Below are positions 1 through 64,000 of a stretch of DNA of 64,000 bases, in pieces. Location of the stretch: the NCBI GenBank assembly GCA_002189035.1, contig NEEC01000004.1, forward strand, positions 3,410,001 through 3,474,000, given 5' to 3'. The position numbers and the translations under genes were made by a program. Within the stretch, counting starts at the first letter, position 1, and every line of letters begins with the position of its first letter. This DNA is from Utricularia gibba. Its lineage: Eukaryota; Plantae; Magnoliophyta. A model generated the notes under the pieces. It had not been told where the DNA came from and did not search any database. It was given only the letters and a program-made list of their open reading frames with translations.

Positions 1-235
1 ACCGAGTCCTGAGTTCTGCAGACGTCGGTTACTTTCTACGCCTGCTATGTGATCTCGCTTTTCAGATATTGGCCGCCTGCTCTGCCGTAATTCGGCCGCT
101 TTTCATACTGTGCTATACAGCCACCGCTGTCAAATTTCTGACATATATCGGCCTGTCGACTGGTGCTATCTTGTCAGAGCTGCTTTTGGCGACCTTTTTG
201 GAGCCGATTATCCTTAACCGATTTATACCCCATCA
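1..235 (-). repeat. 3' LTR (partial, truncated by window edge)
   Basis: Colinear with 5393-5627, about 30 mismatches in 235 nt by hand count. Followed on plus by TTCAGCCCCTCTG (minus-strand purine tract GAGGGGCTGAA). Confidence 0.9.
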
Positions 236-457
236 TTCAGCCCCTCTGATTTACCGACATTGGCTGATCCAAGGCAAGTCGGTGGATCAGAATTATGACT
301 ATACTGATTTCGGGCATACCGCTTTTCTATGAGTAGGTCTCAAATCGATTCAAAATGATTTCTTCGCCATGCGTTGCTTCCTGGGCACGCCACACTTTTT
401 TCCACTCATTCTGGGCACTCCAAACAATGTGCCGTTTCGCCTTCCGAATACCTCCCT

Positions 458-465
458 TATAAATA
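458..465 (+). promoter_or_regulatory. TATA box (TATAAATA) upstream of the antisense accessory ORF
   Basis: CCTTATAAATACGCC followed by a pyrimidine-rich leader and an ATG at 746. Confidence 0.5.
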
Positions 466-745
466 CGCCTTTTTTTCGTCATTTCTCCCCTTTGCTTTCT
501 TTGTTCTTTCGTGAAGTTTCAGCGCCGTTCGTGCTTTGTCGTGTTCGCCGCCGTGTTACTCATCGGAAACCGCAAGTCCTTCTGGTATCTGTAGTTTCTC
601 TGCATCTTTCTCACATTCCTGGGTTAGTTATGCGTTCCGCTGGATTTTTGAAACCCTCTTCTTCTCATCCTAATCCCTCCACGGGTTTCTGCTCTTCGTT
701 CGTCCCCTTTGCAACTTCCTCCCCCTTTCAGTTCTCGAAAACGAA

Positions 746-2904
746 ATGGGCAGAAGATCTAGCGCACTGAACATCCTGCAATCCACTCCAAATATTTAAT
801 TCCGGAAGAATATATCATTTCTCAAACTAGGGATGGTCAGATTCCTTGGGGATCTGGGGAAAGGCCTCTTCCCCGTTTTAGTCTCCCCATCCCCATTGCC
901 TATTTAGAAAGCGGCCTCCGATTTCTGCTCCATCCTCTACTTGTTCAGTTTCTTCATATGTTTGCAACCCCCCTCTATTGCCTAGCCCTGAATTTGATCT
1001 TCTACTTTATTGCCTTCTTGTTCTACTCGGCGGGTATGGATCTAACAATGACCTCGATGGTTTTTTTTTTCAACTCTTCAAAGTTGCAGTCAGAAAAGCT
1101 AAGTCGCTGATGCATGAGCGTGCTCACTTTCAATTTCACCAGTTCGAAGATCATCCCGATTTCATCGTTAAACCTCCCGATACCCATCATGATTGGTGGT
1201 CTTCCTTTATTTGGGTGGCTCCCCCCATAGGAGCTAGATGGAACTTCCCGATTAAGCCTCCTGGTCCCTTTGAGGTTAAACCATCTGGCCGCTTTCGCCC
1301 TTCTAACGATTCTCGAAGAGATGTGTATCGGAGGCTCAGCGAATGCTCTGTGAAATACGAGTCCCAGTCACATTCGGGGGGGGGGGGGGCATGGTCCGAT
1401 TTCATCATTCCCCCCGGTTCTGAGTTAGAATTTTGTCATCTCTTTCAATCTCCACCCAATATCCCTGTTATTTCTGGTACACCTCCCACTTCTGATTCGA
1501 TAAATCCATTTCCCTCAGATCTGGTTCCCGAATCTTCTGTTTGCCCTTCGCCTCAAAAGAAAAGAAAAAGAGTTAAGGTTCACACACAGAAACCTTCTAA
1601 AAGGCACAAAGGTAGTTATGTTCTGCCACCCTGAATTGTAATGCCTTTATCGTGTTTCACCGCCTTTCCAACTTTCGCATGCAGCTGAAGAGATGGTACG
1701 ACGGAGTGCCCTGGAGGACTCAGTAATGGCCCGTTTCTTAGTTGAGATGCAGAGGATGTGGGTGCCCGAGGTGACCTCTTCCGCACAGGTTTGTTTTTCC
1801 GTATATTGATTTCAAATTCCCGAGTCTGACCCATTTCATTTCTTCCTCTAGGCCGGTTTTCCAGAAGTTCAGCCAAATGCTGTCGATTTGACTGTGGAAG
1901 GAGGCCGGGTAATTGGGGTTCCTGAGATTTGGGAAAAGGAAGCTGTCTCCCTCGCCAACACCTGCCGAAAGTCCAGCTCTCGGCGTGAGCCCCTTTTTCG
2001 CTAGCGCCTCCACATCGGCTCCTCCGAACGATGCAGAAAGGGGTTCTGATCCACCGATTGAGATAAGGGAGGATCCTGCCCCTACCACCGTCTTCTTTTC
2101 CACCGGAGCTGAGAAAGGCCTTAGAGGAGACGACTTCGAATGTCTCGGGAGCTGAGCCCGAAATTATACTCGAGGGGATTTGGCAGGTATTTCTCTTCTT
2201 TCCCGAGATTATACATATTCGGATACCGATTTGATGATCTTTTTCCCAGGTCTTCTTTCCAAGGGAATAGGGTCCACTTCAGAGGAAGTTTCTCAGCTCC
2301 GAGCTCAGGTTGCGGCACAGGATGCCAGGATAATGTCGTTGGGAGAGTAAGGGAGCGTGCTGAGGAGTATTCTTGGGAAACGTACCCATTGGAAGAAGAG
2401 TAACAAAACCTAGTCGGTGAGATGGGGAAGGCGATCGACGACGCCAACTCCGAAAATGAGAGTTTTAAAGTGCGTTTCGAGGAGGCGGAAGTAGAGTAAA
2501 AGCAGGCCAAGGATCGCATTTCGATCGTGGAAGCAGAGTTGCTTAATCAAGAGGCATCTCGGGGGAAGCTTATTAAAGACTTCGTGAACTCGGCTTGCTT
2601 TTTCGAGTTATCAGATATCTACGCAGGAGATTTAATTGGTTTGCTTCTATACCAACAGCGACAGCAATTCAGCTGAGAATTCGAGCTGTCAATCATGGAT
2701 CTGCGCTTCGATAGGATAAACCGTAGATTTAGTCCCAACCTTCTAATAGTTTTCTTTGAGCAATACAGCACAAGTCGCAATAGAAATCCCAAGGAGCCGA
2801 ATATGAACAGTGTAGTGGCAAAAGATGAGTCCAAAAGTCTGAAAAGGAGTACACACAAAATCCAAAGAATGAAACAGTATGATTTTGGACAAAAAGGGGG
2901 ATAA
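746..2904 (+). pseudogene. Antisense accessory ORF of the Tat/Retand element (N-terminal GLRFxLHP domain plus C-terminal coiled coil), broken by frameshifts and stops
   Basis: Translates ...AYLESGLRFLLHPLLVQFLHMF... (about 900-960), FFFQLFK...DWWSSFIWV (978-1634 ORF) and ...AIDDANSENESFKVRFEEAEVE*KQAKDRISIVEAELLNQEASRGKLIKDFVNS (about 2400-2600). Opposite strand to gag. Confidence 0.7.
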
Positions 2905-3184
2905 GATGAAGAGAGAAGGTAGATCTCCCCATTGGAGACTCATGAAAGCTTTCTCGAGACGGTTTTCTGGGGGGAAAGTCACAGAAGAACCATGGAGGAC
3001 GAAGAAGAAGATTTCAGCTACACTTGAACTTTTTGTTTATCAGGAAAACTATTTCTAATTAGGAATAGATTAAGCTTTCAGCGTGGACTGTTTATCATCT
3101 TCTATCTTTGTTGCACAACGACATGAACATGTTCTGGTTACTAGGTTATGAAAATGTTTTTCAGAGCCAAGATGTATTTCTCTA

Positions 3185-3379
3185 TCACTGTGTACCGAGT
3201 TTCGGCAAGGGGTAAGGATCTCTTTCATAGCAGGCGTTGAGGTTGCTGAAGTTGACACATATCCTCCATTTTCCACCGGGCTTCGGGACGACAGCCGGGT
3301 TGGCTACCCACTCAGACTATTGAATCTCCTTCACATAGCCGACTTCCATGAGCTCCCTTATTTTCTCTTTGATAATTCG
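3185..3379 (-). pseudogene. Reverse transcriptase N-terminal fragment (all that remains of pol)
   Basis: Minus translation RIIKEKIRELMEVGYVKEIQ*SEWVANPAVVPKPGGKWRICVNFSNLNACYERDPYPLPKLG matches the gypsy RT start (…WLANPVLVPK..GKWRMCVD..DLN..CPKDPFPLP). Confidence 0.85.
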
Positions 3380-3547
3380 GCCGCTGCTTTTGCCGGACCA
3401 GTTTCGCCCCCGAGTATGTATCAATACGATGCTCGGTGATAGATCAATGGATGCCTACAAAGTCTGCCGCTGCCCAATGATCTCTTCCGTGCTTTCCCAT
3501 ATTCATCGATTTCGGTCCCCCCAGATATCACATGGATTTCCCGAACT

Positions 3548-5018
3548 CTACGGTACATCCTGTCCTCTGTCGGGGTTCAGTCCCCTGCTAGCACTCGGGG
3601 TTTCCCTTGTTGATTTTGAGGGGAATTTTGGATACCGGTTACCCTCATTCCTCGGACATTCGTTATGTCCCATGTTCCGTTCCGCTATTGGCGTAGGATT
3701 TCGCGTCGTGTTATTTGTCCCTCTGCCAGCATGATATTGTTCAACCATCCTTCTCATTATCCGGCAATCGACTGTATTGTACCATGTTGTCTTGTGTATT
3801 TCACAATAGACATCCATTCTAGTTGGTTCCACCTGATATACTTCACGGCGTTTATTCGGCCGGGGGCCCGGATAGGTTGTGTTTCTTGTTGTGAGACCGG
3901 ACGGATTTCTAAACGGCTTTTCATTTTGGCCCTAAGGTCGTTGTCAACTCGGATGTACTTGATGATTTTCCTTAGCAATTCTCCGAGATTCTTCGGTGGG
4001 GACTTAGATAGACTTTGTCCTAGTTTCGACGTTTCTAGGGCCCGCTTCATTATTTCCACCCTTTCCTTCAAATCCAATTGGACATCATGTGCTAGGCAGT
4101 TAAATCGATCGATGAATCTTCTCAAGCTCTCTTTCCTGTGGTCATACCGAATAGAATACAGTGCTGCCTTTGAGGGTGGAGCTTTGATGTTGATAGCATA
4201 TTAGGTAGTAAAGAGCAACACCAGCTCCCGATAGGATCCCACACTGCATGGTTCCAACTGCTTAAACCAAGTCTTTGCTCCCTTTTGGAGCGAGCAAGAG
4301 AATAGCTTACATTTCATGGCCTCCGAATGCCGGACCGTGCCCATCCTCATGTCAAAATCGGTCACATGAGATATGGGGTCTCCTTTTCCATCGTACGTGG
4401 GCAGTCCATCGGGGGCTCTAAATCCCCTCTCTGGCTCTTCCCGAATTAGCTCATCCGAGAAAGGATCAAAGCGCAACGCTGGGGTTCCTGCTGCTCCTTC
4501 AACACTACTCTTCAGGGCTAGGTTAATATTGGCCAGAACGTCCCCTCTTCCACTGCAAACATTCTGATCAAAGGCATCCCTGAAGCGCCTACTCTCCCTT
4601 CCTCTTGGCAATGTCCGTATGCCGATAAGTCTTCGTCTCTCACAAATCTAGTCTAGTTCCCTCTTTAGCTCTTCTTCCCTTTTTTCCATGATTTCGCCAG
4701 TCGCATTTTCCCAATCCATTCCCGGTTCATAGATGACTTATTGTGCCTCTTTCTTCATAGCATCTCCTCCTCGGTTTCGGATTCGGTCTCCGTGTCTGGG
4801 GGGTATTCCGGAATCAGGGGTTGTTTTTCCGCTCGTGGTGTGGTTTCGGGTGTCCCCTTCTAGGCGTTGGAATTCAACCCCGAAGGTGCCCTAAAGTCGG
4901 AGAGGATTTCCGTTAGAAGGGCCTTCAGTTGCTCCCTGCTGGTGATCATAAGACCGGGGTCTTGTACGCCGGCGCTTCCTTCGTGGACCGAGTTGGTGGC
5001 TGTGCTATTTGCCGCCAT
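3548..5018 (-). pseudogene. gag (Retrotrans_gag domain and Cys/His knuckle), disrupted
   Basis: LPTYDGKGDPISHVTDF...KCKLFSCSLQKGAKTWFKQL (4201-4611), ESLRRFIDRFN (3757-4125), YCEIHKTTWYNTVDC (3548-3832). ATG at 5018. Confidence 0.85.
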
Positions 5019-5073
5019 GATCGATGTTTAGTGAGCGGTTTCTGTCGATTTCTCGAGTGGGACAATAGATCTG

Positions 5074-5090
5074 CCCCACGGTGGGCGCCA
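5074..5090 (-). other. Primer-binding site TGGCGCCCACCGTGGGG
   Basis: Plus strand CCCCACGGTGGGCGCCA lies 11 nt inside the 5' LTR. PBS type typical of Tat/RIRE2-like elements. Confidence 0.85.
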
Positions 5091-5101
5091 AAATAAGTCT
5101 T

Positions 5102-5627
5102 TGTTAAGGGTGAAAATCGGAGTCCGAGGTGGAACCGATTTTCGGGTTACTAGTGCAGCTGGAAATACCACACCTATTCGTGCTTCTTTATGATTCGCTC
5201 GATTCGACCAGCAAAAATAAAAGTGAACGAAGATTTTTACGTGGAAACCGCCAAAGGGCGGAAAAACCACGGAGCTATCGGAGAAAATGGGGTTACTAGA
5301 CGGAGATAGTGAAGAAAGGTACAAGTTGAGAGGCTTCGAGTTGAACCCTTTCTCCGTAATGATATCTTCTATTTATAGAAGAGGTCGATCTGACCGAGTC
5401 CTAAGTTCTGCAGAAGTTGGTTACTTTCTATGCCTGCTATGTGATCTTGCTTTTCAAATATCGGCCGCCTGCTCTGCTGTAATTTGGCTGCTTTTCAGAC
5501 TGTGCTATATGACCACCGCTGCCAGATTTCTGACGTATATCGGTCTGTTGACTGGTGTTATCCAGTCAAAGCTCTTTTTGGTGATCTTTTTGGAGCCGAT
5601 TATCCTCAGCCAATTTATACCCCATCA
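5102..5627 (-). repeat. 5' LTR (526 bp, TG...CA)
   Basis: Plus strand starts TGTTAAGG and ends CCCCATCA. Adjacent to the PBS. Its last 235 nt match 1-235. Confidence 0.9.
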
Positions 5628-6599
5628 GTCTTGAATTATACGAAATTTTTAAAACCTCTATATAAATTTATAATCTCATTTTAAACCTAATAATTAAACA
5701 ATTAATCTCACTGCAATACCTTTATTTAAATTCATGTAAATTAAGTTCATTTTATCACATTCTTATCAATAAAACACTACCTAAATATTACTACACCTCA
5801 ATCAATTAAAAAAAGTGATTTAAAGAATCACTTTTAACTCTTTAATGACTTTTACAAGTTGATTTTTTTCTTTTAAAAATGATTGCATCTTTGAGATGAG
5901 AAGGGCTGAATTTGCAATCTCAATAACCTAAAACCTACATGGTGGCCAAAGTCGCATGTCGTTTGGGATGTGTATCACATGATTTTGTGATGCAATATAT
6001 TTTATTTAATATTTTGTGAATATTTAATGTCGTAAAAACTATTTATTTTATATTATAAAACACAAAAAACTTACCTCAATAGACTAAGTATTTATTTATA
6101 TCAAAATTTTAAAATTTTCATCAACATATATTTGTCATATATATATATTATTTTATAAAAAAAAACAGAATTATATTATATTAAAAATTTCGAAATTGGA
6201 GAATAAAATAGATTAACTGTTGCTTAAAAATATGTAAAATTATTTAAAATTATAATATATTTTATACTGAAATTTAAATGATGATTTTGAATAAATAAAA
6301 ATGCATATTAATATGTTTATTAAAAGTATTAATATTAATTTGTGATAATGTTAAACATTGAAGTATTTTGCAAATGAGTATATGCAAATTATAAATATGT
6401 TCAAAATATAAGGTATTTTACCAATAAATTTGAAAATATTAGATACTTCACTAATTCCCCCTTTGTTTTTACATCAATCATAAAATTCATCATTTTGTAT
6501 CATTTGACTTGACTAAGTTTCTAAGAACTAGTGATTTTCTTTTTTTATGTATAGATCAAACTACAAGAATTTCAACCAATAATGAACTAATATTACTAA

Positions 6600-9500
6600 A
6601 TATTAGAGAAAATCATTATCCTGAAAACGATGACCTTAAAATTCCAAATGTAGAACCAACTGACAAACCAATATCTCAGTTGCCTGATCATCTAGACATT
6701 CATACACTTGACCATCCCTTGAAATTTTTGGAATTAATATCTTACCTTATGGAACTGTTCTTGATGTGATTGGATGGAGTGTTGAAGTTAATATTGATGA
6801 TGTTGTTCCTCCATCACTGAGCAATAATCAATTTCTCTGGAGTGATCTTATACCCAAACAATGAAGTTGAAAAGGGAATACAATTTTCAGATAGACAGAG
6901 TTTGATTGATGTTGTCACTTTATATCATTTATTGGTTGCGAAACGAACTTTTTATGTTGATCTTATCGTTAATGAACCACACATGGGATGTTACACATGC
7001 ATTAGCGAGTTCTCATGTGAATGTTTCACTCAAATTTATTGCACAATGGTCGAAAGCTCATCTTATAGGCACTTACACTGCAAATGATGTGAGAAGATTT
7101 ATGAAACCAAAGTGGGATTACGACATTACATATTGGCTTGTATTGACATGTCTAATGTGTGCTTATGAGTTGTAATATAGCTCATGAGAGTCATCAACAA
7201 GAGAACTTCCTAAATATTTGATAGAGACGCAACGTGCAAATCCGGGTGCCATCATTAGATGGTGATGCGTGTCGTTTCCACAACAAATTTAATACTTTTA
7301 AAACTCATAAAACACAAAAACATAGTACGGGTGTCGAACACAAGGAGTTGTTTTTGAGTGAAAGGTGAGGCACCCTGAATACAACTGTCACGATTTGTAA
7401 ACGGTTTTGAAGATAAAAGGTGTGAGAAACGTTGGTGATGAAGCTTGAGTAAGGGAATAAGGGGATTTTGAACAGACAACTAAAATAAACGTAAGCGATG
7501 AACCTTAAATAAAGTAAGTGTTCCTGGGCTTGGAATCCTATCCAGTTATGTTCGCTGCATCTTTACTCTTCTCTGGTCCTCTCGAGTACTCGGTTATAGG
7601 AGTAAGGAATTGCCTACCCTCCCTTACACTCTCTTGCAAGAAGGCACGGGAATAGCCCGATGTTGCTCCTCCTTGGACGAACGTGAGAATAAGAGGTCCT
7701 GCCAGCGTACCCTCACGGCCGAATTGCGCGCGTGTGCCCGAGTGTTGCCAATGACCCAATGAGTCCAGATACGAGGTCACTACCTGTCCATTGATCCTAA
7801 GGTACGGCCACAGACAAAACGTTGTCTTCCTCCTACCAAAAGGGCTCGAGTTGGTGCTTTCCACCTTGCTCCTTTCCAAAATCCGCGGGTAGTGATCAGC
7901 TAACCATGAACCTTGAACAATGGGACTGTTACAGAAAGACAACATAGTCGCGCGAAGACATACGAAACCCGTTCGGATTCAGAGAAAATGTGAAGATAAG
8001 CTAATGATACATAGATTTGGGGGTGTTCCAACCCAGAAACGGAAGCTTCTAGCCGCGAACGACCATACAAACTAAAGGAAACGAAACAAGGTTCTAGAGA
8101 GAAGCTAGAGGAAAATTCATCTAGAGAGAAAAAAAAGGGAAAACTAAATTGAAGGTAAAAACTAAACTTGTTTGAACAGAATTGAACTTTATTGAGAGTC
8201 TGAGATTTCATGTCTCTATGATTCTGCTGAACTTGGGATGACTTGCAAGCAACATCTGACACTGGTACGCTAATGATGTTGCCTGTCAGAGACTCCCGTG
8301 TTCCGCACATCAAGGCTCATGATTAGGTGTCTGCAGTCTTCTGGAAATCAAGGGAATGTCAGCTCGGGAAAATCCAATTTGTCGCCATCAAATGCCATCT
8401 TTCTCTCACTTCCTGCCACGTGTGCGCCTTTAGAAAAACTCAATTAAAACTAGTAAAATTAATAGATAAAATACAAGATTTAGGATAATTACTCTAAACT
8501 AGATAAAAACCCAAATCTCACATTATAGACTCATAATTAGACACTTCTAATTACATTTAAACATAAAAACAACCTAAGAAATAATAAAAAAATAACACTT
8601 AACAGATGGCAACATAATATGGGTGAAAATTGACAACTATTGCTACATAATTTGTTTTGAGTATTTGGACTTACCATTCAAGCATTTCAATATTGTTGAC
8701 CAATATTATGCATTGATGCAACACATCTTCACAGTTGGTATGGATACAAATTGCTTGTATGTGTTACTATTGATGCAAATAATTGTGTTTGTTCCATAGC
8801 ATATGCCTTTATGCCAAAAGAATCTAGGGATGACTGAGCTTGGTTTCTTCAACAACTTAATAAGAATGTTGTTCAAGTACGTCGAGATGTCTGTTTCATA
8901 AGTGATTGAGGACCATGACTCATAGCAGAATATAAAGCATATTCAGTGAATTATCGATGGTGCATTTTCCACATTCGTAAGAATACAGTAAATCATATAG
9001 GATCAAGATCATCAAGTATTTCTAATTTAGTCAGAAAAGCAGTCTTTGCAACAACAAAGCGCAATTAAAATATGGTGAAATTATCACATGCATATGGACT
9101 TTTGCAAACAAGGTTTCATTGTAAATTCTTAATCGTAATAATTGACATGCGCATGCTCAACTCTAATATATGAAAACTAATGAAAAACCAAAGAAAACGA
9201 AACTAAATCCCAAAAGGCTTATGATTACTTTGTCGATATTGGTAAAGAAATGTGAATTCTACTTTCTAGTCTTGGAAGAGCTAGGTATGTGATAAATTTA
9301 TTAATTATAAATAACTAATTTTTTTCATAATTACATTTGATTTTTTTTTTATAAGCATACTATTATGACAACAAACCACATAGAAGTAATGAATCGGTTT
9401 TACACGATGTCTGATGTCATTCTCCAATGCAAATAGCAAAGGTATATGACAAGATAATTATACTTGTATCTACTAAAAGAACAATCGTTAAGTACAAATT

Positions 9501-10300
9501 CATGTCCAATTTACTTTTGAAAAAGATCGAGAATACTTTGAATAATATAGAGAAGCAGCATGTCAAAGATATTCACAATGCATACTATATGGACGTTGAG
9601 TAAATGATTTGTAGAATAAAATATTACAACAAATACAGACACTTTAATATACAACCTATAATTCAAGGAATCTTATTATTCATGTTACATCGATGGGAGC
9701 CATTCAACTTCCACATTCAAAGTAGATGTCAGCATAATGAATGTGAATGTGGTATTTGGCAACTCCACATGTACACATGTTATCATGCACAAGAGGTAAT
9801 TTTGTATTTTTTTAATTATATATTATTGATTTTATCTCACAATATTTAAATATGTAGACTCATCATCATGTGCAAATCAATCCTTGGGATAAGGCGTCCA
9901 TTTATTTTAAAATTTCCACATTGATGGATACACATGCAACCCAAGTTTATCTTTTACAAGATGAGAAAGATTAGGATCTAGCATTATTTATTCTTTTTTT
10001 TTATCCATCTCATCTCTGAACTAAGGTTGGGCGAGATATGACTATACGATATAAGGGTCCAATTGATTTCCAAACGTCACGGAGACATGGCCATCAAACA
10101 CAACAGGTACGTGATCTTGAAGGCATTTTTACACAGAATCCAGAAATATCTCAATCAACTCGAATATGTTCAAATCATACTAAAAATGATAATCCACACA
10201 CACTCAAGATGATACTCAATCAATAGGAAGACGCCATCCTCAAACTAGAAGTATGCTTGATGAGTTGGACACAAGATAGGACACGAATTTTCTATCTAAT
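6600..10300 (+). mobile_element. Decayed MuDR/Mutator (MULE) transposase, interrupted by a solo LTR; outer limits approximate
   Basis: EKGIQFSDRQSLIDVVTLY (MuDR N-domain, about 6870), ELPKYLIETQRANPGAIIRW (about 7200-7262), ILCIDATHL...TIDANN...AYAFMPKESRDD*AWFLQQL (MULE DDE, about 8700-8860), SWIM finger CECGIWQLHMYTCYHA (about 9745-9790). Confidence 0.85.
7263..8604. mobile_element. Solo LTR (1342 bp) with 5-bp TSD GATGG
   Basis: Starts TGATGCG, ends TTAACA. GATGG at 7258-7262 and 8605-8609. Removing it rejoins the MuDR frame. Confidence 0.9.
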
Positions 10301-11699
10301 AATATCCAAGTAGGGCAAAGTTCAAAATTTCGACATTCATCATATATGGGGATATCATCAGCTCCTCTTGTTCCTACAATTCACATATGTAGATATTCTT
10401 TATCAGATGTCTCACAATCAGTAGGACTTTCGTTGATACTTGGTTTAAATCCATCTGAATCTACATCAAGATCAGCTCGGTAGTTTACTTCTCTACTTCG
10501 TAGGGTTATTCCACATTTTTTGCATTCAAAATGTAATAATAATAATTGATAATGTTTTATTTAAAATAATTATGAATTCTGTTTAATTTTTGTTGTATTG
10601 TAAAAAGATTGAAAATTTTGATTTTATTTTTATGAATTTCATTTAATATTAATTAACGTTACATAATATTAAATTATTTGATAATTTTTTAGTATAAAAT
10701 AAATATAATGAATAGTAATAAAAAATATGTCAAATATGAACTTTTTAAAAATGAACATACCATTTTATTTTTATTCAACTAGAATAATATGATTATTAAA
10801 GTTTGAAATATTATTAATTTTTATTATAAATATTGAAGATAATAATTTTAAGATATATATTATTTCAAATATATTCTAACTTTATTGTAATAATTGAAAA
10901 TAAATTCTAGTTCATAATATATAATATTTTTTAAAATTATAAAACTAATAAGTGAAAATATTAAATGAAGTTTAAAAATTAATTTATTTTAAACTTTAGA
11001 TATTTTACAAAGATATCAATAAAAGTATAAGTAAATTACAAATAAGATTACAAACTCAAGTACTTTACAAATTAAATGGGTCTACGTGGCTTTCTAGTTG
11101 CCACATTATTTTCACTCGTGGTGCGGTGTAGTTTATTAGAATTATACCCAGTCAAAAATGGTTTTAGAAATCTATCCAATGTATGTGAGTATGTGTGAAA
11201 TCTACCCATTTTTCTTTTTTTAAATTTTTTAGTTAATTTATGACAAATAAAATTAATGTATTTTATTCATTTCTCAATATAAAATGATATTTGTAATAAT
11301 TACAAAAATGATGTTATAAAATTTTGATATATCATATATGATACAATAAAAATTGATATATATATGATATTTTGATTTTAATACTCTTATTCATACAAAA
11401 ATTTCAATTAAGTTAAATTAATTGAACTTTAAATTTTATAAAAATATATAATTTTTCATAAATTGAAATCGAACCCTTAATCCATAGGTTTAATAAAAAA
11501 AACACCAATTAAGCTATGTGTATATATATTAAAAAACTGCACGAGCATAGGTTTGTAATGTATACACGGCCGCCGCATATGTGATTCATTTTGTATAAAT
11601 TTATGAATATAAAGATAATGAATATTACCAATAAAAAAATAATATAATAATCTAAATATTATAACATTATACATAAAATTTACATATAATAATATAGTA

Positions 11700-12050
11700 T
11701 ATAATGTATTATAAAAAATATGTGACTATAAATTAAATTACATCATTTTTTACTCTTATAATATATATTATACAATAGCATGATATATAACATCTAAATA
11801 TAATACTTATTATGGCTAGATATTATTATTGTGTGGTTAAAAATTAGTATATGTAAATAATTCTATATGTGACTATAAATTAGTATATATAGATATTATT
11901 ATTATTTGATTTTAAATTAGTATATTTAAATAATATCATTATGTGGCTATAAATTAATATATTTATATATTATTATTATATGGTTATAAATTAGTATATA
12001 TAGATATTTATATCATACTAGTATATAATATATATTATTAGAACACAAAA
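11700..12050. repeat. Degenerate AT-rich tandem repeat (TATGTGACTATAAATTAGTATATATAGATATT-like units)
   Basis: Variants at about 11720, 11866, 11940 and 11980. Confidence 0.5.
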
Positions 12051-12199
12051 ATCATGTAATCTAATTTATAATCATATAATTTTTTCATATTTAAATATAT
12101 TGTGTAAAATTAGTTATAGAGAAATGAAAATATCTATAATTTTAGCTATACAAGGATAATGAATGCAAGTTATTGCAATAAGCATTACAATCAAAATTC

Positions 12200-12433
12200 T
12201 GATTTTCTGGGCTCGAATAGCTATACTTTTATGAGTTCAATCCGCTATACTCTCCATACGAGTACAACCCACTAATTTAGTAACTAAATCAAAGGATTTA
12301 GCCAACTAATACACCAAAAATCATATTTTCTCTAATCAAATAAAAATACTTAAAACTATCAAATTAACAATTAAACATAATTAAAAATTTGTGATTTTTC
12401 ATATCCTAAAACATGAAAATTTGTGTGTTATCA
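12200..12433 (-). mobile_element. 5' end fragment of an Athila-like LTR
   Basis: Minus strand begins TGATAACACACAAATTTTCATGTTTTAGGATATG, similar to LTR starts at 13060 (plus) and 42783 (minus). Confidence 0.65.
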
Positions 12434-12699
12434 GTATTAGTAACTATATATTTGGTATAATCTTATACTTCTATCCATAATGTTTTTCTTATGAAAATGT
12501 AAGTAACATTCACAAGGTGCAAGAATTATTTTACAAATTAATTATCTAAGGCCTTACAACAATGTCATCAAAGACTATCATTCGCCAAAAATCCATCCAA
12601 GTTGTATAAACATTGGAATCATACCATACCACATGCATGTGTGGAGATATATGACCACTCGGCGCAAACCAAGACAAGAAGGAAAGATTTTCCTAGTAT

Positions 12700-13010
12700 G
12701 AGTAAAGTATGGTACATGCACATGTAGAAAGTGAAAAAATTTTGGGGTTCCATGTTCACATGCCCAACAAGCTTGCAAGAAACTAGAAGTTAACTCACAA
12801 GTATTCATCAATCCTCTATTTTCACTTGAAAGGCAGATTAATGAATATCATACGCAATTTCAATCATTGTGGGCAGAATTTCAATGAGCATCCTTACCAT
12901 TAGAGCTGGTGCATGATCCATCCCAGAAAAAGCCAACCAAGTCGGGTCAGAGAAGAACTATTCAATCTTCAATGACAATGGATATGGGACGAACAAGACG
13001 AAGTTTGAGA
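12700..13010 (+). pseudogene. Second MuDR transposase fragment (SWIM zinc finger region)
   Basis: GTCTCRK*KNFGVPCSHAQQACKKLEVNSQVFINPLFSLERQINEY. Confidence 0.75.
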
Positions 13011-14006
13011 AATAATCAAGGAGTTGTATCACCGATGCAAGACATACACTCAAGTCAATTGATAACATATAAATTTTCCTATTTTTAAGATAAAAAATTA
13101 TGTTTTTGAATCATGTTTTAAGTATTTATCTAATTGTTTTAGTGTTTTACTAAAATTTAGGACATGATATGATTTTGTATGTTAAAAAGCTAAATCAAGA
13201 TTTAACCCATTCCATATTATTAACACTTTTTCTATTCCAGAAGCAAAGTTCTCAAACATGGAAGAGATAGAAATTTCATGAAAATAGAGATTTAAAAAAA
13301 TGGACAGCATTAAAAGAGGTGACATAATGCATTGTTCTACTACCCGTAGTCAGCAGGTTCAGACCAAGAACAGTACGGATGTTAGTAACAATGTAATAAC
13401 TTTGAAAAATGGAAAAAAAGAAGTGAAGATATTTTTGGAGAGAGAGAGAAGCAAAAAAAACATGACTAGACTCCAAGAGGCAGAGAGGAAACACGAAGGA
13501 AGAAAGAGATGATTTTCCGGAAGAAAAATCTTAAATGTGAATAATAAGTACCGTAACCCAGTTTCGCACTACTGTTCTATGCTGTGAATAGTAGCAAATG
13601 GAAACAGAACACTTTATTTGCTTAATTTGCTCAACACTTTACTTTCGTTTACTACTTTTTTCACAATGTTTGGGATATTCTCTTCAATTTATGACTATGA
13701 AATTTTACTTAATTTTCCATACATTAGTAACTATATCTTAGGGATGCTTTAGCACATCTCCAATCATAGACGGATGGACTATTAGTAAAATAATTTTCAT
13801 ATCATTATTTTATTTTATCAAATAGTATTCTTTTACTTATTAATAGTTCATCCGTCCCTTATACAATAATATACGATCATTGTAGGATTTAAACTTATTA
13901 ATAATATAAATCAATTTATTAATAAAAGAAGAATGTCATAAAAAAACTGCATTAATAAAAATATAGAAACAAAATACAATTTTCATCATTGACTCCCAAA
14001 CCTAGC

Positions 14007-15223
14007 TCAAATATGTTCAACTAAATCATTCTTAAGTCGCTGATGCATAATGTAATCTTGAGATTGAGCTATTCGAAGAAGAAATGAATTCATGTTGAGC
14101 TCTACATTGGAATGGAATATTGGTTCCTCAACTCTCACTTGATCATATTGAGCTTCAGCATTAGCAACAGGAATAGTATGACTTTCATCTTCAACAATCA
14201 TATTATATAGTATAATGCATGCATACATAATATCAGCAAGTGTGTCTCAATCCCACACTCTTGCCAATAGCAAACTAACTTTGTAATATACTAAAAGCTC
14301 GTTCCACATTCTTCCACGTGCTCTCTTGGCGTTTAGCATACTCTTTCCTTTTGGAACCTTGGGGTAGTGTGATTGATTTCACAAATATAGGCCAATCAGG
14401 ATAAATGCTATTAGTTAAATAATATCCAAAAAAATACGTGTGCCATTCACTTTGAATTGAACTCTTGGGGAAATACCGTGATGAAAATCTTATAATAAAG
14501 GATAATGAAATAATATATTCAAATCATTATTTGAGTTTGGCATTCCAAAGAAGGCATGCCAAATCCAGATGTTAGCAGAAGCAACAGCCTCTAACATCAA
14601 AGTTGGTTTTCGATGGTGTCCACATGAATATAATCCTTGCCATGCAATAGTAAAATTCTTTCATTCCCAATGCATACAATCTACACTACCAAACATGCCA
14701 AGAAATCCATAAGTCTCCTCAAAGGTTAGTAAACGTTGCATGTCCTTCACAGTTGGAGCTCTCATGTATTGCTCCTCAAAATTTAAGCGAATGCCTAAAA
14801 CAAAATGATGTAGGCACTCGAGTGCAGTGGTCTCCCCTATACGTATATACTCATCCACAAAATCAGCAACTACACCTATATGCTATCATATGAATAGCAG
14901 TTGTGCATTTTTGGAGGCTTGAAAAACTTACCCGACTAGTAGCATCAATTTTATCTTGAAAAAAAAGATCAGAGTGTTGGAGAGCATTAACAATCCGTAG
15001 GAATAGAGGACATCACATGCGAAATCGCCTCCAAAATATGTATTCATTATATGTAGATTGATTCAAAAAATAATCTTGATATAACCTAAGCATGACCAGT
15101 TTCACATTCACGCTCAATGTAACGACAAGATGCTAGACGTTTTTGAGATCCTTCTTCACCATTTACATAATTATTTAAAATATGATTGTATCCTACTTGA
15201 GCTATCCCTTCAAAGTCCATCAT
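14007..15223 (-). pseudogene. Harbinger DDE transposase (HARBI1/Plant_tran type)
   Basis: DEYIRIGETTALECL...GFLGMFGSVDCMHWE*KN...PTLMLEAVAS.NIWIWHAFFG...CIILYNMIVEDE...RLKNDLVEHI. Confidence 0.9.
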
Positions 15224-15589
15224 AGCACCTGAAATGAAGAATAGAAAGTTTGGATGATTTATGAAAAGAGATAAAATATAAGTGTAGAGACACAAATATG
15301 ATAAGAATCACATAGTCTTTTATAGATTCAATTTGTAAATTATGTTACTTTAAAATATTTTATAGCTTTAAAATATTCTGCACCTTGAAAATATTCTATA
15401 GCTTTAAAATATTCGATTTTTTATATTATTATATAACTTTAAAATATTCCATTTTTATATTATATGCAATTCTAACGTATTTTTCAATGAAAATAGTAAT
15501 TTTATAGATACAAAATATATTACTTGTACATAAAACATAATTTTTTTCCTACATAAATACAATACAAAAACTAAAAGTAGTAAATTGGG

Positions 15590-17650
15590 TCTGAATTACT
15601 TAAACCATCTCCCAAGTTCACAACATATTCAGCACCTACTTGACTATGATCACTTTGTATTGTTTCAGAAGCAGTAGAATTCATATTTGATAGAAATTGC
15701 GTCATGTCTATTCATTGTTGCGTTGTACAAGTTACTTTGCTCAATGGTGCAATCATCCAACTTTAGAGAACAGAGCTTCTTAACTTCCTTTAATGTTTGA
15801 AGTTCATTATACCTATCCCACACTCTAGTTTAAGATTGAAAAGCATCCTGTAGTCCAGCAACATGTCCAATGTATTTACTGAGTTCTAAGTCTGGGTTAG
15901 TTTAAATCCATAGGACGCACATCATGTTGTGTCTCTGGAGTTTCCATTTCTTTCTCTACTTCATTCTCATTACGTCTTTTCTTGCCTGAATTCTTGTTTC
16001 CAAGATTCATGGATTTTCACATAAAACTAATATAAACAAACTTAAACAAACACTGTTTTCCACTTTGGTTCCTCAACAAATTTTAATTTAGAAAAACATA
16101 AAACAAAATGAAATGTAGTATGAGCATCGATCTCAAATAGTTGAGTTTTACGAAAAATGTTTTATAGAAAACTTTTACAAATTGTCATGGGTTTGTAAAA
16201 TAGGGTTTTTGAAGTATATAAATAAAAGTTACAATGCAAGTAATGGACCTTGAATAAGGATTGCAGTTCTTGGAAAATGGATTTTGTTTCCTTCTTTTGT
16301 CTATACTTGCATCACCTTTCATTGATTCCTTCCGAATAATTGGTTATAAGAGCAAGGAATAGCCTACTCTCCCTTACACTCTAATTGGCAAGGAGGCACA
16401 GGAATAGCCTCATGTGATTGCCGTCGATTGCCTTCAAAACCGAATTGTGTGAGTGTGCCAAATGTTTTCAATGATTAATGCTCTTCACTCTAATTGCCGT
16501 CGATATGAGGTCACTATCTGTCCATTGTCACGGTACCCTCAGTCACAAAACATTTGCTACTTTTCTCAAACTGGAAAGGGTTGGAGATGGTGTTCTTCAC
16601 CTTGCTCTTCATCAAAATCCGTAAGAAGTGGCCTACTACTTATGGACTATGATTAGAAGTCGTTACAGAAAGACTGCAATAAGACGCATGGAAGTATGCA
16701 AAATCCGAAAAAATTTCAGTAAAGAGACAAGATTAATGCTCGAGACATGAAAGTAACTTCATCTATTCCTATAAACTAAGAGTTTTAGTCATGAATGGCT
16801 ATGAAAACAGAAAACGAAATAAAAAGCTAAATTGTTCTTCCTCCCTTAAAGGAGAGTAAGAATCAAAAGTTTTAAGTGCCAAGAGAAAGTGTCAAGAGTA
16901 CGAAAAAAAGTGTTCTAAATTGGTTTTATCTCACTTTCCACGTGCATTAACTCTTCCTACACCCCGTCCATCATTCTTTGTGTCTTGCGTGGACCAATAG
17001 TTTTCTCATACGTGCAAGTAAGTGTCTAATCATTGCTACAGAGTCTGACATGTTGTAAGTCAAAGGTCTTGAATAGTGTCAGTCTTCCGTCCACAATTGT
17101 TTCAAGTCGTGTGCAAGGCACGAAACGTCAGAGTCTGGTTTCCTACGACCACTCCTCGATTGCCTCCTGGCATTTGGGCTGAAAGTACACAAAAAACAAA
17201 GCAAAATATGTACAAAATAGAAAAATAAGATTTTTCTAAAAAAATCAATTATTTATCAATATGACTACTAATTTGGATGAATTAATATTAGATTACCACC
17301 TAATAATACATAATAAACAATTAGAAAATGACACTTAACATCCTTTCTCAAAATTTCCCAACAGCCCAAATAACCAAAATCCTTCTCTATCTGTTGCTTG
17401 AAGAGGGTTGCAGCATCACGTTTATAGTCATGTTCATTCATTCCACTTGTTGCCCTACCTGAGACCTGACTATAACAACCAGCAAACTTTTGGACATCTT
17501 AATTCAAGTTGCTCCATTTTTTCCTCAAAGCATCAATATCACGATGTCTCCCAACTCCTGTATCAGAATAATAAGTAGCAACTCTTGCCTAAAACGAGTC
17601 TACCTTCTGCGAATTTCCACTTATAGGATCAATAATAGCATTCAACCAAG
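15590..17650 (-). pseudogene. Harbinger ORF1 (Myb/SANT-like, NAM-associated type), split by a solo LTR
   Basis: VSAWLNAIIDPISGNSQKVDSF*ARV...LRKKWSNLN*DVQKFAGCYSQV...SGMNE...LGCWEILRK | EPKW...DVRPM. LRKEPKW is restored when 16074-17340 is removed. Confidence 0.8.
16074..17340. mobile_element. Solo LTR related to 7263-8604, 5' terminus trimmed
   Basis: Shares CTCCCTTACACTCT...GGCAC.GGAATAGCC, GAGGTCACTA.CTGTCCATTG, GTTACAGAAAGAC and the ACACTTAACA end with the 7263-8604 LTR. Confidence 0.8.
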
Positions 17651-17823
17651 CTGAAACTACCCAAAAAACATCTACAATAATGATAACATAAATATCATAA
17701 TATAAATACAAAACAACCAATATTCTACTTAGAGCTACAAGTGATAAAGTAGTATTAATTGAATCATAAATAAATATATGGTAATCATATCACGTCAATA
17801 ATTCTATCCTTCAAAGCTACCAA

Positions 17824-18200
17824 AAATGATTTAATTAACCTCATACACAAACAAATTTACAAAACTAAAACTACTTATGTATACAAAACAAATTTACACA
17901 ACCACTAAATAATCATTTAATCAACTTACTACAAATACTCATAAATTGACCATTTACTTGAAAAAAAAATCAAAACATCTACTCCATACACAAACAATTC
18001 AAGAAAGTTATCTAAAAATGATTTAACCAATTTTATACAACTACTCACAAACTGAATCATTTACTTGAAAATTAAAAATAATTCATATTCAAACAATTAC
18101 AAAAAAAGTGCCAATAAATCATTTAATCAACTTCTTTCAACTACTCATAAAATGAATTATTTTCTTAAAAACTAACATTGCTTCTTTATACAATAAATCT
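17824..18200. repeat. About 4 degenerate 86-106 bp tandem units inside the Harbinger element
   Basis: AAAT(C/G)ATTTAA.CAA... units begin at about 17824, 17910, 18016 and 18116. Confidence 0.6.
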
Positions 18201-21005
18201 AAAAAACCACCTTGAATCATTAAATACATTTACCTCAATTGCTTTAGTGAAACTTCCAATTAAATATTAGAGTCACTTGTCTATAGTAGCCAAAGGTCTT
18301 TCGGATGAACAAAATTTATTCCGTGAATGAGAAATCCTAGATCTGTAAGTACAAGTAATAAAGCATGAAACACAATGTAATTACAAACTAAAATGTCAAA
18401 GAATAGAAATCAAAGAGAAGCCCAAACCATCATCGATTCAATATCATTGTCTACACTTGGATAGGGTTTTGAAATATATTGGGTATAGATCTGAGAAGAC
18501 AATTTTTAGGTGGAGAAACAAAAATGGTGCCAATAAAGAAGAAAGAAGTGATTAGTTTGCGGGAAAAGAGTGGTATTTGTCCGATGGATGTTCGACGGAA
18601 GTTTTCGTGTTGAAAAGGGTGGATGCATAAAAAAAATTTATAACTATGAATAGACAGAAATAAAGGAGGATGGACAATTAATAATGGTACGACATCGTTT
18701 TGTACGCCTATTGTTGAAGATGCCCTTAATATATAGCGTGGTGGTGTGGGGTTAAGGTCCATCGGAGATTTGATCATTGTTTCTTAACAATTGTTTCTAT
18801 CATTCCTTGGATAGATAAAAGGGGGGGGGGAATAAGTAGCTTCACAATTTCGATGTTTGATTTAAAGTTGGACTAATAAATCAAGATGGAGACAGTAGGT
18901 ATTAGTCCAAGGTAGAACCAATATAACCGAATAGACCTAGTTCTATATACTTTGCATGCGGGTAGATTTAATTGTGAAATTGGTGATAATATTGGAGACT
19001 ATCTTAACGAAAAACATGATGAATGACCTAGATAGACTTAGGTTATTTGGATTTGTGAGTATATGAGCATAGTAAATTAAATTAGACATCTTAGCATCAT
19101 ATCATCTGCATACCATTGATCTTAGTATTACTTTATATTAGAACCAGTATATGTTATTGTCAGCATTGAGACTTAATCTTATTTAGTGAACTTACCTTCT
19201 ATTGTTAGTTTGAGCTTAGACTAAAAACACCATTTATTCAGAATTCTGTATCTTCTAAAATACTTTATAAGCACCAGCTCTTTATGATCTATCTCAAATT
19301 ACATTTTACATTTTGTGTTTAATTTGTATTTTATAAGGATTAGGGATTATAAATTTATTTGATACAATTAAATAGCATCGGAACATCTAGTCAACCCATA
19401 GGTCATCGTGATTCGATACCTAATAATTTATTTCATCGAAAAAAATAAAAGTTATTGTATTATAGAAATTGTTTAACATGTTTTTTTATGAATTTCGAAA
19501 AATTAAATATTTCATTGATAAGGTTGATGAGGGATAATTAATTAAATAACATGATTTAAAAAATTTATTGATATATAAACTTATTTGATATATATTAGTC
19601 AAATATCTTAATTTTATTTTTTTATTTTTTAAATAATATTACTTTTTGGATATCATATTTTCATAATAAACTATATCATACTTTTATTTATAAAGAATAT
19701 AAATATAAACTTATATATGCATATATATAATTAATATTTCGAATTAATATTTTTTTCATATAAAAATTACAATTAATGAAAATGAATTGAAATTTCAATA
19801 TTTTAATTACTTATTTCAAGTTTTTTATTTTCTTTTTGAATTAATTTGAATTTTATAAAAACATATAATTTATATCGAAGTGGAATCAAACTCTTAAGTT
19901 ATGAGTTAAAAAAGCACAAAAATATCAATTAAGCTACAAACATTTCAATTGTTATATAACACAGATGTGGCTTACACTATTTACTACATGGGCATGGGTT
20001 AATCATAAAGCATATGTTATTTTAATATGTATTTGTATAGTTTAATTGATATTATTGTATTTTTTAAATCCTTAAATTAAGGGTTTGATTCCAATTCTAT
20101 ATAAATGATATGTTTTTATAAAATTGAAATTAATTCAAAAAGAAAATTACAAACTTAAAATAATTAATTAAAATATTGAATCTTTAATTAATTTACATTC
20201 ATTTTATGAATATTAATACAAAATCAAAATATCAATTATACATATATCAATTTTTATTGTGTTAATTATGTGATACAAATAAATGATACGCAATATAAAT
20301 TTAAAATAAATAATCGATTCAAAATATTCCAAATAATTATATGATGTATAATAAAAATTTAAAATAAAAAATATTCATTCAATCAAAATAAGACTTAAGG
20401 ATCGAATACATAATACAAATTTGAAAAAAAATAACATTTGATACAAATAATATATAAAGAATCAATGCATAATATAAATTTAAAAGAAAATTAATATATA
20501 TTTGATTCGGTGAAAATCCTTTTTTCTTTGATGTCATATTTTTTTTTTATTTTCAACTCATATATCTATTTTATTTATTTATATACTTTTTATAAACATA
20601 ATTTTGTTAAATATTGTAAGTCATTATTTTTATATTGATAAAGAATTAAAATACAATAATTTTAGTTATTGAAATTAATAAAAATTAAAAAATAATAATA
20701 AGGGGTAATTTTTTCACATACAAACCCACAGGTTATATTTCTTAATTAACTTTTTGACAGTGGGTATGTTTGTAAACAACCCGGTGCATTCACGCTTTTA
20801 AGTTCATGAAATTCAAATATGGTATTGATGTCTTTTTTAAAACGGTATTACTGCTACGCTTGGAAGGTTATAATATGTATTATTTCATGAAATTCAAATA
20901 TAACATACAAAGCCTTTTTTTTTTAATAGAGAAAGAAACATTGTTGCTATTATTGCTGCTCTTGGATGCATACACGGACAACTTGCAAAGAAAAAAAAAA
21001 GCAAC

Positions 21006-23151
21006 TCAGAGGTCTGCCTCCCAATAAGGTGAATCTCTACTGAACAAGCTTCCCAGTTTTACTGGAGAGGGGTTGTCGTGAGCTGATAGCCGTGAAAGGA
21101 TTAGGCGGGCGATGTTCTCTGCAGCCACGGCACTTGTCTCGATGGTGCTAGCAGCGTTCTCAAAGGCATTGATATAGTAGAGATGTTTCCCATCTAAGAT
21201 GAAGGGAGCATACTCCTCCGGTGCATGGTAATGAGGATAGGCACCCCAGTTGATTCTGATGGTCTCCTCTCTTACACTGCAAAAGAAGAGAAACAGTTCA
21301 GAAAAATGAAGACACATTTTTCCTTGTATGTATGTGTGCATGCCATTTTATCTTGTACCTAAACGCATCGTCCAGCAAGGAGTCCAGCATAGGTTGCCGG
21401 GAGAATATCTTGTATGTATTGTCTTTCTCATGCTGCTTAAGGATGCTGATGCTTGTGAATGGTATATCAGCAGATTCTAGAGTGCCCACCAAATCGGGGA
21501 TGTCTGAAGAAGCATCCAAATGAAAATATGCCTGATCAAGAAGCAATGAAAATTTCAGTAATAACTCATAGAGCATGATCCGATAACATGATATGTTGTA
21601 CTCACCGGATTTAATAGTCCCTTAACGAATGTTGCATGTGTATGTTGTAGCTTTCGGGGAGGCAATGATATCTCTGGAGCAAAATGGATGTTAACCTCAT
21701 CCAAGGGTGTAGCGACCACAGCTATATCACAGTTGTAGCTGTTCCCTGTTGATGAATTCATCTGGTAGAAGTCTCCTAGGAAAGATATTGATTCTATTTC
21801 CTCATGAATATGAAGCTCGACGTCCGATCGATTGATCAACCCAGCAGCCAGCTGCCAGTTTCCCCCTCGACAGCCCATAAGCCACTTCCAGACCCAGCCA
21901 GAGAGACAGCACCAGCAAGGCCACTGATGTTCACACTCTGCCCATAATTTATTCTCGTAATGACCTGAAGAGATTAAATGGTGATGATACCAAGGAGGGA
22001 GAAACCGTTATCTAGGAAAATAAAAAAGAATATCTTACAGTAACAAGCTCTTGAATGAGCAAAGGACTAAATCGAAGTTCCATAGATGCCTCTCTTAATG
22101 TTGTCTTAGTCAAATTGTGAAGCCCTGCCCAATGAAGCATTCCTTCCACGGTATCAAAAACAGGACGGATTTTAGGACTTTCATAGTATCTCAGGAAATC
22201 ATTGACTGTCACCTACAGTTAACAGACATAGCCATATCATCACCAAGAACTACAAAGTAAAATCGAATACTCATAGTGTATGACCAAAACACATATTCTG
22301 TCACCTGGGTATTTAAAAATGCTAACAAACACATCAATCTTGATGTACTACGACTAGGAATGAGCATCTCAGCTGCACAATCAGTAAGTTCATGAAGAGG
22401 TAGAAAAAGAAAAGAATAGTCTTCATGATTTGCATGTGAGCAGCATCATTTAACCAAGACTTTGATCTATACAGGCTGAAATATTTGCACATTCATCGTT
22501 TGATCGAAGCTCATGCAAAATGGAAACAGATTTTACATTAGCTAGATACTCGAGCCCAAAATATCGAGAATTCCAGGTATGATCAATGGCACCAAATACG
22601 GGTAGCGAATAAAGACCCAAAGGTTGAGGGGTATGTACCTCGATGAATCTGTTCATCCGCAAAAGAGATAGGAAACCATATCTCAGCATCAGCACAATTG
22701 AATTAGCAATTGACACCAGTGTTTTGATAATCCACAACTTGGAGTTGGAATTGATAGACTTGTAGACAAATTTCTTCCCATCCCAAATCCCGAGCGACAG
22801 AGAATCATCCGCGTGCTTAGGGTATTTCACTTTGAGGTCAAGATACTTGGTAAAATTCAAGGCATGGTAGTTCTTGGGATGCAGGATGGAGCCTCCGGCC
22901 TCGAAAGTGTCCCCTGCTATGGTGACCGTGGCGGTGCGGCCTCCGACGACAGCGTTCCGTTCAAAGACGGTAATCTTCCCTAGTACTCCGGGTTCCGAGT
23001 ATTGCCGGAGAAAATGAGCTGCGGAAGCGCCGCCGATGCCACCGCCCACTATGCAGACCGTGTGGAGATGGGCGTTGGAGAACTGAAGCGGGAACAGAGC
23101 AGTAGACAGTAAGAGGATGATGGTCACACTCAGCCCTCGGCCTTCCTTCAT
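21006..23151 (-). CDS. FCLY: Farnesylcysteine lyase / prenylcysteine oxidase; 5 exons (23151-22639, 22212-22039, 21964-21606, 21531-21359, 21276-21006); apparent -1 frameshift in exon 3
   Basis: Signal peptide, then FAD motif VCIVGGGIGG, FEAGGSILHPKNYH, VITRINYGQSV, GGNWQ, FENAASTIETSAVAAENIARL. All junctions are GT-AG. Confidence 0.93.
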
Positions 23152-24199
23152 TGCTCCTTCCCTCTACCGCGGAACCTCAAACCGTTGACTTAAGCATCCA
23201 TCGTCTAATTCCCAGCATCAGATGAGGCTCTGGTGCTTTGCCGGGTTTTTAGGGCAGGTGGGATGGGCAAACTTAAACTAGCTTTTTAGTAAAATAACCC
23301 CATCCCAAAAATTGATTAACCAAATAGCATTATTTTGTAACTTTTAGTAAACTATATTTTTTAAAATATTTTTTTGTTAAATAATTCTATTTTTTTCTTT
23401 ATATTATATAATATTATATTTTACATAAAAAATTAATTAATTTTATTCATAAAAATGCAAATACAAATACACATATATATATATATGCAAAAATAAATAA
23501 TTTTTTAATTAAAACTATAATTTTAAGTTTATATGAAACTAATATTAATCAAAATATTAAAAAACACATATATAATTTCTTAATAGAATATTTAAATTAA
23601 TTTTATTTTATAAAGAATATAATTTGTAGAAAGAAAAATGGAACTCTTAACTATCAAATTTAAAGAATACAATTTAGTCAATTAAGCTACAATCATGAAT
23701 TATACATAAATATGTTAGTGTGATATTACTGGGGACGTGAATTATGCATACAATTTTCATATTCTATTTATACACGGTTAAGATTTATGCATAATCTATG
23801 TTTATGTGTGATTAATAACCTTTAGTTTTAAATAATTTTCAGTTAGAAAAATGGCTGTTATCACCATGAAAAATTAGGATTTTATTTGTTGCAATCAGAA
23901 ATCAATTTTATTGAAATGAATCATTTTCAAGTTAAGAGACCAATGTGTTCATAGTCGATTTATGACTTTTTTGGCTTGCAGATTCTTATTATGGTGAAGG
24001 GATTTTATTTTTTGCAATTAGAAATTAATTAAAACGAGGACGATATCTCGTGATTTTATTAATATGTCCTCACTTGTGGTAGATGAATACCATATTATAA
24101 AATAGAAATTACAAAATGAAATCAACCCAAATGTTGATACTTATGAAGAATCAACTTACTAATTTAAATTGAATAAAAATATAAATATAAAAAATAAAA

Positions 24200-26890
24200 T
24201 TCTTACCATTTGAGATTAGAATGTGTCATTAGCGTTGAATAGTTTCACTCCTCATTTTCTTCAAAACTTAAATCTTCATAGTCCTCTTCATAACTTGATT
24301 CATAATTTTTCTTCATCTTTTTGGCATCATTTCAATTTTTAAGGCACACGCAAGCTTTCAATGTATTAGGAGCAAGCTTTAATCTTTTTATTGTCAATGT
24401 TCTCCCACTTGCTCTAAATGCACTCTCCGAAGGAACGATTGACACTGAATGAGTAAGAATATATTTGACCGTTCTAGCCAAAATAGGAAAATTTATAGAA
24501 TTTTTATTCCACCAAAGTAATATATCAAAAGAATCATTATCACTCTCTTCCACTATAGAAGTATCGTTATATAACATGTATTCTCTATGAGATAAAGTTA
24601 TAGAAAACTTGTGTACACTACGAACTATAGTAGAGGAATTTATAAAAAATAAACATAAAGTAGAAGGTATAGAACAATAGTATTCACATTAGGATTGAGA
24701 TCATACTCAACTTGATATACATTATACATAGTTTGAATATTAGAAATTGTATCAAACTTCATTTTTGAAATATTAAAATCAGTTTGTTCAAGAAAATATT
24801 TTCCAAACACATCAAGAAGAGTTTTAAAACTTTTTTTCTTTATCCTAGGATCAAGAATTGTAGCAACAATATATAAATAAGAATTTCATAATAATATTTC
24901 AAAAAAAATTTTGAATTTGTGCTATTATTTCATCAAAAGGAGGCAGCTTTGAAAATTTATTAAAAGTATAATAAATTTGAACAAGTTGATTGGAAAACCA
25001 AATATGTAGTTAGATAATAAGAAGTACTTAACAATTTAGTGACGGAATAGAAAACACCAAGCAAATTAGCAAATGTATCAATTATAGAAAAGATTGATTC
25101 ATTTATAATACCACTAAAACCAACAAGGTTTTCACAAAATTGAATCAAAGGCATTTTATAAGGCAATAATGCAGCAAGCATATCATAAGTATAATTCCAT
25201 CTAGTTTTGCAATTAATTGAAAAATGTTTGAATGTAAGATTTTGCTCAGAACATTAGCACTTCAATTTATTCCTTCTTGCATCACAATGCCTAAAATACG
25301 ATATCATTTTATGAAAAGGTCTAATGATAGAATCATCTTTATGCAATTTATCTTGAACACATAAATTCAAAATATAATATACACATCTATTATGAAAAAA
25401 AATTACATCTAATAATGGTAAGAAGTTGGTTTTCAAAAGAGATATAACAATATTATTAGTAGAAGCATTATCCATGAAGATTGCAAAAATTCTAGAAAAA
25501 ATTCTATACTCATAACAAATATTTACAATCACCTTATATAATGAAGATCCGAAATGTGAAGAGACCAATACCTGAAAGTTAATATTTTTTTCTACATAGT
25601 CCAATCATTATCAATCCAGAAGCATGTAATGACAATATAATTTTCATTATTTATATCGGTCCAACTATCACAAGTTAATGAAAATTTAGTAGAACTCAAA
25701 GATTCAAAAATTGGAAATCAATTTTTTCTATAAAATATTGAAATCATTTAAAATAATCTTTATAGATTTTTTACTTGAAAACCCCTTATATGCAATTTGA
25801 GCTTTAGTTTTCATTAATTCAATAAAATCTTCACCTTTCACAATATAAAAAAAAACAACTCTCTTGAATTTAACCAATGAACAAAATAACATGAATATAT
25901 CCAAATCAAAGTAAAAACATTAAATACCCTCCACTAATTTTAAGTTGTGGTTGTTTTGAATTCCTAACTATTTTATCTTTATGATATTTTATCATATGTC
26001 TTTTCATATTTCCAATCCTCCAATTTTTCCATCACCCTTTTTAGAAGTATAATTTTTTTCCATAGTAATTACAAACTACTTTATTAGACACAAATTCATT
26101 CAGATAAAAAGAATTCCACCAAATAGATTTTCTACTACTGGATTGACTACCTAAAACATCACATAAATTGAAACCTAAGTCTTCAGACTCAAGATCTATT
26201 AGTATGTTTTTATTAGACTCTAACTCATGGTCATCATTCATTTTAACATGTAAATTTTCAGAGCCATGGTCATTAGAATCTAACAAATCATGAGGAGCAT
26301 GAAATGTTCTTGAAACAGCCATTTTACCTTTTGTTACTTGATCGAATTTTGGAATCTCTTTCTCAATGGTTTAGCCTTCACCCCCTCAATTTCTGGAATA
26401 TCCATTCTGGGTTATTGAGTGCACAAGCAATTGACAAGGAAATGGAATCGACGATGTCAGTGCAACGATCGGAAATGGAATTGGAGATGTGATGATGGAT
26501 GGATTCTTGAGATGAATTATTAGGGATTAGGTAGATGGTGTCACGGTGGTTTGGGTAAAGAGGATTGTAAATATTTTAAATTATAATATAAAAATGTAAT
26601 TATTACAAGAATAAAAAAAATTAAATATATTCATTAATAAATTATGTGTGTATTGGATGGCTTGATAGTATTAATTGTGGTATTCGTGAATACTTTTATT
26701 TAATAATGAATAATAATATTTAAAATTTATAAATTGACCTATCGATGTATAGTTTGAATCATACGAGTTGCAGATTTATTTTACTTGGCCTAACCTATAA
26801 TCTATAAATAATGGGTTTGATCCACAAGTGAGCTCATTACTAGCAAATTGGGTCGGGTCGATAGGTTAGGTTAGCCCATGCCCACACTTA
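24200..26890 (-). mobile_element. Decayed hAT (Ac/SLEEPER-like) transposon; only one terminus identifiable
   Basis: BED-finger remnant (KSIWWNSF...VVCNY, about 26040-26130), MDNASTN, HNRCVYYILNLCVQD, dimerisation domain DILLWWNKNSINFPILAR...VPSESAF..SGR. TIR-like TAAGTGTGGGCATGGG (reverse complement of 26875-26890). Confidence 0.85.
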
Positions 26891-29299
26891 GTCACAATAG
26901 GGTATTAAAACTAATCTAGAACTAGTAAAGTATAAACTCAATTTCCAACAAACACACGTGATGAAATATATTAGATTGAAATTATAGTAAATATAAGGTG
27001 ACACTTTAAGGTTCAATGAATGGAAAACTTCTCACTTATCTCGTTCTAACATGATATGAATTTTTTTTTTTTTTCATAAGAGATTTAAGTCTATCTAAAT
27101 ATTCCACCTAACTTTGGTCTATCTTTAGTTAGATTTTGGTGGATAAATGCATTACTCTTCTCTGCTTCAAGATCTATTCTCGTTGGATAAGAAAAGATTA
27201 AAGGATTTTTGTTACGAACTAAGAGGCAAAGAGTAACCCATCTTCTTCTACCCTAAGTCATCACTTTTTCATTTAGCTACTCATGTAGAGTGAGAACAAG
27301 GTAAGAGGATAAAATAAAAACATACAAACTTTTCCGTGTATCAATAGTCAAACAAAAAAGATGTGTAGAAATTAAACAAAGTAAGTTCACATTGAAAGTG
27401 AAAATAATTTTTTTTGTTCTACCCCCAATCACTATTAGTATTCCATCCATTGTTTCTTGGTACAACCTGTTAAAATGTTTTTCAATTCTTTTTTCTTCTC
27501 CTCTCTTCTGGGTTGTCCCTCCCCCGGAAAAAAAATCCACCTCCATTTTTGCCAAAATCTTCTCGATTTTTTTCTCTTCCCCTCTCCTCATTTCCTTGAA
27601 ATATGGTTGTACCTTATTTCTCCACTTTTTAGTTTGTGTATTAGACTTCCAATCTACCGTCCCTGTACTAAAACAGGGTCTGTTAGACGTGGATATTTGG
27701 GATGTGACTCAAAAGTAATCAATTGTACTCAAGCATACATGATTAGTGTCAGGTAATGATTAAATTACAGATTTAGCCCTAATTTAAAAAAGAGATAAAA
27801 AAATTAAGATAACATTTCTAAAAAATACTATAAGTTACTCGACATCCAAATTTTTAATATAAAACATACAGATTTTTTTACTTAAAAATCTTAAACAGTT
27901 ATGTGTGATCATGTAACTATAAACATGTCTTAACTTTCATTTTATGAAGATATTTTGCTTAATTTTAACATAAGTAGCTATGGTATAAGTGATGTCTTGA
28001 AAAGAAATGAGAGTGTGTTAGCTTAGTTAAGCTTTAAATGAGTAGTATGCTTGTGTATCTTTTCCTAATAAACTAGAGTAGATCTAGGAAGGAAGAAAGA
28101 TAGTACACCTAATAAAGTAATCTAATGTAGAGATAGATCAAAGGTTTGATAAATGATTAAAAATAAACCACAATAAGATGATAAAGATCATTTGAAAAAT
28201 GATGAAAATGTTGTATAACTGGACACTTTGGATAGTAAGATTATTTTACTTGGACCAATCGTAATGAATAAGAACAAGAAGATTAAAGCTACACTTAATT
28301 TTCTACTCAAAAATATTAATTTAGAAGTTGGGTTTAATAATTTACTACCAAAATAGTTCAACTACGTAAAGTTGGATCTACTTTAAAACCCAAAATATCT
28401 CTTTATCTTTGATATGTGTCATTGGACTTGTTAGCCTCTCATTTTTTTTAATTTGAATTTGGTAATGTTAGAGTTCAATTGTAGAATTAAATATTTTAGA
28501 AATGTATTATTGAAAAGATCTTTAGGTTATTTCATGAATATTGTAATGATTTTTTTTTCGTTGAGTACTTAAATATTCTTGATTTATGAAGCTCATGAAC
28601 TTATAATGTCTAAAGATTATCACTTCGAATTCATTCTCATTCTAAAGTGTGGTTTCTAATTTTTTTTTTATAATATGATTATAAAAGATTCATTCTCTTT
28701 AAAATAGATTTGAGCGGATTCCTTTTAAACAGTAAATCTTCTCATATTACTAAGTTGTTAATCTCTTTAAATTAAAGGATCATATCAGTTAAATAATCAG
28801 AGTTTCTCATATAGAAATCAATATGATTAAGTAGACTTAGTTTTAGAGTGGGATACTCTAAGGAGGTTATATGAAAAACCAAGGAATATGAATTGAGCAT
28901 ATGATAAGTGATGTTCGGGTTTAGAGTTTAGGGAGTGACATCCCTTCCACTAATACATTGAAATAAAAGTCACCTTCATGCCTTCTACCTAATGTATGTA
29001 GTCTCCAAACCAAGGCTTATTGGGTGGAAGAAGACATCATCATTTCGGGATATGGTGATGCCTTAGACTCAAATTATATGCTCAACATTTTTTTTTTTTT
29101 TTTTTTTTGGGAAGCCCTCATCTTTTACAACTTTCATATAGTGCTTTCGGACACGTATAACCAACCATAGGATAAGTTCTTTTTTCCTTTTTTTCATCTT
29201 TATGAAAGATGTCTAAGTAGGTATGACGGCATGAACCTTGTACACCTTAGGATTTGAGTTTGAACTATTATAAAAAGTCTTATGGAAAGCAACAATGCT

Positions 29300-30380
29300 T
29301 CGATTAGTGTTTTCATAAATTCCTTAACCCGCCCATCACCCATCTTTTAATTTCACCTCTCCAACAATTCAAAAATGGTAATGGGTGAAAGTGAGTTCAA
29401 TTTTTTTTCAAACACGCCAATGCAGGTCACTCGTGGGTCAAAGACTGGTAACCCGCCAACCCATCGGATCAGTCATTAAAAGTATTATTAAATGAATATA
29501 TATATATATATAATTAATATTAATAAATTTTGTTACTCTTTTCCACTCTCCAAATTTTCAGAAATCCATAGTCGTGGAGTTGATAATTTTGAAGACACGC
29601 TACCATCTTATTTTATTGTTTATTATTTGGAGTTGTAGTGGTTAATTATAAAAGTGTTCACCTTCTTATTTTAAATTGTTTAATGCTTGTAAATTTATTT
29701 AATGTATTACTAAATTTAAAACTAAGAAATAAATCATGTTTTTCAAATAATATAAGCTTTTCAAAAAAAAAATCAACTTTTAAAAATAAATTAAAATATG
29801 AAAGATAAGGATTTTGCCTATTTTTATATTCATATATTCCATTTGAAAAACTTTTGAAAGATAATGATTAATATGAATTATGTTTTTAATTCAAATTATT
29901 TATTATTTTTAAAAATTGAAAATTTTTATTTATTTCATAAAATATAGTATATAATTATATATGTATTTTTATTACTTTAAATCAAAGAATAATGGCTATT
30001 TTTATAATAAAAACTGCACAATGTCCACTTTTCTAATACCAAAACAGACAGTGAAGATTTTTGTAAAAGAGGCGGGCGGAGTTGTAGTGATGTTAGAGTA
30101 TTAAATGAATAATTACATTTACCATATATATTTTGTTGTTAGATTTTGACTATTGACTGCTATGTTAATGAAATAATGAATCTTATTAGCTGCAAATGCC
30201 AAAATAATCATTATTAACCGGGCAAAGCACCCTCCATGAACCAACCGCAAATCCACCTGCCCTGCCGGTCTGAAATAAAAAAAATTGAACCGATGGATGG
30301 TTCCAAAATTATATAACCCGCACCCGCACCCGCGGGCAGTGGGTTGGGTGGAAACTGGAAACCTGCCCATGTACCCTCAT
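29300..30380. mobile_element. Possible non-autonomous hAT-like (MITE) remnant
   Basis: Clusters of ACCCG subterminal motifs at 29310-29470 and 30200-30370 around an AT-rich core. Ends CCTGCCCATGTACCCT. No TSD resolved. Confidence 0.35.
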
Positions 30381-31777
30381 CAACACTCCTAGCTTGGATA
30401 CATAAATCATTGGGTATTTCCCCGCACATGCACTATTCTGAGGAACTGCCCAGAAGTAGAATAGAACCGGTTCTGAGGAAATTAATCACTAATGTTTTTT
30501 TAAAAAATAACATAATGATCCCCCTCCCTCTCCTCTACATTACTGCTAGTAAGATATTACTTGTGGAGAGAAGACCTTGATACGAAGTATGCAAAAAAAA
30601 AGGACCTAGATATATATATATAGTGGTATGGGAAAATATTTCCCTTGGAAGCAAACACCCCAAGCACAGAGTACCCAGAAACAATCTCAAATAAAACTTG
30701 ACAAGTGAAGGAAGTACCTAGAGAGAGAGAAATGCAAAATGCTGCTCATGGAAGAAAGACTGCAATGACAACAAGGGAAGCAAACAGTGAGTCCGGCAAG
30801 GGGCATGCATCACCACTGTAGAGCTAGCTCATCAAGGGTTTAGTGCCCAAGAAGAAACAAACAACAATGTCGATAAACTTTAATGTATCAAGGAAAGGAT
30901 CTCATCTCCCCCAATTGATATTATAGTGTATGATTCCTTTTAATGCGATGGAGAGGAGGATCAACTTGATGCACCTTTAATCCATTCTCATCCATCTCCT
31001 AACTGCACCCACCTTTAATTGCCCTTCTCGGTGCTCACCATCCTTAGATACAATGATAACCACTAGTTGTCTCCAGGGAACCTCTAACTCATCTTTTCAT
31101 ATTATTCTCTCATGTGAACCAACCAACATAAGCAGCAGCATTCTTAGTTTTCTTCTTCTTCTTTTTTTTTTTTATCACAAGCTATACTCGAAAACAACTC
31201 TGAAAATTATTTTTTCAATCATAACAATGAATATTCATCCCCCATTAATTTTCAAATGTATGATTTTGAAAATTAAATTATTTTTGACAAAAAAAAGCAC
31301 AAGATTGAATAACTATTAATCGAATACAACAAATCTTATTGGAATGACGGCTCAATTTCATTGGGCTTCTACCTATTTTATAAGTGAATCCAACTGCATA
31401 ATTTGAGAGAGAGCCAGAGCATGCATGATAAAATATTGGTTAGGACCGGTCATGTAACCGTCGCACTGGATCCCACTTCCCACCCGGCCGATCCGATAAT
31501 TGAACTCTCTCAACCGCGTCAGACTGAAAGCCCTAAACCCTCTTTCCTTCCCCGCATCGCACTCGCATCCTCGCCACCCAGCTTCTTCAATTCAGTTGAC
31601 CGATCCACCATTGTCTTTGCCTTTTTTTCAGTCTTCCTGTCAGTTTTAGTCATTCCTGTCGCCTTCAATCGCGACTTTGCCTGAACTCCGCTCCCCCACC
31701 CCCACACACGCCCAATTTTCTTTGTTTCAGTATATTGCAATTCCAAAACTGTGGGCTTTCTTCCTGCTTTTGCTTAA

Positions 31778-34700
31778 ATGAGTAGCAGCACTGCAAATAA
31801 TTCAAACCCCAACTCACATTCCCATCCTTCCCCTAAGGCGCCACTGCCTCAGGAGGAGGAACCCTCATCATCTCCTGTATCTCCCTCGGCTAACAAGTCT
31901 GTGGTTGAAGAGTTCCCCGGAATGGTGGAGAAGCTACAGCTAAATCTCGCTGTTGTGACCACAGGTGATTTCATGGAGGAAGATTCTGCGCGCCCGGAAA
32001 CCGTTTTTTGTATCAAGCTTAAGCAACCATCGTCTAATTTGCTGCATAAGATGAGGGTTCCGGAGCTTTGCCGGACCTTTAGGTTGGTTTTATTCAATAT
32101 TGGCTATCTATCTATAGGTTGTGGGGTAGCTTCGTATTTGAGCTACTGTGAGCTAAAAGGATAATTTCCAATTTTTTTGCGCTTATGGTTATGGTAAATT
32201 GTGTGATTATCACCTAAGAATCTTGTCGTCTGTTATCAATTGCTATATGTAGTTGAAGATGAGTTAGGTTTCAGTGTATCTTTATGGGGTTGGGGAGTCG
32301 ATCCTATTCTGATCACTTCGAGAGTCATTCCACATTTGACATGCTTTTTCTCTTGATTTCATTTGAGGCTTATTTCTTGTTTTGTTTTTCTGTTCCTATG
32401 TTTGATTATACGTGCTAAAGGGTTGCTATTTTATAGTGCTGTTGCTTGGTGTCCAAAGTTGAATGCCATAGCTTGTGCATCAGAGACGTGCGCCAGAATT
32501 CCAAGGTAAGATAAGCGTTTTATCATGGCCATTTTTCCTGGTTCCTCAATGCATGACGTAAGAATCTTAATCCCTCTGGCATCATAGTGTTTAATTTAGG
32601 GTTTATTTAGGAGACATTATGAGGGTCAGGTGCTTTGAGTTTTGGAAACTGACGCCCCTTGTATGCCGTTTCCTCATAATTTAATGTTACCGAAATCATG
32701 CAATGCTAAATAATTTCCACTCATTATTCTGTCTGAAGGTCAGAATATCAATCGGCATAAATTTTATAATGATTGACAGTCTATGGAACTGTGTCAAGAA
32801 TCACAATCAGATTGGCTCGTTCATTTTTTGAAGTGATGAATGACTTCTTATATTCTTGTGTAACCATGAAAATTATGATGCTCTTTTTGTTTTTTTCATT
32901 CCAGTTCAACTACAAACCCCCCATTTTGGATCCCCATACATATTGTCATCCCCGAGCGGCCAACTGAGGGTACGGTTTTCAATGTCACTGCAGGTAATGT
33001 GCAATTGTGGTACATTACAATTGATGGCGAAGTGTATTACGGTTTAATTGATGGCATTTTTCTTAATCCTTTTTCTGTGATAGATTCGCCCCGTGATTCA
33101 ATTCAGTTTATAGAGTGGTCTCCTATTTCGTGCCCACGTGCATTGCTTGTAGCCAATTTCTATGGCCGAGTAACCATTTGGACACAGCCTTCCCAGGTGC
33201 ACTAGCTTTTATTTGTTTTATTGTTTGCAATATCAAATAAGTCGATAATTTTTTTTCCAATTTTGCATGACATGTGTATTTACCTTCTCCATCATCAGGG
33301 GCCAGTGAATCTTGTGAAGGACGCCAGCTATTGGCAGCTTGAATACCAGTGGAGACAAGATATTGCGGTTGTTACAAAATGGCTGTCTGGTGTTTCTCCA
33401 GTATGTGGTTTTCCTTTGTTTGTTGAGATGATCAGCTTGAGTTTATATGCTGATTTATATTGTCATAAATAGTACAGGTGGCTATCTTCTAGGTCGACTG
33501 GTTCAGGAAAGATGACACTTGCTGAAAAGTTTCTTTCACAGCAACCATACGTTCCAGGTTCTATTTTTGCTATATCTATCCCTTATCCACTCTCGGAAAA
33601 TTGGTCGTTATCACTATTGAAATGCCTGCATTATTTTATTAGTTTTGTGTTTCAAGTTATCGTGTCAAGTGCATTTACATTAATCATTGTGTATCCCATA
33701 AAATCAAAGGCAGATACGTTTTTTGTATATTCAGTCTTTAGTGTCGATATGTTTACTTTTTCAAGTACATTACCATGGCTTTTTTATCCTCGATAAACGG
33801 TCCTCAATGCACAGTTGTGATCTTGATTGTTTCTTATGCATCACAATATAAGACAACTTTTATTGGAAAAGGTTTTCTTGTTTCAATCTGGCATGTTTTT
33901 CTGCTGATTATTTTCTCAAAGAAGTGTTGTTTTTGAAAATGTGATCCTTGCATAATTGAATGGAAATTTTTGCTTATTAGTATCCCATCAGCAAGTTTGG
34001 TTGTCTTATACAGTGTCATGACTTTAATTTTGCTATTTACCATTCTTGTTGCAGCTGGTTGGCCAAATTTTCTTTGTGTCTGCACTGTATTTTCGTCAGG
34101 CTCTGTTCAGCTTCACTGGTCTCAGTGGCCACCTAATAAGAATGGTTCACAATCCAAATGGTTTTGCACTAATAAGGGTCTTCTGGGTGCTGGGCCGTGT
34201 GGAATAATGGCTGCTGATGCAATTATTACTGACTCAGGAGCATTGCATATCGCTGGTGTTCCTATTGTTAACCTTTCCACTGTTGTTGTTTGGGAAGTCA
34301 TGCCTGGCCCTGGGAATGGTTTTCATGTGACTCCAAAGGCAACTGTTTCTAATGAAGCTCCACCATCACTTAACCCACCTTCTTGGAATGGGTTTTCCCC
34401 ATTAGCCGCATATCTGTTCAGCTGGCAGGATTTCCTTGAATCAGAATCAAAACAAGGGAGAAAACGGACAGAACAAGACTACTGTGACATGGTGGCGCTT
34501 CATTGTTCTCCAGTTTCAAATTTTTCAGCGTATGTGAGTCCTGAGGCTGCGGCCCAATCAACAGCAGTCACAACATGGGGTTCTGGTGTTACTGCTGTTG
34601 CCTTTGATCCAGCCCGTGGTGGTTCTGTGATATCTGTTGTCATTGTGGAAGGTTCTCTCAGATAATGTTTTTTAAGCCCAATACATTGATAAGATCTTTC

Positions 34701-37700
34701 TAGAACGTTGAGTTGGTATACCATCAAGTTTTTGTTCTGGAATGTGTTGGCCCATGACTTTGATAACTGATTTATGTTTCCTTGTTGGCCATTGAAAATT
34801 TTTGAGACTGAACTGTATGCATCTGCGGTGATAGAGATGTTATCGCATTTAATATTTAGAATAAGCCTGCCCAGTTTCTGTGTTGCATTTCACTGTACTC
34901 AAATTTGGTCTCCCTTCATACAAACCCTAGGAAGTTTTTTTTTTTTTTTTTCTTATGCACTCTCTTTGCTGGCCTGCTTTCCTTTTCAATTTTGATGGCT
35001 TATCTTTGTGTATGCAGGGCAGTATATGTCTCCATATGACCCTGATGAGGGCCCTTCAGTCACAGGCTGGAGAGTGCAACGCTGGGAATCTTCTGTTGAG
35101 AATGTTGTTATCCATCCGATATTTGGAAGCCCTGGTTCAAACTTCAACATACAAGCACCCAAACAAACAGTGTGGGTGAGTAAGGTTATAAAATGCATTC
35201 CGACATCAAACTGCTTTTTCAAGTTTCCTGGAGCAGCAGTTTCACCAATCATGGATGGGAAGAGTCCTGAATCTAGTATTGAAAATGTTAAAAGTGTCAG
35301 TTTTGATCCATTTGATCTGCCTAGTGACATAAGAACTCTTGCTCGAATTGTTTATTCTGCTCATGGAGGTGAAATTGCTGTGACTTTCCTACGAGGTGGG
35401 GTTCACGTTTTCTCCAGTGCAAGTTTCAGCTATGTAGACAGCTACCAGATTAACTCAGGCGCTGCAATAGCTACTCTGGCTTTCTCATCTACCAGTTGCT
35501 GCTCAGCTTCCGTTTGGCATGACACTAATGAGGATTGTACTGTGCTTCAAATTGTTCGTGTTCTTCCCCCACCAATTCCTTGTGGTGAAACAAAAGCTAA
35601 TTCTGCAACTTGGGAACGGGCTATTGCTGAAAGGTAAGAAAAGTAACCACAACAGGAATTTAAATTCTTGAAACTGAAGTGATATGAGATTTTCTATGTT
35701 AATTCGGGTGGTTCACAACTCTCAGTTGGCACATGACAGATTTTGGTGGAGTCTTTTGGTTGGAGTTGATTGGTGGGATGCAGTTGGCTGCACGCAGAGT
35801 GCAGCAGAGGATGATATTGGTGAGGATTTTTTTGCAGTTGGTATCTGACAGATTATGGTGAAGTCTTGTAATACCAAAACTGCTTTTGTAAATTATGTGA
35901 AGCATTCACTCATTCAGTACTTTTTAAAATGCACTTGGTTGACTTTCTCATCATATCTTTTTCGAATTTTACTGGCTTTCTTTCTGTCGCTTTGAGAAAC
36001 CCATCCAGTTGTAGAGTGAAGAAGAACAAACAAGTCAGGAACTATCTTATTTTATTTTTTCTATTTTCTAGAAGCTATGATTGTCCCTTCTATCCTTGTT
36101 TTCTGTGGGGCTTGTTGCATATTCATATTTTTTTTTTCAGTTTCACTTGGCAGTGTTATTTCTGTTTTGGATGCTGATTTTCATTCGCTTCCTACTCTCC
36201 AGCATCGGGAGCAGTATGGACCTGTGAGTTGGCTTCTATGATAATCTCATGGTTTTCTCGTTTTCCTCTCTTGTGAAATCTGTTTTGAATTTTCAAAATT
36301 TGGTACTGCAGAGTTTGGACCGGATAAAATGCAGGCTGCTGGAAGGTACGACAGCTCAAGAGGTCAGGGCTATGGTCCTCGATATGCAAGCTAGGTTGCT
36401 ACTAGGCATGCTTGGTAAAGGAATTGAGTCAGCCTTAATAAATCCTTCTGCCCTAATGCAAGAACCTTGGCAAGTATCAGGTGATACATTATCTGGTCTT
36501 GACCCTGAAGCTATGGCAGTTGAACCAGCACTTACTCATAGTATTCAGGTGTATTTATTTGCTTCCTTAGGTTGTGTTTTTTTATCTTCTCCCCTTTGAT
36601 CCCTCGTATTGTATGCACCTCATTTTATGCTCTTTGTAACAGGAATATTCTCTTAAGTTGCTTTTGAATTATGCAGGCTTATGTGGATGCCGTTCTTGAT
36701 CTGGCATCACACTTCATTACACGCTTACGGCGTTATGCTAGTTTTTGCCGCACACTTGCTAGCCATGCCGCCACAGCAGGCACAGGAGGAAGCCGTAATA
36801 TGGTAATGAACACCACACAGAGTACTAGTACCAGCACATCTCAGGGTGAGTTTATCATACAACACGTATTTTCTGAATTTTCAATCTGTGCTGCACTTTA
36901 CCCGTTCTTCCATTATATATAATCTTTACTCTTTCTCTTTCATCTGATTGTAAAAAATTCTTTATCAGGATCTCAAATTGGAAATGCGAACTCCCAAGGT
37001 AGCAGTAATGTGCAAGCATGGGTTCAAGGAGCTATTGCAAAGATTACTGGCACTACTGATGGTGCACCTAATTCAACTCCAAGCAATATAAGTGGTCCTT
37101 CAACGTTCATGCCAATAAGCATCAATACTGGAACCTTCCCTGGAACACCTGCTGTTAGGCTGATTGGGGATTGCCATTTCCTGCAGCGGTTATGCCAGCT
37201 TTTGCTGTTTTGCTTTTTCTTCAGACGAAGCCAATTACCTCGTGTTGCTGGAGCTGCTCAAAGAGGTGTAGATTCATCCATACAAAAGCCACAAACAGGT
37301 GCACCTGGAAAAGCAGAAGATTCCAACTCAGCCTCTGTTAAACTTGCATCAAATGGCACTAAAGCCGATGAAACTCCTGTAACAAGGGGTGGGAATGCCA
37401 GAAGTTCTGACGAAGGTCCAACCAGCAAATCGAGAATAGGTTCTGGGAATGCTGGTCAAGGGTATACTTTTGAGGAGGTAATTGTGCTCCAGATGTAGAT
37501 TTACCTGTCATTTGATTGGGGTTTTTGAAAAAAGGGGAAACCAAGAATAGTTTACCAGATACTTGTGTTGTTTTTATATGCTATTGAAAACTTTCACTTG
37601 GATTCAGGTAAAAGTGCTTTTCCTTATACTCATAGACCTCTGCCGGAGAACTTCTGGATTGCCGCATCCACTCCCAGCTTCTCAGGTTGGGAGCAGCAAT

Positions 37701-38514
37701 ATCCAGGTTCGACTTCATTACATTGATGGAAACTATACCGTTTTGCCTGAAGTTGTGGAAGCTTCTCTTGGTCCGCATATGCAGGTAATAGTTGTTTTCT
37801 AATATCCTTTTCAACATTGCTGCACCGAGGCAAACCTGATCATTTTAACCAGCATGCTTGAATTTACTTTTTCCTTTCTCTACGTAGAATATGCCCCGGC
37901 CCAGAGGTGCAGATGCAGCTGGCCTACTTCTTCGGGAGTTGGAACTCCATCCTCCTGCTGAAGAATGGCATAAAAAGAACATGTTCGGTGGACCTTGGTT
38001 AGACCACCCAGACAATAAATATTTTTCCGATGAAAGTTATAGCAGGTTTTTAAGCTCAGCAGATCTGGGGGGTGTGAGTTCATCACAGAGTGCAGAAGTG
38101 CATAGTGGCGCCCATACATTGTGGCCACGAAAGAGGAGGATGTCTGAGCGAGATGCAGCTTTTGGATTGACTACCTCAGTTGGTCTTGGTGCCTATTACG
38201 GTATAATGGGATCTAGAAGAGACATCGTGACAGCTCTTTGGAAAACAGGCCTTGAAGGCGTATGGTACAAGGTAAGCGCTCGCAAACGTAGCCAGTTTTG
38301 TCGCTTTTTGCATGGATATTTGTAAGGACCCTGTTCAATGATTTGTGCTGTTGGTTTGCATGTTGTGCAGTGCATAAGATGCCTACGCCAGACGTGTGCT
38401 TTTGCTTCTCCTGGGGATGACAAGTCCAGTCTGAGCGAAAAGGAAATGTGGTGGATCAGCCGGTGGGCGTATGGCTGCCCAATGTGCGGTGGGGCGTGGG
38501 TTCGAGTTGTTTAG
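31778..38514 (+). CDS. MED16: Mediator of RNA polymerase II transcription subunit 16 (SENSITIVE TO FREEZING 6), about 16 exons, apparently intact
   Basis: VFCIKLKQP.SNLLHKM.VPELCR.FSAVAWC, PPFWIPIHIVIPERPTE, WPNFLCVCTVFSSGSVQLHWSQWPP, FWWSLLVGVDWWDAVGCTQSAAED, C-terminal CIRCLRQT...WISRWAYGCPMCGG.WVRVV*. The first 8 exons were checked in frame. Confidence 0.95.
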
Positions 38515-38586
38515 ATTAAATGGCTTGTAGATTGTATCCTGTGCAGTGCAAAAGCACCCATCCTCACTAATTAGATAGAGAGGTGT

Positions 38587-39542
38587 TGTAACGACCCGCG
38601 ACCTGCACCCTAGACGCTAAGGCCATTACCGACACCTAACTTTCAGCATTGGTGTCCCAATCATCATGGAATGGGTTAGGAATGTGATTATGGGTGCATT
38701 CCTCTGCCACACCACCATTCCTGGCACCTGGCAATCCCTGGCGACATCCCTCACTAGATCACTTCGCCATGACTCACCCAACAGCACAAGTAACGAAATA
38801 AAGATTTTAGTAAGCCACAGAATTAAGGTTCCACGCAAGGCGGCAAGCCTAGACTACACATATTCACGAAGTTTCCCATCCCCACGAAGCATCACTACTG
38901 TTCCCACATGTTGCCCTCGCGAGGCATCTCCGTAACTTCTCGTATCAGCATGCTGCCCATCCTAGGCATCTCAGTTGTTCTCCTAATCAGTCCGAACACC
39001 TATCCACGTAGGATCCTACACGTTTGGCACCTCTCCCACTGAGCATAGGCGCTCAACGTTGCCGCCATGACCGTAGTTCGATGGCCCTGCTTATTGCTCG
39101 TGTGACATCTCCACCCACGGCCTCGCCGCGTTGCCATTGGGGGTGCACTCCCCAATCCCACCGTAGCTCACAATGCCTCGATCACACAGCGAGGACTTAA
39201 GGTTTGAGAACCATATCTCCATACACGAAGTTAGCTTCCACCAATCTGTCCCGCAGCGCAATTCAACCGTAAAGCCCTTACCTTTGTGCGGTTTCTGTCT
39301 TCCTCCTAGAGCGGCTGCCGTCTCTCTCAGTTGGTGCCCTCCCACCCAAGGGCTCTAGCCCCTCTACTTATACTTGAAATTAGTCCTATCGGATCCATCC
39401 TAAGCCCGTCGGGCCTACCTGGGAGACACGCAAGCCTAAGGGTTTGTTCGCAAGTACCCTTCCTTTTTAAGGTCAATATCTTGACCCTTATTGTGACTGC
39501 ATCCTTGCCACTGTTCTGAGGGTCTGGGTCGGGGGTGTTACA
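38587..39542 (-). mobile_element. Solo LTR (956 bp), chromovirus/Del-type termini
   Basis: TGTAACGACCC...GGGGGTGTTACA inverted termini. GTGT on both flanks (38583-38586, 39543-39546). GC-rich and with no internal coding. Confidence 0.82.
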
Positions 39543-39989
39543 GTGTAGGTCTAAGCCCTCCTTCACGTGCTGCCTGCATGCAGCTAATGTGTTTCTTTAG
39601 ACCATCACCTTGAGCTTTTCATCTATTTGAAGTTTAGAGTGAATTTCAAATCAAAGATCCATGTCAATAAAATTGATTAACTAGCTGTTTTGTTCACGTG
39701 ACCTAGAACAGTGTTTTGAAAATTTTTTATAGTTTTTTTTTATTTTTTAAAAATTACTTTTGAAAAATAAAAATAATTGATAAAAGTAGAAATAAATTAT
39801 GAATGTTCTAGAAAATTGTAAAAATAGATGTAGAATTATTTTTCAAATAACAAGAATTTTCTATAAAAAAGTTCTTTTACATAATTTTGAGTATTTTTTA
39901 AAATAATATATAAATTTAATAAACATAAATTTTTCAATATTAAATAATATAGATTCATGAATCATCATCCAAAGTAAGTTTTTAAAATA

Positions 39990-40960
39990 ACAAAATAAAT
40001 TAATCTCTTCCATGATAAACATTCCAAAATTGATTACGAATTACATCTCAAATGCTTTCCATCGAAGTAGTTTGTGGTGTTGCTTCAGTGTCTTCAATTG
40101 GATCATCATCAGTTTAAGGCAATGTATGTTGGTATTCAATCAAATCATGTCTATCATCTTCTATATTAACTTGTCGAAGAAAGTTATGAATAGCCATAGT
40201 TGCAGCTACCAAATGCACTTGATGTCGCAATTTCAAGTTGCAAAGCATGTCATTCACAATATGAAATTGTTTTTTTCATACACCGAAAGCCCTTTCAATG
40301 GCTGAGCATAGTACTGAATGTCGATGGTTGAATAACTCTTCCGTGATAGCATGTTCTATGATATGGTGCCATATAACCTATTGTGTTGGCAAACCCAACA
40401 TCAGTCAAATAACATTTACTTGGAGTTAGATATGGAAAGTTATCTTCATCATTCTGTAAACATTCCATCAACATCCTACTATCATGTGTGATTCCCTCGT
40501 AACACGCTGCAACAAAGATGAACCTCATATTAAAATCACATACAGCGAGGATGTTCTGAGTTGGCAATCCTTTATGTCCAATTTAACGTGTTTTATCTTC
40601 AACATGAATGCATGCTTTTATATGAGTCCCATCAATGGCTACCACAATACCTTGAAAAAATGGGAAAAAACAAGACTTGTACCTAATATATAAGGGAATC
40701 TGTGTAAAATCTCTTCCTAGTGATATCCAAATAGATGTCATTCGACAACATGCTTTCAAAACACCCTCATACCACCTTATCCCATACCACCCTATCCCAT
40801 TAATTTTACTCAACCTCTTGTATAAACTCCAATAATCTCGAAGGCTATTCCATCTATTCTTGAGTTGAGTCATGTCAAATGTATAGACTTGTGTATTGTT
40901 GATTTTCTTTAATAGATGGCCATACGTTCTTCGTAAAGAACGTGTTTCCAAAATTACCTT
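39990..40960 (-). pseudogene. Second PIF/Harbinger remnant: Myb/SANT-like plus DDE_Tnp_4 nuclease fragments
   Basis: QLKNRWNSLRDYWSLYKRL...GIGW, VVAIDGTHI, TQNILAVCDFNMRFIFV...HDSRML, YLTDVGF...APY, and RAFGV*KKQF...AIHNF toward 40200. Confidence 0.85.
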
Positions 40961-41536
40961 TGTTTATCTCATCCATGGCAACTTGAAAGTATATTTATGT
41001 GGTAGGTAAATCTCAATTGAATTTTTTTGTTATAAGCTTTCTTGGTTGTGTGTTAGCCAATGTATCACCTCTTTTTTTCCTTTGAAGTTTGTTGGCTTCA
41101 TTAAATTTCCTAAAACATCATAGATACATATCAATATTTTCATTCAAATTTATCTAGTAACCATAATAATAAATTAGGAGAAAAGTAAAAGCATTGTATA
41201 GAAGCAAGGGTAAAAAAAAAGTTGAAAGCTTTCTAAATTCAAGAAAAGCAACGACTTTCCAAACACATCAGGACAATTTTGTAGTGTAGCTGCAGCAATA
41301 ATGAAAATCCATTTCATAGAATCTACACGATCGAGAAAAAAATGGAGATGATACTGACTTAAAAAAAAACAAACCTCCTTTCTCCAATCTGCCACTTTGT
41401 TAATCATCACTCATAAACAAAAATTTCCTAATATCGTTACAAAAATATAAATCTTCGTATCAAATAAAATTGTAATCCCTAATCCTCACAAAATACAAAT
41501 TAAACACAAAATCTAAAGTGGAATTTGGGATATCAC

Positions 41537-42783
41537 AAGGAGTTTGTACTTGTTAAGTATTTTAGCAGATGCAGGTTTCAGAATAACAGTAGTTCTTTAG
41601 TCTAAGCTCAAACTAACAATATCAAGCAAGTTCAATGAACAAGTTAAAGTTTCAACGTTGAAAATAATAGATATTGGTTCTAATACAAAGTAAGACTAAG
41701 ATGTCTTAAGGGTATGCAGATGATGTGGTATTAAAGTTTCTAATTTAATCTACAAAGTTTCTATACTCAGAACTCCAAATAACTTAGATCTACCCAAGCC
41801 ATTCATCATATTTTCTGTAGAGATAGTCCTCTAATATCATTACCAACTTCGTAATTAGATCTAGTCACATGCAAAATATATAAAATTAGATCTATTTGAT
41901 TCTACTTGTTCTACCCTGAACTAATACCTATTGTCTCTGTCTTGATTTGTTGGTGTACTTCTAAATCAAGCATTGGAATTGCAAAGCTACTTATTTCACC
42001 CTTTAGATTTACCTATGAATTGATAGAGACAAATTCTAAGAAACAATGACAAAATTTATTATAAACCCTAGCTTTACATTACCATTCTATTCTTCAATAC
42101 ATTCCCTAAAGCTTAGCTACTCATGTATGGAAGTTAAAACATGATAACATTAAAATGAAGCAGTGAAAATATCAAAAACATCTTGAAAGAATTGGTCATA
42201 GAATCTAAAAACATTCAACAAATGAAAGTAAAACAGAAATGATTTTAATTTCCGTCTTCTACTGTTCACGGTCCGGAACAGTAGCATTGGACTGGGTCTT
42301 GATGTTCGTTCTTCACGTTAAAGGTTATTCTCCAAAAAATCGTTCTTGTTCTTCCCTCTGGTTCAATGTTCGTCGTCTTGTTGGGGGAGAGAACCCCTCA
42401 TGTGTTGTTGCTGAAACTACTTGATCTTGTGATTCTCTCTCCTCATGATTTTTCTACTTTCTTACTTTCTAAAGTAAGTACAATTTATGATACCACTAAT
42501 GCTCTTACTTTTGACTTGCAGTCTGCTATGATAGAAGTGCACTCATTGACTTTTGCTCCTCTTGCTATATGGTGACTTGCACGAAGTCTGTGTCTTTCCA
42601 TGATTTTGGGATTTGTTGTTGAATTCGCAATTGGGTTAGAACATGGATTTAGTCCACTAACACAAAAAATCACATATTTTCTAAGTTATATAAAAATATT
42701 TAAAACTATAAAATAAGCAACGAAAACATGATTAAAAACCTATAATTATCATATCCTAAAACATGAAAATTTATGTGCTATCA
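41537..42783 (-). mobile_element. Athila-like solo LTR, 3' end trimmed
   Basis: Minus strand starts TGATAGCACATAAAATTTTCATG. Homologous to 13060-19478. Flanked by ATCAC at 41532-41536 and 42784-42788. Confidence 0.72.
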
Positions 42784-43506
42784 ATCACTAATGGAAAAGA
42801 AAGGATAAAAGAGCAGTATGATGACGAGAAATCCTTTTAAAAATACTTTTAAAAAGTTTAACATAAAAGTAAAAATTATATGAAAAAGTAAATCATGTCT
42901 TATTTTTTCAAAAATTATTTTTGTAGTATAATTTTAAAATTATTTTTGATAAAATTACTTTTATAATTGATATTATTTTAAAACAAAATTATTTTTATTT
43001 TTTGAAAAGTAAAAATATACTCTAAAAATTTTAAAAAAAAATTTGGAAATTTATTGCACTTGATTGATTAATACTAATTGTACTCTTGGTTTAAAAAAAA
43101 GAATGGAATGGCAAATACATCAAATTATGAAATCTCGGGGTTGAAAAGAAGCAAAATGATTTACTTCCCAATGTGAATTGAGATGATTTCCAGTGAACTG
43201 CAATCTCTCAGCAAAGGAAAACTTCTTCTCTATTTTTCTGTGTAGAATATCAAGCCCACAAAAACTGCACATCCACCCAAAAAAAAACAAAAAAGATACG
43301 CCATGAACGGAAGAGTATATTTAACAATAAGCCTCTCAGCGCACAAACTGTTGTGTCAAGACTTGGACTCAGCCGTGAAAATTTGTGGCATTTCCAAATC
43401 CTGACGAGTTGTGCATCAAATTTTGCACTCCAACCATACCTGTACCTTGTACAGCCATCACTTGAAGTTTCGGTTGCCTGACAGAGCAGCGAGGATATGA
43501 CGGATT

Positions 43507-46500
43507 TCAACTATCAAGAATCCAGAGCTCTTCCTCACGCTCTGGCTTCATGTTCAAATCAATCAAACTTTTCATTGGTGAACTTGAAGATCTTCCACCA
43601 GCAGCTTCATCATGATAGCATTTCCTGTGATCTTCTTGAATCATGTTACTCGTTCCATTTTTGACAGGTTCACTTCCTCGTTGATGATGAACCTCCTCCC
43701 TTATCTCCAGAAGGGTTCTTGACTGATGAAGCTTCGACGAGCAACAGACAGCACAATAACATGATTGACCATGGTTGTAACCTTTTTCCATCGGAGGTTG
43801 ATACCAGCCGGATTTGTGACTCGGATGTCTTGTTGACCTCACACGTTGAGCTGGAACAGAATCTCCCTCGCACTGGGTTTCCATATTTGCGAGTTGATTG
43901 GACCTTTCTGGAGCTAAAGAGACACCAGAAGTCCGTTCCAAGTTATTTTGTTCTTTTCTTGGATAATCTGCACAAAATCAAGAAAAAAAATGACCAACAC
44001 GTCTGAGAATCTACGAGTGCCAGGGGGAGAAAAGAAGAACCTTTTTCAGTGACCCCTATCATTTCTTCAAGTTTTTCCCTTGGTATCTCTTCAGCAGCTG
44101 AACAAAGGGATCTGATATATGAAGAGGAAAAAAAGCCTTAACTTCAGCAAAGATGAACATAATTATGGCACAAAAGGGCTGGTAATGACTTATTCCTCCA
44201 TTTTGTCCAACCAATTCTCACATCATAAATTGTGATTTTATACCTAATTTCGTGCATTCCAGAAGATTAAACAAGTCCCCGCAACCCACCAAAGAACAAA
44301 CCTGATGCATTATTCTCATGCATGCGTAACTTCACAAGAACTAAAGATCATATTCCATAAGATGGCATATAATAGCATAGCCGGCAATAACAACCTGCTA
44401 GAATCCCATGCATTCTCCGAACATATCCATCCTGAAGGAAGGATGGCCTCTGCAGGAACTTTGCGCCACTTGCAGCATTGTTCACACTCAACCCACAAAA
44501 CGTTCTCGCTTGAAGAGAAAGAAAAACTGGAAGTTATGACTTAAAAGACATTTCTAAATAGGAATTTACAGGCTGAGGGAATGATTTTGAAACATTTAAG
44601 GAAAACAATTACCCAGAATGATCTGTTCCAGGAATAGTAGGCCTCCCAATAACCAAGGGGTCTCCCTGGACAATAGATCAAGAATCTTGAGAATCAACTT
44701 TATGAGCGAAGTTTACAATGGGAAAAAATATGGCCACCTGAGGTCTGTGGCAGAAAGCAGACAAGCTATATCTATGCTTGTGGAAAGATTACTCAGATGG
44801 ATTCTAAGCATTCAAAATACTCTAGACCAGTTTCAACTGTTAATACATGTGAAAGCTCGTATGTGAAATCCAGGAGAATCAGTTATATTGCCACACCATT
44901 TCCTGAGGTCAACCCTCCCTCGGAGTTTTTCAAGGGGAAACAAAGAACAATTGATCATCTAAAATCTGATGCCTCTAATTCAACAAATGCATTTAAAAAA
45001 ACAAACTTTTTTAACACATGCCTATTGAAAAATACTACTCACAATTTCAATAACCACTCCAGAAGACCAAGTGTCTGCATATATTTCTATCTTTTTAGAA
45101 TGTGGATAAAAAAAGACATGCATCAGGATCCAAATGCAAAGAAAGAAAATAAACTGAAAGATAAGAGATTCCATCCATATGCAGAACAAAGGCTAAGAAA
45201 CTCTAGTTTGAAGCCAATTGTACCTTGAATTCTTCAAATTCGTAACCCTCTACGACAAAAATAGAGGGAACAACTTTTGAAGGAGGGCGCATTAGTTGCT
45301 GAGCTTCCTTCAATGTGAAACTTAACGTATTATCTGTTTCCATTGGAAGGCGCCTATTATTAGCATTGGAATTCCTACTCTTTTTCTTAGCATGAATTTG
45401 AGTGACATCCTCAAAAATTTGCTCTGCCAATATGAAAATATTCATATCTTAGGTACCACTTTTAGGAATTCCTATCTCAGAGTTTTACCTCTGATATGAA
45501 CACATTCACTGAAATCCACCTCCGTTTTTCTTTCTAGTAGTATCATTACCTGAAGCGAGTGTATCAGCTGATACCATTGTATGATAAGCTCCCTAGAAAA
45601 CAAAAAGTCTTATAGTAAGCCATGCCTTTTTGTAGCCAAAAACTGAATATAACTGTGTAAGTATGAATCCTCCACTTTTTATACTACCATAATGAGCATG
45701 CACATAACAAAGGCTTCAGTTAACGTGGCCATGCCATGGTCATAACATTGATGGGAAGTTTTGATTCTTAAACTCGTGTATTCTAAATGATTCCAATATC
45801 AGTTTCAAAAAAATTGCATATGGAACCTTTCCAGCTGAATGTATTGCTGCTGTCTTTCTGCCACCCATGATCAGTTTTCCTTCTGGCTCCAGCCTGCTAA
45901 AGATCACTGAAAAAAAAAAAGCAACATGTTTTAGAAACTCTGTTGAATTCGCACAGCAATCATTTCAAGTTTATGAAGATGCAGCAAATTCATGTTTCTT
46001 TAAAGAGAAATTAAACAAGTTCTGCCTCCATAAAATTCTTGGGTCGTCATAGATGACAAATTGGGCTGGGAAACATTAACAGACAACTCAAGACAATAGT
46101 GGATCACAGCCTGCACATAGGACAGAAGAAAAAAGAATGCTCAAGACAAAAACTAAAGTCAACTTGAAACATGGAATGCAGAATACCTATATCACCAGCT
46201 TGTAACTGCAGTGATTGAATGCAAGGATTGATTCCTTCCAGGACATACATCCTGCTGTTGTTATTGGGCCAAAACCGGAACTGGAATATCCACTCCCTCC
46301 CCTTCACATCCATAACCTTCAATGGCAATCCCTCTGGACAAGTAATTGGTGGAAAATAAGCCTGTTTCATACCATGTTATACATATATTATTTTGCGTGC
46401 CAGGACTTGAATGTTGAGGTAGAGACGTTCATCTAAACAGCAAGCAAATTGACAGATAATCAGTAAATCCCTTGCATTGGCTTCAAATTTTAGGCCCTGA

Positions 46501-49302
46501 GAAGTTAAGTTTACTGTAAAATAGTACAATAAACTTCTATTGCTAGAACACAAATGTTCAGATCCTAGAGTTACTAGAACAATTAAACTAAAGCCTGGTT
46601 ATCATTAGAACGTGTACACATCTAAAGCCCATAAACATAATATGAAGTCTGACCATATTATTTTTTGGTGTGATCCCACGCCTACCAATAGAACCATAGA
46701 TAACAATTCCAAAACGGAATGGAGCAGTAACCGCACATGAACATCACTTAGAACGCATTGCAAGAAAACAGCAATTTAAATGGATGGAGCCACTGGACTA
46801 AAACTTGAAAGTTGGGAGAAATGTTGATTTAGTCATAAATTTAAGTGCTTAAACTAATACTTTTCCTTTTTTCAAAAAATCATGATACGGCTCCTTAAAA
46901 TCAGGAACTTAATATAAAAAAGTAAATGGGGCTAAATTGAAATGTTTTTATGACACTAAAATGCGATAGTCATTTTTGAAGAAACAAAGCAGGACTAAAT
47001 TGAAACATTTTGCTAAATTTTAAGGATGAAATCAAAATTACAACTAAAACAATGTACAACTACTGAACAATTACTCACCTCTGCACATTTTTTCGGTAGG
47101 ACTAAGCGCCCAATACGTCCTGCATCACTAGCACTCAACATTTTCTCAAACAATGGGGTTAATTTTGCCCTGGAGAAGGAATAAATAATTGCTTTTGCAA
47201 CTAACTCCAGGGAATGCTATCCTAGTCATTTTGTGAAAATTGAAACAATGAAAAAGAAATGGAGTTCCATGTGTTCCTTCTTCATGATAATTCTTGAGAA
47301 AGTTATAAATAGGAGTACAGCAATAACATACTTGTCAGAGATATGCTGGAGTGACTTTTCTGTCATTTCAAGACCTTTTTGAGGAAGAAAAATACTTTGG
47401 GTCCCTCCATTTCCCCTTTCAACATCTCCAGATGCAACTAGCTGACTATCCTGCTTTCCTGATTTTGACATTAGTCTAATTTCTCGATGAACCATTGCAA
47501 ACTGAGGATCATCCTTTTCAGATTTTGGCAAGGTGTTCGAGGACACATATAAAGGTAAGGAATCATTTGATACAGGCAACATTTTGGAACTGGTTTCCAA
47601 GGACCCAGGTTGCTCCTTCATTTCTAATCCTAAAAGGTTAAAATTACCCAAATGAGCTGATAGCATGAGTATGCAGCAGGCAACATATACGTATATAAAA
47701 GAAAACTATACCAAAGTTCCCAAAAAGGTAAACTGAGCCGATTTTCAGCTTTCCATTTTCTAATCTTTCATATGGAACTCCTTGTTTCATGCCACACGAA
47801 GAAGTAGCATGCTTCTCACAAGAATGGTTCCTGTCAACGTCACCTAACACATCAAAGCCGAAGGGTTGTTTTCCCTTCACATCAGAATCGAAATTGGACT
47901 GCCTGAGTAAACTAGGTGCCTGACGCCATGGTAATGAACCAGATCCAGCAATTTGACTCCAATTATTTACAGAAGTGTCCTTCAATCTTTCAGGTAGAGA
48001 AGGAATGAAATGTGAAGGTGGTGGCCAGGCTGGATTTGGCGTCTAAAATTTTAGAGGTTCAAAGATAAGCAATTGAAGAAAAGAAAACACCAATAACTGA
48101 GTGCACATAACAGAGAGACACGAAAATATTGATACAACAAAACACATTTTACATGCAAAACTTAACAACGAGAAACAAAATGGAATCTGTCTAGAAAGCA
48201 CTTACTACTAAGAGCAACACAGAAAAAACCGAAATGTGAATAATGCTGTTTGCATTGCTAGAGTTAGTAGATGTAACCATTAAAATTATAAGACGCCATT
48301 TGGGGAGAGGCAAACAACATCTTTAAAAGCCATGCATAAGTAATCACAGGCCTATTTCATCAAAAAAATACTTAGTGCAACCAATGATACTGACGAATTG
48401 CCATTTTTTTAGAAGTAACATCCATCAAGTTGAAGCATAATTCAAAAAAAAAAAAAAAAACCATGAAACCAAGAGGAAAAATGGGATGAAGTAAAAAAAA
48501 CACAAAAATCATAACAAAGCCATTTGAAAAGTCATAAAACTGGAAAGGTTCCGTACCAAAATATAACTTTTTCTTGCACATGTTAAGCATTCTATACCTC
48601 CTGCATCCAATAGCACAAACATATGGAATGAAACTATGCATCCGCAATGTATTTTCTGCAACAAAAGAAGGCAACAAAAGAGGAACTATGCGTGTTAGAA
48701 GATTTCTAAGAACATGTCACGAATATTCCACTGCATTACCTTTCCACAAGATTCACAACATCTCCACCCAGAATCACTCGAATGGAATGTTTCGCAGAAC
48801 TTCCCATCTTCGTAAGCAGTACTAGAGAATAAATCATTTTGTTACACCAGTCAACATAAAACATTCAGATATAGGTATCGAAACAAGTCAACTGGCAATC
48901 CAAGTGCAGCGATGTATGAATGTTTCAACATGCATCGTATTTCAATTCAAATGCACCTCTACATTTGGGAAACCATAAATGTGTGCCTTGATAATAAAAG
49001 AAAATTTTCCGTTTTAATAAACAACTCAACAGGAACTGGGCCCAATCAAATATTCAAAGATCCAAGCTATTCCGCAACGTGAAGATCAAACTAGAGACAC
49101 GCTTTTTTTCACCTACGCAACAGTTGAAAGACAGAAGAGTCTGCCCAGCGGGTAATGCATGGCATACGAGAGCAGAGACTTACGCGCAGCCATCACAAAG
49201 ATAGGCGCAATCGCCAGTTCGACGACGCCAGCCTCTCCTGAAGGTGTCAGTGAGCACTTTACAGTTAGAGTTGAAACAGGGCTTCATCGTCTCCGAAGAC
49301 AT
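43507..49302 (-). CDS. VAL3: VAL/HSI2-family B3 transcriptional repressor (VAL3/Os07g0563300-like): PHD-like N-terminus, B3, CW-type Zn finger, EAR motif
   Basis: CFNSNC...[20 protein letters not shown]...[89 protein letters not shown]. Not all exon borders were resolved. Confidence 0.88.
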
Positions 49303-51015
49303 GGCATACCGAAAACCCCAAAGAATGAAAAGTAGCCGAAGCGCAGGAAGCGAACAGTTTTCAAAGAATACGGAATGCCATTATTAGCAATTGAAAGTTG
49401 ACAATGGAAACCCTACAGCCAGGTTGCCCACATAAAAAGAAGGAGAAGGAAAATGTAATCATGACGGAGAAGAAAGTAAAGGTGCAGCAATGGGAAGAAG
49501 CGATTTTGGAGTGGAGAGACCCAGCACCAGCAGCAGTACAAAAGAGAACTCCGCTATGCTATGCTGTGCTACGCAGTGCTGGGCTGGGTGTGTGTGAGAG
49601 AGAGAGAGCCTGTGATGGTGCCGGAGTTTCCACTTTTCAGGACCCCAAAGGTTTCAAACTTTTATTATTATTTTATATTATTATTATACGCACATGCATC
49701 ATACACACACGTTACGGGTCGGGTAGTTTATACATAAATATATAATACAATTTTAAAATCAGATACTATGTTAGTATATATAAAATAGTTGGAAATTTAA
49801 TGGCTATAAATTTTAATATTAATATAAAATGTATCTACAAATTTAAAATTTACTTCGAAAATACTTAATATATACATACAAAGCTCATTGCATATTCTTT
49901 ATTAAATTAATTCATGATAAAAAAAATCATTTTATAGGGAAAAAAAAAAGAGATTCGTATCAAGAATTTTTTTTCCCTAACGAATTTGCTCACATGAAGA
50001 TTCACCATATGTGTGAGTGAGTGTATTTAGATGGATTTGTATATTTAGTCATTTTTCATAGGTATTTTACATTTGAGTTTCTTTTTCTTCGATTGATTTA
50101 GAGAGAATTTTATTTAGATATAATGTTCGGTGTTAGGAAAATATATTTGAAATAAATATAAATATTTAAATATATTTAACATGATTAAGCAAAATTCTAT
50201 ATATATTGATCAAAAAATATTGTGTATATATATATATATTTGAAATACAATATTATAAAATCCATCCACTATTCAAAAATTTTATCGCATTTTTAAATTA
50301 TATTTAATGTAATAAAAATACATTTTTAATTATATTTAACATAAATATAAATATTTAAATATATTTGATATAATTAATAAAAATTGTACGTATATTTGAA
50401 ATAATATATATATATTCTTTAGCAAATGACAATTTTAATATCATTTCCTCTTTTTTTTGCATTCAATTGCATACATTGACTTTTAAAATTGGTACAATTA
50501 ATCTCCATTGTTTAATGAAAATAACATAATTATTCCTCATTGACATATTTAATCCTAATATTTTGATATATCGAATATATTTAGTCTTCAATTGTTTTAC
50601 TTTAATCATTTTTTATCGTCATGTTATAAATACCAGTTATAATTGATCTTTAATATTTAAAATTTGAATAATCTTGATCCCTATTTACTATTGTGTTCAT
50701 AATTTGATAAATTAGTCTCCATTTTTTTGGATCTAAGTGTTGACCATCACCCGTCGCCCATCGCTCCTGGTCAGCAGTGGTCGGTAACGATTCGATCGAT
50801 AATAATAAAATTGAATTAAGAAAAAAATTAGAATTTATAATTAAGAATCAATTATTAATATAAATAGTAGAAGCTATTTTCACACGATTATAACACAGTT
50901 AATATCAATTATAAATGACCTTGAAACAATGAAAATGAAAACACAATTCATACCGACAAATTATATCATTTAAACAAAAAGTTGAAATTATTCCCATACT
51001 TTTCCCTTTTTTTTT

Positions 51016-54000
51016 TCAAAATAACCTATTTACACTCGAGTGTCCCGAACTTGTTGAGGCGCTTTCATCCACACGCTTGATGAATGAGTCTACTTCCTGT
51101 AGCAGTTGTGTCCTCCAGTGAGACCTCTGCTTGTGACGCCGTGGGCGCGACAGAGCAGACACCATGCTGAATAGAAACCGGCGGACGCCGGCGGCGGCAT
51201 CCTCTGCGCTTTCTGCTGCTCTATCAGCATCATCCTCCCTGATGATATCTCCATTCTGGACATCATCATCATACGCACGTCTCCGCCAGGCCTGCAAAAC
51301 GCTATCCAGAATCAACGGACGAAGCAAAGAACATGCAAGGTGTGCGCTTGTCTGTCTCACATGGAAAAGTCTGCAAAGCTCAGAAATATGTGCGGAGTTC
51401 AGATGCCCAAGTTCCATTAGTCTTCGGAATATGATCACCAACTCGATGCTCAGGCTGCTAGGAGTCATGTTCTTGATGATGTTTCTGACGCAGGAATCAC
51501 CAAACAGCAGGATGATCCATCCAGGGACTTCACTCAACTTCATGAAGGCAGCTGCAACGCCTAGAGCAGGCTCGTAGTGAGTGTTGGATGATTTCGGTGT
51601 CAGAGTTGGAGTGACTAGATACATCACAAGCTCTTCGAAGACCACACGCAACCAGATGTCATGTTGGGTTATCAATGATGTGTTTTCCAGATCCTTCATG
51701 GAAAGCAAATATGATAGGCATCGAGAACAATTCATTGCAACTCTGGTATCACTGTAGAATATCATGCCTCCAAGAACAGATGAAATAGATAGAAGATAGC
51801 CATCTTTGAATTTCAGTTCAGATGTCTCTGTGTGTGATATCCATGCAAATAGTTCCACGAGGCAAGAAGATGCAACTAGTTTGACTGATGGGGGCCAAAA
51901 TACAACAGCTTGCATAATTCATGGACACGAATGCAAATATTGCATAAAGGAGCCATGGCAACTTCCTCATCAACGAATGCTTGGAGGTCAACAACATCTG
52001 ATAGGACAGCTCTTAAGCTGTGACCCAATGAAAGCTACTTGAGGATAAAGGAAAACGACAATAAAAAAAAGAATATTCATAATACCTTCTTATGGAGAAA
52101 AAGAGTAACACGAGAAAATGAACGAGAACTTCCCCTGATCTTGCACCCTTTTCCCCATTAAACAAAGTAGATCCCTTTGATAATGCATCACAAACAGTAG
52201 AATCAACAGCCACTGCCAACGACGAATTCAGAAAGATGGTTTTACACGCTTCTTTTAGCACCCCTGCAGTTGAATGGTGCAAAATCAGAGAAAGGACCCC
52301 AGTTGCTACGGAAGCTTCTTCATTCCACCCGTGTGAACTCGCATTTGAAAACATGTATTCCAACAACTGCCGAGTCGATATATAATAAAAAATAAAAATA
52401 AAAATAAAAATAGAAAAACTACTTGCATGAATAGGAAGAATACAAGGCAAAAGTCGCCACCTTTTTTAATATCCCGATCCAAGATCCACTATTGGAGATC
52501 AACTTAGACTGGACTGATTTTAATAAAATGAACATAAACTGAGACGTGGCTGCAAATAACTCTTGGAAAGAAGATAATGAAATGTTAACAATGTCACCCA
52601 GCACTGCATCAATACCATGCATAAAGAAACGATCAGCAGCACCTGGAGCAATGTCAACTATACTTTTGCATATTTTGACAACCGAAATTATCTCATAATT
52701 TTGGTTAGCTTCTTCCAATAGATCTCTCAATAAGCATACAAAAATAAATGCTCCGAAGTTGCCATCTGATCTAACCAACTCAGCAACTACATCCAAATCC
52801 ACTTCTTTAACCGCTTTAAGGCAATGTTCTCCATGAATGCCAACTGTGTTGCATTTGCAAAAATTCAAGATCTGGGAAGATAAGGGTAGGCATAGTTTTT
52901 CTTGTTGCATCATCCATCTCAGTGATATGAAATGGATCTTTGAAGAAAATAAATCCCAGTCCGCTGCATACAACAGCTCAAAAAGTGTACTTTCAGCTTC
53001 AGGGCTATATGGTATTTGGCAACTCGCCTCTGCAAAACCCCTATACAGCCCATAGAGATTTACTATCACGTCTGCTGTGATGACGTTTGAAGCATCACGG
53101 AGGAAATCACTCAAGTTCAGTAGAATAAATTGCTCCAATGAAGCTAGCACCAAGTTGTCATCAGCAACCCTTCCAAAAAAGAAAGAAATTGAAAGCTTCG
53201 TAATTAACAGAAGCGAATGGCATACGAGATGTTGTAGTAATATTAGCAAGAAAATATACCTGTCATCATAAAGTGAACTTAAATAGAGCAGTAAAAGGAC
53301 TGCTGATTGGCAAGTGTACAGTTCTAGATTATGATAACTCTTCTGACCGAGAAGGAATAGTAAATCTTTAGGGTCAGATGGCAGATGAACAGCCGCATCC
53401 TTAATTGTTTTCCCATATTCAGAACCCAGAAGCACATCTGTAAGGGAATTGAAACTCAGATAAACCATTAATTTCATTTTATTCGAGGGAAACAAGCCCA
53501 AACATCCAAAGGAAACACTAAACCACGACGATGAAACTACATCCTCAGCAAAGCTCTTAGTATGAGTGTTGGAATCTTGAACCAGCATGAAAATGAGAGT
53601 TTCAATCAGTCCCAAGGCAAAAGCCTCCTCTTCCAACTCATTTACTTTCAGAATGAACCAAGGTAATATCTTTAATTTGAAGATATTCAAAATGAAAGGC
53701 TTTAGTTCACTCACTGAAGAGGTAAGGCATACGTTTTCTAGCCCATATGCATAAGCTTCCTTCAAAAGGTACAGAGAGTGCAAAATTTGGTCCATGGTTA
53801 CAAAAGCACATTTCGTGCATGTTGAAACAACAGACGCCAATGTGTCTTTGATTACTGCAACCAAGCTTGAATTTCCATGAGACGATGTGCACTTCATGAT
53901 AGCAACAAGCAGTGAACAGGATAGACTGAATGTCTCGGGAAGAATTTCAATATTGTTACTAAACATTCCTGCCAAGATGCTGCTTATTTCTTCACTTGTG

Positions 54001-56354
54001 CTTGAAGACACCAACCCCGGACTATTCAATACAAAACTTAAAACAAGCTTCAACAGAGGGCAGTGCATAGGGTGCAAAGAAATAGTAGCTACATAATGCA
54101 GGATGGGAATCAGAGTTGAGAACCCTATAGCAAGTCTTGGTCTAAAGGATTGTTCAGCAGAAGATAACAGAACAAGAAGCTGAATTGCAGAATTGGCAAT
54201 TGGATCTTTGTTTCCTAGATATCAACAATACAGAAAAGGTAAAAAGAAAAAGATAGTGAAAGAATACACTGTTAACATGCGCATAAAACAAATTGAGTAT
54301 CCATAATAGAAATGAAGCGGAAGAAATTTCAAGGATTATCAATCAGACAGTATCGACTAACAAGTACCCATTACATTCAAAAAAGTTTGTTATTCACAAA
54401 TTCAGACTCATAGTAAATGATAGGTAAGTGGGCATTTGATATAACAATAATTGTTTGATACCACCAGGAAGAGATTATGAGCAGCATCTATTTGATACAA
54501 CAATTACAGAAAACACAGCACTTATTGAGAAAAATGGACTAGCACCAGGAAAAAGCTGGGCTGGGAAAAATCTTACTGATTACATTTGTAAGACACTTAC
54601 CAGATAATCTCAGTACTTCAAATATGTAATCTGCAACATCCTCCTTTATGAATACATTAAGTTCATTCTCTGAGGACTTTGCCCCAGATAGGTACATAAA
54701 CACTAAGTCCAGCATGGCTGTCTGAACTTTAGTGTCAGAAGAAAGGAGGGGCCCCTTGACTGCTTCTGCAAACAACACATCCAAATGGCGTCCATCCATG
54801 TCAGATTCTGTCATTTGCGTGAAATTGCCACCAACGAAGCCATCTATACTCCCGGAAGTTTTTGAGTTTCCACTCTGAAAGAGCCCCTTCCTAGCCAATA
54901 CCATTAGAAATGCTGCAAGACAATAAGAAGTTGTTTTAATAGATACGTAAGCACAAGGATGACCTACATGCACATTTTCAACTTCATCATGAAATAATCA
55001 ACAAAGAAATCTCCCACTTAATTCTAGGATGCAAAGTGATATTTGCCCTGTCGTCACTCATGAGTAGATGAGAGAAATGAAAGTTTCTTATGTGTTTAAC
55101 GCTGAAAAAGATATCATGCTTCGAATAAATGAGTAATGCCGGAGAAAGAAAAAGATCGTTGGACTGAGATTTCTGAACAATATAAAATAAAAGATCAAGG
55201 AGAAGAAATTAACCGATGCAATTGAAGCGAACATCATCACTTTGGCTTTTCACGAGGATTTCAAGTGATAGTTCGAAAATCTTAGGGAAGTATGATACGA
55301 AGCTATCTGTGGCACTATCATCCACATATGTGAAGCACATGAGTGATAACCGATACAAGACAAACAAAATCTCCCCTTGAATCTGATCACTACATTTCAA
55401 TGGAATTAAATGTATAAGCATTGCTTAAGGAAACAAAGATTAACAACTTACTCAAACATTAGATTCACTTACTTCGACAACTGGAGGCCGGTAACAAGAC
55501 TGCAAAGGAGGCCATCTTTGTTTTTTATAGAGTTGTACGCATCAAAATGATCACCTTCCTCCAGAAGGACCCCAAAGCAGTGGATCTGCGATCCGAGATA
55601 TGATATAACAAACATGGACAGAGAAATAACAGTGGTGTAACAATTACTTATTGTTCGCAAGTTGCCATCGCTGGAGTCAATGATATTCACTTGACTATCA
55701 TCTCCATCAATTTACAAATTCGAAAGGAACCCTTCAACACGGCTGATGCAGTAGGAACACAATCAATGTCGTGGCAAATAATTAACAATCATCTCCCAAC
55801 TGCCCAAATCTTAACAGTCTAGTTATGCATAAAAATACTCCCATTGCAAAAGCAATACCAAAGCAATACAAAGACGAATAAGAAAGAGAAACCATCCGTA
55901 AAATTACCATGTAAAATTGACGACGGCTCCAACCCAACGAACCACTAGAAAGCCAATCCGAAACTCTAGCTACGAATTCCTTGTAAATTTCCGAATTTCC
56001 GTTGCAGTTGGAGGCATCGCATAAGCGTTGGATCATTTCGATGGTTTGCTTAGCGATAGGCTCATCGTCGAAGTTGGATAAGACATGAAGAAGAGGAGAA
56101 ATAAGTAGATGAGAGTGCATGGCGAGAAGAGAATGGAGGAAGTGGGGCTGGAAAAAGGCTTGAGAAAGCTGCGATAGAGCGTAGGAGACATGCACGGTGG
56201 GCGATTTCGGGTTGTTCAGCAGATTCGAAAAGCAGAGGAGGCAGATGCTGCCGCCCTCCGCCGTGGGAATGACGAAAATGCTCCGGTGGCCTTGACCGCA
56301 GGTTTCCGGCGGCATCGCCAGCGGTGATTGGCCGGCACCCTCGATAGAGTACAT
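51016..56354 (-). CDS. PRD1: PUTATIVE RECOMBINATION INITIATION DEFECT 1 (meiotic DSB factor, MEI1-related), multi-exon
   Basis: CGQGHRS....AEGGSICLLCFSNLL.NPKSPTVHVSYALSQLS, LSSGSLGWSRRQ, GEILFVLYRLS, KSQSDDVRFNC resemble the Arabidopsis PRD1 N-terminus. Long downstream exons end at 51016. Confidence 0.92.
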
Positions 56355-56479
56355 CTGTCCCGCGTGAAAAAACAAAAAAAAAAAAAGGGCAGAACTCCTC
56401 CAGTATGGGGGCGGCAGAGGAACCACCTGATCATTAGAATTAGAAGCAAGGTGGTGGTATTAGTGTCAGGTGCATTAAG

Positions 56480-57040
56480 TTTGCACTCTAACCTATTTTC
56501 AAATTTTGTTTGAAAATTATATAATATTTATCTAACATTTTCAAAATACTTTACGTTAATATTCGATTTATAAAATAAAACATAAAAAATAGAAATACAT
56601 AAAACTTAATCTTTAAATTTTCAAATCATAATACTAAATCTGAAATTTAAAAATTCTATAGTCTAAAACTTAAATCTTAAATCTTAAATCCTTAAATATT
56701 AAATCGTAAAAATAGTCTAAACTTTAAATCTTAAACTCTAAAATTTAAATTTAAAATCCAAAACTAAATCCCAATCATGAAATCCTAAACACTAAATAAG
56801 TAACCGTACAAAATTGTGAAACCTTAAACCCTAAATCATTAATTGTAAAAACTAATCATAAATTATGAAAACTTAATATATAATATTCCTAAGTTATAAA
56901 TACTAAATATTAAACTTTAAAATTGAACCCCTAAATTTTAAATCCAAAATTATTATTAATAACATAAAAACCGAAAAAACCATAAAAATAGGGTAAAAAA
57001 AGGGTATATTTTAGGGAACAACTTTCAAGATTCATATAAA
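56480..57040. mobile_element. AT-rich non-autonomous element remnant with TAAACCCTAAA-like subterminal repeats (MULE/MITE-like)
   Basis: Reiterated TTAAATCTTAAA / AAACCCTAAA motifs at 56600-56950 in the PRD1 upstream region. Termini not resolved. Confidence 0.4.
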
Positions 57041-57233
57041 TTACTGGTGTTGGTGACAAAATCGACCAAAATTATTTAGAAGATTGTCTCCGTACATATC
57101 ATTGAAGCAGGAAAAATGCATTGGTTTGAATGTTGAAATGGGGGTGGTCGTAAAATCCGCACACGAAGAGCAAGGAATCAGGGGCATTGATAAGGATTCT
57201 CCCCACACAAGGCAAGGCAGGTAGCTCCTCTTG

Positions 57234-57240
57234 TATAAAT
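57234..57240 (+). promoter_or_regulatory. TATA box of the candidate peptide gene
   Basis: TATAAAT about 42 nt upstream of the ATG at 57282. Confidence 0.5.
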
Positions 57241-57281
57241 TTCCACACCCCGGAGGTGTATTTCATACATATTTGATCTCC

Positions 57282-57741
57282 ATGGCCAAGACAGCTGCAG
57301 TTGTTTTCGCAATCTTGGTGTTCATCATGGCGGCGCTGATCCCCAAGGTGAGCTCTGTTTTCATGAGAATGAGAATCACTCTTCTTTCTCGTCGTCTATG
57401 TAATCAGATCAATGTGCCACTTGATAGATAGATAGATAGATAGAGGGATCAATTTTTCTGTTTTCTTTTCTTTTCGTTTATACGGAATGCGGGGTTTCAA
57501 ACCCAAAAACATCTCCCTCCCAGATGAGTAGGAGAGCAATGCAATTAGGGCGTAGATCACTGAGATATTGGTGGTGGTGGTTGTCTTTTTTGAAGGTGCG
57601 GCTGCGGCTGCGGCAGCATCATCGCCGAACAGCAACAGGAAGATTTCGGGGCCGGTGGGAGAATCGAAGCGTGTGATTGAGATCCACCCAACTCCCTACG
57701 GGACGCCGTTCCCATGGCCACCAGTCCACCACCACCCCTGA
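57282..57741 (+). CDS. Candidate small secreted peptide precursor, 2 exons (57282-57347, 57596-57741), RGF/GLV/CLEL-like C-terminus
   Basis: Exon 1 MAKTAAVVFAILVFIMAALIP (signal-peptide-like) with donor AG|GTGAGC. Exon 2 after TTTTTTGAAG encodes GAAAAAAASSPNSNRKISGPVGESKRVIEIHPTPYGTPFPWPPVHHHP*. The join needs +1 C in the CCCC run at about 57340-57344, or an alternative acceptor at 57555. Confidence 0.6.
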
Positions 57742-58651
57742 TCCTGACCTGAACAACAACTTTCCCCCGTCGAGCTGATTACAATAAAGTTCCTCTGTCG
57801 GGGGATTCGCATCGCCGTCTTCTTCTGAAAGCGCAGAGCCCTGTGCTGGCTGTCCTTGCTTTCCTTATCCTTAATATTAATATGTTCAGGTTGTGACTTG
57901 TGCAACAAGAACATGCGTTTCATCAACATCCAACCATAACTTAAATTATCAAAACTTGATATATAATATTCCAAAGTTATAAATACTAAATATTAAACTT
58001 TAAAATTGAACCCCTAAATTTTAAATCCAAAAATATTATTAATAACATGACAAATAGAACAAAATGCAAAGAATAACTTATTTTCCGGTAATTTACAAAT
58101 CTTTGTTATGGTCAATTTTTATTGTTCTTAGATGTTTAATGAAATACATGAAAACTTGTAAAAGGAAATTAAGGGGATGAGTGACATTAAAATGGGTAAA
58201 TCTTAACTCAATATATAACTAGTGAAGATCATCACAGCCACAGGCCATACCCCTCCCACTTATACTTGTGTGTAATCTTAATTTTTTTTCCTTTGATTTT
58301 TAATCTAAATTTACCAAAAGAGCAAAATGTCAGTTATGCTTTTTACAATAAATTAATTATATATTCTTGAAATTACATAACATCAATTTATTCTAATTAT
58401 CTTTTTCGAAAAAATATTCAGTCATATTTTATTTATGACACCGCTAATTTTTAAATTTTGATAGTATTTGATTTATAGGGATAGAATAATAAAATTGGAT
58501 TTAAAAAATTACACATGTTTGGTAAATAATTAATTATATATTGTAGGTGAATATGGGTATATTCTGTTGGATATTGTTTTTAAAAAGGAAAAAAAAAAGA
58601 ATCAGATATATACGATCTCACATGACATAAATAGGGCGCCCCCCGTCCCGT

Positions 58652-59032
58652 CTTATCCTATCCATCTCCGAGGATTGTGGATAAATACAAACAAATTAGA
58701 TGACGCGGAAACGAGGTCACGTGCATTTACGCCACCCCCCGATGCACCGCACTTTCTTCTTTAATTCCAATAAATAAAGAAATATTATACCACCGGGATT
58801 TATGGTCAAAATCAAATTTATCCTAGAAAGGATATGAGCAGGAAAATCTCCCCCTAATTAAATAAATTATTTAAAAATACATATTTACATACATATATAC
58901 ACACATACATGCGTATATGGATGTATCCCTTGCAACGGGGATATGATCTGCTCCTGGGGCCATATCCTATCTATCGAATATCAACTTTGTGCGTATCTGT
59001 AACCGTGAGGGACGTCGCCACGCCTATAAATA
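58652..59032 (+). promoter_or_regulatory. STP promoter motifs: CTTATCC/TATCCA (58652-58664), G-box CACGTG (58718-58723), TATA box (59025-59032)
   Basis: Motifs read directly from the sequence. TATCCA plus G-box is an established sugar-starvation signature. Function here is untested. Confidence 0.4.
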
Positions 59033-59114
59033 CCCTTCCCCCAAAACACACTCTCCACCTTTTCGCCTTCTTCTACAGATTTTCCTTTTCGGGTGGGTAG
59101 CTAAGGCGACACAG

Positions 59115-60978
59115 ATGGCCGGCGGTGGTGGCTTTGGAGACCTTCCTCAGGCCGGGAAAGGCTATCCCGGAAACTTGACCCAGTTCGTCATCGTTACTTG
59201 CGTCATTGCTGCCATGGGCGGTTTGATTTTCGGCTACGATATTGGGATTTCAGGTTCCTTGTTCGTTTCTGTGTTTCGGTTATTAAAGGGTACACAGTGT
59301 CGATTGGCGGATTGATTTTTTCGATTACAGGAGGTGTAACGTCGATGGATTCGTTTCTGAAGCAGTTCTTCCCATCGGTGTACCATAGGGAGCAGGCGTT
59401 TACCGAGGATACTGTGCACGCTGTTAATCAGTACTGCAGATTCGATAGCGTTACCTTGACGCTGTTCACTTCTTCGCTGTACTTAGCGGCGCTGGTATCC
59501 TCGCTCGTGGCCTCGACGATTACTAGAAAACTCGGGAGGAAGCGGTCCATGCTTTGCGGTGGCTTGCTTTTCATGATCGGTGCCTTGGTGAATGGTTTCG
59601 CTCGTGCGGTATGGATGCTTATCACTGGCCGGATTTTCCTTGGGTTCGGCATTGGTTTCGCGAACCAGGTAAAAAGCCAAGTCCGGATCTTGTTTTATCG
59701 TACATGCTGTTGCGAGGACGTCCGAGTATCGGCGCTTTTTTGTGTTTTGTTTTTTCGTTTTGGAATCTGATATGTGAAATGCGGGGTATCCCTTGGTTCT
59801 GCAGTCCGTGCCACTGTATCTCTCAGAGATGGCACCATACAAATTCAGAGGAGCACTCAACATTGGGTTTCAGCTCTCCATCACAATAGGCATTTTGGCT
59901 GCAAATCTCTTGAACTACGGATTCGCCAAGATCAGTGGGGCTGGGGTTGGCGTCTGAGTTTGGGAGGCGCCGTGGTGCCGGCCCTCATCATCACCTTTGG
60001 CTCTTTGATTCTCCCAGAAACACCGAACTCGTTGATCGAACGCGGCGACGTAGAAGTTGCCCGAGAAAAACTGAGAAAAATCAGGGGCGTCGTTGATGTA
60101 GACCAAGAGTTCAATGACTTGATAGCAGCGAGTGAAGCTTCAAACAAAGTGAAGCACCCATGGAGAAACCTTCTTCAGAGACGATACAGGCCCCATCTCA
60201 CAATGGCGATCGCCATCCCATTTTTCCAACAGTTCACCGGCATAAATGTCATCATGTTTTATGCTCCTGTTCTTTTCAGAACAATTGGGTTTGGAAGCGA
60301 GGCCTCTTTGGCATCTGCCGTCATCACCGGCGCCGTCAACGTCTTCGCAACCGTAGTCTCCATATACGGCGTTGATAAATGGGGAAGAAGGTTCCTGTTC
60401 CTCGAAGGAGGCATTCAAATGCTGATCTGCCAGGTATCCATCCAACATTTACACCCATTTCATTGATTAGACAAATTCCCAGAAAGCATTTGAAATCCAA
60501 ACTCGTGTGTTGAATTCACTCACAGATCGTGGTGGCGATCTGCATCGGCTTAAAGTTCGGGATCAATGGGAACCCAGGGGATCTACCCAGATGGTACGCC
60601 ATTTTGGTGGTGCTGTTCATCTGCGTGTACGTTGCAGGGTTCGCGTGGTCATGGGGCCCTCTCGGGTGGTTGGTTCCCAGCGAGATCTTCCCTCTGGAGA
60701 TTCGATCTGCGGCCCAGAGCATCAATGTGTCAGTGAACATGATCTTCACATTCATCGTGGCCCAGGCCTTCCTAACAATGCTGTGTCACATGAAGTTCGG
60801 ATTGTTCTTGTTCTTCGGCTTCTTCGTGTTGGCGATGACGTTCTTCATCTACTTTTTCCTGCCGGAGACGAAGAACATTCCGATCGAAGAGATGGCGGTG
60901 GTGTGGAAGCAGCACTGGTTCTGGTCGAGGTTCATGGCGGACGAGGGTGGGGACCTGGAGATGAACGTCAAAGCATGA
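59115..60978 (+). CDS. STP1: Sugar transport protein (MFS hexose/H+ symporter, STP1/STP12 clade); 4 exons (59115-59253, 59331-59668, 59805-60433, 60526-60978); apparent -1 frameshift in exon 3
   Basis: [96 protein letters not shown]. Confidence 0.93.
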
Positions 60979-61361
60979 TCTGGACTCTGGAGTAGTAGTA
61001 GTAGTAGTCGTCATGCATTCGGCGCTAATTAATTACTTAGGTGGATAATTATTATGTCTTTTGGTTTTATCATACTTTAGAGTATTAGCAACTTTTGTTC
61101 CTTATACGGTGTGCGTTGTCTGGATGATTTTAATTCTATGATATTCAGTGTCGCAATATTATCATTTTTCTTTTTTTGACAAGACATGGAGACGACAACC
61201 ACTGGGTTGAGGTTGGAAACGCGCCGTAGAGTAGAATGAATTATCAAGGAAAGGGGGTGACCGGGTCACGAGGCAAGGCATGTGTCACGTGATATCTGCT
61301 TTTGAGGACCGCCGCGTTTCTTTGTCATTGTCACATACCTTACACTTTTATTTCATGCCTA

Positions 61362-61483
61362 GCTTTAATTGGGAAAATACCCCCTACAAAAAACATAAAT
61401 CCCAAAACCTTGAACCTCATTCGTTAAAACATACAACTGTGAAATATAAAAGGAGAAGGCCGCTTTAATTGGGAAAATACCCC
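61362..61483 (+). repeat. Exact 22-bp direct repeat GCTTTAATTGGGAAAATACCCC, period 100 bp
   Basis: Copies at 61362-61383 and 61462-61483. Confidence 0.85.
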
Positions 61484-62858
61484 AATTCAATTATCTTAAA
61501 CTTCTAAATTCATGGACGATTTAAATATAATGAATTTAATAGAGAATCACTTACCTACAACATATACTTATCTGGAGAGGAAGGTAGATATTACTTCATG
61601 TTGAAGTACATAAGTAACAATTATATGAAAATTTAATTACTTATTCAATCATACATTGGCTTTCATTAACATGCATACCTTCATGATAACAAATCATGTT
61701 GAATACATAAATAATGTTTTTATGCTCAACTTGATAACAGTCATTTTTTTTTTCATTGTTTAGGTTGTAAAATCAATATATTTAATAATAAAACTACGTG
61801 TTTTATGTTTGATTTTTTATAAAATTAATGATAATTACATTTTGTGTGTAAAAATGGATTAAATCTATGATTCAGTCCACCTTATGTTTTCTAATGTTTG
61901 CATATATGATAACAGGAGGGTTATAGGATAAATTAGGTTTACTTTAAATGTATAAAATGGACAAAGTGCATCATATAAGGAGGTGACCAGAGAGATTATT
62001 CTAAACGACAACACTTTGTAAGTTCACAACAAGAATAATACAGAAGTTAGGAATAATAGACACTTCAGAAAAGTGAAAGAAACAAAAATGATGGAAGATA
62101 TTTTTTGAAAGTATGATATTTTTCAAAAAAAATTATTATTTTAGAATGCATTGATTTTGGAAGAGATATAAAATCATATTTGTATCTATATAATTTACTT
62201 ATATGTCAAATTCAGGAGTTGTTATAATGTTGTTTATATTATGCATATTTGAAGCAAATTTTAAATATTTAAGTACATTTGATGTTAATATTAAATTTTT
62301 AATTCACTTTTTTAATTGTTTTTGTCATATGCACATAATTAATATACATTTTAAAAAAATTGTTAAAATCACATTTGATGTAATAAAAATGAATTTTTAA
62401 ATATATCTAGAGTAAATATAAAAAAATAGATATATTTGATGCAATTAATAATAAAGTGAAATACCTTTCATTTTAATTACCACACTGAGACGTCAGCTTT
62501 GATTATTGCTTTTTTTTTTCAAGAAAATTAGCAAACAACTTCACCTTAGTAACGAATTTTTAATTATTATTATTGTGGATTATAACTATAATTTCTATGG
62601 TTTTTTTTTGTGTTCTCAAAATGGTACTGCATAAGTATCAATGACCGTCGGCTGCCTATTTATTTGAATATATATTTTTATATATAATGTATGTAGGTTT
62701 ATGGAGGGAAGGAGGTGGAGAGGATAAGGTTCCTGGGAATTCAGTGTGGCGCAAGCTTCTTGAATCTTTTCAAACCCCGCGCTCCTTCCGCCCTTTAAAT
62801 CCACCCACCGGAATCCCTCACCATCACCATTTCGAATTTTGAATCACTCGATTCAGGA

Positions 62859-63848
62859 ATGCCTTCCCTTCCTGAGGAACCCCTCCTTGCCCCAAACGCA
62901 GATCGCTTCTGCATGTTCCCAATTCAGTACCCTCAAATCTGGGAGATGTACAAGAAAGCAGAAGCCTCCTTCTGGACGGCGGAGGAGGTCGATCTGTCTC
63001 AAGATCTCGCTCACTGGTACTCTCTGACGTCTGACGAAAAGCATTTCATCAAACATATTCTAGCTTTTTTCGCCGCCTCCGACGGGATCGTGCTCGAAAA
63101 TCTCGCTGCCAGGTTCATGAAGGAGGTCCAGGTTTCGGAGGCTCGCGCGTTTTACGGCTTCCAGATTGCAATTGAAAACATCCACTCTGAGATGTATAGT
63201 CTTCTATTGGAAACTTACATCAAGGATTCTGAAGAAAAGAGCAGGCTCTTCCGTGCTATTGAAACCGTTCCTTGTGTCGAGAAGAAGGCGACTTGGGCCC
63301 TTCGTTGGATCGATGGTTCTGAGTCGTTCGCAGAGAGGCTACTGGCTTTTGCCTGCGTGGAAGGTATATTTTTCTCGGGAAGCTTCTGTGCAATATTCTG
63401 GTTGAAAAAGAGGGGTCTGATGCCCGGGTTGACCTTCTCCAATGAGCTCATTTCCCGGGATGAGGGTTTACATTGTGACTTCGCTTGCTTGCTCTATAGT
63501 CTGCTTAAAGTGAAGCTTAGTGAAGAAACGGTGCACGGGCTCGTGGCGGATGCAGTGGATATTGAAAGGGAGTTTGTTTGTGATGCGTTGCCGTGCAGGC
63601 TGTTGGGAATGAATTCAGAGTTGATGTGCCAATACATAGAGTTCGTGGCGGATAGATTGTTGGTTGCATTGGGGTACAAGAAGCTGTACAATGCACAGAA
63701 CCCCTTCGACTGGATGGAACTCATAAGCTTGCAGGGGAAGACAAATTTCTTCGAGAGGCGAGTTGGTGAGTACCAAAAGGCTTCTGTTATGTCGAGCTTG
63801 AATTCAAATGCAGATGCCGATGACTTCAATTTGGATGAGGACTTCTAG
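62859..63848 (+). CDS. TSO2: Ribonucleoside-diphosphate reductase small subunit (R2), TSO2 type, intronless, 329 aa
   Basis: Single ORF with [71 protein letters not shown], terminal LDEDF. Confidence 0.96.
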
Positions 63849-64000
63849 TTCACATGATCCGTCCTGGTTGGCATCAGCGTGTTGTCTACTTTTCCTAGTT
63901 CTTGTATGCAAAAGCTGCCTGTCATCAAGTTTGAACAGCAATGGAGATGCAAACATGTCTTTGAGCAGGCATCTTCTTCATGTGTTTACTTGTAGATGCT

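Follow-up and report, generated by a model that had tools for sequence, protein, structure and literature searches.

The locus at 57282-57741 of the Utricularia gibba window, by which we mean the whole 64-kb stretch of DNA analysed here, is best read as belonging to a lineage-restricted family of putative precursors of small secreted peptides, expressed and present in several copies in a eudicot genome, a reading to which we assign a probability of roughly 0.68. The gene family is real, expressed and present in multiple copies, and in sister copies of the locus it is spliced at the predicted sites. Its coding part is held constant between copies while the untranslated regions (UTRs) diverge. 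The original prediction had named a new lineage-specific peptide family as one of its two interpretations, and this one gains support from the spliced sister contigs, the coding-specific conservation and the lack of relatives.

Direct reading of the sequence and a scripted frame check placed the ATG of the peptide gene at 57282 on the forward strand, at the head of a two-exon layout (Table 1). The donor, AAG/GTGAGC with its GT at 57348-57349, is a strong site, and the acceptor is T-rich, reading TTGTCTTTTTTGAAG with its AG at 57594-57595 (in a second form, TTTTTTGAAG, last base 57595). GC content is 40% in the intron versus 53% and 63% in the exons. Both the GT-AG intron and the GC-rich second exon that had been proposed were found at their places in the window, and the first exon is, by inspection, hydrophobic and signal-peptide-like as described. 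The open reading frame (ORF) at 57568-57741 holds GAAAAAAASSPNSNRKISGPVGESKRVIEIHPTPYGTPFPWPPVHHHP ahead of its stop. This exon 2 ORF is GC-rich; its C-terminal end reads HPTPYGTPFPWPPVHHHP, closed by the stop at 57741, and its product contains the tail motif HPTPYGTPFPWPP. The ORF list presents the gene solely as two separate pieces, in agreement with the claim that the ORF track missed it owing to the split. Within the 3' UTR lies an AATAAA at 57783-57788, and a sister copy differs from the window in this UTR by 5-nt and 4-nt indels.

Table 1. Coordinates of the peptide gene, its parts and the flanking repeats in the window
Feature	Position	Strand	Description
122-bp direct repeat, upstream copy	56859-56979		In degenerate AT-rich TAAATCTTAAA / CCCTAAA-like repeats
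TATAAA	57234-57239	+	43 nt upstream of the ATG
Exon 1, coding part	57282-57347	+	66 nt, 22 codons; encodes MAKTAAVVFAILVFIMAALIPK
C4 run	57341-57344	+	C5 in expressed sister copies; the absent base shifts exon 2 out of frame
Intron	57348-57595	+	248 nt, GT..AG; junction used in sister-copy spliced contigs
Exon 2, coding part	57596-57741	+	Sister-copy frame reads (G)AAAAAAASSPNSNRKISGPVGESKRVIEIHPTPYGTPFPWPPVHHHP; stop at 57739-57741
3' UTR	57742-57880	+	At least 139 nt, extent from a sister-copy cDNA contig; about 12% diverged
122-bp direct repeat, downstream copy	57942-58063		Identity of 92.6% to the upstream copy, 1083 bp away

Public RNA data comprised nine runs from three studies, four of which were aligned, as Logan contigs, to 57100-58000. 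In one study, two samples (X1 and X3) each yielded a contig in which 57344 is joined to 57603 through CAAGG, a joint that corresponds to the predicted GT-AG sites on the forward strand. The RNA mapping that the original prediction had proposed as a check has in this way yielded spliced contigs, for sister copies: relative to the window, both contigs carry variants at 57203, 57221 and 57248, and their 3' UTR is strongly diverged. In both, exon 1 ends in ATCCCCCAAG, with five C, and exon 2 starts G-TGCGGCTGCGGCAGC, with one 6-nt GCGGCT unit fewer than the window, the Ala run of these spliced sister copies being shorter by the same 6 nt. Their frame continues across the junction as LIPQ/GAAAAASSPN. 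The X3 contig begins at the equivalent of 57165 and the X1 contig at about 57223-57230. An unspliced X1 contig covering 57200-57365 carries the same 5' UTR variants together with the extra C (behind 57340). X1 also has contigs that match the window exactly (57100-57256 and 57484-57608), which are shallow and show no splicing. All spliced contigs derive from this one study, and none of them is assignable to the window locus itself. A sample from another study (X4) contains yet another copy, whose intron differs, and in that sample exon 1 of a copy is matched by a contig of very high word depth (841), word depth on contigs being a poor measure of abundance.

Common to both spliced contigs are the foreign letters TGCAGTGCTCCGATATACGGG, ending in GGG, at their loose 5' ends (57165 and 57230). 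These letters look like a cDNA template-switch or 5' adapter left in the contigs, a reading that would place the 5' ends of the sister-copy transcripts upstream of TATAAA. The TATA box predicted at 57234 is present as a motif, but it falls within the 5' UTR of the spliced sister-copy transcripts, which appear to start upstream of it, and a promoter role is unsupported because the spliced contigs run through it.

The comparison between copies sets the coding part apart from its flanks. Relative to the window, the 481-nt X3 contig shows 0 substitutions in 187 coding nucleotides (57282-57344 and 57603-57726), against 3 substitutions in 86 nt of 5' UTR and 15 substitutions plus 3 indels in 123 nt of 3' UTR (57727-57849). 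If the coding part changed at the pooled rate of the flanks, zero coding changes would have a probability of 5e-8, and at the lowest of the flank rates one of 1e-3, figures to be read with the caution that Logan contigs may thread between near-identical copies and that the zero count could be inflated by this. Indels measure 6 nt and 3 nt within the ORF and 5, 4 and 3 nt in the non-coding parts. Other copies carry silent changes at 57308 (TTC>TTT) and 57615 (GCA>GCG) and a non-silent one at 57647 (TCG>TTG, Ser>Leu). The Pro-rich tail is the same in two copies as far as PPV; the X3 copy then terminates as PPVGHP versus PPVHHHP in the window (C>G at 57727, A>G at 57728 and a 3-nt deletion). The conservation includes synonymous sites, a pattern that gene conversion would fit as well as selection.

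The window copy, as assembled, leaves the sister-copy frame by one base. Exon 1 is 66 nt long and ends in phase 0, and exon 2 from 57596 must be read from 57596; the codons of the sister-copy frame lie at 57598, 57601 onward, and those of the peptide quoted in the original prediction at 57595, 57598 onward. The junction proposed for that peptide, 57347/57596, is therefore one base out of frame. A scripted translation of the window spliced at this junction gives a product of 48 aa that reads IPK-VRLRLRQHHRRTATGRFRGRWENRSV up to its stop (in another rendering, IPKVRLRLRQHH and, further on, RSV before the stop). The quoted protein requires exon 2 to start at 57595 or 57598, neither of which is preceded by AG, and in the frame check of the window no canonical GT..AG pair built on the two strong sites yielded this protein. 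Other in-frame GT..AG pairs for the window copy need weak sites, and the junction of the cDNA contigs was preferred to them. The quoted frame is regained only by adding one base to exon 1. The sister contigs read CCCCC at the position where the window reads CCCC, and they therefore restore it. The predicted junction and the predicted product of about 70 aa hold in this sense for the sister copies, which are spliced there and encode some 68-70 aa, but not for the window as assembled, in which the junction is out of frame and the product stops at 48 aa.

Were the C4 run real, the window copy would be a genuine frameshifted pseudogene encoding at most a 48-aa product, a putative signal peptide with an Arg-rich out-of-frame tail, and only the sister copies would be functional. 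In favour of this, young peptide families, tandem or dispersed, often include broken copies; splicing the assembled window at its two strong sites loses the frame; and every spliced contig bears sister-copy variants, the contigs identical to the window being shallow and unspliced. We nevertheless hold this outcome to be unlikely, if the strongest of the alternatives, since the copy is otherwise intact, with its ATG, both splice sites, a full ORF and a stop, and matches an expressed copy without a substitution over the 187 coding nucleotides. We favour an assembly slip over a real frameshift, at about 2:1, as the origin of the missing C; C5 is known from the sister copies, and none of the window-identical contigs covers the C4 run. 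No further one-base losses were found in the conserved neighbours in the window, the small chain of ribonucleotide reductase (RNR) and the sugar transporter; the other large ORFs of the window have no Pfam match that could serve as a frame reference.

The peptide gene is bracketed by the two copies of the 122-bp direct repeat, which may mark the duplication unit of the peptide family, and telomere-repeat-like short repeats (CCCTAAA-like) occupy 56590-56980 and 57970-58035. Searches of the window itself by blastn and tblastn returned no paralogues. The upstream neighbour, on the reverse strand at 55782-56426, is a GC-rich ORF of 214 aa with no Pfam match and with an A13 run inside it at 56369-56384. 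Downstream, on the forward strand, an apparently intact three-exon sugar transporter spans 59198-60978, its three ORFs covering positions 17-122, 167-334 and 335-452 of the Pfam Sugar_tr profile. It is followed at 62859-63848 (forward strand) by an intact, intronless gene for an RNR small chain of 329 aa with a full Pfam match. The best public relatives of this RNR small chain are 88-89% identical and belong to Sesamum, Tagetes, Castilleja and Nelumbo (Lamiales, Asterales and Nelumbo); the exact protein is not on record in protein collections. On the reverse strand, 51016-54077 contains ORFs of 552 and 299 aa, with neighbours of 144-145 aa on the same strand and no Pfam match, which may represent an unclassified gene or a mobile element. 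An exon at 22450-23151, also on the reverse strand, encodes an FAD/NAD-binding amine-oxidase-type N-terminus (NAD_binding_8, Amino_oxidase) and is part of a larger gene.

The predicted precursor shows the layout of a small secreted peptide. The exon 1 product begins with the n-region MAK, followed by a 17-residue hydrophobic core with a mean Kyte-Doolittle hydropathy of 2.9; the c-region then consists of P-(K/Q)-G and a run of seven Ala, in which Ala-x-Ala cleavage sites seem possible by inspection. In the sister copies, the ORF joins this signal-peptide-like exon through IPQ/GAAAAA to SSPNSNRKISGPVGESKRVIEIHPTPYGTPFPWPPV(HHH/GH)P and the stop, giving about 68-70 aa. The precursor of about 70 aa is free of Cys and ends in a tail rich in Pro, aromatic residues and His, and the basic sites that had been suggested upstream of this tail are present in the exon 2 product as the dibasic pairs RK and KR. 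A length below 120 aa, a Cys-poor composition, a conserved Pro-rich C-terminal peptide and upstream basic sites would all suit a precursor of the small secreted, post-translationally modified peptides of plants, and for the sister copies transcription and splicing were found as well.

We propose that the N-terminal signal peptide would take the precursor into the ER and would be cut in or after the Ala run, at a site of the Ala-x-Ala type. A Cys-free propeptide of about 40 residues would then be secreted, and trimming at RK or KR may leave a Pro/His-rich C-terminal peptide of 20-30 residues bearing hydroxyproline. We do not expect the Tyr to be sulfated, as it lacks a preceding acidic residue. 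Our working guess is that the peptide would signal or serve in defence in the apoplast. Judged by its sequence, the locus would encode an orphan putative secreted Pro-rich peptide precursor.

Homology searches were run exon by exon with the separate exon products. Pfam gave nothing relevant (0 families) for the two exon products and the out-of-frame exon 2 product, and a word search with the 48-aa exon 2 product against 5.8 billion proteins returned 0 candidates. A HMMER search of 1.84 billion representative sequences with the 40-aa mature part produced two matches, P0001 and P0002, both of which were rejected. P0001 (1621 aa) consists of a 146-aa TMEM55-type unit concatenated 11 times head to tail and is presumably an artefact of assembly. 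Its E-value was summed over the repeats; a single unit reached a BLASTP E of 0.008 over 19 residues that do not lie in the Pro-rich tail. Concatemer library entries of this kind inflate E-values through such summed repeats. P0002 is a WD40-repeat protein and a spurious repeat match. The ESM Atlas, searched by features, gave no usable match. Metagenome contigs gave 0 matches to a degenerate DNA pattern for PYGTPFPWPP, and none of the 600 pattern matches from a protein-guided metagenome scan was confirmed. Rfam returned 0 matches over the whole 64-kb window, and a full-text literature search for the peptide motifs turned up nothing relevant. This absence of relatives is consistent with a young lineage-specific family; it is also partly a data limit, because close relatives of the plant seem to be absent from protein collections and orthologous loci unobtainable.

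Several other readings concern what the product does or whether it exists. A secreted Pro/His-rich peptide could act directly in the apoplast without a receptor, as a cell-wall, metal-binding or antimicrobial peptide rather than a signal. Its Cys-free tail, with many Pro and aromatic residues and the His run HHH, would suit such a function, as would the word depth of 841 over exon 1, which is more in keeping with abundant effector peptides than with hormones, insofar as depth reflects abundance at all. The His run varies, however (HHH versus GH in a sister copy), which speaks against metal binding by that run, and we regard a direct role of this kind as rather improbable. Less probable again is a new lineage-specific apoplastic signalling class with the core HPTPYGTPFPWPPV, which would be aromatic-rich, non-sulfated, probably hydroxyprolinated and perceived by a dedicated receptor kinase. 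It is very unlikely that the real transcript is a spliced non-coding RNA, or carries a chance ORF that goes untranslated: the ORF is short, lacks homologues and contains low-complexity Ala and Pro stretches, but conservation between copies is confined to it, indels are in frame within it and out of frame beyond, and a well-placed ATG is followed by a canonical signal-peptide-like segment.

The other interpretation in the original prediction was a non-sulfated RGF/GLV/CLEL-like ligand, with PYGTPFPWPPVHH as an RGF domain binding RGI-type LRR receptor kinases. In RGFs, Asp-Tyr at domain positions 1-2 forms the TPST sulfation site, and the free C-terminal His-Asn is read by the RxGG motif of the receptor. 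Across 203 RGFs, Asp1, Tyr2 and the Pro of the second half are conserved in the 13-residue domain, of which DYAQPHRKPPIHN and DYKSPRHHPPRHN are examples; the precursors measure about 79-182 aa, and RxR and RxGG motifs are found in the RGI receptors (PMC8708909). The spacing of Y2, P5, P9, P10 and H12 in RGF1 and GLV1 does coincide with that of the window peptide, and the precursor layout is alike in its putative signal peptide, the lack of Cys and the Pro-rich C-terminal domain. When the last 15-20 residues were shuffled with their composition preserved, the pattern Y..P...PP.H arose in only about 0.5% of cases, a rate that is not negligible for a motif chosen post hoc from a Pro/His-rich tail when many peptide families could serve for comparison. 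P9 and P10 are present as WPPV and kept in the sister copy, which carries little weight in a tail with 40% Pro, and 'H12' is Gly in the expressed sister copy (PPVGHP before the stop).

The remaining features of RGFs are missing. Position 1 is Pro, as the original prediction had noted in remarking that the DY sulfation site is lacking (HPTPYGTP, with no acidic residue beside the Tyr), in contrast to Asp1 across the 203 RGFs. RGF domains end in His-Asn (or His-His) at or near the C-terminus of the precursor; here no Asn is present and residues follow the 13-mer (VHHHP before the stop in the window, VGHP in the sister copy), and with HP following there is no free His-Asn. The precursor has a signal-like N-terminus and measures about 68-70 aa versus 79-182 aa. 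Sequence searches linked it to no protein family, RGFs included, a weak negative, as kinship between peptides this short is difficult to trace by sequence. With Pro1, no terminal Asn, a variable 'H12', a short precursor and no detectable kinship, membership of the RGF/GLV/CLEL family was rejected, and an RGF-like ligand is the least credible of all the readings considered here.

We return to a lineage-restricted family of putative secreted peptide precursors as the preferred reading. Gene finders miss small peptide genes of this sort; here the coding sequence is split by an intron, and a single base was possibly lost in a G/C run of the assembly. For the plant genome, the locus adds one more unannotated, expressed small peptide family. 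If the peptide proved bioactive, it would represent a new ligand family; on present evidence, we regard it as an ordinary orphan peptide gene of modest interest.

Among known peptide systems, RGF/GLV/CLEL (RGF1-11 in Arabidopsis; PMC8708909) resembles the locus, with its putative export signal, in having an N-terminal export signal, a Cys-free precursor, the presence of an intron and a C-terminal Pro motif on the scale of 13 residues. It differs in that the window peptide has no TPST site and two residues after the motif, and that its precursor is shorter than the RGF range. CLE, IDA, PIP and CEP are Pro-rich modified peptides perceived by LRR-RK subfamily XI, with the signature ends PNPLHN (CLE), SKRHN (IDA) and GxGH (PIP and CEP). 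The likeness to these families, compared by description and by the blank Pfam scan, lies in the putative signal peptide, the variable middle, the Pro-rich C-terminal domain, the likely hydroxyproline and the possible subtilase basic sites, whereas the window peptide lacks their ends and has bulky F/W in its core. Hydroxyproline-rich systemin (HypSys) precursors, which give rise to defence peptides, are about 150 aa long and carry several peptides each. Compared by general description, the window precursor is shorter than these and shares no sequence similarity with them, but it is like them in being small, predicted to be secreted, lineage-restricted and fast-evolving, and in yielding, on our model, a Pro-rich, Cys-free peptide on the scale of their 18-20 residues.
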